Shown here: one piece after another, positions 1 to 64,000 of the stretch
How the letters are laid out: every line of letters begins with the position of its first letter
How positions within the stretch are numbered: position 1 is the stretch's first letter
IMG/VR virus record: IMGVR_UViG_3300031787_000001
Coordinates: 62,001 to 126,000 of that record
Length of the DNA stretch: 64,000 nt
Reading direction: 5' to 3' (one strand)
Notes under the pieces: generated by a model
Seen by the model: the letters and a program-made list of their open reading frames with translations, nothing else
The model's database searches: none
Told to the model about the DNA's origin: nothing
Made by a program: the position numbers and the translations under genes

Positions 1-37
1 GAAGTAACGCTTGTTCTAAAACTGATTTTTCGGTCAT
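1..37 (-). CDS. 5' fragment of a gene running off the window (MTEKSVLEQALL...), probable prohead core/scaffold protein
   Basis: ATG at 37 on minus strand, TATTTATA motif at 56-63; lies directly downstream of the prohead protease as in T4-like gene order. Confidence 0.4.
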   Translation of the reverse strand, partial: MTEKSVLEQALL

Positions 38-117
38 TTGCGAATTTTATTTTTATATAAATACTTTGATTATATAGAAAATTTACTTTTAAGATATTAA
101 TATCAATAAAAAATTTA

Positions 118-801
118 CTATTTTGATAAAAATGTATCTAGTCTACCCATTAATTTTTTCATTCTATCATCAACAACAGGTTTTCTCTCAATTGTTTCTT
201 GATATTGTTCTCTGTCTTTTAAATCACTAAACACATATGCTCCGGGAGTCGATGGTGAGGAGACTAAGTCAAAACACACTAATTCAAAATCATCTTGTAC
301 TATGTTTTGTCCTTTTATATTTTTCAATGATCCTACACCTCTTGATGAAATACCTAAAGTGGCACCATTCATAATTAACATTGCCGCTTGATCACCTCTT
401 GTACTTACGATACCCATTTTTTTCCAACCTGGTGATGTAAATAATTTAATTTTACCCATTAACATTTTACCATCCCACCATGTTTCAATGATTGAATGTG
501 ATACTCTATCTAAATCAATTAATGAAGATGAGGGGTGATTTAATTCATTTAAAGCACCACCTTTTTTTATTAAAGATTGATATTTTTCATTTTCTCTTTT
601 TAATAAAACTTCAGGATAAATTCTACCATTTTTGTTTGGGGTATCGTATTTCTGTAAAACAGCAAAAAGGATAAGGTCTTGCGAAAAGTCCATATCCTTC
701 ATTTCTGAAATTATTTTTTTATTATCTTCTGGTGAGATATGGCCGGCATCATATTCTATTAATATACCATGTCCGGTTTCTTTTGGTCCTAATATCTTCA
801 T
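118..801 (-). CDS. prohead core protease (T4 gp21-like)
   Basis: motifs NKNGRIYP, ELNHP, RVSH, GISSRGVGS, FDLVSSPS; next to portal and terminase. Confidence 0.92.
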   Translation of the reverse strand: MKILGPKETGHGILIEYDAGHISPEDNKKIISEMKDMDFSQDLILFAVLQKYDTPNKNGRIYPEVLLKRENEKYQSLIKKGGALNELNHPSSSLIDLDRVSHSIIETWWDGKMLMGKIKLFTSPGWKKMGIVSTRGDQAAMLIMNGATLGISSRGVGSLKNIKGQNIVQDDFELVCFDLVSSPSTPGAYVFSDLKDREQYQETIERKPVVDDRMKKLMGRLDTFLSK

Positions 802-837
802 TTATAGTTTTTATACTATAAATACATCGATATCGTA

Positions 838-1263
838 CTATTTTTTTGTTTTATAAAAATTAAACAAGTTTTTATCTACCAATGATTCGTTAATTATTGT
901 TTTTATAATATCCGTAATTATTCTTTTTGTGTCTTTAGATTTAACATCAAATTTATTTTCAACATATAATGTTATTTCTAAATTCATAAAAGATCTTTTT
1001 TCTTTTTTTATTCCTTTGGTTCTTATGTCTAAATCTACAATAGATTGTGGTTTAAAATTTTGATGATTTAAATCGTATATTAATCTTTTTATATCTCTCC
1101 TTGTTTTAAAAATCACACTATCAAAGTCATCATTTTCATTATTTGGTTGTAACCAAGAATTTAATTTTAAATAAATTGTTTTTAGATTTTTAAAATCTAC
1201 GGTTCCATATCCGATCTTAACATCATCGTATGTTCCCAAAGGAATAAACTTTCCTGTCTTCAT
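838..1263 (-). CDS. hypothetical protein in head module
   Basis: 141 aa ORF co-oriented with head genes. Confidence 0.6.
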   Translation of the reverse strand: MKTGKFIPLGTYDDVKIGYGTVDFKNLKTIYLKLNSWLQPNNENDDFDSVIFKTRRDIKRLIYDLNHQNFKPQSIVDLDIRTKGIKKEKRSFMNLEITLYVENKFDVKSKDTKRIITDIIKTIINESLVDKNLFNFYKTKK

Positions 1264-1365
1264 TATTTTTTACATATTAAAAATATTTTATGGTGTAAAT
1301 AAAAAATATGAAAAATTATCCACAAAACCAAATTTTTTTTGTATATATGGGTATAATTATAAAAT

Positions 1366-1557
1366 ATGATTATTATTGATTTAACTAAAGAAAAAAATTT
1401 GGAGTCTGCGTTAAGAACCTATAAACATAAAGTTCAAAAAACAAAATTGATCCAAGAACTTAGAAAAAGAAAGGAGTTTGTAAAACCTTCGGTAGAAAAA
1501 AGAGATTTGAAATTAAAAGCAATCCACACCAGTAAAATTAAAAATGGTCTCGATTAA
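1366..1557 (+). CDS. rpsU: phage-encoded ribosomal protein bS21
   Basis: 63 aa basic protein with NLESALRTYK and ELRKRKEFVKPSVEKR matching the bS21 pattern; opposite strand within head genes, as known for bS21 phages. Confidence 0.88.
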   Translation: MIIIDLTKEKNLESALRTYKHKVQKTKLIQELRKRKEFVKPSVEKRDLKLKAIHTSKIKNGLD

Positions 1558-1572
1558 TCAAGACCATTTTTT
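1540..1572. terminator. bidirectional terminator-like palindrome over the overlapping stops of rpsU and the convergent ORF
   Basis: aaaaatggtct-cgattaatca-agaccattttt. Confidence 0.65.
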
Positions 1573-2306
1573 AATTCTTTAAGTTTATAGTAACCGTACT
1601 TTGTGGTTTCCGTTTTCATCACTTCAGTTTTCACATTATTTAATTTAGTTACTAATTCAACATCATCTTTTGATTCAAGAATAGTTGAATCTATTTTAGA
1701 TACTATGGATTCTTTTAAATTTTTAACTTTATCTTTAAGTTCATTTTCATTTAAAGAAACAATTTCTTTTAATTCTTTCTTTTCGTTTTCATTTAAAGAA
1801 TTGTCAAATATAGTGTTAAAATTATTTGTCAATACGGCGTGTAGTAAATTTTGATTTTTAATAAAAATGGAAGATTTATTTTCATTTACTGTTTTGTTTT
1901 TTTTTCCAGTTAAAAAATCAATTAATTTTTTCTTTGCGGATATTTTTTTGTCTATGTTTAATAGATTATCATTCTCAGACAATAGATCTAACATTTTATA
2001 AATCTCATTATTATCCTCAACTTGAACATCTTTTAATTCGACATCCAATTCTTCCATTATTTTATTTAGACTTTTTAAATTTTTTGATTTAAGTAATGAA
2101 CTTATTTGATCTACATATTCTTTAGCAACATCAAGATCTTCAATGTCTTTATTTTCGATGTCTTCATACAACAAATACAATTCCTTAAAATCTTTATTTT
2201 CTTTAATTGTACCTAATATGTCCTTTAATTCACCCTTGTTATTTTTAATATAAGAGTCTGTTATTTTTTTTAACAACTTCATCTTTAATGATCCAAAATT
2301 TTTCAT
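1554..2306 (-). CDS. hypothetical protein (helical, K/E/L/N-rich)
   Basis: 250 aa ORF directly downstream of portal. Confidence 0.65.
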   Translation of the reverse strand: MKNFGSLKMKLLKKITDSYIKNNKGELKDILGTIKENKDFKELYLLYEDIENKDIEDLDVAKEYVDQISSLLKSKNLKSLNKIMEELDVELKDVQVEDNNEIYKMLDLLSENDNLLNIDKKISAKKKLIDFLTGKKNKTVNENKSSIFIKNQNLLHAVLTNNFNTIFDNSLNENEKKELKEIVSLNENELKDKVKNLKESIVSKIDSTILESKDDVELVTKLNNVKTEVMKTETTKYGYYKLKELKNGLD

Positions 2307-2310
2307 TTTT

Positions 2311-4152
2311 TTAATCGTTTAATATATCTTTTATTTTATTTTCTATTTCATAAATATTCTCTTGTGCCTTATTAAAATTAAATAAATCATTTAAATCTTT
2401 TTTTTCATCACCTAACATACTTAAAATTTTACTTTTTTTACTTTTGTTTTCACCTTCGGATAGTGTCTCTCCTCCACCTCCACCGGCTGGTGGCGGCGGT
2501 GCTGCTGATGCTCCTCCACCCATATCCATTCCACCACCTCCAGGTGATTCACTACCCGCTGATCCAGACGCCTCTAATTTCTTCCTCTCTTCTTCCGGTA
2601 TACCGTATTTTCTATCAACTTCATCAAACACACCCGAACGTTTTATTATGTTCTGTGTATTTGTTAATTCAAATCCGATCGCTCTTTCAAGACGTTGTTG
2701 TTCTAAGTCTAATATAACTTCATTATCACTAAAACCTAAAATATTTTTCTTAGCCCAAGTATGTGAAACAGGTAAAATACCTATTTGTGATTGGTCGGAT
2801 GTTGCATCTTTATAAAGAGTTATTTTTTCTTTCCATTGTTCTATTTTTAACAAATCAGACTGAGAGGAAGGATTTGTTAAAGATAATTGGAAATTATGTA
2901 GTTCATCCTCCAAACCCACAAGTGATAGGTGTATTAATGCAATTTTATTTAATTCTTGAATTAATGATTTCTGTATTTTATTAATTGTTCTGGCAAATCT
3001 AATATCCATTAATGCCAAATTCTTACCATCCCCAACAACTTCCTCAAAACCTAAAAACGCCTTAGGAATTCTAAGTGCCGCCAACATTTTCTTTTGAATA
3101 TATTCAATATCGGCAATTTCACCTAAGTTCTGTGCTCCTGCCAATGTTTCAATTGGATTTGCGGCTGAAGGGTCACGAACGGGAATAAAATAATCTTGAT
3201 CAACGGCCATTTGATTATATCTCATATCGACTTGACCGTTTTTAGGATCAGGTACCGCTTGTCTTTTAAATTTATTTGCAACTCTTTGTACATATGGTTC
3301 GATATCCTTATCATCCATATTACCAACAAATATTTTAAATACACGTCTCTCAGGTGCTCTTGATGTTCTATAAATTAACATTGCGTCTTCCGCTAATAGA
3401 AGTTGTTTCCAAATTCTTCTAATTTTATCTAACATAGAGGTACCATATGGTAATTTTCTATCGTCACCCAATAACCTAAAATGAGCAATTTCCCAGGCTT
3501 GGAATTCCATGTCTTTATTTTTCCACTGAAATCTTAACTCTCTTGTTGGTATTTTAATATCTCTTTGATTTGGTGTTTTAGAAGACGCGCCTTCAATTCT
3601 TTCTATCTCTATGTTTGGTAATTGTTGACAACCAACAATACCATCTTTAGGGTCTATTTTAAGGTATACAAAATCATCACCATATTTACAAAGACCTCTC
3701 GTCCACATTTGTAGATTTGTTGCTATGTCTAACTTATTATTGAATAGATCTTGTAGTATGGATTTAACTCTATCTGATTCTGAATATATTGTTAAAATTT
3801 CACCTTTTTCTGATGGTGTCGTACTTTCTTCTGCGTATATATCCAATGCCGCGGAAATTTCGGGTGTGAATTCCATTGATTCATAATCATAATATGCGGC
3901 CAATCTATTTGGTTCATAATAAACAGATTGATTATATAATGATTGATCTAATTTAGCCCACTTATCTGCAATATATTGACTTTGTTGGGATTGTAATAAA
4001 GCCGAATCATATTCTTCTTTACTACTTGTTTTTAATAATTCTTCTTTAGAGAAATTAAATGACGGATTTTCTGGTTGAGTAGGTTTATTTTGACCAACAA
4101 AACCAAACATCTTGGTTAATTTCTGAAATACTGTAATATTTTGATCTGCCAT
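2311..4152 (-). CDS. portal protein (T4 gp20-like)
   Basis: LAEDAMLIYRTSRAPERRVFKIFVGN, QDYFIPVR, IETLAGAQNLGEIADIEY, ALRIPK motifs. Confidence 0.93.
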   Translation of the reverse strand: MADQNITVFQKLTKMFGFVGQNKPTQPENPSFNFSKEELLKTSSKEEYDSALLQSQQSQYIADKWAKLDQSLYNQSVYYEPNRLAAYYDYESMEFTPEISAALDIYAEESTTPSEKGEILTIYSESDRVKSILQDLFNNKLDIATNLQMWTRGLCKYGDDFVYLKIDPKDGIVGCQQLPNIEIERIEGASSKTPNQRDIKIPTRELRFQWKNKDMEFQAWEIAHFRLLGDDRKLPYGTSMLDKIRRIWKQLLLAEDAMLIYRTSRAPERRVFKIFVGNMDDKDIEPYVQRVANKFKRQAVPDPKNGQVDMRYNQMAVDQDYFIPVRDPSAANPIETLAGAQNLGEIADIEYIQKKMLAALRIPKAFLGFEEVVGDGKNLALMDIRFARTINKIQKSLIQELNKIALIHLSLVGLEDELHNFQLSLTNPSSQSDLLKIEQWKEKITLYKDATSDQSQIGILPVSHTWAKKNILGFSDNEVILDLEQQRLERAIGFELTNTQNIIKRSGVFDEVDRKYGIPEEERKKLEASGSAGSESPGGGGMDMGGGASAAPPPPAGGGGGETLSEGENKSKKSKILSMLGDEKKDLNDLFNFNKAQENIYEIENKIKDILND

Positions 4153-4204
4153 GTTTATAAATAGTCTTTTTATAAGATACGTGTTTTTTTTATCACTTTA
4201 AAGT

Positions 4205-5980
4205 TTATTTACGTTTAGTAAATAACCAAGAATATTCTTTATATATGTCTTTTCCAACATTCATTGTGTTATCTTTGTGATAAAAACTATTATCCATTGC
4301 TAATGCACCTATTGGGTCTAAAGTTGTTCCATATGAATAAAAAGTTTTATTGGCTTCATATGTTCTTTCGGATGATACCCAAGATTCTAACATTGCTTTA
4401 TTAGTTGAATCGGCTCTTTGTAATTGATTAAAACAAATTTCACCAGCATATAATGCCATGGATAGACTCATAATAGAATCATCGTGAGATCCCTTCATAT
4501 GGTCTGGTCTACCGTTTATGTAAACAAATGTGTTTAATTCATTTAGTAATCTATTTGATCTAACAATAAAACCTTTTCTTAGTTGTTCTTCAAATGATGC
4601 GACTATCTGGGTTCTTTTATTGTTAAAATTAATACCGGGAATTTTTTCCATCGCTTTCTTATTGTATTCCCAAATATTTTGTGTATTAATACCGTCAATA
4701 TAAATGTTTTTATAATTTAATTCTTGTAATTTTCTTGATGTTGCAACACCCATACCACCAGTTATATCCACAACCACAAAGGCGTTTCCATAAAGGATAC
4801 CCCATTTATAAACAATTGACGCTAAATCATCTGGTGGTATTTTACCAATATATTCTAACACCTGTTCTCTATCATCAAAATCAATAATATTGATCGAAGA
4901 AAAATCTTCACTATCACCTCTACTCACATCAACACCCATAATATAACGATGACCCTCAACTGGTTCTTTCCATTGCCAAAGTGTACCTTGCATGTACTTT
5001 TCCATTGGTTGTCTGATCATATTTTTTGCAATATTTTCTTGGGTTTCACTTGGAATAACACCATCACCTGAACCTAAAAAGTCACACTCCAATTCCTGTG
5101 CAATTTTACGTCTATCATATTTGAATTTTTTAGACATTGATTCAAACCAAGATGAAAATGGTTTATATCCTTGTTCTTCATATTCTCTATATTTTTCAAC
5201 ATCAAAATCATACATTACCACTTCATCATCATTATATTGTTCTCTATTCAACATATAATGACATATGTCAGCACATTTAACCCAACGTAAGTCTTTAGTG
5301 TAACGAGGGTCTTTAAACCATCTTAAATCTGTTATATGGAAATCATTTATACCACGTAACGCTTGGTCATAAACACCATAATAAATCGGATCATAACCAT
5401 TTGGTGTTGATATAAGAATAATCTTACCACCCGTAGATAGTGACGCCATAGATGCCGCCCAAAAGTCTTCTCCCGCTTCAATATATGCCGCCTCATCAAA
5501 TACAAGTATCGTTGGTGTGTAACCACGTAATGCATCCGCAGATGTCGCAACCGCTTTAACTTCACATCCATTATTTAATCTAAATCTACTTTCTGAGTTT
5601 TTATCAGGGTGAAAACCCACATTAATCCATTCTGGCCATTGATCCAAGAAATGTCTAACTTTATTGGCCATTTCAATCGCGGTATCTCTCTTATTCGCAA
5701 TAATCAGAACCCTTTCAGGATTTTCGGGTTTTGCGGTTTGGAGTTTTTTTGAAATCCAAGCGGCTGTTACTGTAGATACACCCGCCTGTCTATATTTTCT
5801 TGTTATATTTTCATTATAAGTTTCATAATCCTTAATCAATTGAACTTGATCAGGAAACAATTCTAAGGGTACGAATTTCTTTTGTGTATTATCATAAGTT
5901 GTTAAGTATGTTTTTAAGGCATACGGAGCATCTTTGATAATCTTAGCGTATTCTTTTAACTGTTCAATCTTTGTGTTCAT
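4205..5980 (-). CDS. terL: terminase large subunit (T4 gp17-like)
   Basis: KYRQAGVST (Walker A-like), LVFDEAA (Walker B), ISTPNG, nuclease motifs GVDVSRG and HDDSIMS. Confidence 0.93.
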   Translation of the reverse strand: MNTKIEQLKEYAKIIKDAPYALKTYLTTYDNTQKKFVPLELFPDQVQLIKDYETYNENITRKYRQAGVSTVTAAWISKKLQTAKPENPERVLIIANKRDTAIEMANKVRHFLDQWPEWINVGFHPDKNSESRFRLNNGCEVKAVATSADALRGYTPTILVFDEAAYIEAGEDFWAASMASLSTGGKIILISTPNGYDPIYYGVYDQALRGINDFHITDLRWFKDPRYTKDLRWVKCADICHYMLNREQYNDDEVVMYDFDVEKYREYEEQGYKPFSSWFESMSKKFKYDRRKIAQELECDFLGSGDGVIPSETQENIAKNMIRQPMEKYMQGTLWQWKEPVEGHRYIMGVDVSRGDSEDFSSINIIDFDDREQVLEYIGKIPPDDLASIVYKWGILYGNAFVVVDITGGMGVATSRKLQELNYKNIYIDGINTQNIWEYNKKAMEKIPGINFNNKRTQIVASFEEQLRKGFIVRSNRLLNELNTFVYINGRPDHMKGSHDDSIMSLSMALYAGEICFNQLQRADSTNKAMLESWVSSERTYEANKTFYSYGTTLDPIGALAMDNSFYHKDNTMNVGKDIYKEYSWLFTKRK

Positions 5981-5994
5981 ATACCTATAAATAC

Positions 5995-6022
5995 AAAAAA
6001 GGGAGGTAAAACCTCCCTTTTT
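5995..6022. terminator. intrinsic terminator
   Basis: aaaaaagggagg-taaaa-cctcccttttt. Confidence 0.8.
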
Positions 6023-6037
6023 ATTATCTTTACTTGA

Positions 6038-7357
6038 TTATGATAGATCAATACCTAAGCCACCAAGGAAATCTTTTAAATCATCATCATCAGTTTCATC
6101 TGAGATATCTGTAAGTTTATCGTCAAATTCACTCATCGATTCTTCATAATCATAATTTCTTATTTCCGCCTCTATAGAATCAACAATAATTTTCATTAAA
6201 TTTCTACCATTTTCTGATCCTGAAATAACTTCTTTCATGAATACTAAAAATTCTTTAGCTGGCTTTTTAACTATATGTGAAAATAACATTAATTGTATAT
6301 TCTTCTTATTTTCATCAGTTAACACATCTTCTGGTATTTGACTTCTAATTCTATCCCATATCGCTGGACCCAATCTTAAATCCCAAATTTCTTTTTCCAT
6401 TGTGTTTTCACTACTAATTACTCTTTGAGCAATTTCAGGATTACGCGATTGTCCTTTAATTGCAGCAATCACTTCAAAAGTACCTTTTATTAGTTCATGA
6501 ACCAATATTGGGAAATTCAATCCTTGTGCCATTACTTTTGGTGGATTTGAATTAGGGTCAATACTTTCTTTACCTCCAACCATATTACCACCACCTCCAC
6601 CACCCATGGAAGCTTTCATTTGTTGATCACTGACTTGCCAATATAATGTATCATTAATTGACATTAAAATACCATATTGATTAATTAATGATTCTGAACC
6701 GGTAATTTCTCTAATTTTATCTGTAACATAATGATACATATAATGACCTCTTTTCGATGCACCTTGTATCATACTACCAATTAGTCTTGCTTTAGCTTTT
6801 TCTAAATTTAATGTTTGTAAATCATCAAATAATTCCTGTTCAATTTCGACCTCTTCCATTTCAGGTTGTTGTTGACCCGGTTGATCTCTATTAAAGTCCT
6901 GAGTATCAATTTCACCCATACCAACAATTTTTGCCTCAAACTCAATGTCACCTTCCTCAATTCCAAATTCTTTCATGACCAAATCAATTGCCAATCTTTC
7001 TAATTCTTCTCTATGTTCTCTTTCGGTTTGAACAATTTCATTATGTGCCATCATCATGGTTTGCATTAATGGCATCATATTTTGCATACCAACCATTGGT
7101 GTTTGAATGTTAGTATATTGTCTAACTTTCTGAACAACTTGTTTATATCTCTCTGAAGCCAAAAGTTCCTGGAAATTTTGATTTGGTTCATTACCTGTTT
7201 TAGGTAAGGGAATTTTTTTCAAAGGAGTTTCACCTTGACTAAGTTTAGACTGTACACCAGAATCGGGCCTATCGGCAGAATCAAAATCCATTGCCATTTC
7301 TTCAATATTTTCTTTAACTAAAGATAGTAAATTTTTTTTGCTTATAACAATTTTCAT
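6038..7357 (-). CDS. hypothetical protein, probably virion-associated
   Basis: 439 aa acidic ORF; N-terminus MKIVISKKNLLSLVKE belongs to the recurrent N-terminal motif family. Confidence 0.6.
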   Translation of the reverse strand: MKIVISKKNLLSLVKENIEEMAMDFDSADRPDSGVQSKLSQGETPLKKIPLPKTGNEPNQNFQELLASERYKQVVQKVRQYTNIQTPMVGMQNMMPLMQTMMMAHNEIVQTEREHREELERLAIDLVMKEFGIEEGDIEFEAKIVGMGEIDTQDFNRDQPGQQQPEMEEVEIEQELFDDLQTLNLEKAKARLIGSMIQGASKRGHYMYHYVTDKIREITGSESLINQYGILMSINDTLYWQVSDQQMKASMGGGGGGNMVGGKESIDPNSNPPKVMAQGLNFPILVHELIKGTFEVIAAIKGQSRNPEIAQRVISSENTMEKEIWDLRLGPAIWDRIRSQIPEDVLTDENKKNIQLMLFSHIVKKPAKEFLVFMKEVISGSENGRNLMKIIVDSIEAEIRNYDYEESMSEFDDKLTDISDETDDDDLKDFLGGLGIDLS

Positions 7358-7358
7358 T

Positions 7359-8276
7359 TTATTTTTTCTTTTTCCCTTCTTTTATTGTTGATCCTGCTCT
7401 TGGACCGGGATTCGGAATCGGATTTGGGTCATCTTTTCTGAATGGATCTTTTCTTGGATCTTTTCTTGGTGGGGTTTTTTCACCCGGATCTTTTGTTGGT
7501 GTGGGTTTTGTTGAAGGTTCTTTTGTCGGTGCTGTTTCAGTTGATGTTATTGAATCATAAGTCATAAACTCAGGAATACCATTATGACCTTTATGACCTT
7601 TTTTAGCTTTTTTGGGCATAGGTATCATTGTTTCAGTTTCATTAAGTTTTCTTTGTAAAAGTTCCATGATTTCTCCTTTTGATGTGAATGGATGATAATT
7701 TGTTTCTGCTAAGTTATTAACCCATTCTGATATTTCATGATTTTCTTTTAACTTTTTTAAAGTCATAGCCAATTTTGCTCTTTGACCTAATTTACGACCT
7801 TCCTTAACTTCAGATTTTTTTGATCCTAACTTTTTAAAATCGGCAGAAGTTAATTTACCTTTAGGTTCAGCAACATCTAATTTTTTCTGATTACCTTTTA
7901 ACTCTTCTTTAACATCTTTTTTATTTCTCAATAATTTGAAATCTTCTTTATCTATTCTCTTATTTTTATTTTTATCTAAAGCAGATAATTGTTTTTGAGT
8001 AGGTTTCTTTTTCCCTTCTTTCATTTCTGTTTCCTTTGTTACTTGTATGTGACCTTGTTTAGAAATATCGGTAACTTTTTTAGGATCATTAATAATTGTA
8101 TTAATTTCTGCGGCGTCACTTGGATTACTCATACTGTAAACTTTAACTTGTTTAACAAGTGCTTCATTTAACATTCTATCACATAGTGATCTAAGTTGAT
8201 TATCACTAAAATTAACCAATGTTTTTGTGGAAAGACCCTCATTTACAAGTCTTTTAACCATTTCTGATCTTGTCAT
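7359..8276 (-). CDS. hypothetical protein with EF-hand/dockerin-like repeats and Pro/Thr-rich tail
   Basis: LDKNKNKRIDKEDFKLL and LDVAEPKGKLTSADFKKL repeats; PTKEPSTKPTPTKDP tail. Confidence 0.55.
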   Translation of the reverse strand: MTRSEMVKRLVNEGLSTKTLVNFSDNQLRSLCDRMLNEALVKQVKVYSMSNPSDAAEINTIINDPKKVTDISKQGHIQVTKETEMKEGKKKPTQKQLSALDKNKNKRIDKEDFKLLRNKKDVKEELKGNQKKLDVAEPKGKLTSADFKKLGSKKSEVKEGRKLGQRAKLAMTLKKLKENHEISEWVNNLAETNYHPFTSKGEIMELLQRKLNETETMIPMPKKAKKGHKGHNGIPEFMTYDSITSTETAPTKEPSTKPTPTKDPGEKTPPRKDPRKDPFRKDDPNPIPNPGPRAGSTIKEGKKKK

Positions 8277-8674
8277 ATTATTTTAATTTTTATTTCTTCA
8301 TTTATTAGGTGATAACCTCTTTCTTTTATTTTTTTTGTTACACTTTCTAATGTTTCTCCAAACTTAAATGTCAATCTTTCATCTTGACTTTCAGGATTGA
8401 ATTTTTCCCAACCTAATGCAACTACACCATCCACAGCATCAATAACTCCGAAATAATCGGAGTTTTGAACAAGTTCTAATTCTATGTCTGAATTTTTTAA
8501 AAGACCAACTAAGTCAATATATTCAACATCGGGAGACTTAGATTGTGTTGAAATTGATGCCGGTATAACAAACCATTCCTCTATGTCAAGTTCTGTAGAT
8601 TTACTGAAGATAAATTCATACTGTTTTTGACCTTTATAATCTGCACCAATTTCATTAACATAGATAAGTCTCAT
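8273..8674 (-). CDS. hypothetical protein
   Basis: 133 aa ORF overlapping the neighbour's start. Confidence 0.6.
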   Translation of the reverse strand: MRLIYVNEIGADYKGQKQYEFIFSKSTELDIEEWFVIPASISTQSKSPDVEYIDLVGLLKNSDIELELVQNSDYFGVIDAVDGVVALGWEKFNPESQDERLTFKFGETLESVTKKIKERGYHLINEEIKIKII

Positions 8675-8677
8675 ATT

Positions 8678-9772
8678 TTATTTAAAATATTTACTCAACG
8701 TCTCACCAATACTTTTGCTTATGTCAGCTTTTATTTCATCCATATCAATTTCAACCTCTAAAAGATCATCACTTTCAGAAACACCTAAATCATTGTAATC
8801 ATCTAAATTAACTTCATCTATTTCTTCATCAGTTGCGATCGGTGTATTTATGAAATTTTCTAATTTATCCATTGTTTCACCCAATTCTTCTTCCCCACTT
8901 TCCGGTGCTTGTGGAATTTCTTCCCCACCTTCTGGTGTTTGTGGAATTTCTTCCTCACCTTCTGGTGTTTGTGGAATTTCTTCCTCACGATCGAATTTTT
9001 TAGATATTTCCTCGATATCTTCATCCTCTAATTTATCTAAATCAACTGCCGATATTATCATGTTTAAAACATATTTAATATCGTCACTTTCCATTTTTTG
9101 TTTTTGATCTCTTAATTCTTGACCAAGTTTCCCTGAAAATTTTTGTACTTCAGCCATGTAATCTGAAGGTTTTCCTGATTCTCCACCTTCAGGTGCGAAT
9201 GGAACTTCTTCTCCACCTTCTGGTGCCATTGGAACTTCTTCTCCACCTTCTGGCGCCATTGGAACTTCTTCTCCGCCAGGAGTAGGTGCCCCACCTTCTG
9301 GTGCCATTGGTGCTTCAGGTGCCCCACCTTCTGGTGCCATTGGTGCTTCAGGTGCCCCACCTTCTGGTGCCGCTGGTGCGGGTGCCATTGGTGCTTCAGG
9401 TGCAGGTGCCCCACCTTCTGGTTTTTGTTTTAAAACGTATTTTGTTGCTTCTTGTAAATTTTCTTGACCAACAAGTAAATCCATTCTTTTCAACGCCTCA
9501 GCATATGAAGAAAATCTATTTTTGTTTTTCATGAACATTCCACCAATATAATCTAGTGAATTTTCATTTAAACCTTTTTTTACATAGTAACCGTCTCTTT
9601 CTTTTACGATACCATATACTCCATTACCAATAGATTCTTTAATCATTTCGGCTTTAGTGTTATTATTTGTTGATTTTTTGGGTGTACTATTATAGTAGGT
9701 TAATTCGAGAATTCTTTTTAATTTGTCATCTCCATTTAACTTTTCACTACCCAATGGTTTTAAATCTCCCAT
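8678..9772 (-). CDS. hypothetical acidic protein with tandem peptide repeats
   Basis: PEGGAPEAPMA, PEGGEEVPMA and EEIPQTPEG repeats. Confidence 0.65.
   Translation of the reverse strand: MGDLKPLGSEKLNGDDKLKRILELTYYNSTPKKSTNNNTKAEMIKESIGNGVYGIVKERDGYYVKKGLNENSLDYIGGMFMKNKNRFSSYAEALKRMDLLVGQENLQEATKYVLKQKPEGGAPAPEAPMAPAPAAPEGGAPEAPMAPEGGAPEAPMAPEGGAPTPGGEEVPMAPEGGEEVPMAPEGGEEVPFAPEGGESGKPSDYMAEVQKFSGKLGQELRDQKQKMESDDIKYVLNMIISAVDLDKLEDEDIEEISKKFDREEEIPQTPEGEEEIPQTPEGGEEIPQAPESGEEELGETMDKLENFINTPIATDEEIDEVNLDDYNDLGVSESDDLLEVEIDMDEIKADISKSIGETLSKYFK
8885..9420 (-). repeat. in-frame 30-33 nt tandem repeats
   Basis: repeated ccaccttctggtgcc and gtggaatttcttcc units. Confidence 0.8.
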
Positions 9773-9840
9773 GTTTTTTGTTTAATAAATATAATTATTC
9801 TTATCCTATAAATACAAGGATATATTAAAAAAATTGTTGT

Positions 9841-10944
9841 TTATTGATTTGATAGAGATAATTTTTTATCGATTATCTTACTTTTTAAATCTAATATTTT
9901 TTCTATATACCCATTTCTTCTAAGTAACTTGAATGTTAAGTTTTCATATGAGTACTCACCACCAGATTCTAAACCACTCTGTCTAAAGTTTTTTATCTTC
10001 TTATATAAGTCTTTAGTTTCTTTTGTTATATCATCACCACTTTCCATTTTAGATAATAAATCATCTATTTGCTTTCCATATTCTTCACCCTTTTGTAATA
10101 TTTTTTTATCATCTATTTTTGGATTTGTCTTTTCAGGTGTGACAACCCATTTGTTATTTAATATAGAGTAAACACCAGATGATACATGTTCTTGATGAAT
10201 ATCTTGAACGTATATTTCAAGATCAAAACCTTTTATTTTAATGTCGTGTTTCGATTTCCAAACTTTTTCTTTTGAATCAAAAAAATCTTGAACTATTTTA
10301 TGTAAGATAGTGGAATCTTCTTTTTCTTTATTATCAAATTCATCCATGTCAACTAATATGTGTAAATCAACATCTGAAAATTCCGACCAATTATAGTTTG
10401 CCAAAGATCCGGTAAGAACTATATCGTGAATAAAAAATTCAACATCAATAAAATCTAAATATTCATTGGTGATTTCCAATAGTTTTTTTCTAATGTCGTC
10501 TTTAATAACATATTCTTTCCCAACTCTACGAAATATGTTTGGACATAATGTATCTTTACTTCTAAAAGATTTAATTATCTTTTTATCAACTTCCTTGTCT
10601 TCAATTAGTTCTTCAAATAAAGATTTTTTTGGTTTTTTATTTAAAATATAATTAATCAAGTTAATCATATTTTCAGATGTAAAGCCCTGAGTACCTATCG
10701 TACCATTTGGTCTTCTAAGTAATTCTATTGGAACCAATTTAAATTCACCATCAATAATTGATGGAATATTATCAACTTTTAAAAGATTAAGTAAATTCGA
10801 CCTGTGATTACCATCTGATATGATATATGTATCGTCTGGCATTTTTGATAAAGTAACAGGATCTGTTTTTACGTATTCGTAAATTTTTTCAATTTTATCG
10901 GGATCCTCTCTTAATTTAAAAATTAGTTCTTTAAATTCACTCAT
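9841..10944 (-). CDS. Pol-beta-family nucleotidyltransferase with N-terminal ParB/Srx-like segment
   Basis: LTGSLANYNWSEFSDVDLHI (GS..DxD) and DLEIYVQD; N-terminal IISDGNHR. Confidence 0.65.
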   Translation of the reverse strand: MSEFKELIFKLREDPDKIEKIYEYVKTDPVTLSKMPDDTYIISDGNHRSNLLNLLKVDNIPSIIDGEFKLVPIELLRRPNGTIGTQGFTSENMINLINYILNKKPKKSLFEELIEDKEVDKKIIKSFRSKDTLCPNIFRRVGKEYVIKDDIRKKLLEITNEYLDFIDVEFFIHDIVLTGSLANYNWSEFSDVDLHILVDMDEFDNKEKEDSTILHKIVQDFFDSKEKVWKSKHDIKIKGFDLEIYVQDIHQEHVSSGVYSILNNKWVVTPEKTNPKIDDKKILQKGEEYGKQIDDLLSKMESGDDITKETKDLYKKIKNFRQSGLESGGEYSYENLTFKLLRRNGYIEKILDLKSKIIDKKLSLSNQ

Positions 10945-11186
10945 TTTACCTTTTTGTACTTATAAGTTTTCGCAATATTTGCGTTAAAAAACTTCCCTTG
11001 AGATTCCGCTAATCTTAATTTAGCAAAAATATCCCACGGTACTTTATTATACTCATAAATACCACCATTATTGAAAGTAATCGTCAAATCTTGACTTTCA
11101 GTATCATACAATGCTGATTTTAGATTTGATGAATTGATTTCAACTGTAATAAGTTTTCCTTCGATTTTTTCTGAAATGATTCCCAT
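10941..11186 (-). CDS. KTSC domain protein
   Basis: SSNLKSALYD...LTITFNNGGIYEYNKVP...SQGKFFN. Confidence 0.85.
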   Translation of the reverse strand: MGIISEKIEGKLITVEINSSNLKSALYDTESQDLTITFNNGGIYEYNKVPWDIFAKLRLAESQGKFFNANIAKTYKYKKVK

Positions 11187-11225
11187 AATATAGTTTTTAC
11201 TATAATATACGAAATATATGGGAAA

Positions 11226-11253
11226 TAAAAAACCCCGAAAATTTCGGGGTTTT
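11226..11253. terminator. intrinsic terminator
   Basis: aaaaccccgaaa-a-tttcggggtttt inverted repeat. Confidence 0.75.
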
Positions 11254-11256
11254 AAT

Positions 11257-11616
11257 TTAATTAAGAGAAATTAGTTTTTCCAAAGTTTTTTTCTTTGAAA
11301 TTGGTAATGTTAATTCTAACACACCATTTTCGACCTTACCTTCAATTTGATTTTCATTTACCTCATCAGGTAAAGTGTAGGTTTTTGTGAAGTTTGGTAC
11401 AAATGTCGAACCACCTTCTTTTTCAAAAGTGATTTTCAAAATACCATCTTTTGTGGTGATCTTGAGATCACTCTTGGTTAGTCCCGGTACAGGAATAGTT
11501 ACAACATAACCTGTTTCATCTTTATTAACTTTGGTTTTCGGAACATTAAGTTCTCTTTCAAATTCAAACATTTTATCAAATGCCTGAAAAAATGGGTCTT
11601 TAAATAATGTAATCAT
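11257..11616 (-). CDS. small heat shock protein (Hsp20)
   Basis: VPGLTKSDLKI, FTKTYTLP, ENGVLELTLP alpha-crystallin motifs. Confidence 0.9.
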   Translation of the reverse strand: MITLFKDPFFQAFDKMFEFERELNVPKTKVNKDETGYVVTIPVPGLTKSDLKITTKDGILKITFEKEGGSTFVPNFTKTYTLPDEVNENQIEGKVENGVLELTLPISKKKTLEKLISLN

Positions 11617-11680
11617 AATTATTAATTTTAGTAACCCATTTTCAATTTTTATACCATAAAGATACTGATGACATTTTGTC

Positions 11681-12541
11681 TTATCTTTTTATTTTGATCG
11701 GACTATTTGTCATATCAGTATGGTCATTATTTCTAAATTTAATTCTCTTACGAACTGTAGATTGATGATTGACAGTAGTTTTTTTATTTAATAATGAATT
11801 ATTACTTATATTTTCTTTTAATGATTTCTGTAGAACATTTATAATATGGAATGGGAGATTCGTTTCAGATTGTTCTATTTTTTTATCTAACTGACTCCAA
11901 TATGTTACCGAGTTATTCCTTAATAATTTATGTACTGCGGTCTTTTTACCTGTTTTCATATTAATAATGTAAATCAACATACCATTTCTACTGTAATCCT
12001 CAAAATATTGTGGAGCATCTTCCGATGCGGTACACCATTTTGTATTTGATCCATATTTTTTTGATGATTGATGTGTTAATGGTTTTAATATTAACCATTC
12101 TTCGTCTTTAAATAACACAACTATCTGACCCTCAAGTTCTTTTTCGTATTCTTTTATTTCTGCTAATGATATTGACGATTTAATCTGTGAAAAATTTTTA
12201 TATGTACTTAAATCGTTTTTTGGTATTAGATTTTTTTCATTATATTCACAAAACCTTTGAAATGATTTTAAGTCATCGATACCAATCATATTTTCCATAA
12301 ACGTATGATAAAACAATAAGTGATCTTCTGGAATATTTTTTATATCCTCTTCCGATATATTCAATTCATCATTTAAAAATTTTTTTATTTCTTTTATATG
12401 TTGTTTATGTTTTTTTTCATTTTTAATGATCCTCATCAACGTCTCAACATATTTTGTTTTTTTAACACAAAGAATAGATAAAAGATCAATAATATTTATA
12501 ATATTTTTTTCATCATTTTTTAATTCTTTTATTCTTGACAT
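11681..12541 (-). CDS. hypothetical protein, 'YG..T.WC' family
   Basis: LKPLTHQSSKKYGSNTKWCTAS, similar to segments of 44546..46105 and 49973..51823. Confidence 0.55.
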   Translation of the reverse strand: MSRIKELKNDEKNIINIIDLLSILCVKKTKYVETLMRIIKNEKKHKQHIKEIKKFLNDELNISEEDIKNIPEDHLLFYHTFMENMIGIDDLKSFQRFCEYNEKNLIPKNDLSTYKNFSQIKSSISLAEIKEYEKELEGQIVVLFKDEEWLILKPLTHQSSKKYGSNTKWCTASEDAPQYFEDYSRNGMLIYIINMKTGKKTAVHKLLRNNSVTYWSQLDKKIEQSETNLPFHIINVLQKSLKENISNNSLLNKKTTVNHQSTVRKRIKFRNNDHTDMTNSPIKIKR

Positions 12542-12631
12542 ACGTTGTTTACTATAATTATCAATTTTTGTTAATAATTGATTTTTTTTTTAATTTAAAA
12601 TAACGTATGTTTGTAGTAAAATAATTAAAAT

Positions 12632-14647
12632 ATGTCAGTAGATTTCATTGATGATGGGCAACCAACAAACCAAAATAAGAAAGGTAAGAGAAATTCTAAT
12701 ACACCTATATTAGATAATTTCTCAAGAGATTTGATAAAATTAGCACAAGAAGGTAAAATAGACCCTATTGTTGGTAGAGATAAAGAAGTAAAAAGAATTG
12801 CACAAATTCTTTCAAGAAAGAAGAAAAATAATGTTGTTATTGTGGGTGATGCCGGTGTGGGTAAATCGGCATTGGTTGAAAAATTGGCGCTATTGATTAA
12901 TAAAGGTAACTGTCCTTCAAATCTTTTAGATAAAAGAATAATGTCATTGGATTTGACATCTTTAGTTGCGGGTACCAAGTATAGGGGTCAATTTGAAGAA
13001 AGGATTAAAGCGATATTAAATGAATTACAAGAAGCACCGAATGTAATTGTTTTTATTGATGAATTACACACAATGGTCGGTGCAGGTAATGCCAGCGGAT
13101 CAATGGATGCAGCCAACATATTAAAACCCGCACTTGCTCGTGGTGAAATTCAATGTATTGGTGCAACAACTTTTGATGAATACAAAAAGAACATCGAAAA
13201 AGATTCTGCGTTAGTTAGAAGATTCCAAAAAATAATCTTACCGGAACCAACAGAAAAAGAAACTGTTGAAATTTTGGAAAATCTTAAAACATCATATGAG
13301 AATTTTCATAAAGTAAAATATGAAGATGGTGTTATTGATACTATTGTTAAAGTATCAAAAAGATTTATGACTGACAGACAATTTCCTGATAAGGCAATTG
13401 ATATTATGGATGAATTAGGTTCAGAAAAGAAAATATCTAATAAAATACCTGAAAGTGTTGAAAAATTAAAACAAGAAGTTGAGGAAATAAAACAAAAAAA
13501 ATTAGATGTCGTTAAAACACAGAATTATGAATTGGCAGCTAAATTAAGAGATACAGAAAAAACTGTTCTATCAAAATTAGAACAAGAAAAAGAAAAATGG
13601 TTGATAAACCAACAAAATAATAAAACACCAATTAGTATTGAAGATGTTTACCAGATAATTTCAAATATTACTGGTGTACCAATTACAAAATTGGATTCAA
13701 AAGAAACAGAAAAACTTTTGAATTTAGATAAAATTTTAACATCTAAGGTTATTGGACAGAATGAGGCGATATCAATCATATCTAAATGTATCAGAAGAAA
13801 TAGAGTTGGTATTAAAGATACAAATAAACCAATCGGATCATTTATATTCTTAGGATCAACTGGTGTCGGTAAAACATATCTTGCAAAATCATTGGCTGAA
13901 ATATTATTTGGTGATCCCGAAAAAATGATTCGTGTGGATATGAGTGAATTTATGGAGAAACACAATGTATCTAAATTAATTGGTTCACCTCCCGGTTACG
14001 TTGGATATGATGAAGGTGGTCAATTAACAGAAAAGGTAAAAAACAATCCATTTTCAGTTATATTGTTTGATGAAATTGAAAAGGCACATAAAGATGTTTT
14101 CAATTTGTTGTTACAAATTTTAGATGAAGGACACTTAACCGATTCTTTTGGTAGAAAAGTTAACTTCACCAATACTTTGATTATTATGACATCAAATGTT
14201 GGGGCTAAAAAAGTTTCTGAATTTGGTGGGGGAGTTGGTTTTGAAACATCTTCAACAAATAAACAAAAAGAAGAAGTTAAAAAAACAATGATACAAAAAT
14301 CATTGAAACAACAATTCAATCCTGAATTTTTAAATAGAATTGATGATGTAATCCTTTTCAATTCTTTAGACGAAAATGCACTAAAACAAATTATTGGTGT
14401 TGAATTAAATAAATTAAAAAATAGATTAACTGAAAAAGGATACAAAGTTAATTTTGACGAATCAGTATCACAAAAGATATATGAATTAAATCAACAAGAA
14501 GAATATGGAGCGAGACCCATAAAAAGAATAATACAAAATCTTTGTGAGGATTTCTTAAGTGAAGAAATTCTAAAAGGTACTATAAAAGAAAATGTTTTAG
14601 CAAATTTGAAAATTAAAGACGGAGAATTGGTAATTAGAAAAAAATAA
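12632..14647 (+). CDS. clpC: ClpC/ClpB-family AAA+ ATPase lacking the N-terminal Clp-repeat domain
   Basis: two Walker A motifs (GDAGVGKS, GSTGVGKT), FIDELH, PPGYVGYDEGG, UVR-like middle domain, C-terminal YGARP. Confidence 0.88.
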   Translation: MSVDFIDDGQPTNQNKKGKRNSNTPILDNFSRDLIKLAQEGKIDPIVGRDKEVKRIAQILSRKKKNNVVIVGDAGVGKSALVEKLALLINKGNCPSNLLDKRIMSLDLTSLVAGTKYRGQFEERIKAILNELQEAPNVIVFIDELHTMVGAGNASGSMDAANILKPALARGEIQCIGATTFDEYKKNIEKDSALVRRFQKIILPEPTEKETVEILENLKTSYENFHKVKYEDGVIDTIVKVSKRFMTDRQFPDKAIDIMDELGSEKKISNKIPESVEKLKQEVEEIKQKKLDVVKTQNYELAAKLRDTEKTVLSKLEQEKEKWLINQQNNKTPISIEDVYQIISNITGVPITKLDSKETEKLLNLDKILTSKVIGQNEAISIISKCIRRNRVGIKDTNKPIGSFIFLGSTGVGKTYLAKSLAEILFGDPEKMIRVDMSEFMEKHNVSKLIGSPPGYVGYDEGGQLTEKVKNNPFSVILFDEIEKAHKDVFNLLLQILDEGHLTDSFGRKVNFTNTLIIMTSNVGAKKVSEFGGGVGFETSSTNKQKEEVKKTMIQKSLKQQFNPEFLNRIDDVILFNSLDENALKQIIGVELNKLKNRLTEKGYKVNFDESVSQKIYELNQQEEYGARPIKRIIQNLCEDFLSEEILKGTIKENVLANLKIKDGELVIRKK

Positions 14648-14690
14648 TTTATAAATATCTTGACTTTTTGTAAAATTATATATATTTATA

Positions 14691-14798
14691 TTCTCGGAGG
14701 TTCTCTTTGTCGATTACCTTTTCGTTTTTTTTCATAAGTAAATGGGGTTGAACCCATTGAAAGACCTTAGTCCCGACATATCGTTGGGACTTTTTTTT
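14691..14798 (+). ncRNA. candidate small RNA with its own terminator
   Basis: follows TATTTATA (14683-14690); no ORF; hairpin aatggg/cccatt; terminator agtcccgac-atatc-gttgggact-T8. Confidence 0.4.
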
Positions 14799-14841
14799 AT
14801 TATATTTTGTTATTAAATTTATTTTTCGTATATTTACAGGT

Positions 14842-15021
14842 ATGAAAAAATATATGTTTATTTTGATTGTTAGTGCGATTTTCGCGTTAACATCATGTGG
14901 ATCTGAGTCAACCACAACAATCGAAACTACTGACTCTACAGAAGTTTCTGTTGATACTTTAGTACCAACAGGACAAGACACTACAGTAGAAGTAAAAACT
15001 GATAGTGCTGATGTAAAATAA
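14842..15021 (+). CDS. small lipoprotein (59 aa; not in ORF track)
   Basis: MKKYMFILIVSAIFALTSC lipobox followed by T/S/D/E-rich tail; hairpin terminator 15025-15050. Confidence 0.7.
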   Translation: MKKYMFILIVSAIFALTSCGSESTTTIETTDSTEVSVDTLVPTGQDTTVEVKTDSADVK

Positions 15022-15076
15022 AATTTGGGGGGAATATAAATTCCCCCTAATTTTGTTAAACTAAAATTCCCAATTT

Positions 15077-15502
15077 ATGGAAGAAAAAAAATATGTCGGA
15101 GATTTAATTCTTTTAAGAGGAGTACCAGGTAGTGGTAAATCTACATTAGGTAAAACAATTTTAAGATGTTTAGCTTCAGATGATCCTGACGTTATTTCTG
15201 CGGATGATTTTTTTCTTGACGAAAAGGGTAATTATATTTTTGATTCCACAAAATTAAAAGAGGCACATGCACAATCACAACAAAGATGTGCAACAAAAAT
15301 GAAAAATGAATTTTCAAGAATTGTTGTCGCGAATACCTTTACACAGAAATGGGAAATGGACGCATATTACGAAATGGCGGAAAGATACAATTACAGGGTT
15401 TTTAGTGTGATTGTTGAAAATAGACACGGAAATTTAAATATTCACGATGTTCCCGAAGAAAAAGTTGAACAAATGAAAAATAGATTTGATGTTTCTCTTT
15501 AA
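15077..15502 (+). CDS. polynucleotide kinase-like P-loop protein
   Basis: LRGVPGSGKST, ISADDFF, VVANTF; coupled to RNA ligase. Confidence 0.8.
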   Translation: MEEKKYVGDLILLRGVPGSGKSTLGKTILRCLASDDPDVISADDFFLDEKGNYIFDSTKLKEAHAQSQQRCATKMKNEFSRIVVANTFTQKWEMDAYYEMAERYNYRVFSVIVENRHGNLNIHDVPEEKVEQMKNRFDVSL

Positions 15503-16572
15503 TGTTAGATATATTAGAAAAATATCACAATGATGGTCTGTTATTAAAACAGACACACCCAACATTACCTTTAACAATTTGGAATTACTCACCAAAAGTT
15601 CAATATGATAACTTATGGGATGATGTTATTATTCAATGTAGAGGATTAGTTACCGATGTTGATGGTAATATTGTTGCTCGACCTTTTCCAAAATTTTTTA
15701 ATTACGAAGAATTAAAACCCGAACAGATACCAAACGAACCATTTGATGTTTTTGAAAAATTAGATGGGTCTTTAGGTATATTATTTAATTATGAAGGTCA
15801 ATGGGTATTTGCAACTCGTGGATCATTTACATCCGATCAAGCAAAAAGAGGATGGGAACTTCTTCAAAAATATGACTACCAAAGATTAATTGAGGATAAA
15901 ACATATCTATTTGAAATAATTTATAAAGAAAATCGTATTGTTGTTGATTATGATTATGAAGATCTAATAATGCTCGGTGTAATTGACAATATCGATGGTT
16001 ACGAATATAAAATATTTGACGAAAGAATCCATCTTGAAGGTGTTAGGTTCGTTAATATGTATAGAAATCTTGGATTTAAATTTGTTAAAAAATATGATGG
16101 TATAAAAGACTATTCAACCCTAAAAGAAATAATCAAAGATAATGAAGAGGGATTCGTTATTAGATTTCAAAATGGGTTTAGAATGAAAATAAAAGGTGTA
16201 GAATATTGTCGTCTCCATAAAATCCTAACAAACATCTCAAATAGAGATATTTGGGAATCTTTAAAAAATGGAGAATCATTAGATAAAATTATTGAAAAGG
16301 TACCCGATGAATTTTATAATTGGGTAAAAGAAACAAAAAATAAATTTGAGTCAGAATTTGATAAAATAAAAAAAGAATATGAATGGATATTCAAAGTTAT
16401 TATGAGATCGGAAAATTCAAATGAAAGAAAAGTATTCGCACAATTTGCAATAAAATACAAATATTCTTCAATTCTATTTTCTATGTATGATAATAAACCA
16501 TATAATCAAACAATATGGAAAATCCTATATCCTGAGTATTCGAAACCTTTTAAAAAAAATGATAATGAGTAA
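15502..16572 (+). CDS. T4 Rnl1-like RNA ligase
   Basis: CRGLV, RPFPKFFNY, motif I EKLDGSLG, FEII, EGFV, KIK. Confidence 0.9.
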   Translation: MLDILEKYHNDGLLLKQTHPTLPLTIWNYSPKVQYDNLWDDVIIQCRGLVTDVDGNIVARPFPKFFNYEELKPEQIPNEPFDVFEKLDGSLGILFNYEGQWVFATRGSFTSDQAKRGWELLQKYDYQRLIEDKTYLFEIIYKENRIVVDYDYEDLIMLGVIDNIDGYEYKIFDERIHLEGVRFVNMYRNLGFKFVKKYDGIKDYSTLKEIIKDNEEGFVIRFQNGFRMKIKGVEYCRLHKILTNISNRDIWESLKNGESLDKIIEKVPDEFYNWVKETKNKFESEFDKIKKEYEWIFKVIMRSENSNERKVFAQFAIKYKYSSILFSMYDNKPYNQTIWKILYPEYSKPFKKNDNE

Positions 16573-16993
16573 ATTAAAATTGTATTTAGACGATGTTCGT
16601 GTTCCAAAAGACAATAGTTGGATTCTTGTAAAAGACTATGGTGAATTTGTAAGTACCATATTAAAACATGGTTTAGAAAGTTTTGATACCATTTCTTTGG
16701 ATCACGATTTGGGTGAGACTGCAATGGCTGAATATTTTAACAATGTTTACCCAAACTATGAACTGAACTACGATAACATAAAAGAAAAAACTGGATTGGA
16801 TTGTGCGAAATGGTTGGTGAATCATTATTTGGAAAAACCAAAAGAAAATTTTACCTTTCCACTTGTTTATACTCATTCCGCAAACCCGATAGGTTCCGCA
16901 AATATTATGGGTTATATAAACAATTTTTTAAAAAACATGAGACAACCCCAAACATGTATTAGGGTACGTATTGATCACACAATAAACGAATAA
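16565..16993 (+). CDS. cyclic-phosphate-processing receiver-like domain protein
   Basis: LYLDDVR, ISLDHDLG, TGLDCAKWL, HSANPIG; start placed at ATG 16565. Confidence 0.72.
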   Translation: MSKLKLYLDDVRVPKDNSWILVKDYGEFVSTILKHGLESFDTISLDHDLGETAMAEYFNNVYPNYELNYDNIKEKTGLDCAKWLVNHYLEKPKENFTFPLVYTHSANPIGSANIMGYINNFLKNMRQPQTCIRVRIDHTINE

Positions 16994-17457
16994 TGAATAT
17001 ATTTTTTTTAGATAAAGATCCAAAAAAATGTGCAGAATACCATTGTGATAAACATGTTGTTAAAATGATATTGGAAACCGCACAATTATTATGTTCCGCA
17101 CATTGGGTAACAGGTTCACAAGCACAATACAAATTATCTCACAAAAATCACCCATGTTCAATATGGGTCAGGGAATCACTATCAAACTATTTGTACCTTT
17201 GCGAAATTGGATTGGAATTATGTTACGAATACACATATCGTTATGGTAAAAAACATAAATCACAAGAAGTAATTGAATGGTGTGTAATAAATAAAGTAAA
17301 AATTTCTGACAAAGGTATTACAGAATTACCTAAAGCAATGCCAGATAAATACAAAGTTAGTTGTCCAATACAATCATATAGAAATTATTATATTGGTGAC
17401 AAAATAAATTTTGCATCTTGGAAAAATAGAGAGACACCTTTTTGGTTTTCCAATTAA
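16993..17457 (+). CDS. pyrimidine-dimer DNA glycosylase (DenV-like) family protein
   Basis: MNIFFLD, DKHVVKMILETAQLL, HKNHPCSIW. Confidence 0.72.
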   Translation: MNIFFLDKDPKKCAEYHCDKHVVKMILETAQLLCSAHWVTGSQAQYKLSHKNHPCSIWVRESLSNYLYLCEIGLELCYEYTYRYGKKHKSQEVIEWCVINKVKISDKGITELPKAMPDKYKVSCPIQSYRNYYIGDKINFASWKNRETPFWFSN

Positions 17458-17469
17458 TTTTAAATATCT

Positions 17470-17805
17470 TTGAAAAAAAATTTAATGAAAACATACAGCA
17501 ATGACATCGTGGTTGATTTGACTAAAAATTATCAAGATTTTCGCCATTTCTATGATGAAAATAAAAGTATAATTTATAAATCAATTATTGAGATTTTCGA
17601 AAAATTTAAAACAACCAAGAAAAAAAATCTAAAACTTCTTGTTAAAGCAACAATCATGGATTTGGAATTTGAAACCGAATTCTGTTATCGTAAAAATGAG
17701 AATTTTGTATTAATGAGGGATCTAATGCCGTATTTTGAACAAATAGAAGATTTCGAGACTTGCACGAGAATAAGAGATTTAAGTAAAGAATTAAACACCA
17801 TATAA
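17470..17805 (+). CDS. hypothetical protein
   Basis: ORF within operon; UVR-like C-terminus EDFETCTRIRDL. Confidence 0.55.
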   Translation: MKKNLMKTYSNDIVVDLTKNYQDFRHFYDENKSIIYKSIIEIFEKFKTTKKKNLKLLVKATIMDLEFETEFCYRKNENFVLMRDLMPYFEQIEDFETCTRIRDLSKELNTI

Positions 17806-18155
17806 TGAAAATAATCGTTGCGGGTGGTCGTGATTTTAGTGATTACGAACTACTAAAAGAAAAATTAGACGAATTGATTGGTGAAAATAAAGAGGATCTC
17901 GAAATAGTTTCAGGAATGGCTAGAGGGGCTGATACTTTAGGGGTACAATACGCGAATGAGAGAGGTTACAAAATTAAGAAGTTTCCAGCACAATGGGATA
18001 AGTACGGAAAGAGTGCGGGTTATAAAAGAAATGAAGAAATGGCGAATTATGGTAATACTTGTATTTGTTTTTGGGATGGTAATAGTAAGGGCACGAAACA
18101 TATGATCGATCTATCAAATAAATATAAATTAAACACTATTGTTATTAGATATTGA
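17805..18155 (+). CDS. SLOG-family (DUF2493/YspA-like) protein
   Basis: IVAGGRDF, VSGMARGAD, AGYKRNEEM, FWDGNSKGTKHMI. Confidence 0.8.
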   Translation: MKIIVAGGRDFSDYELLKEKLDELIGENKEDLEIVSGMARGADTLGVQYANERGYKIKKFPAQWDKYGKSAGYKRNEEMANYGNTCICFWDGNSKGTKHMIDLSNKYKLNTIVIRY

Positions 18156-18264
18156 TCTATATTTAACAAAAAAATATTACATAAATGTCAACTAAAAAAA
18201 AGTTGACATTTTTTTTTTAATTATAAAACTTTTCAAGTATTTATTGTTGATTCCATTTTAATAT

Positions 18265-19323
18265 ATGAATAAAAATAAAGTACTTTTCATCTTAAAAAGA
18301 AAAAATAATTATGATGGAATAAAGGATTCACATGTCGGTATGAGTACCGGATTGTACAATTCGGCATCTTTTATGAACGATATGTTAAATGATTCAGGTA
18401 TTGAGTCCCATATTTCAGTCGTGATTGATAATAATTGTATTGATAGGGAAGTTACAAAATACAAACCAACACATGTTATTATTGAGGCACTTTGGGTTGT
18501 ACCGTCTAAATTTTATGTTCTATGTAAACTACACCCAAAGGTAAAATGGATAATTAGATTACATAGTGAAATACCATTTTTAGCAAATGAAGGTATGGCA
18601 TTAGATTGGTTGGGTGATTATATATTTTATGAAAATGTTTATATTGGGACAAATGCACCCAGAGCAACGAGAGAATTGAGAGATTTCATAAAACATAAAG
18701 TGAATTGGTCAAGTAAACAGATAAATGAAAAGATAATTTATCTTCCAAATTTTTATCCTCAAGAATATAAAATAAAAAAATACGATAGAAATAAAGATAC
18801 CATCGATATAGGTTGTTTTGGTGCAATTAGACCAATGAAAAACCATTTAATGCAAGCAATTGCGGCAGTTAAATTTGCTGAAAGTATAGGTAAAAAATTA
18901 AGATTTCATATAAATTCAGGTAGAGTTGAACAAAAAGGAGATGCAGTATATAATAATTTAAAAAGTTTTTTTGCACATTTATCCGATTCAGAACATCAAT
19001 TAATTAACCACTCTTGGGCACCGAGAGAAGATTTTTTGGAAATATGTGGTAAAATGGATATAGGTATGCAGGTTTCATTTTCAGAAACATTTAATATTGT
19101 TGCCGCGGATTTAGTTAGTCAGGGTGTCCCTGTAATTTCCTCGGATGAACTTCCTTGGATCAACCGTATTTTTACCGCAAAACCAACAGAAACAAGAGAT
19201 ATATATTTAAAATTATTGTTAACACATTTATTACCAAAGGTAAATTTGATAACAAACCAATATTTATTAAGGGGTTATACCAATAAGACACGTAAAATTT
19301 GGGTAAATTATTTTAAAAAATGA
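18265..19323 (+). CDS. GT-B fold glycosyltransferase-like protein
   Basis: GCFGAIRPMKN and SFSETFNIVAAD..GVPVI, GT4-type C-terminal motifs. Confidence 0.6.
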   Translation: MNKNKVLFILKRKNNYDGIKDSHVGMSTGLYNSASFMNDMLNDSGIESHISVVIDNNCIDREVTKYKPTHVIIEALWVVPSKFYVLCKLHPKVKWIIRLHSEIPFLANEGMALDWLGDYIFYENVYIGTNAPRATRELRDFIKHKVNWSSKQINEKIIYLPNFYPQEYKIKKYDRNKDTIDIGCFGAIRPMKNHLMQAIAAVKFAESIGKKLRFHINSGRVEQKGDAVYNNLKSFFAHLSDSEHQLINHSWAPREDFLEICGKMDIGMQVSFSETFNIVAADLVSQGVPVISSDELPWINRIFTAKPTETRDIYLKLLLTHLLPKVNLITNQYLLRGYTNKTRKIWVNYFKK

Positions 19324-19628
19324 CAAATAAAAAAGAAAAAAACAATAAAATGAAAAACTATTCAGGAAAAAAGAAAAAAGAAATTATAGAACACAAAACA
19401 AAAGAAAAAAATAAAGATTATTCTGTTATTATTTTTGATTGGGTTGATGGTGTTTTAGTAAAAACAGAAACATTTTTTAAAACAATAGAAGAAGCAAAAG
19501 AATTTGTTGAAACTAAAACAGGAGACATAAAAATATATAACATAGACAAACAAGTAATACATTCTGAAAAAAAAGAAAAGAAATATGCTAAAATAAAAAA
19601 TAAAGAAGATGACGATACTTACGCATAA
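19320..19628 (+). CDS. hypothetical basic protein
   Basis: 102 aa ORF. Confidence 0.5.
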   Translation: MTNKKEKNNKMKNYSGKKKKEIIEHKTKEKNKDYSVIIFDWVDGVLVKTETFFKTIEEAKEFVETKTGDIKIYNIDKQVIHSEKKEKKYAKIKNKEDDDTYA

Positions 19629-19682
19629 TTTTAATAATTAAATGTAACGTAAAAAAAAATCTCTTAAAATTTTAAGAGATTT

Positions 19683-19728
19683 TTTGTTTTAAGGAATATA
19701 TTGTTTATCTTTGTTTTGTTCTTTGACA
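19683..19728 (+). promoter_or_regulatory. Bacteroidota-type promoter followed by boxA-like element
   Basis: TTTG 19683-19686, 19 nt spacer, TATCTTTG 19706-19713, GTTCTTTGACA 19718-19728. Confidence 0.7.
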
Positions 19729-19743
19729 TTTTTGGAAATAGTT

Positions 19744-19832
19744 GCCCCGGTGGTGGAACAGGTAGACACGCAGGACTTAAAATCCTGTGGACCGAAACGT
19801 CCGTGCGGGTTCGATTCCCGCCTGGGGCACCA
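19744..19832 (+). tRNA. tRNA-Leu(UAA)
   Basis: cloverleaf, cagga-cttaaaa-tcctg, long variable arm, CCA encoded. Confidence 0.95.
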
Positions 19833-19869
19833 ATACTATCGTTCTTTGACATATAAGGAGAAACAAATT

Positions 19870-20235
19870 ATGGAAATACTTTTCTTTATTTTAGGAATTA
19901 CTTCCGTGGTGGTTATTGCGACCGCAATAGTTGCTGTGGTAAGTATTGTTAAGGTAACAAAGTTACAAACAAAAGTTAAAGATGGTTTTGATGGTGTTTA
20001 TCATTCAATTGATAATACACATACTTCCATCGATAACACAAAAAGAGATACTCACGATAACATCGGAAGATTAAATGAAGAAGTTAATCGTAGAGTTGAT
20101 AACCTCGAAAGAGAAACCTTCTCACAGTTAGATTCTCGATTAGATAAGTTGGAAACGAAGTTAAAAACTTACGTTCACACTAATGCAACCATGATGAAAC
20201 TTGCATTAGATACACATAAAGCAACATCAAAATAA
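19870..20235 (+). CDS. membrane-anchored coiled-coil protein
   Basis: ATG 19870 with AAGGAG at 19855-19860; N-terminal TM helix; flanked by 19-bp inverted repeat. Confidence 0.7.
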   Translation: MEILFFILGITSVVVIATAIVAVVSIVKVTKLQTKVKDGFDGVYHSIDNTHTSIDNTKRDTHDNIGRLNEEVNRRVDNLERETFSQLDSRLDKLETKLKTYVHTNATMMKLALDTHKATSK

Positions 20236-20391
20236 AATAAAAGTCAAAAGAACGATAGTATTAAGGTTGAACGGGGAATGAAGATTAAGACACCTGTTGG
20301 TGGTTGGTGATTATCTTCGGAGTTGGAACCAACATAGTAATGCCGTTCGTAAAAGAGGATGTCCACTCGACCATCTTCCTCTTTCCTTCTT

Positions 20392-20462
20392 GGTCTCATA
20401 GTTTAAGGGAAAAACGGTAGCCTTCTAAGCTTCTGATCCTAGTTCGAGTCTAGGTGAGACTA
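20392..20462 (+). tRNA. tRNA-Arg(UCU)
   Basis: ggtctca/tgagact acceptor, loop cttctaa. Confidence 0.85.
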
Positions 20463-20683
20463 CAAAGTTCCTGTAGGCCGCGGGATCGTAGTTCCTCTAT
20501 TCCACTGACAAAAGTCAAGAAAAGAGCCAGATCGTAAGCTGGATGGGTTGACAACTTTCCCACTGACTCGGAAAAAAGTTGTAAATTTTAAGCGGGTCCT
20601 CGCTTCCCACGGTTTAATAGTACAAGGATAATGAAGGGAATAATACGACCCCTAAGACCTGCTTTTATTAAAAAAAATAAAAT

Positions 20684-21115
20684 ATGAATTACAAATTAAA
20701 AGAAATGCCCGAAAAAGTATATTGGGCGGAAACAAAACAATTTACAGTTGAAAATGAAAATGGTGAAACATTTGATATTCGAATTGGTGAAAGTTCAAAA
20801 TTTACTGAATATTGGATTTGGAAAGATCCGGGTGGATGGGAAGAAATTGATGATGATGATCTTATGGAGTATATAAATGAACAATTTGCCGATGATGAAT
20901 GGGAATTTGAACTTTCTGCACAAAAAGAAAGAGAAGAAAAAATGGATAAAATTATTGATGAATATATTAAAGAAAATGGTGATCAAATAAAAATAGATGA
21001 ATTAGTGTCTAAAATAAGTAGAGAAAATCTATATCCACGAAATATCACATTTTACGAAGAGTTTTATCACAACTATCATTATGTCAATAAAAAAATAAAA
21101 CAACTTAATAAATAA
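20684..21115 (+). CDS. hypothetical acidic protein
   Basis: 143 aa ORF. Confidence 0.55.
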   Translation: MNYKLKEMPEKVYWAETKQFTVENENGETFDIRIGESSKFTEYWIWKDPGGWEEIDDDDLMEYINEQFADDEWEFELSAQKEREEKMDKIIDEYIKENGDQIKIDELVSKISRENLYPRNITFYEEFYHNYHYVNKKIKQLNK

Positions 21116-21117
21116 AA

Positions 21118-21321
21118 ATGGAAAATTATAGAAAAGTATTAATTTTTGTGATGTGTTTTTTGGTCACATTTATCGGTGGCATTATTGTTACAGAATTATC
21201 CGCCTATCTTTTAACTTTACCAAATACAATTGCAAATATTTTTGGTTATATCATTTTAATCACTACCTTTGTATTGATCCTCTTATTAGGACATAAATTA
21301 GTAAAATCTTTAAACAAATAA
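21118..21321 (+). CDS. small membrane protein (2 TM)
   Basis: two hydrophobic segments. Confidence 0.6.
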   Translation: MENYRKVLIFVMCFLVTFIGGIIVTELSAYLLTLPNTIANIFGYIILITTFVLILLLGHKLVKSLNK

Positions 21322-21332
21322 AAAAAACAGTT

Positions 21333-22277
21333 ATGATTGGAATTATCACATTTACCTTATCGGTAGTAGTATTAGGAATTTTATTCGGAGTATTTAACTT
21401 CAAAAATTATTTGTCAGAACCTGACAAGTACAATAATACAAAAATAAAAGCGAGTGCAGTTATTAAAGCGGTTGTTGTGTTTATTGTATCTATTATCTTG
21501 GCAATCATCAATCCAATTTCAGTTGAACGAATTGATGTTGGACACGTAGGATTAAAAATCAACAACACCGGAGATGAAAAAGGTATCAGTAAGACCACAT
21601 ATGTAACGGGTTGGGTGTTTTATAATAGTTGGTTATCTCGTATTAAGGAGTATCCCGTGACCCAACAACATGTAGATTACGAAGAAACCGCAATCATCAC
21701 AAAAGGTGGGTTCCAAGCGGTAATTAAACCAAGTTTTAACTGGTCTGTGAATCCATCCAATGCCGCTGATATGTATCAAAATCTCAGACAAGATGTTGAT
21801 CAGATTAAAGAAACTTGGTTGAAGAACGCTATTATAGGTGCCGTGAATGATGTTGCCAACTTATATAGTGTCGATTCAATTTTTAATCATCGAGCCGAAT
21901 TTGAATCTGACATTGTAAAAGAATGTAATTTAAGGGTTAGTAAATGGTTTAACGTATCTCAATTAAGAACAAATATTGTTCCTCCAAAAGAGATCACGGA
22001 AGCCATCAACCAAAAGACCAAGGCGGTTCAAGAAGCTCAAGCGGCTATCCAACAAAAGATCGTGGCCGAAGCTCAGGCTTTAACACAGATCGCAAAGGCA
22101 AAAGGTGATAGTGCTCAAGCGGTGATTGCAGCATCCGGTAGGGCTGAAGCGGTGAGAAAAGAACAACAATACTTAACACCGATGTATATTGAGTATATTA
22201 GAGCACAAAGATGGGATGGTAAGTATCCACAAACAATGCTCGGTTCTGGTGGAAATGTGTTGTTAAATTTGAAATAG
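21333..22277 (+). CDS. SPFH/band-7 (prohibitin-like) membrane protein
   Basis: two N-terminal TMs, RIDVGHVG, Ala-rich coiled coil, C-terminal WDGKYP. Confidence 0.85.
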   Translation: MIGIITFTLSVVVLGILFGVFNFKNYLSEPDKYNNTKIKASAVIKAVVVFIVSIILAIINPISVERIDVGHVGLKINNTGDEKGISKTTYVTGWVFYNSWLSRIKEYPVTQQHVDYEETAIITKGGFQAVIKPSFNWSVNPSNAADMYQNLRQDVDQIKETWLKNAIIGAVNDVANLYSVDSIFNHRAEFESDIVKECNLRVSKWFNVSQLRTNIVPPKEITEAINQKTKAVQEAQAAIQQKIVAEAQALTQIAKAKGDSAQAVIAASGRAEAVRKEQQYLTPMYIEYIRAQRWDGKYPQTMLGSGGNVLLNLK

Positions 22278-22284
22278 AATATTA

Positions 22285-22487
22285 AGTCAGGTGGCGGAAT
22301 AGAATGTAATGATGATTTGGACGATTAGTCGACACGTAATCACGTGACTATTTCTATCCTTATCAGATGTTGAATCATCGAATCTTACATTCTTTGGTAG
22401 ACGATAATCACGGAAACCTAATGAGGTAGAGAACGCAAGTGAGAGGTATCTGCGGATACCGTACGGGTTCGAATCCTGTCCTGACTA
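22285..22487 (+). ncRNA. tRNA-Leu-like RNA with ~93 nt D-loop hairpin insertion and remodelled anticodon arm
   Basis: acceptor agtcagg/cctgact; D motif tggcggaat...tggtagacg split by agaatgtaa...ttacattct; T arm acggg-ttcgaat-cctgt. Confidence 0.7.
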
Positions 22488-22501
22488 CAATTTTGATATT
22501 T

Positions 22502-23062
22502 ATGGGAATGTTAAGAAAAATAAAATATTGGTTTGAATACGAAGGAAGATATCTTCACAAAGATTTTATTAAAGGTGTAAAAAATCTGTGGAAATGGTTT
22601 CCAACTATTTGGAAAGATAGAGAACATGACTATCATTTTATTTTAGTTCTTCTTGAAAAGAAACTTAATTTTCAATCAAAATATATTGGTTATAAAAATA
22701 GACATTCAGAAGCAACTAGAGATTCTGAACGTATGATGACATGTGTTCGTCTTATACAAAAAATAAAAGAAGATTACTATAATACGGAATATGTGGATTA
22801 TCAAAAAAGTGAATTTCATTTTGATCCCATTCCCGATAGACCTACCCACAAACAACTTCGTATTGAGGAAATTTCAGATAATTTTGATGATTATTTTAAA
22901 ATATATCCTCGTATCTATAAAAAAGTTTTTAATGAACTTGATGTGGATCAAAGAAACTCAAAAAGAATTATTGCTATTCGTATGAGTTGGGAAAATCACA
23001 ACAGAGCAAAAAAACTTTTATTTAAAATGATGGAAAATCATATCGAGTCTTGGTGGGATTGA
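22502..23062 (+). CDS. hypothetical protein
   Basis: Trp-rich ORF (NLWKWFPTIWKDR...ESWWD); start moved to ATG 22502 after the tRNA-like RNA. Confidence 0.65.
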   Translation: MGMLRKIKYWFEYEGRYLHKDFIKGVKNLWKWFPTIWKDREHDYHFILVLLEKKLNFQSKYIGYKNRHSEATRDSERMMTCVRLIQKIKEDYYNTEYVDYQKSEFHFDPIPDRPTHKQLRIEEISDNFDDYFKIYPRIYKKVFNELDVDQRNSKRIIAIRMSWENHNRAKKLLFKMMENHIESWWD

Positions 23063-23099
23063 TTTTTTTTCTTATATTATATAAAATAAAACATAAATT

Positions 23100-23345
23100 A
23101 TGAAATGTATCAAATCAATTAAGTCAACTAAAAACACCGAAATCGGGGTAATTAAAAGAATTGACGACAAAGAAGCAGAATCAATGGTTAAATCAGGTTA
23201 TTGGAAATATGTTCCTAAATCTGAATTTAAAATTAAAAAAGTAAAAGAAGATGAAACATTAAGGGAACAATATCCCGCCAATGTTGAAGGATCAAAAGAA
23301 TTTAACAAGGCAAATAAAAAAAATAATAAAAAAGTTTCGAAATAA
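23100..23345 (+). CDS. hypothetical basic protein
   Basis: 81 aa ORF. Confidence 0.55.
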   Translation: MKCIKSIKSTKNTEIGVIKRIDDKEAESMVKSGYWKYVPKSEFKIKKVKEDETLREQYPANVEGSKEFNKANKKNNKKVSK

Positions 23346-23394
23346 TTTTTTTATTATTTCAAATTTACATATATTTGCATATATTTATAAGACA

Positions 23395-23487
23395 ATGACA
23401 AACTTGTTTAACATACTAACGATAGAGAATACACCAAATAATGGTGGTGGGTATGATGTGCCAGTATACAAACAAGTTCGGAGTTAA
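23395..23487 (+). CDS. leader peptide 1 (30 aa, MTNLFNILTIENTPNNGGGYDVPVYKQVRS) of tRNA array 1
   Basis: codons 6-25 all read by array-1 tRNAs; preceded by TATATTTG (23370-23377) and TATTTATA (23382-23389); followed by terminator. Confidence 0.8.
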   Translation: MTNLFNILTIENTPNNGGGYDVPVYKQVRS

Positions 23488-23547
23488 AAAAATTTATTAA
23501 AACAAAATAAACATAAACCCGAACACAAAAAGTTCGGGTTTTTTTTG
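23401..23547 (+). promoter_or_regulatory. attenuator 1 (1:2, antiterminator and terminator helices)
   Basis: aacttgttt (23401-09) pairs aaacaagtt (23470-78); gttcggagtt (23476-85) pairs aacccgaac (23516-24); terminator aaacccgaac/gttcgggttt plus U-run. Confidence 0.8.
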
Positions 23548-23568
23548 TTAATAGATCTTTGAAATAAT

Positions 23569-23642
23569 CGGGATGTAGTTCAGTCCGGTAGAATGCTTGG
23601 TTTGGGACCAAGATGTCGTAGGTTCGAATCCTGCCATCCCGA
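23569..23642 (+). tRNA. tRNA-Pro(UGG)
   Basis: cttgg-tttggga-ccaag. Confidence 0.93.
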
Positions 23643-23648
23643 CATAAT

Positions 23649-23720
23649 GTCTTCTTAGCTCAACGGTAGAGCAATTGGCTGTTAACCAATAGGTTTTAGG
23701 TTCGAATCCTAAAGAGGACG
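23649..23720 (+). tRNA. tRNA-Asn(GUU)
   Basis: attgg-ctgttaa-ccaat. Confidence 0.93.
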
Positions 23721-23725
23721 CAATC

Positions 23726-23807
23726 GCCCCGATGGTGGAATTGGTAGTCACGGCAGACTTAGGATCTGTTGCCTTATGGTGTGAGAGTTCGAGTCTCTCT
23801 TGGGGTA
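23726..23807 (+). tRNA. tRNA-Leu(UAG)
   Basis: gcaga-cttagga-tctgt, variable arm. Confidence 0.92.
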
Positions 23808-23816
23808 CATTAAATT

Positions 23817-23889
23817 GGCCGATTAGTTCAGCAGGTTAGAATGCGTGACTTGTAATCATGAGACGACAGTTCGATTCTGTCATTGGCCT
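23817..23889 (+). tRNA. tRNA-Thr(UGU)
   Basis: cgtga-cttgtaa-tcatg. Confidence 0.9.
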
Positions 23890-23894
23890 CATAA

Positions 23895-23968
23895 GCGGAT
23901 TTCGCCTAGTTGGCATGGCACCACACTTCCACTGTGGAATAGGGTCGGTTCGAGACCGTCAATCCGCT
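23895..23968 (+). tRNA. tRNA-Gly(UCC)
   Basis: ccaca-cttccac-tgtgg, U73. Confidence 0.88.
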
Positions 23969-24014
23969 CAGAATTTTTTTTATTCAAATATATTTTGTAT
24001 GTTTGAATTTGTAA

Positions 24015-24097
24015 GGTGTAGTTGAGCAATTGGTTGGCTCGCCGGACTGTAAATCCGGTCCCTTCGGGGCTTGTAGGTTCGAGTCCTACCTACACCA
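24015..24097 (+). tRNA. tRNA-Tyr(GUA)
   Basis: ccgga-ctgtaaa-tccgg, variable arm. Confidence 0.92.
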
Positions 24098-24103
24098 CAA
24101 ATT

Positions 24104-24175
24104 GCCGCTGTCGTCTAACGGTTAGGACGCGTCCCTTTCACGGACAAAATGCGAGTTCGATTCTCGTCGGTGGTA
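24104..24175 (+). tRNA. tRNA-Glu(UUC)
   Basis: gtcc-ctttcac-ggac. Confidence 0.9.
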
Positions 24176-24180
24176 CGATT

Positions 24181-24252
24181 GGTCTCATAGTTAATCGGCT
24201 ATAATATTGCCCTGTCACGGCAAAGTGCCGGGTTCGATTCCCGGTGGGACCG
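24181..24252 (+). tRNA. tRNA-Asp(GUC)
   Basis: ttgcc-ctgtcac-ggcaa. Confidence 0.92.
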
Positions 24253-24301
24253 CAAACTTCAGGAGTAATTAACCTGAAGATGGAAGGTTCGAAACTTTCG
24301 A

Positions 24302-24403
24302 TTGGCTATGGTGTAATGGGCACACTGGTCCCGTGATTGGCTCGGTTATCGTCGAGTTTCAGTCGGGACCGGGGGATTCAGGTTCAATTCCTGATTGGTC
24401 AGC
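24302..24403 (+). ncRNA. tRNA-like RNA with anticodon arm extended into a long hairpin
   Basis: D arm gtgt/acac; stem ggtccc/gggacc enclosing ~32 nt hairpin; T arm tcagg-ttcaatt-cctga. Confidence 0.6.
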
Positions 24404-24408
24404 AAAAT

Positions 24409-24482
24409 GGACCCTTAGCTCAGTAGGTTAGAGCAAATGACTCATAATCATTAGGTGCACGGTTCGAGCCCGTGAGGGTCCA
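24409..24482 (+). tRNA. tRNA(CAU), most likely Ile2 (lysidine, reads AUA)
   Basis: aatga-ctcataa-tcatt; GGACCCU acceptor resembles Ile2; leader 1 uses ATA codons. Confidence 0.8.
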
Positions 24483-24487
24483 CATTT

Positions 24488-24559
24488 AGTCCTTTAGCTT
24501 AGTGGGAAAGCGGTTGTCTTACATGCAACATAGAGTGTGTTCGATTCACACAGGGACTA
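24488..24559 (+). tRNA. tRNA-Val(UAC)
   Basis: gttgt-cttacat-gcaac. Confidence 0.88.
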
Positions 24560-24667
24560 CCCCCGATATGTATGTGTAAGCAAGAAGCATATCATCAGTT
24601 GGGATCTTACAGTCCACGAACTGGGGTCCGGTGGGAACCGGGATGAGAGTACCCGAACCTCTCAAAC

Positions 24668-24739
24668 GCAGATATAGCACAATGGTTAGTGTTCGGCCTT
24701 GCCAAGGCTGAGATGCCAGTTCGAATCTGACTATCTGCT
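24668..24739 (+). tRNA. tRNA-Gly(GCC)
   Basis: cggcc-ttgccaa-ggctg. Confidence 0.9.
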
Positions 24740-24744
24740 CAAAT

Positions 24745-24894
24745 TGTACTGTGGTGAAATTGGCAGACACCCCCACTCGTCTCGTGGGCGTCGACAACGA
24801 AATAGGTAAATGGATAAGGGTTGACCACAAGCTAGCTAGCATATTTGTCCTTTACCGAATCGCGACATAGACGGTTCGAATCCTCTCGGTACAG
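24745..24894 (+). ncRNA. tRNA-like RNA with Leu-type D arm and ~80 nt variable-arm hairpin
   Basis: acceptor tgtactg/cggtaca; D arm ggtgaaattggcagacac; arm cccac-tcgtctc-gtggg lacking U33; T loop ttcgaat. Confidence 0.65.
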
Positions 24895-24923
24895 CATATA
24901 TTTTTGACAAATAAAAATAGTTT

Positions 24924-25163
24924 ATGACGATCTTAATCGGCATCAATGAATTAGAAGAAGAATTTCAAATACCGTGGAAGATGGGATTAGTTAATCATTT
25001 GGTCATTGATTACGCAGACAACGCAATCTATGGTACATTTGAGAAAAAAGAAGTAATTATTTTTAGGTTCAAAAAATATGGTTGGGTTTGTGATAATAGA
25101 TACAATTTATACACACTATCAAGTGGTGAGGCAGGTATCATGATTAACATGAATTCAACATAA
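24924..25163 (+). CDS. hypothetical protein
   Basis: 79 aa ORF between tRNA arrays. Confidence 0.5.
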   Translation: MTILIGINELEEEFQIPWKMGLVNHLVIDYADNAIYGTFEKKEVIIFRFKKYGWVCDNRYNLYTLSSGEAGIMINMNST

Positions 25164-25187
25164 AATATTTATTAATAACAACATGTT

Positions 25188-25649
25188 ATGAGAAAATTTA
25201 AAACATTATTCGGAATTGAGATTGATAATCTTGCTGAATATATTAAAGAATATATTTCAACAAGAGAAAATGTGGAGATATTAGTTGGCGCCGATTCTCA
25301 AAATTATAGTAATAGAAAAACTATATATGGAGTTGTTATTGCCTTATACACAAAAGGTAAAGGTGCACATGTTTTGTGTTCAAGAGATACTGTTCCAATT
25401 GAGAGAAACACATCAACCAGATTACTTACTGAAGTTTGGAAATCAATTGAGACCGCAGAATTTTTAAAAGAAAATGGTTTACCAAAACCATTATGGATTG
25501 ATATTGACTTAAATCCTGATCCGAAATTTAAATCAAATACCGTATTAAGACAAGCGGTTGGTCTTGTTGAAGGTATGGGTTATCAAGTTAGATATAAACA
25601 ATTAGGTGCTATGGTAACATACGCCGCAAATCACTTAGTTAGAAATTAA
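25188..25649 (+). CDS. RNase H-like YkuK (DUF458) family protein
   Basis: LVGADSQ, RLLTEVWKSIE, IDIDLN, YAANHL. Confidence 0.75.
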   Translation: MRKFKTLFGIEIDNLAEYIKEYISTRENVEILVGADSQNYSNRKTIYGVVIALYTKGKGAHVLCSRDTVPIERNTSTRLLTEVWKSIETAEFLKENGLPKPLWIDIDLNPDPKFKSNTVLRQAVGLVEGMGYQVRYKQLGAMVTYAANHLVRN

Positions 25650-25661
25650 ATTATACTTTTC

Positions 25662-25692
25662 TTTGTTTTTACAATATTTATTATTATCTTTG
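25662..25692 (+). promoter_or_regulatory. Bacteroidota-type promoter for leader 2/array 2
   Basis: TTTG 25662-25665, 19 nt, TATCTTTG 25685-25692. Confidence 0.72.
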
Positions 25693-25714
25693 TAAAACAA
25701 AAGATTAAAAAAAT

Positions 25715-25878
25715 AAATTCGATGAAACAGTTCAAACATATTATGTCGTTTATTAGTTGTTCAAAATGGGCAAGTCAGCGTCATATCCGTATGTCCCGAT
25801 CTGTTTGTATGAATTTGTGTTAAAATATTTTAATAAGTAATTCAAAAAAACCTCGGGACAAAATCTCGAGGTTTTTTG
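25715..25878 (+). promoter_or_regulatory. attenuator 2 (antiterminator/terminator)
   Basis: tgtcccga (25792-99) is the exact complement of tcgggaca (25853-60); terminator cctcggga/tctcgagg plus U6; aaacag (25725-30) pairs ctgttt (25801-06) and aaattc (25715-20) pairs gaattt (25811-16). Confidence 0.82.
25722..25823 (+). CDS. leader peptide 2 (33 aa, MKQFKHIMSFISCSKWASQRHIRMSRSVCMNLC) of tRNA array 2
   Basis: codons 1-27 all fall in codon families read by array-2 tRNAs; not in ORF track because <60 aa. Confidence 0.82.
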   Translation: MKQFKHIMSFISCSKWASQRHIRMSRSVCMNLC

Positions 25879-25884
25879 TTTTAT

Positions 25885-25957
25885 GGGCTGTCATGTTCCA
25901 AGGCTGGCGAAGGACCCTTGCAAGGTCTTTGGGAGATTTCGATTATCTCACGGTCCA
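25885..25957 (+). tRNA. tRNA-Ala(UGC), atypical D arm
   Basis: G3.U70 acceptor, ggacc-cttgcaa-ggtct. Confidence 0.85.
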
Positions 25958-25963
25958 CATAAT

Positions 25964-26037
25964 GTTCGGGTAGATCAATTGGTGAGATCATTCGCCTGAT
26001 ACGCGAAAGGTTGTAGGTTCGAGTCCTACTCCGAACA
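25964..26037 (+). tRNA. tRNA-Ile(GAU)
   Basis: ttcgc-ctgatac-gcgaa. Confidence 0.92.
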
Positions 26038-26042
26038 CGAAT

Positions 26043-26115
26043 GGTACACAAGCTAACTTAGTAGAAGCATTGGACTGAAAATCCAAGGGACTTGGAGCGT
26101 AACCAAGGTGTACCA
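26043..26115 (+). tRNA. tRNA-Phe(GAA), non-canonical D and T loops
   Basis: ttgga-ctgaaaa-tccaa; T loop agcgtaa. Confidence 0.8.
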
Positions 26116-26124
26116 CAAACATAT

Positions 26125-26198
26125 TCCCTCGTAACTCAATTGGCTAGAGTACCACACTTTTAATGTGGGAGTTTCGAGTTCGAATCTCGACGGGGGAA
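26125..26198 (+). tRNA. tRNA-Lys(UUU)
   Basis: ccaca-cttttaa-tgtgg. Confidence 0.92.
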
Positions 26199-26202
26199 CA
26201 AT

Positions 26203-26274
26203 GGTCGGATGGCCGAGTGGATTAGGTGGAGGTCTGCAAAACCTCTTACGTCAGTTCGATTCTGACTCCGACCT
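26203..26274 (+). tRNA. tRNA-Cys(GCA)
   Basis: gaggt-ctgcaaa-acctc, U73. Confidence 0.93.
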
Positions 26275-26281
26275 CAAATAC

Positions 26282-26354
26282 ACGGGTGTGGTGAAATTGG
26301 TTATCATTTCGGTCTCCAAAACCGACGTTTCAGATTCGAATTCTGACATCCGTG
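26282..26354 (+). tRNA. tRNA-Trp(CCA)
   Basis: tcggt-ctccaaa-accga. Confidence 0.92.
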
Positions 26355-26358
26355 CAAT

Positions 26359-26431
26359 GGTTCTATGGTGTAATGGATTAGCACACGAAGCTACGGACTT
26401 CGGAGTTTGGGTTCGAGTCCTAATAGAACCA
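26359..26431 (+). tRNA. tRNA-Arg(ACG)
   Basis: cgaag-ctacgga-cttcg. Confidence 0.9.
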
Positions 26432-26436
26432 CATAT

Positions 26437-26508
26437 TGTTCCGTGATGTAATGGTTAGCATACAAGAATTTGACTCTTGTAGTATAGGTTCGAGTCCTAT
26501 CGGAACAT
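26437..26508 (+). tRNA. tRNA-Gln(UUG)
   Basis: caaga-atttgac-tcttg, U1-A72. Confidence 0.88.
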
Positions 26509-26514
26509 CATAAA

Positions 26515-26597
26515 GGAGAGGTCGTATAGTGGTTTAGTACAGTAGTCTTGAAAACTACCGAGTTTAGGCTCCGTGGGTTCGAATCCCACCCTCTCCG
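26515..26597 (+). tRNA. tRNA-Ser(UGA)
   Basis: gtagt-cttgaaa-actac, variable arm, G73. Confidence 0.92.
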
Positions 26598-26602
26598 CAT
26601 AT

Positions 26603-26680
26603 GGTGGCCTGAGATGGGTTGGTTACATCGTCAGATTGTGGCTCTGAAGAACACGGGTTCGACTCCCGTAGGTCACACCA
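26603..26680 (+). tRNA. tRNA-His(GUG)
   Basis: tcaga-ttgtggc-tctga, G-1, CCA encoded. Confidence 0.88.
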
Positions 26681-26683
26681 AAA

Positions 26684-26772
26684 GGAGAGTAAACTACGAC
26701 GGTGAGTAGACATGCCTGCTAAGCATTGTGTTCGTTAATTCGGATGAGGTTCGATCCCTCTACTCTCCGCCA
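26684..26772 (+). tRNA. tRNA-Ser(GCU)
   Basis: loop ctgctaa, variable arm, GCCA end. Confidence 0.85.
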
Positions 26773-26775
26773 AAT

Positions 26776-26848
26776 GCCGTGGGTTAGTGGAATACGACTA
26801 TCTCTCATAAGGATGGAGAACACAGTTCGAACCTGTGCTACGGTACCA
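26776..26848 (+). tRNA. tRNA-Met(CAU), elongator, atypical D arm
   Basis: tatct-ctcataa-ggatg, T arm cacag/ctgtg, CCA. Confidence 0.7.
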
Positions 26849-26868
26849 AAAAAAAGTTTTAAAAAGAT

Positions 26869-27162
26869 TTTGTATTTTAAAAAAGTATTTATATCTTTGT
26901 AAAAGTTCTTTAAACATCGTGGCGTGGAGAAGTGGTATCTCACTAGGCTCATAACCTAGGGACCGTTGGTTCGAATCCAACCGCCGCAACAAAAAAGTTT
27001 TAAAAAGATTTTGTTTTTTGAAAAACTCTTTTTATATTTGTAAAACAATTCGGTAATACACACCGAAAAAGTTCTTAAAAAAAAAGTTTGACAAAAATTT
27101 GGAAAGTTGAAAAACACTTCTTATCTTTGTAAAACAATCGGAAACGATAAAGTTCTTTGAAA
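26869..27162 (+). promoter_or_regulatory. three tandem, mutually similar Bacteroidota-type promoters with boxA-like elements
   Basis: TTTG/TAnnTTTG pairs at 26869/26892, 27010/27033, 27098/27122; GTTCTTTRAA at 26905 and 27152. Confidence 0.75.
26918..26989 (+). tRNA. initiator tRNA-fMet(CAU)
   Basis: C1:A72 mismatch, ctagg-ctcataa-cctag. Confidence 0.88.
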
Positions 27163-27164
27163 AT

Positions 27165-27965
27165 ATTGGGCGGTCTATAGTCCATAAAATAAACCATGAA
27201 AGTGGTATAAAGTGGAATACCTTGGTTTTGGTATTCTGCGGCTTGGGTAACCGAGCTCGAGTAGACAAACGAGATATCGTCTGACCTTTAGTACTGAGGG
27301 TAACACTGTAGGGAAAGTGGTTGGGCGATCAAGCGATGTGGGTCGTTTGGTTGAGGTGGGAACACCAATAAGAATAACTCGTAGAATTATTGCAAGAAAT
27401 GTTGTTATCCGACTTCATAATTGCGTTTTTCAATATTATGGTTGTCTTAAAACCGAAAGGTATGTTAGTGTACAGGTGGTGCTGTTATTAACCTTAACCT
27501 TAGCCTACCAAGGCATGAGTTATGAAGATGAGCAAAAATATGGAGGTGGGGACATCTCAGAGGGTAGTTTAGTATTTAGCCGTTCAAAAGATGGCTGAGC
27601 TGGTGACGAACCACTACCTTCACAATCCACAAACCAATAACTTGCATCCATTTAATTGCAAAATTAATAAATCAAGGAAAAGTGTTCGTCAGTTGTGGAT
27701 GACAGGTCACTACATAGTCATGAGTTGTTCATGGCCATGAAGGGTCCCAAGCCCAACATGATTTTCACCAAAGTTCTCTAATCTCGCAAGGATTAATTGG
27801 GGTGGCAACCTCGAAGAGTGATGAGTAATGAGAGAGTGATTCACAACTTAAGGATTGGTTAATCTAATTGACCGTGACTGATTATTACTACTCAAAAGGT
27901 AGTGGATAAGGGAAGAATCAATAATGTCCCAAAGATAATCACCCGAACGTGTAATCTCAGCGTTT
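27165..27965 (+). ncRNA. ~800 nt structured RNA, probably GOLLD
   Basis: ORF-poor, GC-elevated, many hairpins (e.g. gaatacc/ggtattc, gcttgg/ccgagc, ttagccgtt/gatggctga, ctact/agtag); size and tRNA-cluster/phage context fit GOLLD; family assignment not verified. Confidence 0.6.
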
Positions 27966-28031
27966 TATTTTCCTGATTTTTATAAAATCATGGTGGTGGA
28001 GTAATAAAAAGATTTCATGCCGCAAGGCCCC

Positions 28032-28059
28032 AAAGGTTAGATTTTTCTAACCTTTTTTT
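28032..28059 (+). terminator. intrinsic terminator after large RNA
   Basis: aaaggttaga-tttt-tctaaccttttttt. Confidence 0.75.
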
Positions 28060-28091
28060 GTTTTTATATTTTTTTTATTTATATTATACCT

Positions 28092-28844
28092 ATGAGATTA
28101 ATTTGTATATCAGACACACATTCTTTACATGAAAGAATGACACATAAAGTTGAAAAATATATCGATCCTGATCAAGACAATATACTCATCCATGCGGGGG
28201 ATTGTACTAATATGGGTAGAGAACCTGAAATTATTGAATTTGTTTATTGGTATCAAAATTTAAAAGGATTTGATACCAAGATCTTTATTGCGGGTAATCA
28301 TGATTTTGGTTTTGAACATTATAATGGTCTTCGTCATAGTAATGAGGCACCTTGGTTACATCATATAATAAATGAGGAGAATTTATCTCAATCAGATGTC
28401 GTTTATCTTCATGATTCTGAATTTGTAATTGAACATCCGAAATTTTCAAGACCAATTAAATTTTATGGAAGTCCTTGGCAACCTGAATTTTATAATTGGG
28501 CATTTAATCTTCCAAGAAATGGTTGGGAGTTAGAACTTAAATGGAAAGAAATACCAGATGATACTGATATATTGATCACACACGGACCTCCACATGGTTG
28601 TAGAGATTTTACACCACAAAATTTACAAGTTGGTTGTGAATTGTTGAGATATAGATTAGATACATTAAAACCACTTGTCCATGTGTTTGGACATATTCAT
28701 CATGCATATGGTGGTGCATATATTGATGATGTTTTATACATTAACGCATCAACATGTACAGAAAGATATGTCCCACGTAATAGACCTATTGTTGTTGATT
28801 TAAAAGAAGAAGATGGTAAAATAGTTACTACCTATATTGATTAA
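28092..28844 (+). CDS. calcineurin-like metallophosphoesterase
   Basis: DTH, HAGD, GNHD, THGPP, GHIH motifs. Confidence 0.9.
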   Translation: MRLICISDTHSLHERMTHKVEKYIDPDQDNILIHAGDCTNMGREPEIIEFVYWYQNLKGFDTKIFIAGNHDFGFEHYNGLRHSNEAPWLHHIINEENLSQSDVVYLHDSEFVIEHPKFSRPIKFYGSPWQPEFYNWAFNLPRNGWELELKWKEIPDDTDILITHGPPHGCRDFTPQNLQVGCELLRYRLDTLKPLVHVFGHIHHAYGGAYIDDVLYINASTCTERYVPRNRPIVVDLKEEDGKIVTTYID

Positions 28845-28885
28845 GTTTTTCATTTTTATATGATATTTATATATAAACAATATCT

Positions 28886-29086
28886 ATGAAAAATATAATT
28901 GATTTTTTAAAAAACCTATTAACAAAAAAATCTGAAGAAGTTATTTCAGAAATAAAACAAAAGGTTGTATCTGAAATAAAGGGTGAACCTGAGAAAGTAG
29001 AAGAACCTGTTAAGGTTGAGGAACCAAAAGAAGAAATCGTCGAAGAAAAACCCAAAAAAAGAGGTAGAAAGAAAAAGGTAGATTAA
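28886..29086 (+). CDS. small K/E-rich hypothetical protein
   Basis: 66 aa, ends KPKKRGRKKKVD. Confidence 0.55.
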   Translation: MKNIIDFLKNLLTKKSEEVISEIKQKVVSEIKGEPEKVEEPVKVEEPKEEIVEEKPKKRGRKKKVD

Positions 29087-29167
29087 TAAAAAAAATAAAA
29101 GATAAATTGGGTTAAATTTTTATTTAACCCTTTTTTTGTCTATATTTGTGAAAGTTCTTTAAAATAT

Positions 29168-29560
29168 GGGGGTGTCCAGGTATTGATTGGCGTTTATATG
29201 GTAAATGGGCACGTAGTCAGATGTCATCTATGACTTAAATCTACGGTGGTAAAAATCAAACGGCAACGTTTACAACAACATGGAAATTGCAGGTATCCTT
29301 GCAACTTCTAAAGTAGCTGCTTAATAAGTACCTACTGTCGGGTCGGTTAGGACATATAACCCAGGAACAGAAGTCCGTTATACGGGTCACAGGTCAGAGC
29401 TCGTTTAAAATAATTCTGAGACCAAGTTGTTTGTAGGTAGGTTTCTCACATATATCAAACCTAATATTTTGGAACATTGAGAACCAATGTTATACTAAAC
29501 GTGTAGTCCATCTATTGTATGGCGAACAAGACAAGGGTTCGATTCCCTTCACCTCCACCA
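29168..29560 (+). ncRNA. ssrA: tmRNA
   Basis: GGGGGUG/CACCUCC-ACCA acceptor with G3.U70, T arm aaggg-ttcgatt-ccctt; internal tag frame 29262-29324 GNVYNNMEIAGILATSKVAA*; promoter 29141, boxA 29154, terminator 29567-29593. Confidence 0.93.
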
Positions 29561-29733
29561 AAAATTAAACCCATCGAATTCGATGGGTTTTTTATTTATA
29601 ATAACTGAGGTTTATAAACGAACAAAGAGGTCTTTAGGACCCCTTTGTCGAGATTTGGAATACCCCCTTTCGTTTTTTTCGAGTTATCATCTAATGGCGA
29701 CCAAACCATTAAACTCTAATATAAATATCTAAT

Positions 29734-30684
29734 TTAATAGTTTTGTGCTATTGTTTTCAAAAAATTTAATCCAAATTGACTATTCATATCCATTAAACCA
29801 CCACCCTGTTGTTGTAGATTCTCTTGTCCATTAATCCCTAATCTATCAATTTGGACCAAATCTTCTTGACTTGTTGATTGATTAACAACTTGTGAAAATC
29901 TTGGATCGTTTGCCAATTTTTCTCTAAATTGTTCATCTTCATTGAATTTCTTTTCAAACGCATCAAAACTCGGTAATCCAAACATGGCTAAAACACCATT
30001 AGCGATTATAAATTGTTTTACCATATTTCTTCTACCACGTCTTGCAGGCATAACTACGTTCCACCAATTAGATAACCAAGTACTTGGTGCTTTTCCTGTT
30101 TTTGCAATATATTCTGCCAATTTTTCTCCTTGAAAGAAATTTTTAAAACCTGTACTAAATTTTCCACCAGCAGAGATCGTAGATCCAATCTGTTTACCTA
30201 ATCCAACAGGTCTTTGTAATATTTTACCAATCGCGGTTGTGTGTTCCGCCATTGCATGTCTTAATCCACCAGCGGCTTTGGTACCAATAATTGGTACTTT
30301 TTCTAAACTTCTAATTGTGTTGGTAACAGGTGCGGAATTTATGTATTTACCTAACTCAACATATTTTTTTGCGAACGTTGGATTTTTAGCCGCAAAGGCA
30401 ACTAAGTTATCTGTATTTTTCAACGCACCTCTCGCAATAGGACTTTTAAGTAGTCTAATTATTGGTTTAGCGAAAAAATCACCCACTGTCGGTATTAGTG
30501 CAATTAACATTAAACCAGCGTAAAGATATTCCTTTTTGTATATGTAACGAATAATCAATATAATGTCAGCAACCTCACCTATCACAGGTATAAAACCTGC
30601 GATCATTAATGCATTTTCTAAACCATCTTCTTTTAGTAGTTGTTTAGATTCTAAGATTTCCTTTTTTGTATAAATTCTAGACAT
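29734..30684 (-). CDS. hypothetical membrane-interacting/virion protein
   Basis: AGFIPVIGEVAD and ALIPTVGD repeats resembling pre-toxin TG-type motifs. Confidence 0.55.
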   Translation of the reverse strand: MSRIYTKKEILESKQLLKEDGLENALMIAGFIPVIGEVADIILIIRYIYKKEYLYAGLMLIALIPTVGDFFAKPIIRLLKSPIARGALKNTDNLVAFAAKNPTFAKKYVELGKYINSAPVTNTIRSLEKVPIIGTKAAGGLRHAMAEHTTAIGKILQRPVGLGKQIGSTISAGGKFSTGFKNFFQGEKLAEYIAKTGKAPSTWLSNWWNVVMPARRGRRNMVKQFIIANGVLAMFGLPSFDAFEKKFNEDEQFREKLANDPRFSQVVNQSTSQEDLVQIDRLGINGQENLQQQGGGLMDMNSQFGLNFLKTIAQNY

Positions 30685-30691
30685 TTCAATT

Positions 30692-31312
30692 TTATTTATG
30701 GATTAATTTACAAAAGGGTTGACTAATCGCCTCACCTAAACCAGTATTTCTTATCATTTCACCTGAAAGGTTACCTAATATTGATCCAGGTATACCTGAA
30801 AATCCATCATTATTTCTATTTAGACCAAATAATGTAGACACACCTGCTCTAAGTGATACCTCAACAACAGCATCCATAATATGTGGAGCATGTTTTAAAC
30901 AAGTGGGACTATCTTTAAAAATTCTAATAAAATCAATTGGACTTAAATCAGCAAATGCCTGAGATAAAGTTGTTGACCAACCAGGACTAACACCCATGTA
31001 TCTTAAAACCCAATTTATTGCCAATTCCTTTAAAAATGAAATACCACCTTCTTTTGCTAAATCACCAAAATCAAGTTTATCTAAACCAAGAGATGTTGGT
31101 AATGAAAATTCTTTTAATAATTGATCATTTACTTCTTTTTCAGTATATCCTTCATTTATCAATTTAATAGATGTATTAAAACATTCTTTTAAATAAATGT
31201 TAGGATCATCAATATCTCTCAAATGTGAAAAAGATTCATTAAGATTAGATTTTCTTTTTTCATTTAATTTTTTACTAACTATACTCTTAGTATCTATTAC
31301 TATTTTTTTCAT
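30692..31312 (-). CDS. hypothetical protein
   Basis: 206 aa ORF in co-oriented block. Confidence 0.6.
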   Translation of the reverse strand: MKKIVIDTKSIVSKKLNEKRKSNLNESFSHLRDIDDPNIYLKECFNTSIKLINEGYTEKEVNDQLLKEFSLPTSLGLDKLDFGDLAKEGGISFLKELAINWVLRYMGVSPGWSTTLSQAFADLSPIDFIRIFKDSPTCLKHAPHIMDAVVEVSLRAGVSTLFGLNRNNDGFSGIPGSILGNLSGEMIRNTGLGEAISQPFCKLIHK

Positions 31313-31313
31313 T

Positions 31314-33347
31314 TTAGAATTCTGCGTTTGAGTTAATCCATTTATATTTCATATCACCATCCCCTTTATCGACTTGTTTTGTTTCTACATATCCCTTATC
31401 TTCTAAATATTTGTTTAATATGTAGTAATCATTACCCGATAATTGTTTTCCTCTCCATACTGCGGCCAATCCTTTTTTAGGCCATCTTTTTCTTTTAATT
31501 AATTTATTACTAGCCAATAATTCCTGTAATCTGTTTTCATCATATACAGGTTTAATTGGTGTTGGAGGAGGAGGTGCAGGTGTTGGTGCAACTGTAGGTG
31601 CTGGTGTTGCAGTAGGTCCTGGTACTGGTGTGCCGGTTGGACTTGGGTTTTTACCACAAATCTCTTTTTTAACATAATCGTAAACTTCTTTAGTTATAGG
31701 ATTAATTGGCATCTTCACACCTCTTTTTTCAATGATTTCCTCTCTAAGTTTCGCCATCGTTTTAGGTCCAAAATAACCTTTTTGACTTGGTAAATCTAAA
31801 CATGCTTGTATTTCGGCTATTTTTTCATTTCTACATCCGAATTCAAACGGGAAATCTTTACATTCTTTATATGGTACCGGTTCTTTTGTTGGTCTAGGTT
31901 CTTTTGTTGGACCAGGTACAGGAGGTACAGGACCATCTGTTGGTTTTGGTTGACCATCCCAAGTAATTTCAACACCACCTAAATCACCGGTATTGGTACC
32001 ACCTCCACCGCCTTTACCACTTTCAATTTGGTTTATTAATGAATACATCTCTTGTTTGGCTCTAACAGATGATGCGTTTACTGTGTAGATATAATCTAAT
32101 GATTTTTTTAGACTACCACCACCTAAACCTGATGCTTGGTATAGTTTCAAGAATTCTTTACCATTAGCACTTCCAGCATATTTTTTAAGTAATGCTAATG
32201 CACTTTGTAAATCACTACCTGAAACAGGGAAATCCAATAAATCAATCATTGTTTCAACATCATTATCTATTGATGAAGTTGCTGCCTCATTTATATCTTC
32301 ATCTATAGTTTGGATGTTACCACCTTTACATTTCCAACTACCCATGGCCCCCGTCTCTGTATTCATTACTCTACCATTTGTGAAAAATTGTACTCCTTTA
32401 GGATATTCACTTGATTTAACAATAACCCAAACTTGGCCAGTTGAACTTGTCTCTACTTTACCTTGTTGTTTATTTATTAAATCTTGAATACATGGTGCCC
32501 ATTGTCCATCATTTGGTGGTGGTGTTGGTGGGAAATCTTCTGGAACAGTTTCTCCACTATCTGCCATCATCCACCATAAGGCCGCTGCAGTTAAACCACC
32601 GGCTAGACCCCATTTTAATATATCTTTCCAACTCTTTCCTTGTTTTATCCAAATAATTATTTTAATATACCAAGGTCTTGGAATTGGTGGTGGCGGTACC
32701 GGTGGTGGTTTTGGTAAAGTTATCTCTCCACCGCCAGTTTTTTTAATTCTTCTATTTATGGCTTTATCAACTGCTTTAGTTGATACCCCGCCTCCCGATT
32801 TCATTTCTCTCGCACCTTTTTGAAGTAATGCCTCCGCTTCTTTAGCGGACATTCCATATGTTTTTTGTAATGTTTCAGATGCCAATTTAAAGTTTTCAGG
32901 ATTTGCTGGCATTGCACCTCCTTTAGGATAAACCTTTTTTAGAATTTCTTTAAATGTTGGTGATTCACCAATAAGACCTTTTAATTTTAGTGCAATTTCA
33001 GGAACTTTATTTGCTTGTTTAATTACAAGAAATTTCTCAGCAGTACTGAGAGCCCCTGCTTCACCCGGTGCCTTTTTCATTGCGATTAATAACTCGTCAG
33101 CGGTTTTAAATCTAGAAAGTGCGGGTATTTCATTTTTTAATGTGGAAAATAAACCTTTTTCTGATTTTAAAATACTACCGATTGCTTCAATACCTTGTTG
33201 AGCAACTTTTGTTACTTGTTCTTCAATATTTTCAGGATTTTCTTCTTCTGATACCTCGATATTGGGATCTTCATTTTCTAATTTATCATTAACTGATTCA
33301 ACTAATGATATCATTTTTCTAATTAATAATGCGTCTCTATTTTCCAT
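31314..33347 (-). CDS. large protein with TM segment, Pro/Thr-rich linkers and peptidoglycan-binding-like motif
   Basis: WGLAGGLTAAALWW; PTPAPPPPTP; IAEIQACL...GYFGPKT. Confidence 0.6.
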   Translation of the reverse strand: MENRDALLIRKMISLVESVNDKLENEDPNIEVSEEENPENIEEQVTKVAQQGIEAIGSILKSEKGLFSTLKNEIPALSRFKTADELLIAMKKAPGEAGALSTAEKFLVIKQANKVPEIALKLKGLIGESPTFKEILKKVYPKGGAMPANPENFKLASETLQKTYGMSAKEAEALLQKGAREMKSGGGVSTKAVDKAINRRIKKTGGGEITLPKPPPVPPPPIPRPWYIKIIIWIKQGKSWKDILKWGLAGGLTAAALWWMMADSGETVPEDFPPTPPPNDGQWAPCIQDLINKQQGKVETSSTGQVWVIVKSSEYPKGVQFFTNGRVMNTETGAMGSWKCKGGNIQTIDEDINEAATSSIDNDVETMIDLLDFPVSGSDLQSALALLKKYAGSANGKEFLKLYQASGLGGGSLKKSLDYIYTVNASSVRAKQEMYSLINQIESGKGGGGGTNTGDLGGVEITWDGQPKPTDGPVPPVPGPTKEPRPTKEPVPYKECKDFPFEFGCRNEKIAEIQACLDLPSQKGYFGPKTMAKLREEIIEKRGVKMPINPITKEVYDYVKKEICGKNPSPTGTPVPGPTATPAPTVAPTPAPPPPTPIKPVYDENRLQELLASNKLIKRKRWPKKGLAAVWRGKQLSGNDYYILNKYLEDKGYVETKQVDKGDGDMKYKWINSNAEF

Positions 33348-33364
33348 TTTTTTATTTTTTATTT

Positions 33365-34648
33365 TTATTGCATTTTATTTAATAAATTTGCCATATCATC
33401 CTCCACACCTTGTTTTATTTGTTCATCGGGTATTGCACTTGCGATTTTTGTTAAGTCTTCCTGTGATGCTACCGATCCATCTTCTCCTTTATTTTTACCG
33501 GCAAAATATTGTGCTCCCTTTTCCATACCCTTCATCGCCACAGCGGTACCCCCACCCCATGTTAAACCTTTTCTTACTGCCGTTGCGGTACTAACAGGAC
33601 CTTTACCCTTTAGTGCGGCGTTTATTGGTTTTGTAAAATCTTTTTGAATGAATTTTTTACCAAGTGAGGTTAAAGTCTCGGCACCTTGAACTCCCGCCTT
33701 TTGTGCTGCAGGTGCAAAAACATTTTTCATATTTTCTAAAACTTTACCAACACCTGATTTAAATGAAGAAATCATACCTGCTGCTTTTGGTCCGAAAGCC
33801 TTAGCGATCCATTCTAATGGTTTTATTAATATATTCATTATACCACCAAGACCTTTACTTAAAACAGTAATGATTGGTTGTAAAATTTTTCCACCAACTT
33901 TCATAACACTACCACCCGCAGCTTTAAAGGCCGCTTTAAGACCTTTGGCAGCACCAGAAAAAAGAACACCCGCTAAACATACTGCGAGATCAATATAAGT
34001 CCATACACTTTTTGAATCAGTTTTACCACTTAATAATTGATAAACTTTCCAAACAAATAGAATACCCCAAACTATACCTGTGGCTAATTTACCAATACCT
34101 AATGCGGTTAATGCCACGTCCAAACCGATACCAACAGGACTCATCATGAAATGTTCTATTTTTTCCATTATCCATGGTAATCCTTTATTTAACACCCATG
34201 CACCCGCATCTTTTATACCTTGCCAAGCTTTTCCCGCAACTTCTTTTGTTTTATCCCAAAGATCACCAAAAAAACCCTCAGCAAGTGTTGGATATTTTTG
34301 AGATATTTTATTTTTTACAAATTCCCAAGAATCAGTTATAACTTGTTCAGTTGATAATGAATTGATTGATTCTATGATTAAATTTCTACCAAATTTTATT
34401 TCATATTCCATTATTATATTCATATCCGATTCCATCAAACGATATAATAATTTTCTTATATTACTAAATAACTGTGTAGATTCCATTATTGAATGTCTAT
34501 AAATGAATATACTTTGATTTTTAAACATTTCACAAATAAAAAATGGATTTGGGTTATTAATATCAGTATATAACCCTGTTTCTACATCAATAATTCGATT
34601 TAAACCCGAAACATACCTACCATCTCTTGTGAATAATAAATCTTCCAT
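33365..34648 (-). CDS. hypothetical Gly/Ala-rich membrane-interacting protein
   Basis: 427 aa with hydrophobic and amphipathic helices. Confidence 0.6.
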   Translation of the reverse strand: MEDLLFTRDGRYVSGLNRIIDVETGLYTDINNPNPFFICEMFKNQSIFIYRHSIMESTQLFSNIRKLLYRLMESDMNIIMEYEIKFGRNLIIESINSLSTEQVITDSWEFVKNKISQKYPTLAEGFFGDLWDKTKEVAGKAWQGIKDAGAWVLNKGLPWIMEKIEHFMMSPVGIGLDVALTALGIGKLATGIVWGILFVWKVYQLLSGKTDSKSVWTYIDLAVCLAGVLFSGAAKGLKAAFKAAGGSVMKVGGKILQPIITVLSKGLGGIMNILIKPLEWIAKAFGPKAAGMISSFKSGVGKVLENMKNVFAPAAQKAGVQGAETLTSLGKKFIQKDFTKPINAALKGKGPVSTATAVRKGLTWGGGTAVAMKGMEKGAQYFAGKNKGEDGSVASQEDLTKIASAIPDEQIKQGVEDDMANLLNKMQ

Positions 34649-34668
34649 GTTATATAAATATATTGATT

Positions 34669-34926
34669 TTACTTAAGTGGATTTCCTTTACCTCTTTTTA
34701 ATATAGATCCAACAACATCACTCCATTTAGTTACACCAACTTGATTTGATGGTCCTCTAGTTACACCACTTTCCCATTTACCAACTTGTGGATATCCCGA
34801 ACCCCCACCACTTGATGATGTACCCGCACTAGGTGCTGCTGCCGCATCTTGTTCACTTATCTCTTCTTCCTCCAAATCTTTAGAGAGAATTAGTTTAAGT
34901 TGTTTTTCATTTATTAAAACTTTCAT
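34669..34926 (-). CDS. small hypothetical protein, probable internal head protein
   Basis: N-terminal MKVLINEKQLKLIL motif; WESGVTRG/WSDVVG repeat. Confidence 0.55.
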   Translation of the reverse strand: MKVLINEKQLKLILSKDLEEEEISEQDAAAAPSAGTSSSGGGSGYPQVGKWESGVTRGPSNQVGVTKWSDVVGSILKRGKGNPLK

Positions 34927-34976
34927 CTACTATAAATACTTAAATTTTCTTGTTTTTTATACCATAAACTAAAAAA

Positions 34977-35345
34977 TTATTCATCATATATTGTCTCATC
35001 AATTTTTGAAAACATTTTAACAAACTGTCCCGCTTTTGCATTAGCTTCATCTTCAATCTCACCACCAATATCTGGCGGCTTAACTTTTAAACGACCTTGT
35101 TCGTATTGTTTATGATGGACAAGTTCATGTGCTAAACTTCTCATTACATCAACAAGTGCCCTATTTTTAGCATTAACTTTAATTATTTTATTTTTTTTAG
35201 TGTAGTCATAGCTAGCAGTAGTCTTTAATTCTTTTCTACCATTTTGAATAGAAATAGTTGGCACTGTTTTTAAATCCAATTCCTTTTTAACGAATTTTAC
35301 AAATTCTTGTAATTTCTTCTTTTTTTCGTCAGATAAAAATTCCAT
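34977..35345 (-). CDS. HExxH zinc metallopeptidase-like protein
   Basis: LAHELVHHKQ...EDEANA; start placed at ATG 35345. Confidence 0.65.
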   Translation of the reverse strand: MEFLSDEKKKKLQEFVKFVKKELDLKTVPTISIQNGRKELKTTASYDYTKKNKIIKVNAKNRALVDVMRSLAHELVHHKQYEQGRLKVKPPDIGGEIEDEANAKAGQFVKMFSKIDETIYDE

Positions 35346-35356
35346 AAATATAAATA

Positions 35357-35596
35357 TCACAAACTTACCCGTTCGGGTAAATCGTTTTCTTTTAAATATT
35401 CAGATAATAATTCAATTACAAATTCTTCATCAATATCTAATATATCGTGTTCAGATATTATCGTTGGACTATAATATTCTATGGAATCAAATTCAATGTC
35501 TAATACTCTATAAAAATTATCACCGTCTTCTTCGGTTGAGAATTCAACATGTAGAGTACTTTTTTCTTCTGTGTAGTAATACTCGTGTATAACCAT
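35357..35596 (-). CDS. hypothetical acidic protein
   Basis: 79 aa ORF. Confidence 0.5.
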   Translation of the reverse strand: MVIHEYYYTEEKSTLHVEFSTEEDGDNFYRVLDIEFDSIEYYSPTIISEHDILDIDEEFVIELLSEYLKENDLPERVSL

Positions 35597-35693
35597 TCTA
35601 AATATGTGGATTACGTAAACTTAATTAAAAAATAATTATGTTGATTTTTATCAAAAACCATAAATAATTGAATTATTCTAAATAATTACTAGT

Positions 35694-36023
35694 ATGATGG
35701 ATTGGTATATTATAGAATATTTGTATCCTGAATCATTTAAAAGATTCATTGACGTAACATTCCCAAATATTGGTATTGTAAGTACTAATTCTTTATCGTT
35801 TTATAAAACAAAAAATTTATACAATTTTTTTGACAAAGAAGGTTTATATTTTAATGTCGAACAATGTTGTCCAAAAAGATGGATTTATACAATATCAATA
35901 AAAAATATAATAGTGCTCGGACCAATTAATTTAAAAGAAAATACCAAAGAGGATATCGAAATAGAGGGATTTACGGAGTGTTTTAAAATACTAGATAAAA
36001 TTCTAATAACCCATCAATTATAA
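35694..36023 (+). CDS. hypothetical protein
   Basis: 109 aa ORF. Confidence 0.5.
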   Translation: MMDWYIIEYLYPESFKRFIDVTFPNIGIVSTNSLSFYKTKNLYNFFDKEGLYFNVEQCCPKRWIYTISIKNIIVLGPINLKENTKEDIEIEGFTECFKILDKILITHQL

Positions 36024-36036
36024 ATGTATTTATAAT

Positions 36037-36330
36037 ATGGAAATATCTATAAAATTTCTATTACAGTCTGTAAAAGTTATAACAGAAAAAAAATATCATT
36101 TAGAGGATCTATATCTTATATATGACTTTTTAATTTCTGTTAAAAAAGATGAATTAATTAAATACCTAAAATCTAATACAGTTTTGTCCTATAAGAACGA
36201 TTTAGAATTATATAAGGACACAATCATTCATTTAATGAAAATTTTTGAGGATTTAGAAAACTATGAGGAATGTTTTGTATTAAAACAAAAGTATGATGAA
36301 TGTGAATTTTTAATAAATGAAAAAACCTAA
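36037..36330 (+). CDS. hypothetical protein
   Basis: 97 aa; UVR-like ENYEECFVLK; TATTTATA at 36027-36034. Confidence 0.55.
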   Translation: MEISIKFLLQSVKVITEKKYHLEDLYLIYDFLISVKKDELIKYLKSNTVLSYKNDLELYKDTIIHLMKIFEDLENYEECFVLKQKYDECEFLINEKT

Positions 36331-36356
36331 TCAATAACGATTAGGTTTTGTATAAA

Positions 36357-36584
36357 TTATTTACTTACACGTTTTCGCAATAAAAAATAAAAAATAAAAA
36401 ATAGACCCGATATAAAATACATAATAATATTGGCTCTCCAAATGTTTCCGGTTATAGACATTAACGTATATTGTACAACATCGAACCCAAATGGGAGAAA
36501 GAACATCGCTAACATTAGAGACGTATCTTTGTATAACACCAATCTTTTTTCCTTGTTTTTTATTGTTTTTAGTCGATTCACCAT
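36357..36584 (-). CDS. small membrane protein
   Basis: two hydrophobic segments. Confidence 0.5.
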   Translation of the reverse strand: MVNRLKTIKNKEKRLVLYKDTSLMLAMFFLPFGFDVVQYTLMSITGNIWRANIIMYFISGLFFIFYFLLRKRVSK

Positions 36585-36634
36585 CGGTATCCATGTATGA
36601 ATAATTTATCTAATTATGTCTTAATGACTTTTAA

Positions 36635-37735
36635 CTATAAATATGTCTCTATTTCTGTTTTAACTTTTTTTAACGCGGAGGCGATTACTTGGTGCATATC
36701 ATAATACTTATATTCCGCCAACCTACCACCAAAAATGACATTATTTTCCATTTTTGTTAAATCTTGGTACTTGTTAAATATATTTTGATTTATTAAATCA
36801 TTTATTGGGTAATATGGTTCTTCATTTTTATTCCATTCAATTGGATATTCTTTTGTTATTATTGTTTTAGAAGAAATATCATTATTAAAATGTTTGTGTT
36901 CAATAATTCTCGTAAAAGGTATTTCAATGTCTGTAAAATTTATAACTGAATGACCTTGATAATTTTCTTTGTCGAGTATTTCAGTTTCAAATCTCAATGG
37001 TCGATACTCTAAATCACCATAACAATAATTATAAAATTTGTCTACCGGTCCTGTATAAATTATTTTTCTAGATAATGAATTGAAATATTCTCTATTTTCA
37101 AAATAGTCAACATTTTTTCGTACTTCAATATTTTCTAATAATTTTTCAAATAATTCTGTATAACCGTTTTTTGGAATTCCTTGGTATGTGTCAAAAAAAT
37201 AATTATTATCGTATGTGAATCTTACAGGTAATCTTTTTATGATAAAAGGTGGTAATTCTTTTGGGTTTTTCATCCATTGTTTTTCAGTGTAACCCTTAAT
37301 TAATTTATCATATACATCTCTACCTACTAATGATAATGCTTGTTCTTCTAAATTATTGGGTACACCTCCATATCTTTGACTTTCTATTATTTTTATCGCT
37401 TCTTCCGGATTATTGACCCCCCACAGTTTATTAAACGTAAACATATTGAAGGGTAAAGAGTATAGTTGATCTTTATGTGACGCCAAAACATGATGTCTAT
37501 AATTGTTAAACTCAACAAATTTATTTACATAATCCCAAACTTCTTTATCTGAAGTATGAAATATATGTGCACCATACTTATGTACATTAATTTCTAAATT
37601 TTTTTCAGTATAACAATTACCACCAATATGATCTCTTTTTTCTATAACCAATACTTTTTTTCCGACATTGGTTAATTCTCTGGCAAAAATAGATCCAAAG
37701 AGACCCGATCCAACTATTAAATAATCATACATCAT
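36635..37735 (-). CDS. glf: UDP-galactopyranose mutase
   Basis: IVGSGLFG, HIGGNCY, HKYGAHIFHT, EPYYP, GRLAEYKYYDMHQ. Confidence 0.95.
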   Translation of the reverse strand: MMYDYLIVGSGLFGSIFARELTNVGKKVLVIEKRDHIGGNCYTEKNLEINVHKYGAHIFHTSDKEVWDYVNKFVEFNNYRHHVLASHKDQLYSLPFNMFTFNKLWGVNNPEEAIKIIESQRYGGVPNNLEEQALSLVGRDVYDKLIKGYTEKQWMKNPKELPPFIIKRLPVRFTYDNNYFFDTYQGIPKNGYTELFEKLLENIEVRKNVDYFENREYFNSLSRKIIYTGPVDKFYNYCYGDLEYRPLRFETEILDKENYQGHSVINFTDIEIPFTRIIEHKHFNNDISSKTIITKEYPIEWNKNEEPYYPINDLINQNIFNKYQDLTKMENNVIFGGRLAEYKYYDMHQVIASALKKVKTEIETYL

Positions 37736-38369
37736 TAATTCTTTTTACCGGCCTGTTGTATGCATTTACGAATATATTATCATAACCAAGAAATCCACCA
37801 ATATTATCACTAACACTATCTATTTGAGAAATTAACAATGGATATCCACCATATTTAATAAAATTATTTTGATAAATCCACGCGTCTATTGGGACATCAA
37901 CTTCTGGGTCGTATTTTAACATTTTTTCATATGCCTGTTTATTGACAGCATATGCGTGAACACAATAACATCCATGGATATACATTAAATTATCATCAAT
38001 TAAGTTTATTGGGTTATCAAAAATATTTGCACTAAAATAATAAACATCCCAATTATCTATTTTCGAAAGACTATCTAATGATTTTTCTATAAGTTCCTCC
38101 GCACCTTCTTTGAAAAAAACATCATCCTCAAAAATTAAAATATTTTCTAAATCATTATTGTAGGCATATTCAATAATATTTCTGTGTGATTTACCGCTGG
38201 CAATTACACAATTTTGAGGTGTTTTAATATCCGCCTTTATTGCTGAATATCTTTTTACAAATTTATCTAAATCAACTCTCGATAGTTCTCGTTTCATGTG
38301 ATCTTGTCTATCAACTCTATCGTCTAAATTTATATAAAAAGCGTCTTTAAAAAATTCTTGTATTTTCAT
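37725..38369 (-). CDS. glycosyltransferase family 25
   Basis: YINLDDRVDR, SH, LIFEDD, HAYAVN. Confidence 0.8.
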   Translation of the reverse strand: MKIQEFFKDAFYINLDDRVDRQDHMKRELSRVDLDKFVKRYSAIKADIKTPQNCVIASGKSHRNIIEYAYNNDLENILIFEDDVFFKEGAEELIEKSLDSLSKIDNWDVYYFSANIFDNPINLIDDNLMYIHGCYCVHAYAVNKQAYEKMLKYDPEVDVPIDAWIYQNNFIKYGGYPLLISQIDSVSDNIGGFLGYDNIFVNAYNRPVKRINDV

Positions 38370-38375
38370 TTTTTT

Positions 38376-39605
38376 TTAAATTTTAAAATATGATGGTCTT
38401 TTCCATTCTAAATCTTCAGAGTATGGCCAAATTAATAGTTGTGTTGGTATTTGCCTATTTTTGGATCTATAAAATTTAAATGTACGAGAATTTATTTTAC
38501 CATCGATTATATCTTTATTTTCGTTATAAGTTAAATCTTCTCTATGTATTGCAATACCCCCCTGATCTAACACAATCATCGCCCAAAATCTAACATTATT
38601 TATTTTTTCAATTTTATCATAATCCCAAGAAATTGTGTCATTGAAATAAACTTGTTCATTGTCCCAACCTTCTTCAGAATTTGAACATGGAGGTTCGATA
38701 CCCTTCTCAGTATCTTTATGTACAATACATTTAACAAAATCGATTCCAGAATAATCGGTATACTCTTGTAATGTTCTTTCTTTACCTAAACCATACATAC
38801 CTAAACCAAACAAATCATTTCTACCAAGTAAACAATCTAATCTATCATGTGCAACTTTATTTAAATTCCCCCAATTATTATGGTCACCCCAATGTTTAGG
38901 GTTATCTAACCTTTGATAAAAATGATGTACAATTGTTCTATGAGAATTATATATATTATAACCGTGTGTGAAATACCTAATCGCCATGGCCGCTTCCTCA
39001 CCCGAAAAATAAAAATCAGGATCGTATGGTACTTCTCTGTTTATTTGACCAGGACCAAAGATAAAACCTGCAGATATATAAACACCTTTGACAGGAAAAT
39101 TCTTAGATTGCCAATCTTCCATATTCATTGGTCTACTCATCGGATACTTATGATCGAACCTATAAACATTACATATTTGTGGTACGTTATACCATTTACT
39201 TTCATCCATTTCTGGATTATAGTTTGGGGGGTATCCAGTAATGATTGCTTTTTCGTCATTTAGTGACTCCCAAATGTTTATCAACTTTTCATCCCAATTT
39301 TCAACAAATCTCATATGTGAATCTATCTGAAGTGAAAATTTCTCATCTTTCCACAACATTTGTGTTATATTTCTGGCCCAACACGCTCCTTTTGATTCTT
39401 TGTAATCAAAATCAATTATTTCTATATTTTCATTATTTTTTATTTCATCTAAATTATCCCATATATCATCTTTTGAATGTTGCCAACATATAACAAACCT
39501 CAAATTCTCGGGAAATTTAGATCTACTAATCGCATGTTTTATTGTTGGCAATAACTCTTTATCTCTATACGATGCGATTTGAACAAAAATTTTATTATTA
39601 CTCAT
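38376..39605 (-). CDS. GT60-like (Skp1 hydroxyproline GlcNAc-transferase-like) glycosyltransferase
   Basis: IFVQIASYRD, KGACWAR, LQIDSHMRF, SAGFIF, PYDP..F.GEE. Confidence 0.75.
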   Translation of the reverse strand: MSNNKIFVQIASYRDKELLPTIKHAISRSKFPENLRFVICWQHSKDDIWDNLDEIKNNENIEIIDFDYKESKGACWARNITQMLWKDEKFSLQIDSHMRFVENWDEKLINIWESLNDEKAIITGYPPNYNPEMDESKWYNVPQICNVYRFDHKYPMSRPMNMEDWQSKNFPVKGVYISAGFIFGPGQINREVPYDPDFYFSGEEAAMAIRYFTHGYNIYNSHRTIVHHFYQRLDNPKHWGDHNNWGNLNKVAHDRLDCLLGRNDLFGLGMYGLGKERTLQEYTDYSGIDFVKCIVHKDTEKGIEPPCSNSEEGWDNEQVYFNDTISWDYDKIEKINNVRFWAMIVLDQGGIAIHREDLTYNENKDIIDGKINSRTFKFYRSKNRQIPTQLLIWPYSEDLEWKRPSYFKI

Positions 39606-39699
39606 ATGTCTTAAACATAAATAAAAATTGTTAAAAAGTAAAACACTATTATTTTTTTTTTCTATTTAATTTTTTTATTTTTATCTAAAATAATTACAA

Positions 39700-40068
39700 A
39701 TGAATAAAGTTTATCAACCAGTCGTATTAGAAAGATCAAATGAAATTGTTCAAAGTTTGGTCGAATCTGGATTTTTTAAAGATTATGAATTACCAAGTAC
39801 CGATTTTGCTAAAGAATATCTGTGTGAAAAATTGACAGAAAAGTTCATAGAAAATGGTTCAGATATAAATGATACGATTTTCACTGAAAACGAATTTGAG
39901 AATATTTTAAGAGTAATTGTAACTGGATCAATTTTAGGTGAATTAAAGAGAAAAGGATATATAAATTCTTATGAAGATGAAAATACGGAAGAAACTTTTT
40001 TTCTAACCGAAGATGGTAAAGAAATGTTAAAAAACCTAAAAAGTACAGATGATAAAACTAAAGAATAG
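39700..40068 (+). CDS. hypothetical protein
   Basis: 122 aa; winged-helix-like C-terminus. Confidence 0.55.
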   Translation: MNKVYQPVVLERSNEIVQSLVESGFFKDYELPSTDFAKEYLCEKLTEKFIENGSDINDTIFTENEFENILRVIVTGSILGELKRKGYINSYEDENTEETFFLTEDGKEMLKNLKSTDDKTKE

Positions 40069-40398
40069 TTATTTCTTTTTTTCATCAACTTGTTGACTAA
40101 GACTGTTCTTTTTATGTTGTCTTATTTTTTCTTTTAATTGCGATAAAATTTTTTGTGTGTTAGATAAATTTGTGGAAATAGTTGAAACTCTACCATTAGA
40201 TAATGTTTTTAAACCTTCAGGAATACTATCCTCTAATTTTCTAAATTCCTTTATTGTTTCAGATAATGAGTTTTGTAACTCCTCAATTTTATATTGCACT
40301 CTATTATATTCCTGTCTATTAACTTTGGACGTTTCCTCATTTAATAGGTCATTTAACACTTTTTTTACCGTTTCTTCTGATATTAATCTACCTTCCAT
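40069..40398 (-). CDS. hypothetical coiled-coil protein
   Basis: 109 aa; motif at 40404-40411. Confidence 0.55.
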   Translation of the reverse strand: MEGRLISEETVKKVLNDLLNEETSKVNRQEYNRVQYKIEELQNSLSETIKEFRKLEDSIPEGLKTLSNGRVSTISTNLSNTQKILSQLKEKIRQHKKNSLSQQVDEKKK

Positions 40399-40478
40399 AA
40401 TATTATAAATACTTTTTAATCACCAATTTTTTTTATTAAAGAAAATTTCTTAAATTTAAAATACAAAAATAAATACAA

Positions 40479-41558
40479 ATGAGAAATGTTGAATTTACAT
40501 TATTTGATTTTGATGATCTACTAATTGAACCTGCACATATTTCACCAATCAGGTCCAGAAAAGAAATTAACCCAAAGTATGATAATGGTTACTATCCATT
40601 GATGACCGCTCCGATGGATACGGTCATTTCCAAAGATAATCACAAACTTTTTGGTAATTTGGGTATTAGATCTGTAGTCCCAAGAGGTGAGGGTTATTAT
40701 GATCAAAATTATAATGACACACACTTTAATTCATATGGATTAGATGAATTTAATGAAATTTTCATAAATGGTGATGTGGAAATTCTAACAGATTCCAAAA
40801 TTTATGTGTTAATTGATATTGCAAATGGCCATATGAGGGCGTTATACGATTCCGCTAAGACCGCAAAGGAAAAATATGGTGATAAAATGGTCTTAATGAT
40901 TGGGAATGTTGCAAACCCCAAGACTTTTGCGGAATATTGTTCAATAGGTGTCGATTATATTAGAATTGGTATAGGTAATGGTGGTGGTTGTTTAACAACT
41001 GTTCAGACTGGTGTTGGATTCCCAATGGCATCACTAATTGAAGAGTGTTATGATGTTAAAAAATATATGGAATTTCCAAATATTAAGATAGTTGCGGATG
41101 GAGGATTCAAATCATATTCTGACATCATAAAGGCACTCGCGTTAGGTGCGGATTATGTTATGTTAGGATCAATATTAAACAAATCTCTCGAAAGTTCGGG
41201 TGAAACAACTAGATTACGACAATCACATAAACCACATTTTGATCAACACATAGTGATAGACCAATATTCCGAAGAAGCTAAAAAAATGTTTGAGGCAGGT
41301 ACACCATTATTCAAAACATTTAGAGGAATGAGCACAAAAGAAGTACAAAAATCGTGGGGAAAAGAAGAATTAAAGACATCTGAAGGTGTTGTTAGAACAC
41401 ATAAGGTTGAATACACATTAGAAGGGTGGATTAATAATTTTGATTCATATTTGAGATCTGCGATGAGTTATACAGGAAAAAAAGAACTCCACGAATTTAT
41501 CGGTGGAGTTCAGTTGAATTTCATAAGTCAAAATTCCTATAAGAGATTTAGTAAATAA
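40479..41558 (+). CDS. guaC: GMP reductase / IMPDH-family oxidoreductase
   Basis: APMDTV, IDIANGH, GIGNGGGCLT, ADGG, GADYVMLG, FRGMS, SEG; no CBS domains. Confidence 0.75.
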   Translation: MRNVEFTLFDFDDLLIEPAHISPIRSRKEINPKYDNGYYPLMTAPMDTVISKDNHKLFGNLGIRSVVPRGEGYYDQNYNDTHFNSYGLDEFNEIFINGDVEILTDSKIYVLIDIANGHMRALYDSAKTAKEKYGDKMVLMIGNVANPKTFAEYCSIGVDYIRIGIGNGGGCLTTVQTGVGFPMASLIEECYDVKKYMEFPNIKIVADGGFKSYSDIIKALALGADYVMLGSILNKSLESSGETTRLRQSHKPHFDQHIVIDQYSEEAKKMFEAGTPLFKTFRGMSTKEVQKSWGKEELKTSEGVVRTHKVEYTLEGWINNFDSYLRSAMSYTGKKELHEFIGGVQLNFISQNSYKRFSK

Positions 41559-41795
41559 TTATACTCTGAATTCTCTATCTTCAGAACTTGATAATTCTTT
41601 ATCTCTCTTCATACCTTCTTTGATATAACTTCTAATAAGTCTTGAAACGGTTACCTTTTTCTTATCCGCAACTTTTTCAATCTCCTTATAATAAGCGGGA
41701 ACAACTCTAAATGACAACATTTGAATGAGTTGTTTGTGCTTTGGTAAACTAGAACCTTCAGGTTGTTTTTCTTCTTTTGATGCTTTTGATGCCAT
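41559..41795 (-). CDS. ribbon-helix-helix-like DNA-binding protein
   Basis: LSFRV...IEKVADKKKVTVSRLIRSYI. Confidence 0.6.
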   Translation of the reverse strand: MASKASKEEKQPEGSSLPKHKQLIQMLSFRVVPAYYKEIEKVADKKKVTVSRLIRSYIKEGMKRDKELSSSEDREFRV

Positions 41796-41864
41796 TATAC
41801 ACTTTTTTTATAAATATTTGGTTTTTCGGTAATTTTTAATTATTTTAATAAAAACAACATATAT

Positions 41865-42224
41865 ATGTCAGAAGAAAAATCTACAGTAAATCCCGCAATT
41901 AAGGAAATCGAGGAAAAATACCCCGAAATGACTAAAGAATTCAAAAGAATTATGAGAGAACAATATGAAATGTTCTGTAAAAAACAATTAACTTACGGTA
42001 CAGGAAATATTTCCGTGGGAACGAGGTTGGAAACACCCGAAGAAGTTAAATTATCCCAAACAGGTCTTTGGTTTAGAAAAATGGACAAAATAAACAGATT
42101 AAAACAGTTAGTTTTGTTGAATAAAGAGGATGTAGTTAGTGAAACCGTAGAAGATACGTATTCAGACCTATCGGTTTACTCAATTATCTCACAAATCGTT
42201 AGTAGGGGTAAATGGGGAAAATAA
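41865..42224 (+). CDS. nucleotide-modification-associated (DUF1599-like) protein
   Basis: KKQLTYG, RKMDKINRL, EDTYSDLSVY. Confidence 0.65.
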   Translation: MSEEKSTVNPAIKEIEEKYPEMTKEFKRIMREQYEMFCKKQLTYGTGNISVGTRLETPEEVKLSQTGLWFRKMDKINRLKQLVLLNKEDVVSETVEDTYSDLSVYSIISQIVSRGKWGK

Positions 42225-42281
42225 AAGGGATATATATATCCCTTTTTTTTATTTAAAAATATTTATAATAAACGAAAAGAT

Positions 42282-42632
42282 ATGACAGTCAATGTGAATC
42301 ACCCAACTTTTATTGCATTTTTAGAACAAGTAACTAATAAGATCCTATCTTCCACACAGGTTGAAAATTACTTTAAATTAACACCAGAAAAAAAATTACG
42401 TGTTCAATATATGGTGTTTAAATTAATGAAAAATTCAACAAAAATGAGAGGAAAATTTAATGATTCTGAATTAAAAAGTTTTGTAATGATTTTATGTAAA
42501 AAAAATGAAGATGATGAGAATTATGAATTTTCTGCAATATTGAATGACATACATAATAATTTTGATAAGATAAATGATGTTACAAAAATAAAAACTAAAA
42601 CCAATAAACCAATAAAAGTAGAAACAAAGTAA
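42282..42632 (+). CDS. hypothetical protein
   Basis: 116 aa ORF. Confidence 0.55.
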   Translation: MTVNVNHPTFIAFLEQVTNKILSSTQVENYFKLTPEKKLRVQYMVFKLMKNSTKMRGKFNDSELKSFVMILCKKNEDDENYEFSAILNDIHNNFDKINDVTKIKTKTNKPIKVETK

Positions 42633-42634
42633 CT

Positions 42635-43030
42635 ATGAAAAACAAAACTGCGGATTTTGATGCAAAGAAAAAGTGTGCGGTTTTAGCAATGAAATGGTGT
42701 AAAACAAATTTGGGTGTCAATAAAAAGAAAAAAAATAAAATAAAGATATCTATTAGAGTTAGACCCAAAAAAGAAGGAAATTATTTCTTCTATGGTGACT
42801 TTAATTCAAAAGAGAATAAAATTATAGTATATGGTGCAAACGAACAAAGCTTAGACGATATTGTTTCAACCGTTATACACGAATATACACATTATCTACA
42901 GTCAACTAAAAAATATTGGGAATATTTTGAAACACATTATTACTCAACACACCCTTACGAAAGACAGGCAAAAAGGAATGAAATAAAGTATACATCAGAA
43001 TGTTTAAAAGAGATAAAGAAATTAATTTAA
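42635..43030 (+). CDS. HExxH metallopeptidase-like protein
   Basis: VIHEYTHYLQ...PYERQA. Confidence 0.65.
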   Translation: MKNKTADFDAKKKCAVLAMKWCKTNLGVNKKKKNKIKISIRVRPKKEGNYFFYGDFNSKENKIIVYGANEQSLDDIVSTVIHEYTHYLQSTKKYWEYFETHYYSTHPYERQAKRNEIKYTSECLKEIKKLI

Positions 43031-43222
43031 TATCTCTAGTTCGGGTATTTCTCTTAAAAACAATAAAAGATCATCCTCATTATGTCTGTGTTTTACCACT
43101 AAATCACAATTCCAATAATTTTTAATATCTTGGACAAATCCTTCCTTAATTCTATCATTTTTTACCTTTCTATAGATCCAATATAATCTATTTTGGTAAT
43201 TTACAAATTCTTTAGGATACAT
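43022..43222 (-). CDS. hypothetical protein
   Basis: 66 aa ORF. Confidence 0.5.
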   Translation of the reverse strand: MYPKEFVNYQNRLYWIYRKVKNDRIKEGFVQDIKNYWNCDLVVKHRHNEDDLLLFLREIPELEILN

Positions 43223-43769
43223 TGTTATTAATTATATAATTAAAAATATCCACATGTGTCGTATCATTGACTTCAAATTCAACAAATGGGATATTATAGG
43301 TTATTAGTTTATTTTTGATGTCCCCATCAATTTCTTTTGCCTCTTCTAATTTTTGAAATCTACCATTTTCATCATACGAACTATCGTTTCTCGTTAGTAA
43401 TATATTAAAATTCCTATATTTTTTAAATAATTGTAATATAAAAAAATCAAAAGAATTATCATAAAACATTGCAGGATATTCTGGTTCAGTGTTATATCTT
43501 TCTTTGTAGACCATACCCAAAATTATTGGAGAATCTACTATAATATATTTGACTTTATTATATAACCTACTTATGTTTCTATGTTGATTTGCGGTAATGT
43601 AGAATTGATCTTTAATTGCCGAATAATTCTCTTCCCAAGAGACTATTTTAGGAAATTCATAAGTTAACTCAACATCCATGTGTTGTTTTTTCATTTCAGT
43701 AAATAAACCTGCCGATTGTGTTGATTTACCTATACCAGGACCACCAAAAAAATTTATTATTAAACTCAT
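43212..43769 (-). CDS. NadR-type/AAA_28 P-loop kinase
   Basis: FGGPGIGKST, IIVDSP, GRFQ; start placed at ATG 43769. Confidence 0.7.
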   Translation of the reverse strand: MSLIINFFGGPGIGKSTQSAGLFTEMKKQHMDVELTYEFPKIVSWEENYSAIKDQFYITANQHRNISRLYNKVKYIIVDSPIILGMVYKERYNTEPEYPAMFYDNSFDFFILQLFKKYRNFNILLTRNDSSYDENGRFQKLEEAKEIDGDIKNKLITYNIPFVEFEVNDTTHVDIFNYIINNNVS

Positions 43770-43877
43770 AAGATAATATAACAAATTAGACACAAATTAC
43801 CAAATGAAAATTAGACATTTATATATTTGTTTATATTTATTGGAATAAATGTTAATCACACCCTGAAATAAAGAAAT

Positions 43878-44498
43878 ATGGACACAAATATTAGTATGTT
43901 AGGTGCAATAATAGTTGCGGTAATTTCAACAATAATAGGACCAACTATTATGGAATATGTTAAACAAAAGTTTAGAAAGAAAAAAGGTGATTTAATAAAA
44001 AAAGATTTAGAAAAAAATGTAATTGTTGATCAAGAATTGAGATCCATATCTGAGGTATTAGATGCCGATAGAGTTTGGATAACACAATTCCATAACGGAG
44101 GTCATTTTTTACTTTCAAATAAATCTATTCAAAAATTTTCAATAACATATGAAATAACAAAAATTGGTGTTAGTCCAGCGAGTCAAGTTTTTAAAGATAT
44201 TCCCATATCTTTATATTCAAGAGCAATGAATAAAATTTTAGAAGATGGTTACATTTATGTTTCCGATTTTGATAATCCTTGTATAGAATCATATTGTTTA
44301 AAAAGTGCGGCATATGCCACCGGAACTAAGTCCAGTTATATTGTGGCATTAAATGATATTGTGACCGACAGGTGTATCGGTACAATTGGTGTTGAATATT
44401 GTAATAAAAAAGAGTTGCACCAAGACGAAATTGAATTTATAACAGAAAAAAGTAATAGAATTGCGGGATATCTATCAGTATTTTTAAAAGAGAAATAA
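43878..44498 (+). CDS. N-terminal TM plus GAF-like domain protein (T4 holin T-like architecture)
   Basis: TM at residues 8-22; LDADRVWITQFHNG, IGTIGVEY. Confidence 0.55.
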   Translation: MDTNISMLGAIIVAVISTIIGPTIMEYVKQKFRKKKGDLIKKDLEKNVIVDQELRSISEVLDADRVWITQFHNGGHFLLSNKSIQKFSITYEITKIGVSPASQVFKDIPISLYSRAMNKILEDGYIYVSDFDNPCIESYCLKSAAYATGTKSSYIVALNDIVTDRCIGTIGVEYCNKKELHQDEIEFITEKSNRIAGYLSVFLKEK

Positions 44499-44545
44499 AT
44501 ATCTTTTTAATTTAAAAAGATATTTATCAATATATTTATGTTTTT

Positions 44546-46105
44546 ATGAAAATAAAAAATTTGATTTATGATTTATTGTTAGAGGAAGTTAAAAACAAAA
44601 AACTTCTTGACTATCTCTCAAACAAATGGTTTGGTGAAAATCCAACACAGGAACAAAGAATAGAATCTGAAAAACTATATACTGAATTCCAAAAAATACA
44701 AAACGGTCTGTCAACAAAAAGACCTCAAGTAATTTCATTTTTAACTCGTTTTGATGGTAATCACGGTTTTAGTGTGTTTGATCCAAATAATCTTAGAGAT
44801 ATTACAAAATATACGTTACAACAAATAAGATCATTAGTTGACGAATATAGAGATGATGATTTGGATCTTGGAGGAGATGTTTTTTCTGGTAAAGACACAA
44901 AACCAACGACCGAAAGATTAGATGCTTCTAAATCACTATGGGAAGGAGATCAAAATTTAATAATAAATGAAGGCGGTCTTAGGGTTTATGACATTAAAGA
45001 TCAAAAAATGTCAGTTAAGTATGGTTATTATGTTGAAAATGTAAATAAAGACCAAGGTGGTACCATGCCGTGGTGTGTGACATGGAGACCTGATCAACCA
45101 AATAGAACAAATATGTGGGGTCATTACAGAAGTCAAGGAAGAAGTTTTTATTTTGTTATTGATACCAACAAAAACCCTAAAAAAGACAGATATTATTTAG
45201 GTGCATTACAAAGAGTAAAAAGTAACACAACTGGTTTTATTTTAACATCTGTTTTAAATGATGGTGATAATACAATGTCTTGGGATCAAATAATTGGAAT
45301 ATATCCACAATTAAAAAATTATAAAGAATTATTCATAGAAAAACCATATAGTCAAGATGAATTGGAGGAAAAAAATATTGTAGGTCAAATTACAGAAAGA
45401 CCAGGTAGTCAATATGAATTTAGAAGAATGGATAGACAACTTAAAAAGGCATATATCAATAATCTAGGTACTTTAACTTTACCTGAATCTTGGCAATCAA
45501 TGGACGAAAAACTAAGAGCACTTTATATTACAACAACTAGAGAAAATGATATAACCAATAAATTTAGTAATTTATCATTTGTAAATGAAATAAAAAAAGT
45601 TGGTAACGAATACACTTTACTTAAAAATAGATTAATTGCCCTTAAAAAGAGTCCCGGTTTCATTATTGAACATTTAATGAAAAATGAATTTGATATCGTT
45701 ATGAGAAATGTTGCTAATGATAATATCAAATTATTACAAAGTAAAAACACAAGAAAATATGGTTTATTCGATTCGTTAAAAAACGATTGGGTAAAATTAA
45801 ATGGTGTTGAATATTTTGTTAATTATCAAAAAATAGATCATAAAATAGTTGAGGACGATAATGGAACCGAATATTTCCTTCATGTATTTTCAACATCACC
45901 AGAACCAAATCAACAATCATTTTATTGTTTATATGATTCAAATAGTGAAGTATCTAGTGGACAAATACAAGATTCTTATTTTGTATCTAAAAATAAATGG
46001 GACGATTTAATCAAATCAGAGAAAATAATCGATGATGAAATGATGGCAACATCTAAAGATGTTGATTTGGGTACAGATTCCGACATAAAAGAAATGTTTA
46101 AATAA
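44546..46105 (+). CDS. hypothetical protein, 'YG..WC' family
   Basis: MSVKYG...PWCVTW...FYFVID. Confidence 0.55.
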   Translation: MKIKNLIYDLLLEEVKNKKLLDYLSNKWFGENPTQEQRIESEKLYTEFQKIQNGLSTKRPQVISFLTRFDGNHGFSVFDPNNLRDITKYTLQQIRSLVDEYRDDDLDLGGDVFSGKDTKPTTERLDASKSLWEGDQNLIINEGGLRVYDIKDQKMSVKYGYYVENVNKDQGGTMPWCVTWRPDQPNRTNMWGHYRSQGRSFYFVIDTNKNPKKDRYYLGALQRVKSNTTGFILTSVLNDGDNTMSWDQIIGIYPQLKNYKELFIEKPYSQDELEEKNIVGQITERPGSQYEFRRMDRQLKKAYINNLGTLTLPESWQSMDEKLRALYITTTRENDITNKFSNLSFVNEIKKVGNEYTLLKNRLIALKKSPGFIIEHLMKNEFDIVMRNVANDNIKLLQSKNTRKYGLFDSLKNDWVKLNGVEYFVNYQKIDHKIVEDDNGTEYFLHVFSTSPEPNQQSFYCLYDSNSEVSSGQIQDSYFVSKNKWDDLIKSEKIIDDEMMATSKDVDLGTDSDIKEMFK

Positions 46106-46106
46106 T

Positions 46107-46134
46107 AAAAAAGGGAGGTTAACCTCCCTTTTTT
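46107..46134. terminator. bidirectional intrinsic terminator
   Basis: aaaaaagggagg-ttaa-cctccctttttt between convergent genes. Confidence 0.8.
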
Positions 46135-46732
46135 ATTTAAGTAAACTATAGTACTCTTTAAAGTGTTTAATTCTATCAGGTAATCCAATAGTTCCACCAT
46201 TTACTCTTTTCGTAATTGAAGTAACATCAACATCAGTAGCACCTTTATCGGCTAATGTGTTTAATCCATTTTTACCCCAAAACCAAGCCGCAGATAGTAA
46301 TGGATATTTTGTCGCAACTAAATCAGGATTTTCTAAAATGTTTTCAGTAACAACTTTATCAAATTCAGTATAATTTGCTTTACCGGTTAATTGGATATAA
46401 CCTCTGCCGCGAAATTTATAACCTTCTTTTGTTGGTTCAGCACCATTACCCATTCTTCCACCATAAACTCTCGATGCAATTAGTTCAGGTTTTCTTTCAT
46501 ACTGTTCTGCAAGTGCCTGAGTTGGGAAATACTTTTTAAACGTAGTTAATAAACCTTTTGCCCCGTAATTAAGGTTCTCGTTTACAAACTTAAATCCACC
46601 ACTTTCATGTCCACACTGAGCAAGAAAATGAGATAATCTCAAGGGTGTGTTTATGTTAAATTTAGCCATAACATCGGGAATTTGTCCGATCACTGTGTCA
46701 GGAACATGTCCTTTTAATTTGTTTAAATCCAT
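46133..46732 (-). CDS. endolysin, glycoside hydrolase family 19
   Basis: FLAQCGHESGG, ENLNY, RGRGYIQLTGKANY, ITKRVNGG. Confidence 0.9.
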   Translation of the reverse strand: MDLNKLKGHVPDTVIGQIPDVMAKFNINTPLRLSHFLAQCGHESGGFKFVNENLNYGAKGLLTTFKKYFPTQALAEQYERKPELIASRVYGGRMGNGAEPTKEGYKFRGRGYIQLTGKANYTEFDKVVTENILENPDLVATKYPLLSAAWFWGKNGLNTLADKGATDVDVTSITKRVNGGTIGLPDRIKHFKEYYSLLK

Positions 46733-46758
46733 TGTTTTTTGTTTTTATTTATTGTTTA

Positions 46759-47031
46759 TTATTCTACTGTTTCTTCATTTGTTTCTTCTGCCGGTTTACC
46801 ATGTTTCATAACGATAAATTTATCAACTGAGGCAATACCAAATGACCCCAATGTCATAATTAGGAACGAATTAAAGATGAAGTCTGTAACTAATAATTCT
46901 TTACCTAAAGAACCTGTTACGATGTCTGCAACGGCAAATATTACCATTACAACAAAAGATGCAAAACCAACAACCGATTTTTCATTTATATCGTTGTTGT
47001 CACTAAATAAATTTTTAAAAAATTTTTTCAT
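46759..47031 (-). CDS. holin-like 2-TM protein
   Basis: two TMs, immediately upstream of endolysin. Confidence 0.55.
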   Translation of the reverse strand: MKKFFKNLFSDNNDINEKSVVGFASFVVMVIFAVADIVTGSLGKELLVTDFIFNSFLIMTLGSFGIASVDKFIVMKHGKPAEETNEETVE

Positions 47032-47052
47032 AGGATACGGATTTTATTTTTA

Positions 47053-47484
47053 TTATTGACTTATACCAGTTATAAAGATGGTTAACCAAACAACAAGTGC
47101 CGATACCACACCAATCGTTACTCTTTGTTTTACTTTTTTATCCTCAAATTCCATCTTTTTATATTTTTCAATTTCTTTAACGTAAACGTCATTTAATAAT
47201 AAAGTTCTTTTTAAGGAATCTTGTGTTTTTGATAAATTTTTATTTGTATTAATTAATGATTCACTTGTTAATCTCAAATTTTCTTTATTTTGAAATAAAG
47301 AAACATTTATTAATTTAATACTATCTTTTAATAATAAAAATTTATTATCAATTGCTTTGGCTTGAGGTACGGTCATTATAACAACTTCCTCACCTTTAAT
47401 AATCTTCGTAGTCGGATATTGTGCGAATGATATATGGCTCACCACGATCATTGTCAATATCATAAAGTATTTTTTTAAGTTCAT
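47053..47484 (-). CDS. secreted coiled-coil protein with C-terminal TM (spanin-like)
   Basis: signal peptide, coiled coil, C-terminal hydrophobic helix; overlaps lipoprotein gene. Confidence 0.5.
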   Translation of the reverse strand: MNLKKYFMILTMIVVSHISFAQYPTTKIIKGEEVVIMTVPQAKAIDNKFLLLKDSIKLINVSLFQNKENLRLTSESLINTNKNLSKTQDSLKRTLLLNDVYVKEIEKYKKMEFEDKKVKQRVTIGVVSALVVWLTIFITGISQ

Positions 47485-47728
47485 TATTTTCTTCTTTTAA
47501 TTGTTTTATTTCATTTTCCATTTTTTGAATCTTTTTTACAGTTTTTTCTACTTTTCCTGTAATTGCAGAATCAGATTTGGAAGAGGCTTCTTGTGCTACT
47601 TCTGAATTTAATTTACTTTGTTGTATCAGAGAATCTATGGTAGAAGTTGTATTGTCAACCTTTTCCATTTTAATGGTTTTTGAGTTACAAGAAAGTAATA
47701 AAATACAGAAAAATAATAGTTTTTTCAT
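47396..47728 (-). CDS. lipoprotein (o-spanin-like)
   Basis: MKKLLFFCILLLSC lipobox, coiled coil. Confidence 0.55.
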   Translation of the reverse strand: MKKLLFFCILLLSCNSKTIKMEKVDNTTSTIDSLIQQSKLNSEVAQEASSKSDSAITGKVEKTVKKIQKMENEIKQLKEENNELKKILYDIDNDRGEPYIIRTISDYEDY

Positions 47729-47730
47729 GA

Positions 47731-48033
47731 TTACTTAATTTTTCCTAATTCTTGTAATACCGCAATTTTAGATGCCGCTGCGGACAATGTACTATCGGAT
47801 CTACGAAGAGCTTCAGTTAATTGATCAACTTTTCCTTCTAATTTTGTTATTTTTTCGTTCATTGTTTTTTGTGTATTTGAGTTAGTCATCTTTATATCAA
47901 CATAAAGATAACCTACAGCAATTATACAAATGAACATTAAACCTTTAACAGGTTCTTTAGCGAATTCTTTGAAAGAGATTGGTGGTTTTACTGTACCAGC
48001 AACTGTTTCTACTGCGGATTTAGCCTTAGCCAT
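47731..48033 (-). CDS. TM plus coiled-coil protein (i-spanin-like)
   Basis: GLMFICIIAVGYLYV then coiled coil. Confidence 0.5.
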   Translation of the reverse strand: MAKAKSAVETVAGTVKPPISFKEFAKEPVKGLMFICIIAVGYLYVDIKMTNSNTQKTMNEKITKLEGKVDQLTEALRRSDSTLSAAASKIAVLQELGKIK

Positions 48034-48201
48034 TTAAATAGGATTTTGGATATATTATTATAACTATAAATATTGACATTTTTTAAAAATTCATATATAT
48101 TTATTGTAGACCTTGTGATTGAATCGGAAGTGTTTAAGTAACATTTGAGTTGGAATTGATACCAACGAATTCGGGTTCAAATACAAAAAAATATAAGGAA
48201 A

Positions 48202-48999
48202 ATGAGAAGAAGAATTTCACTTCAAAGTGGTCTTGCTGTACCACAATCTTTTATTACCAAGGGTAAACAAAGATTAAAACAAAACGTAGACACCGTATAT
48301 ATGAACAACGGTGATGAGTTCGAGATCGAACTTTATAATCCCACACAAAATAAGATTTTAGCAAAAATTGAAATGAATGGTAGTTCTATTGGTAATGGAA
48401 TTATCCTTCGTCCTGGTGAAAGGGTATTTTTAGAAAGATACTTTGATGAAGCCAAAAAGTTTTTGTTTGAAACTTATACTGTCGACGGAAATAATGAAGA
48501 AGTACAAAATGCAATTGCAAAAAATGGTGATGTTACTGTTAGTTTCTACAATGAAAATAAACCACAACTGTATAATACAATCACTCCAAATGTAAATTGG
48601 ACTGCAACAAATGTGGGTGGTTCTTTTTCTTACACGGGTGATATTGGTGTATATAACACAACAACATCTGGCACTGTTAGTTATAGTAGTACATCGGGAA
48701 CTTATACTACCACAAATGAACCAATATTATTTTCAAGTTCTGTTAAATCCACACTTGATAAAAAATCGAGAGAAATTGAAACGGGTAGGGTTGAGAAGGG
48801 TTCAAATTCCGATCAATCATTTGTTTATGATAACTCAAGTTTCGAATATTATTCATTTCATACTAACTGGTGGAGAATAAAACCTATGCAGGAAAAACCA
48901 TGCACTAAGGACGATTTAGTGGTTTACTGCACGGAATGCGGTGCAAAACGTAAGAAAGATAACCATAAATTTTGTCCACATTGTGGAACAAAATATTAA
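48202..48999 (+). CDS. hypothetical protein with C-terminal zinc ribbon
   Basis: CTECG...FCPHCG; Thr/Ser-rich linker. Confidence 0.65.
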   Translation: MRRRISLQSGLAVPQSFITKGKQRLKQNVDTVYMNNGDEFEIELYNPTQNKILAKIEMNGSSIGNGIILRPGERVFLERYFDEAKKFLFETYTVDGNNEEVQNAIAKNGDVTVSFYNENKPQLYNTITPNVNWTATNVGGSFSYTGDIGVYNTTTSGTVSYSSTSGTYTTTNEPILFSSSVKSTLDKKSREIETGRVEKGSNSDQSFVYDNSSFEYYSFHTNWWRIKPMQEKPCTKDDLVVYCTECGAKRKKDNHKFCPHCGTKY

Positions 49000-49023
49000 T
49001 AAAAAATAAAACACAAGGTCAAT

Positions 49024-49052
49024 AAAAAAGGGGAGTTAAACTCCCCTTTTTT
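49024..49052. terminator. bidirectional intrinsic terminator
   Basis: aaaaaaggggag-ttaaa-ctcccctttttt. Confidence 0.8.
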
Positions 49053-49069
49053 AATTTGTATTTTCTCAA

Positions 49070-49930
49070 TTATAGAATTGATTTTCCGTTAAAAGCAATT
49101 GCTTCAGATAAAATACTTAAAGTATTTTTACCGGTAAAACTGTGATATCTTTCAAACATTTCTTGTAAGAAACCTTTAATACCACCCCAAACATTTCCAG
49201 CGACATTTGCCGCCTTATTTGCAAAACCAGTCACTCCCTGTTTAACGGTGTTGTACGCACTACTTACAGTTTGTTTGGCTTTATTATATGCACCTGATGC
49301 CCAACTTGCTGCCTTATCCCAAGCAACACCAACTTGATTTTGTATTGTACCCCACTGTTGTCCCAACCAACCTGAAACAGCACCACCAAATTCTTTAATA
49401 GCAGCGGCACCGACTAATATTTTTGCCCATGCCTGAACACCAAATTGTTTGAATGCCTGTATAACCCACTTAACAACACCGAATGTAGCTTCTTTTGCTG
49501 AGTTAAGTCCTTGTAAAATAGCTTGTGATCCTTTTTCGATTGCGATACCAGCCGCTTTCAATGCATCCATTCCCGATTTTCCAACTGCTTGAGCACCACT
49601 AACAACGGCCTTACCTGTTGAGGCCAAAAATTTCAATATTGCATTACTAACCGCCGCACTTACTTTGTAAAGACCTTTACCTATTAAATAAACAACAGTT
49701 GCACCTGCAATAAAAATGTTAAATGTTATTTTACCTATCGTTACCACAATTTGTTTACCTATATTAACAGCCTTTACAGCTGCGGTATTTACCGCTTGTC
49801 TGACTTTCTGTCCTGCTTGTGTACCGGTTTGAACACCTTGATTATAACTTTGTTTAATGTCTTCTTTGAGGATTATTTCATTTATCAAATCCTTTAATTG
49901 GGATTCCGTTAATTTAACTACTCTAGCCAT
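49070..49930 (-). CDS. Ala/Gly-rich amphipathic protein, probable virion/internal protein
   Basis: N-terminal KLTESQLKDLINE motif; Trp-spaced helical repeats. Confidence 0.55.
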   Translation of the reverse strand: MARVVKLTESQLKDLINEIILKEDIKQSYNQGVQTGTQAGQKVRQAVNTAAVKAVNIGKQIVVTIGKITFNIFIAGATVVYLIGKGLYKVSAAVSNAILKFLASTGKAVVSGAQAVGKSGMDALKAAGIAIEKGSQAILQGLNSAKEATFGVVKWVIQAFKQFGVQAWAKILVGAAAIKEFGGAVSGWLGQQWGTIQNQVGVAWDKAASWASGAYNKAKQTVSSAYNTVKQGVTGFANKAANVAGNVWGGIKGFLQEMFERYHSFTGKNTLSILSEAIAFNGKSIL

Positions 49931-49972
49931 AATGTTTTTTATTTATAAATATCTTGACTTTTATAAAAAAAA

Positions 49973-51823
49973 TTATTTTATTACTTTTTTAAATTTAATA
50001 AAACTTTCAAATAACTGATAATTTGTCACATATGACGCTAAATTTTCTACCTTAACATTACCTCTGTAAGATTTACCTGTGTCTTTATTTTGAAAATGTA
50101 TCTCGACTGATTTTTCAGAACAGTCAACACCAGATAATATTTTTACAATCACATGTTCATTTTCAAAAAAGTCTTTATTTTTGAAAATTTTACTATATAC
50201 ATCATTAAATTTTTGTCTAACTTCTAAACATTCTTTTGTTACCTCACCATCATCTATTAATTCTTCAAAAAATTTTTCAACATCATATTCCATTTTATCC
50301 CATCCTGCGGTTTCCCCCACATATTCATAAATGTATTCATATTCCGTTTGAACATTATTATCCGTTATATAATCCTCAATTATATTAAGTAAATCGGATC
50401 CCCCTTCCCCATCCATTTTTGTTATGTTATTTTTAACCAAATATTGTACAAAATATACAATATTTAATTCGACGTTAGAATTACGATAACCATTATCTAT
50501 TTTTATATACTTTTCAATATCATTTATTAATTTTTGTGCCTCAGCTTCAAAACTTTCTTGATTTAATCTCGTTGATTGATCTAAAAATTCTTCTTGTATT
50601 TTGCTACTTTTATAAAAAATTTCAAAATAATCTTTTTTAAATTGTTCATAATTAAAAGAACCTAAACCTTGTTTTACTTTATCTGAATTTTCTTCATAAT
50701 ATTTTTTGAATAAAGGTTCAAGTTCAATTGCAACATCATCATCATTATAAAATCTATCTCTTAAATCATCATATATTCTATCATAACTACTATTAATGTC
50801 CCCATTATACCCCGCAAGTACACTTTCCACATCACCAATTGTACTATAACTTCTGTAAGAATCTACTTCGAAATTAACATATCCACCACCAATCTGAATA
50901 TCAACTAATCGTTCATGTTCTATCTTTTCTTTCAATCCATCTATATTATTATTTAATAAATCATATACAATTGGATTTGATGTTGCATCTTCAGAAATTG
51001 ATTTTTTCAATAACTCAAGTGAATCTTCACCACTTAAAACAGTCATTCTTTTTATTTGAGCATCTATTTGTTTTTGATCAGTAACATTTGTAAAAAGTGA
51101 TGGGAAAAAATATTTTTTAATTTCGGGATTTTCATTTAAAAAATCACCAGTATTAATTTGTTTGTCAGCCGGATTCATGAATTGTTTAGACTCAAAATGA
51201 AACTGATACTTATCATTTTCATTTGTTTTATTAATCATAATAAACAATGGTCCCTGTGTGTTATATCTACTGAAATAATTATCCTTACCCTTATGTTTAT
51301 CATTTAAAGAATATGGACCCCATGTTGTACACCATTCAGTATTAACACCTAAATAACACGATGCCCTTTCGGTTAATGGTTGAACAATATACCAATTTTC
51401 TCCGTTATGTAAAATTTTATATTCTTGTTCAGATAAAGATTTTAATATCGTAGATATATCTCTTTTATCTTGAACAATGTATTTTTTAACTAAATCATAT
51501 AAATCACTAAGTTGATTTACTTTATTTATGTCTACTGCTATTTTGTGTTTATATAGATACCCAAGATAATCCTTGGCTCTATCTAAATCTTCCAATTTCA
51601 ATGTACCCTTACCATATAATAACAATAATAATTTAGAATACTTTCCAATTCTTTGTACCCTTTTTTCAATACTTGTATCAACTCCCGGATTTACCGCTGA
51701 TTGTGGATCTGCTGAAATTACTTTAATAAATGTTGCGGGAGGTATTTTACTATAATATTTTGTATATATCTCACTGGGGGTGGCCTCAACTAATAATTCC
51801 TCAAATAGTAATTTTAATTTCAT
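49973..51823 (-). CDS. hypothetical protein, 'YG..T.WC' family
   Basis: QPLTERASCYLGVNTEWCTTW...KYQFHFESKQFMN. Confidence 0.55.
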   Translation of the reverse strand: MKLKLLFEELLVEATPSEIYTKYYSKIPPATFIKVISADPQSAVNPGVDTSIEKRVQRIGKYSKLLLLLYGKGTLKLEDLDRAKDYLGYLYKHKIAVDINKVNQLSDLYDLVKKYIVQDKRDISTILKSLSEQEYKILHNGENWYIVQPLTERASCYLGVNTEWCTTWGPYSLNDKHKGKDNYFSRYNTQGPLFIMINKTNENDKYQFHFESKQFMNPADKQINTGDFLNENPEIKKYFFPSLFTNVTDQKQIDAQIKRMTVLSGEDSLELLKKSISEDATSNPIVYDLLNNNIDGLKEKIEHERLVDIQIGGGYVNFEVDSYRSYSTIGDVESVLAGYNGDINSSYDRIYDDLRDRFYNDDDVAIELEPLFKKYYEENSDKVKQGLGSFNYEQFKKDYFEIFYKSSKIQEEFLDQSTRLNQESFEAEAQKLINDIEKYIKIDNGYRNSNVELNIVYFVQYLVKNNITKMDGEGGSDLLNIIEDYITDNNVQTEYEYIYEYVGETAGWDKMEYDVEKFFEELIDDGEVTKECLEVRQKFNDVYSKIFKNKDFFENEHVIVKILSGVDCSEKSVEIHFQNKDTGKSYRGNVKVENLASYVTNYQLFESFIKFKKVIK

Positions 51824-51835
51824 AAAGTTTAATTA

Positions 51836-52930
51836 TTACATACAACCACCTTGAATATCCCAAATAGTAGTACCAATTGGACTATATACAAATATATCAA
51901 CAGAATTCATTGATTCATCTTTCACAAAATTGGTAACACCAACTATTCGTCCTGGAAATAATTCATCTCTTCCTTCTGTTTTTATAACATCAGAAGTGAA
52001 TGTCCAAAACCCACCCGCCTTTTTTATTCTTTCAACATTCCTCTCCCCTGATTTTGACCAATTTATATTGACAACATGACCAAGAAGTTCTTGTAAACCA
52101 CCATCATCATTAAAACTTGAAGGATCGGGAATATTTTTTATATTACTTGGGAACATACCGGGTATTTTTTGACCATTTTTAACATATGTGTGATACAATA
52201 TTGTTCCCAACATAATATTCCAGTAAGTTTTTGGTTCGTCACCAACAAATCCCGTATTTATAATTTTATTACCCGATCTTACAACTAACATATCAGGAAC
52301 CATACGTGGATACATAACAATTTTAAATTTAGACCCGACCGGCATTTTTGATATATCAATAGATTTACTATATCCTAAGAAATTGTTATTTGGGTACGCA
52401 ACACCACCATTCATTGTTTCTTTAAAATCACAAATATTGTTTGTAGTGGTGCCGGTATTAACTGGTGTTTCTTTTTCACCCGAAACAGATGCAAACAACT
52501 TTACATATTGCCAAGCTGTATAATCGGGGTGTTTTGAACCTTTTTTAGTATCCCAATCAGGTCCTTGAGCACCTTTATTATCTATTATTAAATTTACATT
52601 TTGTGGTAATTTCTTATCTAAATAATTTTTAACCTCTTCAGCCCTTAATCTTGAAAGATCTCCGGGTTTCAAACCAACACCACTATTTGGTACTTTAGAC
52701 TCCGAAGATTCTATGGTTACATTTATTGCCGTATTTTTTGGGTATTTTGAAATATACCCATTAATTTGAGCTAGTGCACCATCTATAGCTTGTGTATTTA
52801 TTGGTCTATATTGACCACTTGGAAAACTATTTGGTGGTAATTTAATTTCTAACGCTTGACCCCTTTCTACTACGGGGTCCTGTTCTAGAATTATTCTTTT
52901 TAATTGATTTTCTGTTATAATAATTTTCAT
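51836..52930 (-). CDS. protein with OmpA-C-like domain
   Basis: ITENQLKRIILEQ N-terminus; SESKVPN...LSRLRAEEVKNYL. Confidence 0.5.
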   Translation of the reverse strand: MKIIITENQLKRIILEQDPVVERGQALEIKLPPNSFPSGQYRPINTQAIDGALAQINGYISKYPKNTAINVTIESSESKVPNSGVGLKPGDLSRLRAEEVKNYLDKKLPQNVNLIIDNKGAQGPDWDTKKGSKHPDYTAWQYVKLFASVSGEKETPVNTGTTTNNICDFKETMNGGVAYPNNNFLGYSKSIDISKMPVGSKFKIVMYPRMVPDMLVVRSGNKIINTGFVGDEPKTYWNIMLGTILYHTYVKNGQKIPGMFPSNIKNIPDPSSFNDDGGLQELLGHVVNINWSKSGERNVERIKKAGGFWTFTSDVIKTEGRDELFPGRIVGVTNFVKDESMNSVDIFVYSPIGTTIWDIQGGCM

Positions 52931-52980
52931 ATAGATAAATATAATATCAAAATAAAAAAAATGAAGTTATATTTATAAAT

Positions 52981-53346
52981 ATGAGGAAGTTTTTTACGAT
53001 TCTACTTTCAGATAGTAATAAAATATCAACCAAAAGGTTTATTGGGTTGATATGTTTAATTATGTTTATTGCATATGGTATCTCAGGATTACTAAGACCG
53101 TTTAATGTTCAATTTTGGATTTTTTATGTTTCTTTATGTACAATAACAATTTGGATTGCATTCAAGTTTATGTCTTCTGAAAAAATATTGAAGTATGATG
53201 TTATATCAAAATTAACTAAATTTGGTGCAGTAAAAGAAGTTGTGGATGGATTTATAGAAAATGAAAATACAATAGATGGTATAATACAACCTAATAATAA
53301 TGAAGAGGTGGGGGAAGAAGAAACTGTTTGGAATAAAGTAGAATAA
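52981..53346 (+). CDS. 2-TM membrane protein
   Basis: two TMs; N-terminus resembles 46759..47031. Confidence 0.55.
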   Translation: MRKFFTILLSDSNKISTKRFIGLICLIMFIAYGISGLLRPFNVQFWIFYVSLCTITIWIAFKFMSSEKILKYDVISKLTKFGAVKEVVDGFIENENTIDGIIQPNNNEEVGEEETVWNKVE

Positions 53347-53347
53347 A

Positions 53348-53854
53348 TTATCTATTAAAATACATCTTAATAAATTCACTTTTCGACATCCCGACTTTGT
53401 TTGTTTCTTTTGGTTTTTCTGTAACTTTATTATCTACTACCTTTTTCTCTACGATTTTCTTTTCAACAATTTGATTTTTTGTGGTTGTTGGAGTTAAAGT
53501 AATTTCATTAACCACAATTTTAGGTTTTTTATCTTCAACTTGTTCTTGAACTGTTACACTAACCTTCTTATCTGAAACAACATCAAATTCTGAACTCCAA
53601 GGTTCAAAATGTACATCATCGGCTATGATCTCCAATTTTATTGTACCAACCTCACCTTCACTAAGGATATTTTTTAATTTTGGTAAATTAAATTCACACA
53701 CACCATTATCAAATAATTTACCTCTAAAAAGATATGACATTTCGTTCTTTGTTTCCAAAATAACTCTAGCTTGAGAATTACTTAAAGAAGTACCTTCAAC
53801 CTGTACAGTACATTGAAATTTATTGGTCTTGTCGGTATATAATTTGTAACCCAT
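53348..53854 (-). CDS. hypothetical structural protein
   Basis: 168 aa, beta-rich N-terminus. Confidence 0.55.
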   Translation of the reverse strand: MGYKLYTDKTNKFQCTVQVEGTSLSNSQARVILETKNEMSYLFRGKLFDNGVCEFNLPKLKNILSEGEVGTIKLEIIADDVHFEPWSSEFDVVSDKKVSVTVQEQVEDKKPKIVVNEITLTPTTTKNQIVEKKIVEKKVVDNKVTEKPKETNKVGMSKSEFIKMYFNR

Positions 53855-53855
53855 A

Positions 53856-54185
53856 TTAAACTATAACTTTTACGTTTATTTGTCTTATTTCTTTTATAAA
53901 TAGTTTCATATCCTTAATTGTTACATCAACATCGGTATTTTTTGATTTATTACTAGTGATGACCAATTCTTTATTTTGTTCCGTTTTTATTCTTGTTATC
54001 AGTCCTATTAATACTTTTTTATCTTCTTCTGGTAGATTTTTAACAAATTTCGATAATTTCTTATTTCTGTTAAGTGGACCTGAAAAATTTACAATTTTTG
54101 ATATGACACAAGCCTCTACCCAAGTTATATTGGCATCTAACCATGTTAAAGTTGCGTCGTTCCATGTTAAACATTGTTGTGCCAT
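53856..54185 (-). CDS. hypothetical protein
   Basis: TWNDATLTWLDANITW repeat. Confidence 0.55.
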   Translation of the reverse strand: MAQQCLTWNDATLTWLDANITWVEACVISKIVNFSGPLNRNKKLSKFVKNLPEEDKKVLIGLITRIKTEQNKELVITSNKSKNTDVDVTIKDMKLFIKEIRQINVKVIV

Positions 54186-54188
54186 AGG

Positions 54189-56069
54189 TTATCTTTTATA
54201 TGCTGCTAGTAATTGACCAAGTATCTCAGGTGTAGCGGCTATTCTCAATCTTTGAGCTATCGGATCTGAACTTGCACTAAGTTCCGCTAATAATTGTGAC
54301 GTATCAAATAATGCGGTTCCAACTGTATTATCTGTTGCAACTCCGCTTCTAACGTCAGTTGGTGATGTCATTCTTAATGTTCCCGTAAGTCCACTTGATG
54401 GTCCGAATTGGGTTAGATATCTAACATCTGATAGTGGTGGTTGATTTGGGAATGTGTTGTCTGAATAAAGTGTTCTGTCTGCACCACCTGATGTGAAAAA
54501 CCTTGCTTGGGTTGTTCCTGTTTGGTCTAACCATATGATTGGTGCGTAGATTGCCATTTTACCATTAATATTGAACATATCACCTCTCAAATATACTTGT
54601 GCGGTTGAGTTTGTAACAGATACCGCAACAGCACTTGTTGAGGCACTTGCATTGCCTAATATATTTATACTACTTGATATCGCAGATGCAACAGCCGCCC
54701 CAACATTTGAGGTTGAAACATTACCACTTACGTTTATTGTTGTGAAGTTTGTTGATATTGTTGAGTTTGTGGTACTTGAATTTGTTACATTTCCACCAAC
54801 ATTTATTACACCACCTGATTGAAAAAGGTTTGTTCCACCATTAGAAACGTTTCCACTTATTGTCACGGTTGGCGAACCAAGTTGTATTTGGGCGTTTGCA
54901 CTACCACTAACATTTGTTACATTTCCACCAATTGTTAATTGTGTTATACTTCCAGCCGCTATTGTTATATTACCAACACAAGAAACATTACCTGTTATTG
55001 TAATTGTCCCTATTGTTGATTTTGATAATAATGTTTCACCTCCTCTACCTGATGGTTGACCAATTAAACTTCCATTAACTATAATATTACCTGTTCCTGT
55101 TGAAGCTATTGTTTGGTTTGATGCACCAGCACTAGTTGTTGTATGTTGAAAATAGTCACCAAATAATGTTAAATTTCCTGTCGATGAATGGGTTATTTGT
55201 GCTCCACCAATAAGACCTAATGTTACATTACCAAGTGTATTAACTATTAAATTAGCTGTTCCACTATGTTGTAATCCATTAAGAGTTAAAGGTATCCTTG
55301 CGGCAGGTGCATTTATTGTAATTGTTCCACCACTTGTTGAATTGACAACCAAACTTGATAGGTTTAACGCACCTGATAGATTTGCGGTTATATTTGATGT
55401 GTTAAAGTTAAAGTTTCCTCCTGCAGTTGTTGTAATACTATTGTTACCCGCAAAAATCTGTACCTCACCCACTGTAGTGTTAGTTCCACCATTTATTGTC
55501 AATAAATTTACCCTGTATCTTGAATATGCAATTGTATTTGAAAATAATGGACTGGTATAAACAACAGAATCGGTTAATGCAAATCCCGATACACTGTGTA
55601 AAATAGTCCAACTTACACCATCATTACTACCTTCAAAATTCCAACTTGTTGGTGCATTTACGTTTCCTCCACCGTATGTTGATATCCACCATTGGGATAA
55701 TACATATCTTGTTGCAATGAATGGTGTTGCGGGTATATAACCAATCCATCCTGTGGTGGCACCCGCTTGCCATCCCTGATTTTCTGATAAAGCATTACCA
55801 TTAAATGCCAAATAACTAATTGATGAGCTATTATTACTTATCACAAAACCTGATGGTGACCCATTTGATGTCATGTTGGGAGTTGCTTTACTACCAAGAG
55901 ATTTAGCACTATTGTTCAAACTGTTCACTGTAAACCCTGTGTCAACTAATACCGTAAACCCATTGGTATATACATCGTCACCAACTGTTGGTATTCCCAA
56001 TGTTGTTCCATCATTCCAAGTTGTTATGTTTGACCAACTACCGCCTGTTATTGCCCATCTTATTGCCAT
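54189..56069 (-). CDS. tail fibre/spike-like protein with discoidin-like domain and beta-helix repeats
   Basis: WNFEGSNDG.SW..L, YRVN; G/N/T-rich repeats; paralogue of next gene. Confidence 0.6.
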   Translation of the reverse strand: MAIRWAITGGSWSNITTWNDGTTLGIPTVGDDVYTNGFTVLVDTGFTVNSLNNSAKSLGSKATPNMTSNGSPSGFVISNNSSSISYLAFNGNALSENQGWQAGATTGWIGYIPATPFIATRYVLSQWWISTYGGGNVNAPTSWNFEGSNDGVSWTILHSVSGFALTDSVVYTSPLFSNTIAYSRYRVNLLTINGGTNTTVGEVQIFAGNNSITTTAGGNFNFNTSNITANLSGALNLSSLVVNSTSGGTITINAPAARIPLTLNGLQHSGTANLIVNTLGNVTLGLIGGAQITHSSTGNLTLFGDYFQHTTTSAGASNQTIASTGTGNIIVNGSLIGQPSGRGGETLLSKSTIGTITITGNVSCVGNITIAAGSITQLTIGGNVTNVSGSANAQIQLGSPTVTISGNVSNGGTNLFQSGGVINVGGNVTNSSTTNSTISTNFTTINVSGNVSTSNVGAAVASAISSSINILGNASASTSAVAVSVTNSTAQVYLRGDMFNINGKMAIYAPIIWLDQTGTTQARFFTSGGADRTLYSDNTFPNQPPLSDVRYLTQFGPSSGLTGTLRMTSPTDVRSGVATDNTVGTALFDTSQLLAELSASSDPIAQRLRIAATPEILGQLLAAYKR

Positions 56070-57940
56070 TATACAAAATTATATTCTGATATTAGTTGTC
56101 CAGCCGAATTATCTGTTAGCATTGTTCTCATCCTGACAGCTAGTGGGTCTGAACTTGTGTTTATAAAGTTTAATATGTCTTGTGCCGTTATATTCGCAGT
56201 TCCAACTGTATTATCAGTTAGAACATTAACTCTTATATCTGATGGAGATGCAACAATCATTGTTCCTGTTAAACCACTTGCAGGTCCATATTGAATCAAA
56301 TTTCTAACATCACTTGTTGGAGGTAAATTTGGAAAACTATCTGCGGAATATAATGTTCTTGTTAATCCTCCACCTATATCCATTCTCCAAAGTGTTGTTG
56401 CACTATTGCTGATAAATACGTTAGGACACCATATAGCCATTCTTCCCAATGTGTTATACATATTACCTGTTAGGTTGACATTACTATTTGTATTTGTTGA
56501 TGAGATACCAACAGATGTTGATGAGGCGTAAACATCACCACTTACAGTTATAGCAATTGCGGATGTTGTTGAAATACCCGCAGTCGCTCTTGCAAAAACA
56601 CTACCATTTATTATAAGTGGTGCAGTTGTTGATACTCCGACAGCAGCGGCGCCATAAATGTTACCATTTATTGTTGTTGGTGCGGTTGTTATTAATCCAT
56701 TAGACGCCGCAGCATATACATCACCGTTAATTAGAACAGATGCCGCGGATGTGATAAATACCGCTTCAGCATTAACATTAAAACCACCAAATAGGTTACC
56801 GTTGATTATCAGAATTGAAGATACGTTATTTAGTATAACACCCCTAGTACCAGAAGTATTACCCTGTACATTACCTGTAATAGTTATATTACCGGCAGTT
56901 TGATTTATTGATGCTAATGTACTATTACCATTAACATTACCCACAACTACCGTATTTCCAGCAATAGAGTTGAGAGCATAAGCTGTCCCCCCATTTCCAC
57001 CGCCGAACATATCACCTATTATCGTTATAGTACCTGTTGAAGTTTTATTTATACAAAACGCAGTACCACTTGCATTACCTCCATTGAATCTAATACCATT
57101 CAATATTAAATCACAATTTCCTGTGTGATTGAACATCTGTGTTCCGACTGTTGCTAATGCAGTCACAGTGCTTGCTAAATTAAGTGTTACTGTCCCTCCT
57201 GTAGCGGTAATTGTTATTAAATTTGTCGCACCTATTGATAGAGATGATGAAGTGGATGTACAAGTTACAGATACACCTGCTGTGTTGAAGTTGAAAGACC
57301 CACCCGCAGCCAATGCAGCTGTTCCTGGTTGGTAGAGTTCGAGTTCTGTTATTCTTGTATTTGAACTAGCACCATTATTACTTACATTAACTCTGTAATA
57401 TCTATATGCTGTTGGATTACCTATGGAGAATATTGAATATGTTCCACCAGCAGGTATTGCGGTTGCACTTGTAACTGTATGTAATATATTCCAACTAGTA
57501 TTATTATTACTTCCTTCAAATGTCCAGTTACGAGGATTATCATTAACACTATTACTTCCGTAAATGGTATAACCATCTATAATAATAGAACTACCAAAAT
57601 CAAATGATAACCAAGAAGGAAGACCGTTACTAGTCCAATAGGTTGATGTTGAATAGTTTCTATCAAAAGCTCTATATGCTTCTTGGCCAGCGGCAAAAAC
57701 AGTGCTAGCAGCAGCAACATAAGGACTTGGAGCATTGTTGGCCGTCATCTGCGGTGTAGCAATATCTCTTGCTCTTGCACTATTGTTTAAACTGTTCACC
57801 GTAGAATTAACATTCATAGTAACAGTGAAACCATTGGAGAATACATCATCAGATGATGTGGGAATACCCAATGTTGCACCATTATTCCATGTTGATGTTG
57901 AAGACCATGTTCCACCTGTTACTGCCCAACGTGTTGCCAT
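56069..57940 (-). CDS. tail fibre/spike-like protein (paralogue)
   Basis: shares N-terminus (RWA.TGG.WS...WN.G.TLGIPT) and C-terminus (RTLYS...FPN.PP.SDVR) with 54189..56069. Confidence 0.6.
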   Translation of the reverse strand: MATRWAVTGGTWSSTSTWNNGATLGIPTSSDDVFSNGFTVTMNVNSTVNSLNNSARARDIATPQMTANNAPSPYVAAASTVFAAGQEAYRAFDRNYSTSTYWTSNGLPSWLSFDFGSSIIIDGYTIYGSNSVNDNPRNWTFEGSNNNTSWNILHTVTSATAIPAGGTYSIFSIGNPTAYRYYRVNVSNNGASSNTRITELELYQPGTAALAAGGSFNFNTAGVSVTCTSTSSSLSIGATNLITITATGGTVTLNLASTVTALATVGTQMFNHTGNCDLILNGIRFNGGNASGTAFCINKTSTGTITIIGDMFGGGNGGTAYALNSIAGNTVVVGNVNGNSTLASINQTAGNITITGNVQGNTSGTRGVILNNVSSILIINGNLFGGFNVNAEAVFITSAASVLINGDVYAAASNGLITTAPTTINGNIYGAAAVGVSTTAPLIINGSVFARATAGISTTSAIAITVSGDVYASSTSVGISSTNTNSNVNLTGNMYNTLGRMAIWCPNVFISNSATTLWRMDIGGGLTRTLYSADSFPNLPPTSDVRNLIQYGPASGLTGTMIVASPSDIRVNVLTDNTVGTANITAQDILNFINTSSDPLAVRMRTMLTDNSAGQLISEYNFV

Positions 57941-57942
57941 AT

Positions 57943-58260
57943 CTAACTATAACTATGTGTTAAATACCCTACCCAATTAACCCCACCAACAGGTTGTGCT
58001 GTTGCCGTAGCACTAACACTTCCATCACTTGATGTTGTTAATCTTGTTATCGTCCAAACCAAATCGGACTCTGTTGTTGCAACACCTGTTGTTGTAACAG
58101 GTGCAACTCCGCAATAAAGATTTGATCCTGATAACGCAAATCTTCTTATCAAATTATATTCATTATATGCATCCCAAGCATAACCGTTATACTTCCAAGA
58201 GATTCCTCCTGAAGTATATATTTGATTAGGTGTTGCTCCTGTTGGAAAGTTTAATGCCAT
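57943..58260 (-). CDS. small tail-associated protein
   Basis: MALNFP...WKYNGYAW motif common in tail-fibre modules. Confidence 0.5.
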   Translation of the reverse strand: MALNFPTGATPNQIYTSGGISWKYNGYAWDAYNEYNLIRRFALSGSNLYCGVAPVTTTGVATTESDLVWTITRLTTSSDGSVSATATAQPVGGVNWVGYLTHSYS

Positions 58261-58802
58261 TAGATTTCAATTTGATATGCACTTATGAATATATCATCCA
58301 CTTGTTGGTCTGTTAATCCTAAAACCATTTGTATCATACTAACGGTTGGACTATCTCTTTCAATATAGTTTGAGTAATCCCAAGCATATTGAGCTTTTAT
58401 TTTAAGTTCTTGTTCAGGTTGTGTTCCTGATGGAAGAGCATTAATTGCATTTGTAACATCACTTTCCAATCCTTGAATTGCAAGTTCCGCTCTTAACTGC
58501 CATCTTGTTACCTTAACAGGAACTCCATCAACAACATCTGTTACCAAAGGATGTGTTAATTGTCCTTTGAAATAATTATCAATCGGAAGTGATGTTAGAA
58601 CAGATAATAGATGATTTTTTTCTGATTCTGTTAAAACAACTTCTGATGTTGATTTCAATTCTGTTGAGATTCTATACTCCAATAGAGGTTTATCAGAAGT
58701 TATTCTTCTGTCTAATTCTTGTGCAATATATGTTGCCGCTGTGTCTGTGGTTCCATAAGGTGAACCATCTTTTTCAATGTTAAAATTAAAATTGTATGTC
58801 AT
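58260..58802 (-). CDS. tail fibre assembly/chaperone-like protein
   Basis: VTRWQLRAEL...WDYS..IER..P....LGLTDQQVDDIF; start placed at ATG 58802. Confidence 0.5.
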   Translation of the reverse strand: MTYNFNFNIEKDGSPYGTTDTAATYIAQELDRRITSDKPLLEYRISTELKSTSEVVLTESEKNHLLSVLTSLPIDNYFKGQLTHPLVTDVVDGVPVKVTRWQLRAELAIQGLESDVTNAINALPSGTQPEQELKIKAQYAWDYSNYIERDSPTVSMIQMVLGLTDQQVDDIFISAYQIEI

Positions 58803-58813
58803 AGTTTTTATAT

Positions 58814-59224
58814 TTATATTTCGTAGAAGAATTGACAAGATATTTCTTTTATTCCAGATGCAGTAAATGTTGTAGTTGCATTGTTAAATGCTGTAAATCT
58901 ATATGCATTTAATATATTTGTAGGACTTGTAGTTTGTGCAATGAAACCTAATTGAAATGAACCATTGTCTGCTAAATATGAATATGGAATTCCCAATAAC
59001 CCTTTAATTATAAATGGTAATGAAAAATTCAATGATGTAGAGTTTGATGTTCCAGCAATACTCACAAAAACATAAACCATATTACCTACCACTTTATATT
59101 TTATTATTTTTCTTGTATAACTACCCCATCCCACAATAGTAGACTGCTCCGAGAAATCAATCCACGGAGTATTGATATTATTTGCCAAATCACCACCATA
59201 CATTCCATTTGCAAGTCCATTCAT
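58814..59224 (-). CDS. tail fibre C-terminal-like domain protein
   Basis: YKVVGNMVYV...FSLPF pattern. Confidence 0.5.
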   Translation of the reverse strand: MNGLANGMYGGDLANNINTPWIDFSEQSTIVGWGSYTRKIIKYKVVGNMVYVFVSIAGTSNSTSLNFSLPFIIKGLLGIPYSYLADNGSFQLGFIAQTTSPTNILNAYRFTAFNNATTTFTASGIKEISCQFFYEI

Positions 59225-59236
59225 AAATTATTAATT

Positions 59237-59698
59237 TTAAGGTGCGACAAAATCTTGCGCAAATGATGTTATCCAACAGGACCTACCTGCCGTCAAGTTA
59301 GCTAATGTTGTCGCTCTTAAAACATCACCAGCCACCAATGGAATATATTGTCTCCCTGTATTATCTATTGGGAGACCAGGAATATTTGTTCCATTCAAAA
59401 AGTCCGTTACAAACCTAGCAGCATTCGTATTACCTGCGGATATTGGAACGTTAACTAATCCAATTGGAACAACTGTTGAACCACCTCTTAAAATATAAAG
59501 GAATACGTTAGGTGATAATGATGCATCATCTGTTGAAGCGATCAACGAAATTATTCTTGTCCCATATGTTCCAGCAGTTTCAATGGTAACACCATTTGTA
59601 TTGCTACCTAATGTTCCAATTGTGGTTCCGTTTAATACCGCAATACCACTATTTAATTCATTTGCAACCCTTACAATTGCGTCGTTTCTTAAAGCCAT
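59237..59698 (-). CDS. hypothetical structural protein
   Basis: 153 aa, beta-rich. Confidence 0.5.
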   Translation of the reverse strand: MALRNDAIVRVANELNSGIAVLNGTTIGTLGSNTNGVTIETAGTYGTRIISLIASTDDASLSPNVFLYILRGGSTVVPIGLVNVPISAGNTNAARFVTDFLNGTNIPGLPIDNTGRQYIPLVAGDVLRATTLANLTAGRSCWITSFAQDFVAP

Positions 59699-59701
59699 AG
59701 T

Positions 59702-61351
59702 TTAATAATTAAATAATATTCTTTGATTTATCATTGTTGCATAATCTACTTCATCACTAAAAGATTGTAAAGCGTTATTAACAACATTATTTGTTGGATA
59801 TTTTGTATTTGAACTGTCCAACGCAACAGTTTCTTTGTTTGCAACATTTTCAGGTATATAACCAATCACATTAGTTATACTCGCCGCAGATACAACCACA
59901 CCATCACCAATTAATACACCTGTAAAAGTTGTTGTTGTCCCTGAATCAATGTTATTTGTTCCATTAACACCTTGAGGACCTTGAGGACCAACAGGTAATG
60001 TTTGTTGTATCCATTGATAGCTGTTACCATCATAATTATATTTATACTCCACACCTGTTTCAGAATGTTGCCAAACTGAACCTTCGTCAATTGATGCAGT
60101 CCCTGTACCTGTTGGTGCCGTGTTTTGATAATAGAATTTGTATGATACGATATTTGCAGTTAAAGGTAATTTTCCTTCATTCTGATTTAATGTCAAAACA
60201 TTATTTGAATATGTTAAACCAGTAACATATGTATCAATGAATGATGGTATTGTTGTTATACCAAAACTATATTCATTACTACCCTCACTATACAAATAAA
60301 TTGTTTCAGTTGAATTAGAAGTATTTTGTCCATATATCTTAACTAATAACCTATCGGTAAGATCCAACGTAGCACCCGAAAAATAAGCATCAGAAATATA
60401 CATCTGAGTTGTTGTAGACACAACAGGAACAGTCTCCGTTGTTAATAATAAAGTTTCTGTTCCACCCGAAGATCTTTTATATAATTCAACATAAATGTTA
60501 AAAGCGGCACTTACAGAACCTGTTTTTGCATGAAGATAAAAACCAACAATTCCTATCGGAAGTTGTGTTAAATTAGGTATATTAGAAGGAGTTAAAAACC
60601 CACCAATATATACCGTTTGTGTTGACCCTGTTGTTGCTGATATTATTTGTTCTATCCCGGATGTTGGTGTTGGAGAAAATTCATAATACCCATCTTGGGT
60701 ATTAGATATATTCAGATAATATATTTGACCACCTGAACCACCACCCGCTTTAGGAATACCCGTTAAATTACTACCATCACCAAAATAAGTGAAAGCCGTT
60801 ACACTACCTGATGACGATAGTGATGGGACATTTAATTGTCCCGTCATTGTGTCACCACCTTTATTTACTTTTTGTGAAAGATTGTTTTGAGTTGAAGATG
60901 TAAACGACTCAAATAGTGAATATGGTGTAATATTGGTTAGAGTAAAACTATTACCATCATTATAACTAAAAACAATTGAAGTTCCCGATACTGTCCCACC
61001 ACTAATAAATGTATCAGTGAACCCTGTAACGATTACATTACTATTATCTGAATTATAAAGAGTTAATACTTTTGTACTTGAATCAAATGTCCCACCTGTT
61101 ACTGTTGTACCACCAGTACCACCTGAAATTGGTTTCCAAGTTGCATTACCACTTGAATCCGATGTTAAAACATAACCGTATGATTCGGAACCATCTTGGT
61201 ATTTCAATGTGCCCATTATTGTCATACCCGACGAAAATATCGGATTGACGGGGATATCACCACCTATTCTATAAACAATACCACTTGTAATATCTGACTG
61301 TAAAACATAGTTATATGATTCTTTAATCAGTAATCCCGAAATATTTGACAT
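59702..61351 (-). CDS. tail fibre-like protein with short collagen motif
   Basis: YVLTSDSSGNATW, KGGDTMTG, YFGDGSNLTG, GPQGPQG. Confidence 0.65.
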   Translation of the reverse strand: MSNISGLLIKESYNYVLQSDITSGIVYRIGGDIPVNPIFSSGMTIMGTLKYQDGSESYGYVLTSDSSGNATWKPISGGTGGTTVTGGTFDSSTKVLTLYNSDNSNVIVTGFTDTFISGGTVSGTSIVFSYNDGNSFTLTNITPYSLFESFTSSTQNNLSQKVNKGGDTMTGQLNVPSLSSSGSVTAFTYFGDGSNLTGIPKAGGGSGGQIYYLNISNTQDGYYEFSPTPTSGIEQIISATTGSTQTVYIGGFLTPSNIPNLTQLPIGIVGFYLHAKTGSVSAAFNIYVELYKRSSGGTETLLLTTETVPVVSTTTQMYISDAYFSGATLDLTDRLLVKIYGQNTSNSTETIYLYSEGSNEYSFGITTIPSFIDTYVTGLTYSNNVLTLNQNEGKLPLTANIVSYKFYYQNTAPTGTGTASIDEGSVWQHSETGVEYKYNYDGNSYQWIQQTLPVGPQGPQGVNGTNNIDSGTTTTFTGVLIGDGVVVSAASITNVIGYIPENVANKETVALDSSNTKYPTNNVVNNALQSFSDEVDYATMINQRILFNY

Positions 61352-61535
61352 ACTAGTTTAAATATAAATATTTTTAAGGACTAAATAAACTATTATAACA
61401 TAAAAAATCCCCAAATTGGGGATTTAAAAATTTTTTCTATTTTCATATCTCTGTGTTAGAAATATCTTTAATAGATAAATTGATGGAACACAAATTAAAA
61501 GTAACATAATAAATTATTTTTTTATTTAAAATATA

Positions 61536-62495
61536 TTAAGCAACCATGTTACTTATTTTTCTACCTCCCTGTGCGATCAAACTATTACCACTATTTATTC
61601 TGTGACTTACTGCGGATTTAGTTAAATAAACAGGATCTAAATTACCATTTGCAACTTGTAAATTTATTTTTTTTGCAAATTTTTGAAACCAACCCGGTCC
61701 ATTCCAAACACCATAAACAAAATGGAACATTAACGGTGGTGTTGAATTAACTATCTGAATTGCTTTTGGTGATAAATATGATTTACAGTATTGGTCATAC
61801 AATGGTTTCATCATTTTAGGTATTAAAGACATTAATTGAGATTGTAACGGTCCACCGAAATAATTCCATTTCCATTTATTTTTTGCGTTCTGACCATCAA
61901 TTATTGACCAAAACTGTTTACCGGCAGACGTTGTATTGATACTACCTCCCGTTTTTCTATCTATACCAAACATGGTTTCACCCGAACCTGCATATCTTTG
62001 GTCTTTTACTCTACCATCTTTTAACATGTTAGGATGATAATATCCACCCTCAAGTTCTTGTACTACTTTTTGTACAATACCATCAAAATCTGTGGGTATA
62101 TTTTTAAATTTTCCCGAACTAAGTTTTTGAGATCTTGATTTTATTCTCCAATCATCTTTCTCATTTATCTTCTCAATTTCTTCTTTAAGGTATTTTTTTA
62201 TTATATTTTCTAATCTTAGCTCGTTCATTTTTTTTGAATTTTTTATTTTAATTGTACCTATTGATTTTGGAAAAAACTCAGTAGTATCCACGTCATCACC
62301 ATATTTGTTAATTAAAAAAATACCAGTTTTTAATTCACCAATATCCTCTATCCTATAAATTTTATTTTCTTCAACATCAACACCTTCTTTTTGTGGGTAT
62401 CCCACGTATTTTTCATCACCGTTTGAATATATTGGAATTTCATATCCTTTGTATGAAATTTTATCTATTTTTTTAAATTTTGGTTTAAAGAACAT
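61536..62495 (-). CDS. protein with GH108-like lysozyme domain
   Basis: LEGGYYHP...GETMFGID; start placed at ATG 62495. Confidence 0.5.
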   Translation of the reverse strand: MFFKPKFKKIDKISYKGYEIPIYSNGDEKYVGYPQKEGVDVEENKIYRIEDIGELKTGIFLINKYGDDVDTTEFFPKSIGTIKIKNSKKMNELRLENIIKKYLKEEIEKINEKDDWRIKSRSQKLSSGKFKNIPTDFDGIVQKVVQELEGGYYHPNMLKDGRVKDQRYAGSGETMFGIDRKTGGSINTTSAGKQFWSIIDGQNAKNKWKWNYFGGPLQSQLMSLIPKMMKPLYDQYCKSYLSPKAIQIVNSTPPLMFHFVYGVWNGPGWFQKFAKKINLQVANGNLDPVYLTKSAVSHRINSGNSLIAQGGRKISNMVA

Positions 62496-62615
62496 AATAA
62501 TAAATATATAAAAAAATAGAACAAAAACAAAATAGGACAAGAGTAGCGAATTCTTGTCCTTGTCGCGGAATATAACCATCCCGGTCCTAATCCGAGTATC
62601 TAAACTCGGTGTATC

Positions 62616-62945
62616 TTACCTGTGTTTTATGAGTAACTCACCCAACACTTCTATTTTACCAACTAATTTTTGAAATTCAACTTGACCCAAACTCGGATCA
62701 TCTGTTTTACATAATTTATCCAATAGTTCTTTATATTCTTTTTTGGATTTTTCAACATCAAATTTACCTTCAGATGCTTTCTTATAATAAGGTAATTTAA
62801 CCACAAAATGATGATAAGTTAACATAGAAGAACCACCCTTTTCTTTTGCGGTATTCGCAATCTTTGTAGCACCTTTTAATCTTTTGCCAGAAAATTCCTC
62901 AAACTGTTCTTCTTTGGATTCTTCTAATATCTCTAAAAATTTCAT
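62616..62945 (-). CDS. hypothetical protein
   Basis: 109 aa ORF. Confidence 0.55.
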   Translation of the reverse strand: MKFLEILEESKEEQFEEFSGKRLKGATKIANTAKEKGGSSMLTYHHFVVKLPYYKKASEGKFDVEKSKKEYKELLDKLCKTDDPSLGQVEFQKLVGKIEVLGELLIKHR

Positions 62946-62946
62946 A

Positions 62947-63282
62947 TTATTCTCTCCACATTGGATTTGCGATTATTAATTTATCACCTTCAACACGAGG
63001 AATCTCACCCATATCTTGATTATCGGCAAATTCTATTTGATCGGGATAAAATTTTTGACCATTAAAAACGGTATAATAAGTGTCTTCGTTGTCGTTAGAA
63101 TTGTCTTTACCCATATGACTATAACCTTGTGATCTTAATGCATCTTTAGCCGCATCCTGAGCTGTAGGTTTATTAAAAAATCTACCAAAACGACCGAAAA
63201 ACCCTTCACCTTCATTAATCAAATTATATTTTTTTCTTATTTCATTTTTTTCGGATTCTGTAATTGTAAAACGTTTTCCCAT
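62947..63282 (-). CDS. hypothetical protein, probable internal head protein
   Basis: FTITESEKNEIRKKYNLINE N-terminal motif. Confidence 0.55.
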   Translation of the reverse strand: MGKRFTITESEKNEIRKKYNLINEGEGFFGRFGRFFNKPTAQDAAKDALRSQGYSHMGKDNSNDNEDTYYTVFNGQKFYPDQIEFADNQDMGEIPRVEGDKLIIANPMWRE

Positions 63283-63323
63283 TATATTTCTTTTTATATA
63301 AATATCTCTATTATATTTTTAAC

Positions 63324-64000
63324 TTACATCAAAGATTTTGCATGTCCTAAATCAATAACACCAAATTTTTGTGCTTGTTTTAAATAACCACCATTCACAA
63401 AATTATTTGGTGAATTTTTTATCATTCTCTTCCAACCATTATATTGAGTAGTGTAGTCCCATATTTTTTTTGTGTCACCCCATCCCTTTTTATATAACCA
63501 ACCACCAACATTACCACCAGTTCTATCAGCACCATGATGACAATGAATTAATGTATTTCCTTTATCCAACAATTCATTTACTTTATCTTGATCTTTTGTG
63601 GATGATAATTTATAAAATTTACACCCATTTTCTTCACAAACTCTTTTTTCTTCTTTTATGGATAATCCAGAACTATCTCCACCATCACCATTAAATCTTA
63701 CTACATTTTTTATTCCATATTTTAATATAACACCTTTTAGTGCATCTGCCGTAGGTTCTGCGGAACGATAATTGTTATCACCTAAAGGTATTTTATGGAA
63801 ATTTTTTATACTTTTATCGTTTATATCTTCCGAATCTGTCGAGAACGTAGGTCCAACGTATTCTTTACCATAAACCTCTTCATAGGCCTTTCTGGTCATT
63901 GGTCCCATAATACCATCAACACCATCTTTTTTAGGTCCATATTTACCGATATCTTTTTTATGGACATAAACTAATTCTTTTTGTATATCTTCTATACTTT
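63324..64000 (-). CDS. peptidoglycan-binding domain fused to Cys-based (PTP/DSP-like) phosphatase; 5' end outside window
   Basis: frame open to window edge (IQKEL...DGVDGIMGPMT); IHCHHGADRTG = HCX5R. Confidence 0.7.
   Translation of the reverse strand, partial: SIEDIQKELVYVHKKDIGKYGPKKDGVDGIMGPMTRKAYEEVYGKEYVGPTFSTDSEDINDKSIKNFHKIPLGDNNYRSAEPTADALKGVILKYGIKNVVRFNGDGGDSSGLSIKEEKRVCEENGCKFYKLSSTKDQDKVNELLDKGNTLIHCHHGADRTGGNVGGWLYKKGWGDTKKIWDYTTQYNGWKRMIKNSPNNFVNGGYLKQAQKFGVIDLGHAKSLM

What the first reader, a model, noticed from the sequence alone, without database searches (positions are those of the whole stretch)
19718..29164. boxA-like elements at the start of phage RNA transcription units
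Seen: G(T/A)TCTTT(G/A)A(C/A)A at 19718, 19841, 23554, 26905, 27152 and 29154, just before tRNA-Leu, the IR-flanked ORF, array 1, fMet, the large RNA and tmRNA. Established: boxA (GCTCTTTAACA-like) recruits NusB/NusE antitermination on rRNA operons. Inference: the phage treats its RNA genes as rRNA-like operons to avoid Rho termination.
Basis: partly seen in the sequence, partly recalled or inferred. Interest (0 to 1): 0.6.

Follow-up and report, generated by a model that had tools for sequence, protein, structure and literature searches.

The report
Host-type boxA leaders on phage RNA genes
A 287-kb phage of Bacteroidota puts the same short signal that its host phylum uses at the start of ribosomal RNA operons (boxA) directly in front of its own tRNA, tmRNA and giant GOLLD RNA genes. 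This probably lets host factors carry RNA polymerase through these untranslated genes without stopping early.

Summary
All six sites exist, all lie on the sense strand, and each sits 13-26 nt before an RNA gene or before the ORF flanked by inverted repeats. A matrix built from 62 Bacteroidota rrn-leader boxA sites places 5 of its 6 best hits in the whole 287-kb phage genome at these sites. The site before GOLLD (27152) is identical over 17 nt to the rrn-leader boxA of several Bacteroidota. The two sites at tRNA-Leu carry the 16S-23S spacer form, GTTCTTTGACAT.

Four sites lie 4-5 nt after a Bacteroidota-type -7 box, or 22 nt after one with a small hairpin in between. That is a shortened copy of the host rrn layout (promoter, hairpin, A-rich stretch, boxA). 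The element is conserved in related phages while its flanks diverge. It occurs at 5 of 7 RNA unit starts against 4 of 379 protein-gene upstream regions.

Three qualifications apply:
- tRNA array 2 and tRNA-Arg have no boxA.
- Some related phages lack it before tmRNA or the 26918-type (initiator-like) tRNA-Met.
- Some cellular Bacteroidota ssrA genes and tRNA operons carry it too, so the phage copies a host stable-RNA leader, not only rRNA.

NusB/S10 binding and resistance to Rho remain inferred, not shown. I rate it a new member of a known kind, of moderate interest.

The parts
19683..19713 (+). Bacteroidota-type promoter of the tRNA-Leu unit: -33 TTTG (19683-19686), 19-nt spacer, -7 box TATCTTTG (19706-19713)
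   Evidence: Sequence; composite and promoter scans; consensus TTTG/TAnnTTTG and the -12 to -5 position of the -7 box from PMC7366714 and PMC9723704
19718..19729 (+). boxA, spacer type (GTTCTTTGACAT). It starts 4 nt after the -7 box, so at about +1 of the predicted transcript, and lies 26 nt before tRNA-Leu
   Evidence: matrix score 15.5; conserved in 10 related leaders (alignment A1)
19744..19832 (+). tRNA-Leu(taa)
19841..19852 (+). Second boxA, spacer type. It lies 8 nt after tRNA-Leu and before the ORF, inside the 5' arm of the inverted repeat (19832-19847)
   Evidence: (score 16.7)
19870..20235 (+). ORF of 121 aa (N-terminal hydrophobic segment, no confident family), enclosed by the inverted repeat
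20247..20262 (+). 3' arm of the inverted repeat (16 nt, 100% complementary to 19832-19847). It acts like the trailer strand of a leader-trailer helix
   Evidence: conserved with compensatory changes in related phages
20392..20463 (+). tRNA-Arg(tct), with no boxA of its own
23515..23541 (+). GC-rich hairpin followed by a T-run (terminator-like) directly before the array-1 boxA
23554..23565 (+). boxA-like element (GATCTTTGAAAT), 15 nt before tRNA-Pro, the first gene of array 1. No consensus promoter was found in front of it
   Evidence: score 16.3; its core equals the B. subtilis boxA core that binds NusB (PMC13753749)
23569..24740 (+). tRNA array 1 (11 tRNAs)
25845..26680 (+). Terminator-like hairpin (25845-25877), then tRNA array 2 (a tRNA-like sequence from about 25886; called tRNAs 25964-26680). 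NO boxA here; this is the negative case
   Evidence: best score -7.1
26869..26899 (+). Promoter of the 26918 tRNA-Met unit: TTTG, 19-nt spacer, TATCTTTG
26905..26916 (+). boxA (GTTCTTTAAACA), 5 nt after the -7 box and 13 nt before tRNA-Met
   Evidence: score 11.1
27033..27081 (+). GOLLD promoter P1: -7 box TATATTTG (27033-27040), 6-bp hairpin (27049-27067), degenerate boxA GTTCTTAAAAA (27071-27081)
   Evidence: (score 8.7)
27122..27168 (+). GOLLD promoter P2: -7 box TATCTTTG (27122-27129), 4-bp hairpin with GGAAAC loop region (27137-27148), AAA, leader-type boxA GTTCTTTGAAAATATTG (27152-27168)
   Evidence: (score 22.0, best in the genome); identical 17-mer in host rrn leaders
27168..28055 (+). 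GOLLD RNA (conserved 5' block from about 27168; Rfam RF02032 match 27560-27963) and its terminator (28032-28055)
29141..29148 (+). -7 box TATATTTG of the tmRNA unit, directly after the terminator of the upstream genes (29109-29130)
29154..29165 (+). boxA (GTTCTTTAAAAT), 5 nt after the -7 box and 14 nt before tmRNA. Same position as in some cellular Bacteroidota ssrA genes
   Evidence: (score 17.9)
29168..29590 (+). tmRNA (29168-29560) and terminator (29567-29590)

Best explanation
The elements are genuine boxA sequences of the kind found in the host phylum. They are written into the first nucleotides of transcripts that host sigma-A RNA polymerase starts at consensus Bacteroidota promoters on the phage.

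Inferred mechanism: as the nascent RNA emerges, host NusB-S10 binds boxA and, with NusG, NusA and the other rrn factors, converts the polymerase into the fast, termination-resistant form used on rRNA operons. That polymerase would then transcribe untranslated phage RNAs without being stopped by Rho. These RNAs are the tRNA-Leu-ORF-tRNA-Arg unit, the 1.2-kb tRNA array 1, the roughly 0.85-kb GOLLD RNA, tmRNA and the 26918 tRNA-Met. The complex may also help them fold. At 19841 boxA sits in the leader strand of a conserved long-range helix, as boxA does beside the leader-trailer helices of rRNA. RNase P would later remove the boxA leader from the tRNAs and tmRNA.

Shown here: sequence identity with host rrn boxA, position, strand, promoter context, conservation, and restriction to RNA genes. 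Inferred: factor binding, antitermination and the folding role.
For: 1. Host comparison. 120 Bacteroidota rrn loci were fetched. Their 16S leaders carry GTTC(T/A)TTGAAAATATTG-like boxA 80-180 nt before 16S. 63 of 71 16S-23S spacers carry GTTC(T/A)TTGACATATTG. This leader-plus-spacer arrangement is the classical one for boxA.
2. A matrix built from the leader sites ranks window 27152, 29154, 19841, 23554 and 19718 among the top 6 hits of the whole phage genome on both strands. Simulated genomes give 1.3 hits at a score of 16 or more, against 5 observed.
3. 27152 matches the host leader form over 17 nt. The tRNA-Leu sites match the spacer form.
4. Of 67 full-consensus promoters (TTTG-N17-21-TAnnTTTG) in the genome, only 3 have boxA (score 11 or more) downstream, and all 3 are RNA-gene promoters. 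GOLLD P1 is fourth.
5. 5 of 7 RNA unit starts carry the element, against 4 of 379 protein-gene upstream regions (p = 4e-8).
6. Distance from the -7 box varies: 4-5 nt, or 22 nt with a hairpin, and one copy follows a tRNA with no promoter. Distance to the RNA gene stays short. All copies are on the sense strand. This fits an RNA element better than a DNA promoter element.
7. The layout -7 box, hairpin (often with a GGAAAC loop), A-rich stretch, boxA is also the usual layout of host rrn promoters.
8. Related phages, whose neighbouring phosphoesterase is down to about 55% identical, keep boxA before tRNA-Leu, after tRNA-Leu, before GOLLD and before tmRNA while the flanks change.
9. Precedent from papers: boxA with NusB-S10 builds the rrn antitermination complex. 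The B. subtilis boxA, AUGAUCUUUGAAA, binds NusB (PMC13753749). The gamma-proteobacterial consensus is GYTCTTTAANA, boxA regulation extends beyond rRNA, and non-coding RNAs were explicitly not surveyed (PMC5725501). PMC13753749 also cites boxA upstream of CRISPR operons.
10. The phage encodes no NusB of its own, so it would depend on the host factor.
Against: - No experiment or transcript data are available.
- Array 2 (0.8 kb) and tRNA-Arg have no boxA.
- Some relatives lack boxA before tmRNA (L124, L143, L144, L146) or the 26918-type tRNA-Met (L138, L141, L147), so it is dispensable for short RNAs.
- GOLLD in an unrelated 642-kb phage has no boxA.
- 23554 follows a terminator-like hairpin and has no recognisable promoter. 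If that hairpin terminates transcription, the boxA could only act on read-through transcripts.
- In three units boxA starts at about +1 or +2 of the predicted transcript, closer to the 5' end than in any studied rrn operon.
- Tightly folded tRNAs are poor Rho substrates anyway.
- boxA function has not been tested in any Bacteroidota that I could find.
Confidence: 0.62

Rival explanations
1. The motif works at the DNA level, as part of a special promoter class for very strong or timed initiation. It would be an initially transcribed or discriminator-like region, or the binding site of a phage or host regulator, and would have nothing to do with Nus factors.
For: In three units the motif starts 4-5 nt after the -7 box, that is at the predicted start site (-7 box at -12 to -5, PMC9723704). 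Its TCTTTG part resembles the TTTG end of the -7 box. It is confined to a small set of promoters.
Against: - Spacing to the -7 box is not fixed: 4-5 nt, 22 nt or 30 nt, with a hairpin inserted. In L144 a hairpin was inserted in the tRNA-Leu leader.
- The copies at 19841 and 23554 have no promoter in front.
- In host rrn operons the same motif lies 19-111 nt after the -7 box, and again in the 16S-23S spacer far from any promoter.
- The variants at 26905 and 29154 have A where the -7 box needs G.
Confidence: 0.12
2. The motif is an RNA processing or stability signal of precursor leaders. It would be a recognition or spacing element for RNase P, RNase III or RNase E, or one strand of a processing helix, not a Nus-factor site.
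For: The motif lies 13-26 nt before mature 5' ends that RNase P makes (tRNA, tmRNA). The 19841 copy is one strand of a conserved helix of 16 to about 20 bp around the ORF, with compensatory changes among relatives. This resembles RNase III stems of rRNA precursors.
Against: - Only one of the six copies has a complementary partner.
- Internal tRNAs of the arrays are processed without it.
- Sequence, not structure, is conserved, and the motif is predicted single-stranded.
- Identity with rrn leader and spacer boxA is not explained by RNase P, which needs no leader sequence.
- 0 of 30 Bacteroidota RNase P RNA genes have it. Their -7 boxes abut the mature 5' end, so these genes have essentially no leader and are a weak control for this rival.
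- The two roles are not exclusive. In rRNA, boxA and leader-trailer helices work together (PMC10250234).
Confidence: 0.1
3. The motif is a passenger. The phage took tRNA and tmRNA genes from Bacteroidota hosts together with their leaders, and the boxA copies persist without function in the phage.
For: 6 of 30 cellular Bacteroidota ssrA genes score 14 or more at -15/-16, and about 10 of 30 carry a GTTCTTT-like core (most at -15/-16, two at -10). This is close to the position seen in the phage. About 4 of 16 cellular tRNA operon leaders have boxA-like elements.
Against: - GOLLD has no match in cellular Bacteroidota that I know of, yet it has the best boxA, two promoters and the hairpin.
- The element is kept across phages whose flanking sequence has diverged completely.
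- It also stands between tRNA-Leu and a phage ORF.
- A useless 12-mer would decay in a 30% GC genome.
Confidence: 0.06
4. Chance occurrence of an AT-rich 11-mer in a 30% GC genome.
For: By count alone the window has 5 matches against 1.3 expected, and 1 of 100 shuffles also reaches 5. Several other matches in the genome lie inside genes.
Against: Positional clustering (5 of the top 6 genome-wide hits directly before RNA genes), the sense-strand rule, conservation in relatives and the Fisher test.
Confidence: 0.01

Closest known systems
boxA of bacterial rrn operons (rrn antitermination complex: NusB, S10/NusE, NusA, NusG, SuhB, S4)
   Same: The sequence is the host phylum's own boxA in both its leader and spacer forms. 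It is on the sense strand, downstream of a strong housekeeping promoter, upstream of untranslated structured RNA, preceded by a small hairpin and an A-rich stretch (GOLLD unit), and once placed beside a leader-trailer-like helix (PMC10250234, PMC13753749).
   Different: It lies in a phage and stands in front of tRNA, tmRNA and GOLLD genes rather than 16S or 23S. The leaders are very short: boxA starts at about +1 to +18 and ends 1-14 nt before the mature RNA. Factor binding and antitermination were not tested.
boxA in front of CRISPR arrays and of suhB and other genes in gamma-proteobacteria
   Same: boxA is used outside rRNA to protect a long untranslated, repetitive RNA array from Rho, or to regulate a gene. 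The consensus GYTCTTTAANA fits 29154 exactly (PMC5725501; CRISPR operons cited in PMC13753749).
   Different: Different phylum, different cargo (tRNA arrays, tmRNA, giant ncRNA), and phage-borne. The published survey explicitly left non-coding RNAs out (PMC5725501).
nut sites of lambdoid phages (boxA plus boxB, read by phage N protein with host Nus factors)
   Same: A phage uses a host-type boxA in nascent RNA to make host polymerase termination-resistant.
   Different: In nut sites boxA comes before boxB, and a phage N protein is needed. Here the hairpin, where present, precedes boxA as in rrn leaders, most copies have no hairpin, and no N-like protein was identified (not searched for specifically). 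The targets are RNA genes, not delayed-early protein operons.
Leaders of cellular Bacteroidota ssrA (tmRNA) genes and some tRNA operons
   Same: A boxA-like GTTC(T/A)TT element lies 15-16 nt before the tmRNA 5' end in 6 of 30 sampled genomes at a score of 14 or more (about 10 of 30 with the core, two of them at -10). Similar elements lie in about 4 of 16 tRNA operon leaders. The distance in the phage is 14 nt.
   Different: This cellular arrangement is itself undescribed as far as my searches show. It is patchy across genomes and absent from RNase P RNA genes.

Membership tests
boxA (Nus-factor loading site of rrn-type antitermination) | Sequence matches the boxA consensus of the organism's own rrn operons | tested here: met
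   The exact host is unknown, so the comparison is at phylum level. 27152 is identical over 17 nt to rrn-leader boxA of several Bacteroidota. 19718 and 19841 equal the spacer form. Matrix scores of 15.5-22.0 lie inside the range of real rrn sites (11.1-27.0, median 20.5). 26905 is weaker at 11.1.
boxA (Nus-factor loading site of rrn-type antitermination) | Lies in the transcribed sense strand, after a promoter and before the RNA to be protected | tested here: met
   All six copies are on the strand of the RNA genes. Four lie 4-22 nt after consensus -33/-7 promoters. This rests on promoter prediction and the published -12 to -5 position of the -7 box (PMC9723704), with no transcript data. 23554 has no recognisable promoter.
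boxA (Nus-factor loading site of rrn-type antitermination) | Conserved against diverging flanks in related genomes | tested here: met
   The invariant columns of alignment A1 fall in the T-run/-33 region, the -7 box and boxA. The element is present at homologous places in many related phage contigs. It is lost in some lineages before tmRNA or the 26918-type tRNA-Met.
boxA (Nus-factor loading site of rrn-type antitermination) | Accompanying leader layout as in rrn operons (hairpin before boxA) | tested here: inconclusive
   Met for GOLLD P1 and P2 and their relatives: hairpins of 4-8 bp whose sequence varies. The same layout is seen in host rrn leaders. It is absent at the tRNA-Leu, tRNA-Met and tmRNA units. 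The hairpins are weak (z-scores -0.1 to -2.8).
boxA (Nus-factor loading site of rrn-type antitermination) | Bound by NusB-S10 | not testable with these tools
   The complex predictor takes proteins only. The phage has no NusB of its own. Needs EMSA, NMR or ChIP.
boxA (Nus-factor loading site of rrn-type antitermination) | Confers read-through of Rho-dependent (and some intrinsic) terminators | not testable with these tools
Needs reporter assays with and without bicyclomycin.
Lambdoid nut site | boxA followed by a boxB hairpin that a phage N protein binds | tested here: not met
   Where a hairpin exists it precedes boxA. No hairpin follows boxA before the mature RNA. No search for an N protein was made.
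Bacteroidota sigma-A promoter | -33 TTTG and -7 TAnnTTTG about 19 nt apart | tested here: met
   Met at 19683/19706, 26869/26892, and at P1 (27033) and P2 (27122). The tmRNA unit has the -7 box (29141) but only a poor -33 (consensus from PMC7366714).
GOLLD RNA (RF02032) | Is boxA part of the GOLLD family itself? | tested here: not met
   GOLLD of the 642-kb phage LR756502 has the same conserved 5' block but no boxA in front. boxA is therefore a leader of this phage group, not part of GOLLD.

The most novel reading that the evidence does not exclude
In Bacteroidota the Nus-factor/boxA system may not be a dedicated rRNA device. It could be a general loading signal for stable RNAs (rRNA, many ssrA genes, some tRNA operons), and large lake phages have taken it over. 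On the phage it would act mainly as a co-transcriptional folding and looping machine for the giant GOLLD RNA and for the helix around the tRNA-Leu/tRNA-Arg insert. The abundant boxA leader fragments cut off by RNase P could in addition soak up NusB-S10 and so throttle host ribosome synthesis during infection.
Probability: 0.12. Interest if true: 0.8.

Novelty: new member of a known kind. Interest (0 to 1): 0.55.

Why it matters
- It would be the first case, as far as my searches of the held literature show, of a phage placing host rrn-type boxA leaders on its own tRNA, tmRNA and giant non-coding RNA genes.
- It gives a concrete and testable answer to how long untranslated phage RNA arrays escape Rho.
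- It ties GOLLD, whose function is unknown, to the host machinery that speeds and chaperones rRNA synthesis.
- The host survey done on the way indicates that boxA also precedes many ssrA genes and some tRNA operons in Bacteroidota. The Nus system is essentially unstudied in this phylum.
- The consensus promoter plus boxA cassette is also a ready-made part for expressing non-coding RNAs in Bacteroidota.

Tried and rejected
No starts, ends or read-through could be seen.
- Phage-encoded NusB: none found (Pfam PF01029 on the whole genome). Ten ORFs around the RNA genes gave only SPFH/Band 7, an RNase H-like domain and a metallophosphoesterase, and nothing related to transcription.
- 'The motif is only a second -7 box': rejected. 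Two copies have A where the box needs G, spacing varies, and the motif recurs in host 16S-23S spacers.
- 'boxA belongs to GOLLD': rejected.
- 'All stable RNAs of Bacteroidota have boxA': rejected. 0 of 30 RNase P RNA genes have it.
- Other strong hits in the genome are not RNA leaders. Genome 41874 lies inside a gene. 171718 lies in a divergent intergenic region. 154808 lies just after a -7 box and before a protein gene.
- Twelve-mer hits in five complete Bacteroidota genomes outside rrn were mostly inside genes.
The T at motif position 5 (GTTCTTT) is seen in Bacteroidales, Marinilabiliales, Sphingobacteriales and Chryseobacterium loci, whereas marine Flavobacteriaceae mostly have GTTCATT.
- Literature searches for boxA with tmRNA, with phage tRNA, with Bacteroidetes and with GOLLD found no description of this arrangement.
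- Caveats of my own methods: gene calls are crude longest-ORF calls, and the matrix core was selected with a pattern.

Full report
WHAT THE WINDOW IS

The window is bases 62001-126000 of a 286,785-bp phage record (IMG/VR, about 86% complete, 30% GC). All of the phage's RNA genes lie in one cluster inside the window. They are 23 tRNAs called by ARAGORN, a GOLLD RNA (RF02032, 27560-27963, 338 bits) and a tmRNA (29168-29560). The nearest database relatives are uncultured huge phages and Flavobacterium phages. The promoters are of the Bacteroidota type, so the host is a member of Bacteroidota.

THE OBSERVATION

The sixth site, 26905, reads GTTCTTTAAAC followed by A, one mismatch from the pattern.
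- tRNA-Leu at 19744
- the ORF at 19870
- tRNA-Pro at 23569 (start of array 1)
- tRNA-Met at 26918
- the GOLLD 5' block near 27168
- tmRNA at 29168

By count alone the excess is modest: 5 against 1.27 expected, and 1 shuffle in 100 reaches 5. The case rests on position and comparison.

CONTEXT: HOST-TYPE PROMOTERS

The sites at 19718, 26905 and 29154 start 4-5 nt after a perfect -7 box (TATCTTTG or TATATTTG). Two of the three (19718, 26905) also have a -33 TTTG 19 nt upstream of the -7 box.

GOLLD has two tandem promoters, P1 (27033) and P2 (27122). Each is followed by TAAAACAA, a small hairpin, an A-rich stretch and then the motif. The motif is degenerate at P1 (27071) and perfect at P2 (27152).

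The consensus TTTG/TAnnTTTG is the published sigma-A promoter of the phylum (PMC7366714), and the -7 box occupies -12 to -5 (PMC9723704). The motif would therefore begin at about +1 or +2 of the tRNA-Leu, tRNA-Met and tmRNA transcripts, and at about +18 of the P2 transcript. This is a prediction; there are no transcript data.

Genome-wide, the pairing of a -7 box with the motif is almost confined to this cluster.

IS IT THE HOST'S boxA?

I fetched 120 Bacteroidota rrn loci through a conserved 16S word. In their 16S leaders GTTCTTTG is among the most widely shared 8-mers. It sits in a block, GTTC(T/A)TTGAAAATATTGAA, 80-180 nt before 16S. In the 16S-23S spacer, 63 of 71 loci carry GTTC(T/A)TTGACATATTG. 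One copy in the leader and one in the spacer is the classical boxA arrangement.

The phage site at 27152 (GTTCTTTGAAAATATTG) is identical over 17 nt to the leader form of several loci, for example L003, L022, L049, L051 and L105. The two tRNA-Leu sites (GTTCTTTGACAT) carry the spacer form. In several relatives the tRNA-Leu site reads GTTCTTTGACATATTGG, identical to the spacer boxA of Pedobacter- and Mucilaginibacter-type loci. The site at 23554 has the core GAUCUUUGAAA, which in B. subtilis binds NusB (PMC13753749). The site at 29154 fits the gamma-proteobacterial consensus GYTCTTTAANA (PMC5725501).

STATISTICS

A position matrix from 62 distinct rrn-leader sites was run over both strands of the phage genome. 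The six best hits are 27152 (22.0), 29154 (17.9), a site inside a gene at genome 41874 (17.0), 19841 (16.7), 23554 (16.3) and 19718 (15.5). The site at 26905 scores 11.1. Second-order Markov genomes give 1.3 hits at a score of 16 or more, against 5 observed.

- Of 67 full-consensus promoters in the genome, only three have a hit of 11 or more within 45 nt downstream. All three are RNA-gene promoters, and GOLLD P1 is fourth.
- Five of seven RNA unit starts have a hit, against 4 of 379 protein-gene upstream regions (Fisher p = 4e-8).

Two caveats apply: the matrix core was chosen with a pattern, so only the flanks are independent, and the gene calls are crude.

CONSERVATION

Eighty related phage contigs were fetched through the phosphoesterase gene that lies between GOLLD and tmRNA. 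Across them boxA recurs at the homologous places:
- 20-29 nt before tRNA-Leu
- directly after tRNA-Leu
- 3-12 nt before the GOLLD 5' block, after a hairpin whose sequence differs between lineages
- 14-15 nt before tmRNA

In an alignment of ten tRNA-Leu leaders, the invariant columns fall in the T-run/-33 region, the -7 box and boxA, while the rest varies. In L144 a hairpin has been inserted between the -7 box and boxA, yet the distance to the tRNA is kept.

The element is not universal. Some lineages have the tmRNA or the 26918-type tRNA-Met directly after the -7 box with no boxA. In the window itself, array 2 starts right after a terminator-like hairpin without boxA, and tRNA-Arg has none. 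GOLLD in the unrelated 642-kb phage LR756502 has no boxA.

THE SAME LAYOUT IN HOST rrn OPERONS

In host leaders the -7 box is followed by a hairpin (often with a GGAAAC loop), an A-rich stretch and boxA. The most common distance between the -7 box and boxA is 40-43 nt. GOLLD P1 and P2 are shortened versions of this, at 30 and 22 nt, and P2 has the same GGAAAC loop.

THE INVERTED REPEAT

The boxA at 19841 lies in the 5' arm of a 16-nt perfect inverted repeat, 19832-19847 with 20247-20262. The repeat encloses the 121-aa ORF between tRNA-Leu and tRNA-Arg.

Related phages keep a helix of about 20 bp at the same place, with compensatory changes: AATAC/GTATT here against AACAC/GTGTT in relatives. 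This resembles the leader-trailer helices that flank rRNAs and work together with the antitermination complex (PMC10250234).

HOST CELLS USE THE ELEMENT BEYOND rRNA

- ssrA: in 30 Bacteroidota ssrA loci, 6 have a matrix hit of 14 or more, all at -15/-16 from the tmRNA 5' end. About 10 carry a GTTCTTT-like core, most at -15/-16 and two at -10. The phage distance is 14 nt.
- tRNA operons: about 4 of 16 leaders from three genomes have boxA-like elements between the -7 box and the first tRNA.
- RNase P RNA: 0 of 30 genes have it.

The phage is therefore following a host design for some stable RNAs, not only for rRNA. I found no paper describing this.

MECHANISM

Best explanation (confidence about 0.6): host NusB-S10 binds the nascent boxA and converts host polymerase into the rrn-type, termination-resistant and faster form. 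This protects long untranslated phage RNAs from Rho and may aid their folding and long-range pairing.

The sequence-level steps are shown here. Binding and antitermination are inferred from E. coli and B. subtilis work (PMC13753749, PMC5725501, PMC10250234). The phage has no NusB of its own.

Rivals:
- a DNA-level promoter element (0.12)
- an RNA processing signal (0.10, and not exclusive with boxA function)
- a passenger taken up with host genes (0.06)
- chance (0.01)

VERDICT

The boxA identification is well supported at the sequence level. The functional claim is plausible but untested. The finding is a new member of a known kind, in a new setting (phage tRNA, tmRNA and GOLLD genes in Bacteroidota). 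Interest 0.55.

Noticed in passing
Loci L231-L260 (cellular Bacteroidota ssrA genes), about 10-16 nt before the tmRNA 5' end: About a third of sampled Bacteroidota tmRNA genes have a boxA-like GTTC(T/A)TT element just before the mature 5' end. Six of 30 score 14 or more, all at -15/-16; two further core-only cases sit at -10. RNase P RNA genes (L292-L321) have none. I found no description of this in the literature.
   Followed up: partly
window 19832-19847 and 20247-20262: A perfect 16-nt inverted repeat encloses a 121-aa ORF between tRNA-Leu and tRNA-Arg. Related phages keep the helix with compensatory changes, and the insert varies from about 320 to 560 nt. It may be an RNase III-type leader-trailer stem or the ends of a small mobile insert.
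   Followed up: partly
window 23515-23541 and 25845-25877: Both tRNA arrays begin 8-27 nt after a strong terminator-like hairpin with a T-run, and no recognisable promoter lies between. Relatives show the same arrangement (for example L147 tRNA-Ala and L154 tRNA-Pro). How the arrays are transcribed is open.
   Followed up: no
window 24742-24895, 25886-25960, 26683-26850: tRNA-like stretches that ARAGORN does not call. 26683-26769 gives a weak tRNA-Sec-like Rfam hit (38 bits, below the cut-off), probably a tRNA with a long variable arm. 26775-26850 looks like a further tRNA with a CAU anticodon. 24742-24895 has a tRNA-like 3' end after a long insert.
   Followed up: partly
window 27168-27560: The Rfam GOLLD model covers only the 3' half. 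A conserved 5' block (GGGCGGTCTATAGTCC-like) about 400 nt upstream is shared with related phages and with the 642-kb phage LR756502, so the RNA is about 0.8-0.85 kb long.
   Followed up: partly
L123 7909-8120, L148 11151-11365, L152 11811-12014: Group I introns (RF00028) lie downstream of the tmRNA region in related phages.
   Followed up: no
window 25188-25649 and 21333-22277: An RNase H-like protein (PF04308) lies between the two tRNA arrays, and an SPFH/Band 7 protein lies upstream of array 1.
   Followed up: no
G000 genome 154773-154835 (outside the window): This is the only place where a -7 box is directly followed by a GTTCTTTAA motif before a protein gene. The matrix score is low and the ATG lies 20 nt downstream.
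   Followed up: partly

What the first reader, a model, noticed from the sequence alone, without database searches (positions are those of the whole stretch)
23370..26848. Paired 'tRNA-inventory' attenuators: each tRNA array is preceded by a leader peptide written in the codons of its own tRNAs
Seen: two arrays with non-overlapping decoding sets. Array 1 has Pro, Asn, Leu-UAG, Thr, Gly-UCC, Tyr, Glu, Asp, Ile2/CAU, Val, Gly-GCC. Array 2 has Ala, Ile-GAU, Phe, Lys, Cys, Trp, Arg-ACG, Gln, Ser-UGA, His, Ser-GCU, Met. Each follows the layout promoter, ~30-codon ORF, terminator with a competing antiterminator. Leader 1 has 20 consecutive codons from set 1; leader 2 has 27 consecutive codons from set 2; every tRNA in each array is represented. 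The match reaches isoacceptor level: Ile is ATA in leader 1 and ATT/ATC in leader 2. If each codon were ~50% likely to fall in the right set, such runs would be roughly 1e-6 and 1e-8 (back-of-envelope). Established: classical attenuators (trpL, hisL, thrL) sense one to three aminoacyl-tRNAs and control biosynthesis genes. Inference: this is a multi-input OR-gate in which stalling at any depleted, uncharged or cleaved tRNA permits read-through into the array supplying it, possibly countering host anticodon-nuclease defences or starvation. I know of no description of this for phage tRNA arrays.
Basis: partly seen in the sequence, partly recalled or inferred. Interest (0 to 1): 0.97.

Follow-up and report, generated by a model that had tools for sequence, protein, structure and literature searches.

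The report
Codon-inventory attenuators before phage tRNA arrays
In this freshwater jumbo phage and many relatives, each cluster of tRNA genes is preceded by a tiny gene written in the codons that those tRNAs read, followed by a switchable stop signal, which looks like a sensor that turns the cluster on when any of its tRNAs runs short.

Summary
Leader 1 (23395-23487) has 20 consecutive codons read by array 1. Leader 2 (25722-25823) has 27 read by array 2. The two codon sets do not overlap, and every tRNA of each array is represented (chance about 1e-5 and 4e-11).

- A tRNA in the array has a cognate codon in the leader in 555 of 563 cases.
- Isoacceptor choice follows the anticodons (AGR/CGH, ATA/ATY, AGY/TCN).
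- In phylogenetically independent pairs the leader changes with the array about 21 times and never against it.
- Matching is 92% in frame, against 51% and 34% in the other frames. It falls to chance in the last 7-10 codons.
- Those last codons hold a segment complementary to the terminator's 5' arm, and that segment co-varies with at least seven different terminator stems.

Other phages show the same pattern: a Q/P/H leader before Pro-Pro-His-Gln, a Y/E leader before Tyr/Glu tRNAs, and 20-amino-acid leaders before full arrays.

Best reading: a ribosome-mediated transcription attenuator, a known mechanism with a new input and output. Translation, termination and polarity are not shown. I found no prior description.

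The parts
23370..23377 (+). Promoter -7 box (TAnnTTTG, Bacteroidota type) of unit 1
   Evidence: the motif ends 17 nt before the ATG. The same motif lies 17-30 nt before the ATG in 27 of 40 distinct leaders (52 nt in 2 more), against a background of 0.084 per 80 nt.
23395..23487 (+). Leader ORF 1, 30 codons plus TAA
   Evidence: Homologous ORFs occur in relatives.
23410..23469 (+). Sensing block of leader 1: 20 consecutive codons, all read by array-1 tRNAs, all 11 species represented
   Evidence: P 1.3e-5.
23476..23481 (+). Antiterminator arm 1 (GTTCGG, codons 28-29), complementary to the terminator's 5' arm
23518..23546 (+). Intrinsic terminator 1: CCCGAAC / GTTCGGG stem plus a run of 8 T
23569..24740 (+). 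tRNA array 1: Pro-UGG, Asn, Leu-UAG, Thr-UGU, Gly-UCC, Tyr, Glu, Asp, CAU (Ile2-like), Val-UAC, Gly-GCC
   Evidence: The CAU class is addressed.
25685..25692 (+). Promoter -7 box of unit 2
   Evidence: 29 nt before the ATG.
25722..25823 (+). Leader ORF 2, 33 codons plus TAA. Codons 1-27 are all read by array-2 tRNAs and all 12 species are represented.
   Evidence: P 4.4e-11.
25793..25799 (+). Antiterminator arm 2 (GTCCCGA, codons 24-26), complementary to the terminator's 5' arm TCGGGAC at 25853-25859
25845..25877 (+). Intrinsic terminator 2
   Evidence: 14 pairs, then a T run.
25885..26848 (+). tRNA array 2: Ala-UGC, Ile-GAU, Phe, Lys, Cys, Trp, Arg-ACG, Gln, Ser-UGA, His, Ser-GCU, Met-CAU
26892..26990 (+). 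Separate promoter box plus an initiator-like CAU tRNA (C1xA72); probably not under leader 2

Best explanation
Each unit is a ribosome-mediated (leader-peptide) transcription attenuator whose output is a tRNA array. Its regulatory codons are the codons read by the tRNAs of that array.

Proposed mechanism (inferred, not shown):
1. A promoter starts a transcript with a very short 5' UTR.
2. A ribosome translates a 30-50-codon ORF with three parts: a short constant N-terminal block, a sensing block holding at least one codon for every tRNA species encoded downstream, and a 7-10-codon tail that forms the 5' strand of an antiterminator hairpin.
3. If the ribosome crosses the sensing block quickly, it enters and melts the antiterminator. 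The terminator 24-32 nt past the stop codon then forms, and the array is not transcribed.
4. If the ribosome waits at any sensing codon because the matching charged tRNA (host or phage) is scarce, or if no ribosome is there at all, the antiterminator stays folded and RNA polymerase reads into the array.

The net effect would be negative feedback on tRNA supply, with as many inputs as the array has tRNA species.

Shown here: the anatomy, its conservation, the codon-to-array tracking, and the co-variation of the antiterminator with the terminator. Inferred: translation, the polarity of the switch, and its physiological trigger.
For: Window:
- Runs of 20 and 27 own-set codons, non-overlapping sets, every tRNA represented, P 1.3e-5 and 4.4e-11.
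- Terminators and competing pairings.

Family (80 loci):
- A tRNA in the array has a cognate codon in the leader in 555 of 563 cases. A tRNA absent from the array has its codon in the leader in 145 of 472 cases.
- In genomes with two leaders, 345 of 408 sensing codons fit the leader's own array and 51 fit the other array.
- The core is 92% own-set in frame, against 51% and 34% in the other two frames and 21% against arrays of the other family.
- Isoacceptors: arrays with only Arg-UCU have 18 AGR and 0 CGH; arrays with only Arg-ACG have 0 and 10. With Ile-GAU present there are 42 ATY and 8 ATA; without it, 3 and 34. Arrays with only Ser-UGA have 1 AGY and 17 TCN. In four-codon boxes read by U34 tRNAs, NNR is 75% against 53% in phage genes (p 1.6e-12).
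- Tree-based independent pairs: same direction 20.7, opposite 0.0.
- The own-codon fraction is 93-100% at codons -11 to -25 from the stop and at about chance in the last 7-10 codons. That is where the arm complementary to the terminator's 5' arm lies.
- The ORF tail pairs with its own terminator at -10.8 kcal/mol, against -5.1 for other families' terminators. Own is better in 40 of 41.
- Antiterminator arm and terminator 5' arm change together: GTTCGG/CCGAAC, GTCCCGA/TCGGGAC, GTTAGAGG/CCTCTAAC, CCAGGGC/GCCCTGG, GGAGATGG/CCATCTCC against GGAGAAGG/CCTTCTCC, and GTCAGAC/GTCTGAC.
- RNAalifold returns this helix as the consensus.

Other compositions:
- L111: a sensing block of Q, P and H only, before Pro, Pro, His, Gln.
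- LR745206.1: a Y/E-rich leader before Tyr/Glu tRNAs and an I/G/A-rich leader before Ile-UAU, Gly, Ala.
- L095: R, Q, L, V, F before Phe, Val, Leu, Arg, Gln.
- L054/L055: N, I, S, Q, F, P, H, V.
- L071: no Thr or Gly codons before the ORF's last six, and Thr and Gly-UCC tRNAs lie upstream of the leader.
- All 9 distinct single-leader peptides contain all 20 amino acids in 31-53 residues.
Against: - There is no direct evidence of translation, of 3' ends at the terminators, or of regulated read-through. Metatranscriptome contigs cover the arrays at depth 15 or less and leader 2 not at all.
- The rule is one-sided. Foreign codons are tolerated: 145 of 472 cases, and within-family array swaps fit better in 70 of 472.
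- In L037-L041 the leader keeps a broad codon set although only four tRNAs remain behind it.
- In leader 2 the antiterminator arm lies 22-30 nt before the stop, so a ribosome parked at the stop would not cover it. The model then needs the ribosome to act while passing, or by steric hindrance.
- A TAnnTTTG box at 23998 and a T8 run after Gly-UCC suggest that the distal half of array 1 may also have its own promoter.
- tRNA species that move together in one rearrangement are not fully independent events.
- No host or cultured relative is known.
Confidence: 0.8

Rival explanations
1. Chance or general codon bias. The phage simply prefers codons served by its own tRNAs, and the short ORFs are fortuitous.
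For: Phage tRNA sets usually match phage codon usage. Set 1 alone covers 52% of codons in the phage's genes.
Against: - The two leaders in one genome use disjoint sets.
- No real-gene window comes near the observed runs.
- The other two reading frames give 51% and 34%.
- Codon content follows array membership across rearrangements.
Confidence: 0.01
2. The ORFs encode functional micropeptides, for example regulators or toxins, and the composition match is a side effect.
For: The ORFs are conserved. An N-terminal MKN(L/I)NNI block and, in some families, a C-terminal DTDVG are conserved at peptide level.
Against: - The middle of the peptide is not conserved in sequence, only in which tRNAs it calls for.
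- Synonymous codon choice follows the anticodons, which peptide-level selection does not predict.
- There is no Pfam match.
- The ORF tail is constrained as RNA: it co-varies with the terminator.
Confidence: 0.03
3. The switch is translation-coupled but has another polarity or read-out. Efficient leader translation might promote array expression (positive feedback), or stalling might trigger processing or decay of the precursor rather than antitermination.
For: The polarity has not been measured. In leader 2 the geometry of a ribosome at the stop codon relative to the antiterminator arm is not the textbook one.
Against: - The ORF always stops 24-32 nt before the terminator stem, so a ribosome cannot mask the terminator itself.
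- The only conserved alternative pairing uses the ORF tail as the competitor of the terminator. A translating ribosome must therefore destroy the antiterminator, not the terminator.
- No upstream segment sequesters the antiterminator arm in the folds.
Confidence: 0.1
4. It is a general sensor of translation capacity (ribosome or elongation-factor availability). The codon match only ensures that the leader is never limited by tRNAs the array cannot supply.
For: With 20-amino-acid leaders before full arrays, the sensor reads overall decoding capacity in practice.
Against: Narrow leaders (Q/P/H, Y/E, I/G/A) repeat the few cognate codons several times, as in classical amino-acid attenuators. That points to tRNA-specific sensing. 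The two readings are not exclusive.
Confidence: 0.06

Closest known systems
Leader-peptide transcription attenuators of amino-acid biosynthesis operons (trpL, hisL, pheL, thrL, leuL; ilvGMEDA leader with Leu/Val/Ile codons). From established knowledge.
   Same: A promoter, a short ORF carrying regulatory codons, an intrinsic terminator before the first structural gene, and an alternative helix that uses the terminator's 5' arm. The signal is ribosome speed at the regulatory codons.
   Different: - The output is tRNA genes, not enzymes.
- Regulatory codons are one or a few for each of 2 to about 23 tRNA species, instead of tandem runs for 1-3 amino acids.
- Specificity is at isoacceptor level.
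- The layout has two helices with no 1:2 anti-antiterminator, so absence of translation should give read-through, not super-attenuation.
- It is phage-encoded and modular.
- Rfam His, Thr and Leu leader models give only sub-threshold hits at the terminators.
The pheM leader attenuator of pheST (Phe-tRNA synthetase) in E. coli. From established knowledge.
   Same: Leader-peptide attenuation that controls a component of the decoding machinery according to how well its cognate codons are read.
   Different: It has a single amino acid as input and a protein-coding output, and it is bacterial.
T-box riboswitches
   Same: They sense tRNA charging status and act by antitermination upstream of genes that restore aminoacyl-tRNA supply.
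   Different: T-boxes bind uncharged tRNA directly through a specifier codon and the T-box sequence, with no ORF. No T-box match was found in the window.
Phage tRNA arrays as compensation for host tRNA loss or anticodon nucleases (T5 and vibriophage work). From memory, not re-read here.
   Same: The same cargo, and the same presumed benefit of keeping decoding going during infection.
   Different: To my knowledge those studies describe content and anticodon-loop escape, not a cis-acting sensor. Seven literature searches found no leader-peptide control of tRNA arrays.
Growth-rate and stringent (ppGpp) control of bacterial rRNA and tRNA promoters. From established knowledge.
   Same: Feedback from translational demand to synthesis of stable RNA.
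   Different: It acts at initiation through a global alarmone, not per tRNA set through a cis leader.

Membership tests
Ribosome-mediated (leader-peptide) transcription attenuator | A short ORF in the 5' leader, between the promoter and the first regulated gene | tested here: met
   ORFs of 23-53 codons lie 17-30 nt after a TAnnTTTG box and 24-32 nt before a terminator. There are 41 distinct versions.
Ribosome-mediated (leader-peptide) transcription attenuator | Regulatory codons in the ORF that correspond to the product of the regulated genes | tested here: met
   555 of 563 tRNA-to-codon cases, isoacceptor tracking, and out-of-frame controls. The product is the tRNA itself rather than an amino acid.
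Ribosome-mediated (leader-peptide) transcription attenuator | An intrinsic terminator between the ORF and the regulated genes | tested here: met
   a GC-rich hairpin of -6 to -18 kcal/mol followed by a T run in every case kept.
Ribosome-mediated (leader-peptide) transcription attenuator | A mutually exclusive antiterminator placed so that a translating ribosome controls it | tested here: met
   The ORF tail is complementary to the terminator's 5' arm and co-varies with at least 7 stem sequences. The codon match ends where the antiterminator arm begins.
Ribosome-mediated (leader-peptide) transcription attenuator | The ORF is translated, and read-through rises when cognate charged tRNA is limiting | not testable with these tools
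   Only assembled metatranscriptome contigs were available, and coverage of the leaders was too thin.
Ribosome-mediated (leader-peptide) transcription attenuator | An anti-antiterminator (1:2 pairing), as in trp and his | tested here: not met
   No upstream segment pairs with the antiterminator arm in full-length or truncated folds. This is a feature of the trp/his subtype, not of the class.
T-box riboswitch | Stem I specifier loop and the conserved T-box sequence (Rfam RF00230) | tested here: not met
   No hit at the gathering threshold or at E-value up to 1 in 23300-27200.

The most novel reading that the evidence does not exclude
A modular, easily re-programmed 'tRNA homeostat' is widespread in large phages. 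It consists of a constant start block, a sensing block that evolution rewrites whenever tRNA genes enter or leave the array, and a tail forming an antiterminator matched to the terminator. It would let the phage measure, codon by codon, whether the infected cell can still decode. It would switch on exactly the array that supplies what is missing, including after host tRNA degradation or attack by anticodon nucleases. It would be the first case of tRNA genes controlled by leader-peptide attenuation, and of an attenuator with up to 20 amino-acid inputs.
Probability: 0.4. Interest if true: 0.95.

Novelty: new variant of a known kind. Interest (0 to 1): 0.9.

Why it matters
- Known attenuators sense one to three amino acids and control biosynthetic enzymes or a synthetase. 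Here the same principle appears to control the tRNA genes themselves, with one input per tRNA species and isoacceptor resolution.
- It would explain how large phages regulate their tRNA arrays, which is an open question.
- It gives a sequence-only read-out of which tRNAs form one regulatory unit.
- It is a natural, compact, re-programmable multi-input sensor of decoding capacity that synthetic biology could use.
- The evolutionary record is unusually clear: leaders are rewritten when arrays are shuffled, so regulatory co-evolution can be studied directly.
- If the trigger is host tRNA cleavage, this would be a new layer in the conflict between phage and host defence.

Tried and rejected
- DNA and protein searches of GenBank phages for a cultured close relative: none found. 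The best protein hits are uncultured huge phages at 33% identity.
- Loci around the RNase H-like homologue in LR756501 and LR756508: no leader/array units.
- tRNA arrays of crAss-like IAS virus, Erwinia phage Caitlin and Bacillus phage MarvelLand: no ORF-plus-terminator leader before the arrays. The device is therefore not universal.
- Metatranscriptomes: only assembled contigs could be laid. GOLLD is covered hugely, the arrays at depth 15 or less, and leader 2 not at all. One 152-nt contig over leader 1 starts upstream of the promoter box and may be DNA. This says nothing either way about termination.
- One MAFFT alignment of all 41 leader tails put the antiterminator arms out of register across families, so I did not use the count of structure pairs on it. 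I used duplex energies and per-family RNAalifold instead.
- Pfam on the leader peptides: nothing.
- The overlapping alternative-frame ORFs (for example 23441-23500) were considered as second leaders. I rejected them because their codons fit the arrays no better than chance.

Full report
**1. What is in the window**

The stretch holds two transcription-unit-like modules on the + strand.

Module 1:
- a TAnnTTTG box at 23370-23377;
- a 30-codon ORF at 23395-23487;
- a terminator (stem 23518-23538, T run to 23546);
- eleven tRNA genes at 23569-24740.

Module 2:
- a TAnnTTTG box at 25685-25692;
- a 33-codon ORF at 25722-25823;
- a terminator at 25845-25877;
- twelve tRNA genes at 25885-26848.

All three appear at slightly relaxed thresholds, and Ala-UGC is called at default thresholds at the same position in relatives.

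The window is identical to part of a 287-kb IMG/VR contig from fresh water. Many lake metagenomes hold it.

**2.

- The decoding sets of the two arrays share no codon.
- Leader 1 has 20 consecutive set-1 codons, with all 11 tRNA species represented.
- Leader 2 has 27 consecutive set-2 codons, with all 12 species represented.
- With the phage's own codon usage the probabilities are 1.3e-5 and 4.4e-11.
- No window of the same length in 42 long ORFs of the window comes close (maxima 14 and 9).

**3.

The RNase H-like gene between the arrays (25188-25646, PF04308) retrieved 80 related loci at 52-100% identity. In these the tRNA genes are heavily reshuffled.

A mechanical search for short ORF plus hairpin/T-run plus tRNA found homologous leaders in nearly all loci that contain an array start. 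I grouped them only by peptide motif and position, not by codon match. Each tRNA was assigned to the nearest upstream leader.

Results:
- A tRNA species in the array has a cognate codon in the leader (last six codons excluded) in 555 of 563 cases. When the species is not in the array, its codon is present in 145 of 472 cases.
- In the eight genomes with two leaders, 345 of 408 sensing codons fit the leader's own array and 51 fit the other array.
- The core of the leaders is 92% own-set in frame, 51% and 34% in the other two frames, and 21% against arrays of the other family.
- Synonymous choice follows the anticodons:
  - arrays with only Arg-UCU: 18 AGR, 0 CGT/CGC/CGA; arrays with only Arg-ACG: 0 and 10;
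  - Ile-GAU present: 42 ATY, 8 ATA; absent: 3 and 34;
  - arrays with only Ser-UGA: 1 AGY, 17 TCN;
  - codons read by U34 tRNAs end in A or G in 75% of cases, against 53% in phage genes.
- On a tree of the RNase H-like protein, independent pairs that differ in array membership differ in leader codon content in the same direction 20.7 times, in the opposite direction 0.0 times, and not at all 31.3 times.

**4. Different arrays, different leaders**

- More distant relatives have one leader before one large array. All nine distinct versions of that leader contain all 20 amino acids within 31-53 residues. The background frequency of this is 4e-5 to 0.03 each.
- In L071, Thr and Gly-UCC tRNAs lie upstream of the leader. 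Thr and Gly codons are absent from the first 25 codons of the ORF and appear only in the last six.
- L054/L055 carry only Ser, Gln, Pro, Phe, Asn, Val, Ile and His tRNAs behind a leader built from those residues.
- L095 has R, Q, L, V, F before Phe, Val, Leu, Arg-ACG and Gln tRNAs.
- In the published but unannotated 634,780-bp phage genome LR745206.1:
  - a leader rich in TAY and GAR codons precedes a Tyr/Glu mini-array that includes Glu-CUC;
  - a leader rich in ATA, GGR and GCR precedes Ile-UAU, Gly-UCC, CAU, Gly-UCC, Ala.
- In L111 the block after the constant start is QQQPQQHPQ, and the tRNAs behind it are Pro, Pro, His, Gln.
- Many of these leaders share the start MKN(L/I)NNI. This behaves as a constant, non-sensing block. 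It explains why the run in leader 1 of the window begins at codon 6.

**5. The switch**

The distance from the stop codon to the terminator stem is 24-32 nt in all 41 versions. When the RNA is cut before the terminator's 3' arm, the 5' arm pairs with a segment of the ORF tail. That segment usually ends 13-23 nt before the end of the stop codon. In the window it ends 5 nt before for leader 1 and 23 nt before for leader 2.

Evidence that this pairing is selected:
- ORF tails pair with their own terminator arm at -10.8 kcal/mol on average, against -5.1 for arms of other families. Own is better in 40 of 41.
- Stem sequences differ completely between families, and the antiterminator arm changes with them. 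This includes the compensatory pair GGAGATGG/CCATCTCC against GGAGAAGG/CCTTCTCC.
- RNAalifold gives this helix as the consensus of the truncated leaders.
- The own-codon fraction is 93-100% from codon -25 to -11 and falls to about chance in the last 7-10 codons, the part that forms the antiterminator.

**6. Most likely mechanism**

The anatomy is that of a two-helix leader-peptide attenuator.
- A ribosome that runs through the sensing block melts the antiterminator, and the terminator forms.
- A ribosome that waits at any sensing codon, or no ribosome at all, leaves the antiterminator in place, and the array is transcribed.

This is inference from structure. Nothing here shows translation or termination. 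The opposite polarity is unlikely, because the ORF never reaches the terminator and the only conserved competitor of the terminator lies inside the ORF.

**7. Weak points**

- The rule is asymmetric: every tRNA is represented, but foreign codons are tolerated.
- L037-L041 keep a broad leader before a reduced array.
- Array 1 has an internal promoter-like box at 23998.
- The geometry of leader 2 needs the ribosome to act in passing rather than while parked at the stop codon.
- Metatranscriptome contigs are uninformative for the leaders.
- Three unrelated phages with tRNA arrays lack the device.
- The wider examples were found with the N-terminal motif as seed, so how widespread the device is remains unknown.

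**8. Comparison with known systems**

It works like the trp, his and ilv attenuators, and like the pheM-pheST attenuator. It meets the structural criteria of that class, except for the trp-type anti-antiterminator. It is not a T-box.

What is new:
- the regulated product is the tRNAs themselves;
- the number of inputs ranges from 2 tRNA species to about 23;
- specificity is at isoacceptor level;
- the setting is a phage;
- the sensing block is visibly rewritten when arrays change.

Seven full-text searches found no description of leader-peptide control of tRNA genes or arrays. The library does not cover all journals, so earlier work cannot be excluded.

**9. Verdict**

The mechanism class is known, and the variant appears to be new. 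Interest is high. Experimental proof of translation-dependent read-through is the missing piece.

Noticed in passing
27185-27963: GOLLD RNA. The Rfam hit is 27560-27963 at 338 bits. Lake metatranscriptome contigs cover about 27185-27960 at word depth 340-6900, against 15 or less over the tRNA arrays. The transcript therefore seems about twice as long as the Rfam model and is very abundant. Promoter boxes lie at 27033 and 27122.
   Followed up: partly
29168-29560: A phage-encoded tmRNA (Rfam, 86.8 bits), with a promoter box at 29141.
   Followed up: no
24741-24897: A conserved tRNA-like non-coding RNA at the end of array 1. It has an acceptor-like stem, a GGTTCGAATCC T-arm, a 7-nt loop (T/C)(C/T)GTCTC on a 5-bp stem, and an extra arm of about 75 nt. 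It is found in 34 related loci and has 14 pairs with compensatory changes. It is not recognised as a tRNA and matches no Rfam family.
   Followed up: partly
24254-24408 and 24563-24667: Two further non-tRNA inserts inside array 1. They are conserved mainly in the closest relative (L005), with the first half of insert 1 also in L071, L042, L049 and L063. Function unknown.
   Followed up: partly
26849-27135: Three copies of a promoter-like module (A-rich stretch, GATTTTGT, then TAT(A/C)TTTGTAAAA). They precede the initiator-like CAU tRNA (26918-26990, C1xA72) and the GOLLD RNA.
   Followed up: no
23976-24005: A T8 run directly after tRNA-Gly-UCC and a TAnnTTTG box at 23998, inside array 1. These may be an internal terminator and promoter that split the array.
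   Followed up: no
25188-25646: An RNase H-like (PF04308/DUF458) gene sits next to or between the tRNA arrays throughout the phage family. It may be a processing nuclease for the tRNA precursors.
   Followed up: partly
L010 682-783, L014 771-873, L046 581-683, L072 4132-4239, L075 3145-3249: Leaders of families B, C and D, which have different terminator stems, share the ending GATACTGATGTnGGnTAA (peptide DTDVG, then stop). Unexplained. It could be a conserved part of the antiterminator hairpin or a termination-pause peptide.
   Followed up: no
L009 3968-4084; L037 4729-4932 (minus strand): HNH-type endonuclease ORFs are inserted between tRNA genes in relatives. This probably drives the shuffling of the arrays.
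   Followed up: no
L023 11029, L044 8063, L049 8048, L054 9910, L063 7605; L081 25503 and 25581: tRNAs with a CUA anticodon (amber suppressors, labelled Pyl by ARAGORN) occur in several relatives and in LR756501. This hints at TAG recoding in part of this phage group.
   Followed up: no
L194 3005-3074, L206 12425-12494: Leaders found with the N-terminal seed in other contigs are preceded by TTGACA-type -35 boxes rather than TAnnTTTG. The device may therefore not be confined to phages of Bacteroidota.
   Followed up: no

Follow-up and report, generated by a model that had tools for sequence, protein, structure and literature searches.

The window analyzed here is a 64,000-nucleotide stretch of IMG/VR virus record IMGVR_UViG_3300031787_000001 (positions 62,001 to 126,000 of that record). 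It contains two arrays of phage tRNA genes on the same strand, and each is preceded by a small open reading frame and an intrinsic terminator (Table 1). Leader ORF 1 translates to MTNLFNILTIENTPNNGGGYDVPVYKQVRS*. A sequence-only reading of this region had described its codons, proposed trp-style alternative helices and located the codons that array 1 does not serve in the pairing segments. We found that the codons, helices and coordinates it gave are all correct, and its observation is confirmed.

Table 1. Features of the two leader-array units in the window
Feature	Position	Strand	Description and basis
Promoter-like box 1	23370-23377	+	-7 box TATATTTG (Bacteroidota type, TAnnTTTG), 17 nt upstream of the leader ATG; promoter function inferred
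Leader ORF 1	23395-23487	+	30 codons plus stop; codons 2-23 form the sensing part; homologous ORFs in 22 relatives
Segment 1	23401-23417	+	aacttgttt (23401-23409) plus atact (23413-23417)
Segment 2, part pairing with segment 1	23463-23478	+	agtat ... aaacaagtt (aaacaagtt at 23470-23478)
Antiterminator strand 1	23476-23485	+	gttcgg-a-gtt; copy of the terminator 3' arm inside the last ORF codons, ending at the first base of the TAA stop codon (23485); GTTCGG invariant in 22 type-1 leaders
Segment 3, terminator 5' arm	23515-23524	+	AAACCCGAAC; contains aac-ccgaac (23516-23524)
Segment 4, terminator 3' arm and T tract	23532-23549	+	GTTCGGGTTT (23532-23541), then the T run; 10-bp G+C-rich stem with 5 G-C pairs, 7-nt loop, -14.0 kcal/mol; 20 nt upstream of tRNA-Pro
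Post-terminator motif	23555-23565	+	ATCTTTGAAAT, degenerate copy of the GTTCTTTGACAT motif that follows these terminators in relatives; could be a second promoter or a processing signal
tRNA array 1	23569-24740	+	Pro-TGG, Asn-GTT, Leu-TAG, Thr-TGT, Gly-TCC, Tyr-GTA, Glu-TTC, Asp-GTC, CAT (Ile2-like), Val-TAC, Gly-GCC (ARAGORN and Rfam)
Internal promoter-like box	23998-24005	+	TATGTTTG, 9 nt upstream of tRNA-Tyr
Promoter-like box 2	25685-25692	+	TATCTTTG
Leader ORF 2	25722-25823	+	MKQFKHIMSFISCSKWASQRHIRMSRSVCMNLC*
Antiterminator strand 2	25793-25799	+	GTCCCGA; pairs with TCGGGAC at 25853-25859
Terminator 2	25845-25877	+	14 pairs, followed by a T run; -17.9 kcal/mol
tRNA array 2	25885-26848	+	Ala-TGC, Ile-GAT, Phe, Lys, Cys, Trp, Arg-ACG, Gln, Ser-TGA, His, Ser-GCT, Met-CAT (a relaxed ARAGORN run adds Ala, Ser-GCT and CAT; BLAST hits to annotated tRNA-Ala genes)

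The assignment of the CAT tRNA in array 1 as Ile2-like rests on C4-G69 and C5-G68 read by eye and on classification by similarity. This classification is rough; it supports an Ile2-like tRNA in type-1 units and Met-type tRNAs in type-2 units, but is not decisive. In an Rfam scan of 18500-28500 at E-values up to 1, nothing reached the gathering score of any family other than tRNA and GOLLD. The only leader-family hits were Thr_leader, Leu_leader and His_leader at 26, 25 and 28.1 bits, against gathering scores of 55, 50 and 49, with E-values of 0.1-0.3. These hits cover the terminator region only and were rejected as evidence of membership, and the element is not a sequence member of these families. 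No T-box match was listed in the scan.

A sigma-70 promoter scan gave no more hits than in shuffled sequence, and the Bacteroidota TAnnTTTG box fits better. Such a motif lies 17-31 nt upstream of the ATG in 28 of 41 related leaders. In the window, TATMTTTG on the + strand clusters in the tRNA region, at 19706, 23370, 25685, 26892, 27033 and 27122. We also considered TATAYTTAT as a phage promoter; it occurs 15 times against 7.6 expected and was not pursued. TTCTTTGACAT was rejected as a general promoter, since it has only two exact copies in the window, flanking tRNA-Leu-TAA, and is unexplained.

Codon content of the leaders and of their arrays

Of the first 22 codons after the ATG in leader 1, 20 are read by array-1 tRNAs, against a background of 0.44 (P = 7.5e-6), and all 11 tRNA species of the array are represented (P = 1.5e-4). 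In leader 2, 22 of 22 sensing codons are read by array 2 (P below 2.5e-6) and 12 of 12 species are represented (P = 2.5e-6). These probabilities were obtained by simulation, in addition to binomial tests. The best of 276 other small ORFs in the window reaches 0.68 on-list codons and covers 9 species. With strict wobble rules, the codons in leader 1 that are not read by array 1 are TTG, TTT, AAA, CAA, GTT, CGG and AGT, and all of them lie in segments 1 and 2.

Comparative data carry most of the weight. We examined 41 non-redundant leader/array pairs from related jumbo phages (individual rows are labelled L006, L007 and so on). Duplicate loci were left out, as were weak hairpins with stems of 8-9 bp and no ORF of at least 25 aa, and rows L063, L065 and L066, in which the ORF overlaps a terminator upstream of a lone Met-CAT tRNA. 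The leaders fall into about three homologous families, so the counts are not phylogenetically independent. Some small arrays in relatives have no detectable leader.

The two leaders in the window split the code as their arrays do. The fraction of codons read by the leader's own array versus the other array is 0.76 versus 0.21 for leader 1 and 0.84 versus 0.12 for leader 2. In 8 genomes with two leaders, 16 of 16 comparisons favour the own array, with a mean difference of 0.46. Shuffling arrays among the 41 leaders gave 0.549 +/- 0.020, against 0.722 observed, and none of 5000 shuffles reached the observed value.

Leader content also co-evolves with the arrays within leader families. When a tRNA is in the unit, its residue is in the sensing part in 263 of 264 cases; when the tRNA is absent, the residue is present in 74 of 203 cases. 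Leader 2 in the window has no T, E or D, and array 2 has no Thr, Glu or Asp tRNA. The L007 leader has T, E and D and its unit has those tRNAs, while L006 has T only, in both. Arrays holding Val give AEVADI in the leader where others have ADER, and the Phe/His/Ser arrays of L055, L056 and L061 have leaders without L, Y, T or R. The match extends beyond amino-acid identity to codon class for Arg and Ser. In units that hold only one of the two isoacceptor classes, the matching class outnumbers the other by 28 to 6 for Arg and by 37 to 9 for Ser. However, Leu codon classes match only weakly (11 versus 7), and Gly codon classes do not match the arrays (10 versus 17). The signal is seen only in the ORF frame: the own-minus-cross difference is 0.46 in frame 0, -0.03 in frame +1 and -0.17 in frame +2. 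The synonymous share of single-base codon differences is 0.43-0.48 in frame 0 and 0.16-0.27 in the other frames. Both results support translation of the ORF.

The same design is present in LR756502.1, an unannotated 642-kb GenBank phage outside the 80 IMG/VR loci. Four arrays in this record each follow an ORF plus terminator, for example an Arg/Ser array behind a leader containing TSSRSRSSKS. Each leader is enriched for its own array's residues, and the own-versus-cross matrix is diagonal apart from one tie. BLAST of both leader regions of the window against 50,697 GenBank phages found nothing for the leaders. The nearest cultured phage, Flavobacterium phage immuto, has only a small tRNA cluster, and we saw no leader-terminator unit upstream of it.

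Alternative RNA helices

The full-length minimum free energy fold contains helix 1:2 (9 bp plus 5 bp) and the terminator, whereas RNA ending at 23526 folds into helix 2:3. Energies are -18.8 kcal/mol for the 1:2 domain and -9.1 kcal/mol for the 2:3 domain, which, with that of the terminator hairpin, are in the same range as the E. coli trp leader. Nine terminator arm classes each have a cognate antiterminator copy near the 3' end of the ORF, ending a median of 17 nt before the end of the ORF. Cognate duplexes average -13.0 kcal/mol, against -6.8 for non-cognate pairs and -6.6 for shuffled tails. On-list codons make up 80% of those upstream of the antiterminator, against 47% from the antiterminator to the stop (Fisher P = 6e-27).

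Helix 1:2 shows covariation. In a 22-sequence alignment, 7 of 13 pairs show compensatory changes, 77.5% of cells are paired, against 20-38% when the partner is slid, and the covariation score exceeds all 500 shuffles. The helix is also stronger in cognate than in permuted pairings (-6.99 versus -4.85 +/- 0.29 kcal/mol, reached by none of 5000 permutations). In a trp-style switch, helices 1:2 and 2:3 should exclude each other. In this window they share only 3 nt and are only partly exclusive; in untranslated nascent RNA the state with the antiterminator is -22.8 kcal/mol and the state without it is -21.0 (pair probabilities 0.56-0.98). With a difference of 1.8 kcal/mol, slightly in favour of the antiterminator, the folds do not settle whether the two helices are mutually exclusive, and termination in the absence of translation is not established. 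Helix 1:2 itself is real and shows covariation.

Constrained folding with ribosome footprints masked had been proposed with the sequence-only reading, which would have failed if the antiterminator were not competitive. At equilibrium the full-length RNA folds into the terminator whatever mask is applied, and this analysis cannot discriminate between states; the switch must therefore be kinetic, as in classical attenuators. In folds of nascent RNA, the masked ribosome leaves the antiterminator free for A-site codons 4-22 and blocks it from codon 26 onward, matching the window of codons 6 to about 22 that had been suggested. In leader 1 the antiterminator strand lies within the footprint of a ribosome at the stop codon. 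In leader 2 and most relatives it ends 11-21 nt upstream of the stop codon, which in leader 2 and many of these relatives is at or just behind the trailing edge of a terminating ribosome, and a simple 30-nt mask at the stop codon of leader 2 leaves it free. Masking would then need a ribosome still on the tail, steric exclusion, or a following ribosome. Taken together, the trp-style interpretation of the sequence-only reading is supported, and its elements have independent comparative support.

A leader-peptide attenuator as the likely explanation

The data are best explained by a ribosome-mediated transcription attenuator that gates read-through from a host-type promoter into the tRNA array and senses the tRNAs it controls. 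We consider this explanation likely. In this model the leader ORF acts as a roll-call, because its first 22 or so codons include at least one codon for every tRNA species encoded downstream and almost nothing else. If any of those tRNAs is scarce, the leading ribosome would stall inside the sensing part and leave the antiterminator strand uncovered. This strand would pair with the 5' arm of the terminator as that arm emerges, and RNA polymerase would run on into the array. If all those tRNAs are plentiful, the ribosome would reach the tail and stop codon and cover the antiterminator, so that the terminator hairpin forms and transcription stops. Helix 1:2 would weaken the antiterminator on untranslated RNA and may also act as a pause hairpin. 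The result would be negative feedback that supplies phage tRNAs on demand. The sequence elements, their statistics, their covariation and the frame-specific coding constraint come directly from our analysis, while the promoter, transcription-translation coupling (assumed for the presumed Bacteroidota host), the direction of the switch and the physiological signal are inferred; nothing has been tested experimentally, and there are no data on transcript ends, ribosome footprints or termination. In 13 of 41 cases only 8-14 nt separate the T run from the first tRNA, leaving no room for a separate promoter.

Transcription of the array mainly from internal promoters had also been named in advance as an outcome that would contradict the model. 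The box upstream of tRNA-Tyr, pointed out by the sequence-only reading as a possible promoter for the distal half of the array, is plausible; it is absent from the corresponding spacers of relatives and, among the relatives examined, is found only in this lineage. A GATCTTTGAAAT motif lies between the terminator and tRNA-Pro and could be a weak extra promoter. In about half of the type-1 relatives, TATATTTG plus GTTCTTTGACAT lies in the 60-70 nt gap after the terminator. Our data do not establish whether these motifs, or the post-terminator motif in Table 1, function as promoters.

Among other explanations, the attenuator may be real but read general translation capacity or amino-acid starvation, through any slowdown of the pioneer ribosome, rather than the supply of the array's own tRNA species, with the codon match simply reflecting the phage's preferred codons. 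A stall at a hungry codon cannot tell an uncharged tRNA from a missing one, and leaders of complete arrays (L059 and L073) contain all 20 amino acids and would respond to any shortage. We consider this unlikely, because where arrays are split each leader is restricted to its own array's codons and avoids those of the other array in the same genome, and leader content changes when tRNAs move between units. A general sensor would not need this partition. It is less likely still that the ORF encodes a functional micro-protein with its own terminator and that the array is transcribed separately from downstream promoters. The ORF is conserved with a synonymous excess, and promoter-like motifs follow the terminator in many type-1 relatives and precede tRNA-Tyr. 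However, the peptide sequence is poorly conserved except through amino-acid content that tracks the array, codon class matters for Arg and Ser, the 3' tail is constrained as RNA, because the antiterminator co-varies with the terminator, and in 13 of 41 cases only 8-14 nt separate the terminator from the first tRNA. A translation-independent RNA switch, in which tRNAs bind codon-like triplets directly as in a T-box or a protein binds and the ORF is incidental, is improbable; alternative helices with covariation can also serve riboswitches and protein-dependent attenuators, but the array match and the synonymous excess are confined to the ORF frame, and nothing in this region reached the gathering score of any Rfam family other than tRNA and GOLLD. 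That the hairpin is simply the terminator of the 81-aa gene at 23100-23345, whose stop codon lies about 170 nt upstream, with the ORF and codon match arising by chance, is very unlikely given chance probabilities of 1e-4 to 1e-6 per leader and the occurrence of the same design twice in the window, in 41 non-redundant relatives and in a separate GenBank phage record.

The leader-peptide attenuators of amino-acid biosynthetic operons (E. coli trpL, hisL, leuL, thrL, pheL and ilvL) share with the proposed phage attenuator a short ORF just downstream of the promoter, regulatory codons cognate to what the operon supplies, an intrinsic terminator upstream of the regulated genes, an antiterminator sharing the terminator's 5' arm, a 1:2 helix spanning the ORF, and a switch decided by ribosome position. 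In the phage element the regulated products are tRNAs instead of enzymes. Instead of a run of codons for one amino acid, the leader holds one to a few codons for each of 10-26 tRNA species and therefore behaves like an OR gate, and the antiterminator strand lies inside the ORF, upstream of the stop codon rather than downstream of it. The pheST attenuator and T-box leaders also tie expression of a component of the translation apparatus to the status of the cognate tRNA through premature termination. The pheST attenuator senses one amino acid through a Phe-codon leader, and T-boxes bind one uncharged tRNA directly without translation; the element proposed here is read by a ribosome, covers many tRNA species and controls the tRNA genes themselves. 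Phage tRNA arrays have been discussed as compensation for codon-usage mismatch or for host tRNA depletion and cleavage, for example in T4- and T5-like phages and in recent work on PARIS, retron and PrrC defences. The phage studied here also has a large tRNA set, next to a GOLLD RNA as described for other phages. As far as we could find, those systems have no reported demand-sensing control, and full-text literature searches found no report of leader peptides or attenuators upstream of phage tRNA genes.

A more tentative possibility, which the data do not exclude, is that the roll-call leaders are an inducible counter-defence. When a host anticodon nuclease or another tRNA-depleting immune system removes a tRNA species during infection, ribosomes would stall on the matching codon of the leader, and the phage would switch on transcription of its replacement tRNA set. 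Leaders that contain all 20 amino acids would make this a general surveillance device for the whole tRNA pool.

Leader-peptide attenuation is a textbook mechanism, but it is known for amino-acid biosynthesis operons and a few synthetase or resistance genes. If our explanation is confirmed, the same logic would control tRNA genes, and the signal would be the supply of the very tRNAs being made, about the most direct feedback loop possible in translation. One short reading frame would sense 10-26 tRNA species at once. The element also gives an annotation rule, because leader content predicts which tRNAs belong to one transcription unit, and it could serve as a compact natural sensor of tRNA availability for synthetic biology. 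It would show that large phages regulate their tRNA arrays by demand, which bears on why phages carry tRNAs at all: codon-usage matching, replacement of degraded host tRNAs, or escape from tRNA-targeting defences.

Two tRNA arrays with leader ORFs and terminators

The region carries two large tRNA arrays. Array 1 holds Pro-TGG, Asn-GTT, Leu-TAG, Thr-TGT, Gly-TCC, Tyr-GTA, Glu-TTC, Asp-GTC, a CAT tRNA, Val-TAC and Gly-GCC. In array 2, a relaxed ARAGORN run added three tRNAs missed by the default run, namely Ala-TGC, Ser-GCT and a CAT tRNA, the first of which is supported by BLAST hits to annotated tRNA-Ala genes. Array 2 is therefore Ala, Ile-GAT, Phe, Lys, Cys, Trp, Arg-ACG, Gln, Ser-TGA, His, Ser-GCT and Met. 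The window is identical, over the locus compared, to a 286.8-kb IMG/VR contig (L002; L numbers denote the loci compared). The nearest cultured relative is a Flavobacterium phage, and it is distant. The TAnnTTTG boxes fit a Bacteroidota host.

Features of the tRNA region, with positions in the window
Feature	Position	Strand
Exact TTCTTTGACAT repeats flanking tRNA-Leu-TAA	19719-19729 and 19842-19852
G+C-richer stretches without a long ORF, flanking tRNA-Arg-TCT	20236-20391 and 20464-20683
Hairpin GGATGTCCACTCGACCATCTTCC	about 20358-20380
Leader ORF 1	23395-23487
Second small ORF (MVVGMMCQYTNKFGVKKIY), overlapping leader 1 in another frame	23441-23500
tRNA array 1	23569-24740	+
Stretches inside or just downstream of array 1 with no ORF and no standard tRNA call	24254-24408, 24563-24667 and 24741-24900
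Odd 95-nt tRNA called by the relaxed ARAGORN run	24309-24403
RNaseH_like protein, 153 aa (PF04308, E = 2e-17)	25188-25649
TATCTTTG box upstream of leader ORF 2	25685-92
Leader ORF 2	25722-25823
Terminator 2	25845-25877
tRNA array 2	begins at 25885	+
tRNA-Ala-TGC (array 2)	25885-25958
tRNA-Ser-GCT (array 2)	26684-26772
CAT tRNA (array 2)	26776-26848
Three tandem promoter-like repeats, aaaaagttttaaaaagattttgt ... TATMTTTGTAAAAC	26850-27135 (boxes at 26892, 27033 and 27122)
Initiator-like tRNA with a C1xA72 mismatch	26918-26990
GOLLD RNA	27560-27963 (probably from about 27140)

The observation made in the sequence-only reading holds: leader ORF 1 has exactly the codons listed there, and the four pairing segments lie where that reading placed them. 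The terminator is a 10-bp stem with 5 G-C pairs, a 7-nt loop and a T run. With strict wobble rules, the codons not read by array 1 are TTG, TTT, AAA, CAA, GTT, CGG and AGT, and all of them lie in segments 1 and 2. The CAT tRNA of array 1 has C4-G69 and C5-G68, as tRNA-Ile2 does; this is our reading of the sequence, supported by a rough classification by similarity. Leader 1 has two ATA codons and no internal ATG. The second small ORF that overlaps leader 1 recurs in relatives as MVMGMVCNRY... Its ATG codons arise from the AAT-GGT and TAT-GGT codon pairs of the leader, so it is probably a by-product.

The codon match of leader 1 is more than chance. Against background codon usage from 42 long ORFs of the window, 20 of the first 22 codons are on-list (P = 7.5e-6) and all 11 tRNA species are represented (P = 1.5e-4). 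The best of 276 other small ORFs in the window reaches 0.68 on-list and covers 9 species.

A second attenuator of the same layout lies upstream of array 2, where the box, the ORF and the terminator are followed about 10 nt later by tRNA-Ala. The peptide is MKQFKHIMSFISCSKWASQRHIRMSRSVCMNLC. All of its first 22 codons are read by array 2 (0 of 400,000 simulations), and all 12 species are represented (P = 2.5e-6). It has three internal ATG codons and no ATA, matching the Met-type CAT tRNA of array 2. The two leaders divide the genetic code as their arrays do: the fraction of codons read by the own array versus the other array is 0.76 vs 0.21 for leader 1 and 0.84 vs 0.12 for leader 2.

Other elements surround the arrays. 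Of the three stretches in or near array 1 without a standard tRNA call, the last has a tRNA-like acceptor stem and T arm, read by eye, around an insertion of about 80 nt. These stretches may be tRNAs with insertions or other structured RNAs. The hairpin near tRNA-Arg-TCT recurs in a tRNA spacer of L023. Of the three tandem promoter-like repeats, the first is followed by the initiator-like tRNA and the third lies upstream of the GOLLD region; what follows the second was not examined. The GOLLD RNA, which scores 338 bits in Rfam, lies just downstream of the tRNA arrays, behind a TATCTTTG box (the third repeat). The 420 nt upstream of the Rfam match have no long ORF and may be its variable 5' half.

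Leader content and array content in related phages

We used the RNaseH-like gene between the arrays as an anchor and retrieved 80 related IMG/VR loci. This gene is conserved next to the tRNA arrays in all 80 and might take part in tRNA or RNA processing. The tRNA arrays of these loci are extensively reshuffled. A search blind to composition was made for a strong hairpin plus T run within 330 nt upstream of a tRNA, with an ORF of at least 25 aa ending just upstream of the hairpin. It gave 41 non-redundant leader/array pairs, which fall into about three homologous families; because the families are few, the counts are not phylogenetically independent. Some small arrays in relatives have no detectable leader. 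Loci L024, L025, L035, L045, L050, L051, L055 and L064 carry a tRNA with a CUA anticodon, labelled 'Pyl' by ARAGORN. It is a candidate amber suppressor and may indicate TAG recoding in part of this phage clade; none was found in the window.

Leader content tracks the array. In 8 genomes with two leaders, all 16 own-versus-cross comparisons favour the own array, with a mean difference of 0.46. Permuting arrays among leaders gives 0.549 +/- 0.020, against 0.722 observed, and none of 5000 permutations reached the observed value. Across all 41 pairs, Trp is in 17 of 18 leaders whose unit has tRNA-Trp and in 0 of 23 others; the counts are 18 of 18 vs 1 of 23 for Ala, 21 of 21 vs 3 of 20 for His, and 31 of 31 vs 2 of 10 for Pro. 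Within families and over the sensing part only, a tRNA in the unit means its residue is in the leader in 263 of 264 cases, whereas an absent tRNA goes with a present residue in 74 of 203 cases. Separate co-changes were also seen. T, E and D differ among the window, L006 and L007, in both leaders and units, and V and T appear in L036 and L044, in both. L055, L056 and L061 form an F/H/S-rich group that lacks L, Y, T and R. The window's leader 1 gained E and D and lost AGA; its array holds Glu and Asp, while Arg-TCT and Leu-TAA lie elsewhere (19744 and 20392). The leaders of complete arrays contain all 20 amino acids (for example L059 and L073).

The ORF is read as codons. The signal exists only in frame 0, where the own-minus-cross difference is 0.46, against -0.03 and -0.17 in the other frames. 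The synonymous share of single-base codon differences is 0.43-0.48 in frame 0 and 0.16-0.27 in the other frames. For units that hold only one isoacceptor class, the matching codon class dominates for Arg (28 vs 6) and Ser (37 vs 9), is weak for Leu (11 vs 7) and fails for Gly (10 vs 17). The point made in the sequence-only reading, that off-list codons sit in the helices, holds generally: 80% of codons upstream of the antiterminator are on-list, against 47% from the antiterminator to the stop (P = 6e-27).

The design is replicated in a GenBank record outside the IMG/VR set. LR756502.1 (365000-410000 examined as L083) is an uncultured 642-kb phage, found through a tRNA-Ala hit, whose record has no annotation at all. 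Its tRNAs are grouped by amino acid, often with several copies (for example Lys x3, Ser x4, Leu x6). Four of its five arrays have matching leader peptides and the fifth has no leader. Each leader is followed by a terminator, and by eye each carries an antiterminator-like copy of it. The own-versus-cross matrix is diagonal apart from one tie: 0.52, 0.43, 0.21 (tied with the next unit downstream) and 0.31.

Arrays of LR756502.1 and the leader upstream of each
Array	Leader upstream
Phe, His, Trp, Lys	MRTINKHKHFSKLNKWFSNHRFEAKAFC
Arg, Ser	MKTTIKNTSSRSRSSKSGEVRLYS
Glu, Tyr	MNRFTNIETIGYTGYEGAYSELLVRPLSML
Ile-TAT, Gly, Ala	MKNLHNISVGVIAIGAGSVCLWLNYVS

Alternative RNA helices

The full-length MFE of leader 1 contains helix 1:2 (9 bp plus 5 bp) and the terminator, and RNA ending before the terminator's 3' arm folds into helix 2:3. 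Energies are -18.8 kcal/mol for the 1:2 domain, -9.1 for the 2:3 domain and -14.0 for the terminator. Every leader carries, near its 3' end, a copy of its own terminator's 3' arm. Nine different arm sequences each have a cognate antiterminator; examples are GTTCGG/CCGAAC, GTCCCGA/TCGGGAC, CAGTTAGAGG/CCTCTAACTG, AGTTAAGGG/CCCTTAACT, CCAGGGC/GCCCTGG and GATTGGGCTTAC/GTAAGCCCGGTT. Cognate duplexes average -13.0 kcal/mol, against -6.8 for non-cognate pairs and -6.6 for shuffled tails.

Helix 1:2 was examined in an alignment of 22 sequences of the type-1 family. In it, 77.5% of cells are paired, against 20-38% when the partner is slid, and 7 of 13 pairs show compensatory changes. The covariation score is 0.283, against 0.139 +/- 0.017 in shuffles, and none of 500 shuffles reached it. 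Cognate segment pairs are more stable than permuted ones (-6.99 vs -4.85 +/- 0.29 kcal/mol).

Folding with the ribosome footprint masked had been proposed in advance as a check on the switch. With a 30-nt footprint on nascent RNA, the antiterminator of leader 1 forms for A-site codons 4-22, is half lost at codon 24, and is gone from codon 26 to the stop. However, helices 1:2 and 2:3 share only 3 nt in the window, and untranslated nascent RNA still slightly favours the antiterminator (-22.8 vs -21.0 kcal/mol). In leader 2 and most relatives, the antiterminator ends a median of 17 nt before the end of the ORF. This places it at the trailing edge of a terminating ribosome, and a simple mask at the stop codon leaves it free.

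Known attenuators and the proposed mechanism

The element would work like trp-, his-, leu- and thr-type attenuators, although it is not a sequence member of those Rfam families. It differs from them in that the regulated genes are tRNA genes, the sensing region holds many codon species rather than a run of one, the antiterminator lies inside the ORF, and the element is in a phage. Full-text literature searches, which did not extend to papers in subscription journals, found no report of leader peptides or attenuators upstream of phage tRNA genes or of tRNA operons.

Our data support the trp-style interpretation given in the sequence-only reading. The only reading under which the switch regulates anything is the classical one. 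A stall in the sensing part would leave the antiterminator free, and polymerase would read through. A ribosome on the tail or at the stop codon would cover the antiterminator, and the terminator would form. The sequence elements, their match to the arrays and their covariation come from the analysis, whereas the action of the switch is inferred from them, nothing having been tested experimentally. Additional promoters are also possible. Type-1 relatives often carry TATATTTG plus a conserved GTTCTTTGACAT motif between the terminator and the first tRNA, and the window has GATCTTTGAAAT there. The motif of the exact repeats that flank tRNA-Leu-TAA is the same (GTTCTTTGACAT..TGG); after many attenuator terminators in relatives (in L005-L064 and in L082) it lies 15-25 nt upstream of the first tRNA, whatever that tRNA is. 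It could be a promoter element, a processing signal or a recombination scar. TATGTTTG upstream of tRNA-Tyr, which the sequence-only reading had suggested as an internal promoter, looks like a promoter and, among the relatives examined, is found only in this lineage. In 13 of 41 cases, only 8-14 nt separate the T run from the first tRNA, which leaves no room for a promoter there. Because the operon's products are the tRNAs being sensed, the mechanism would be negative feedback on tRNA supply.
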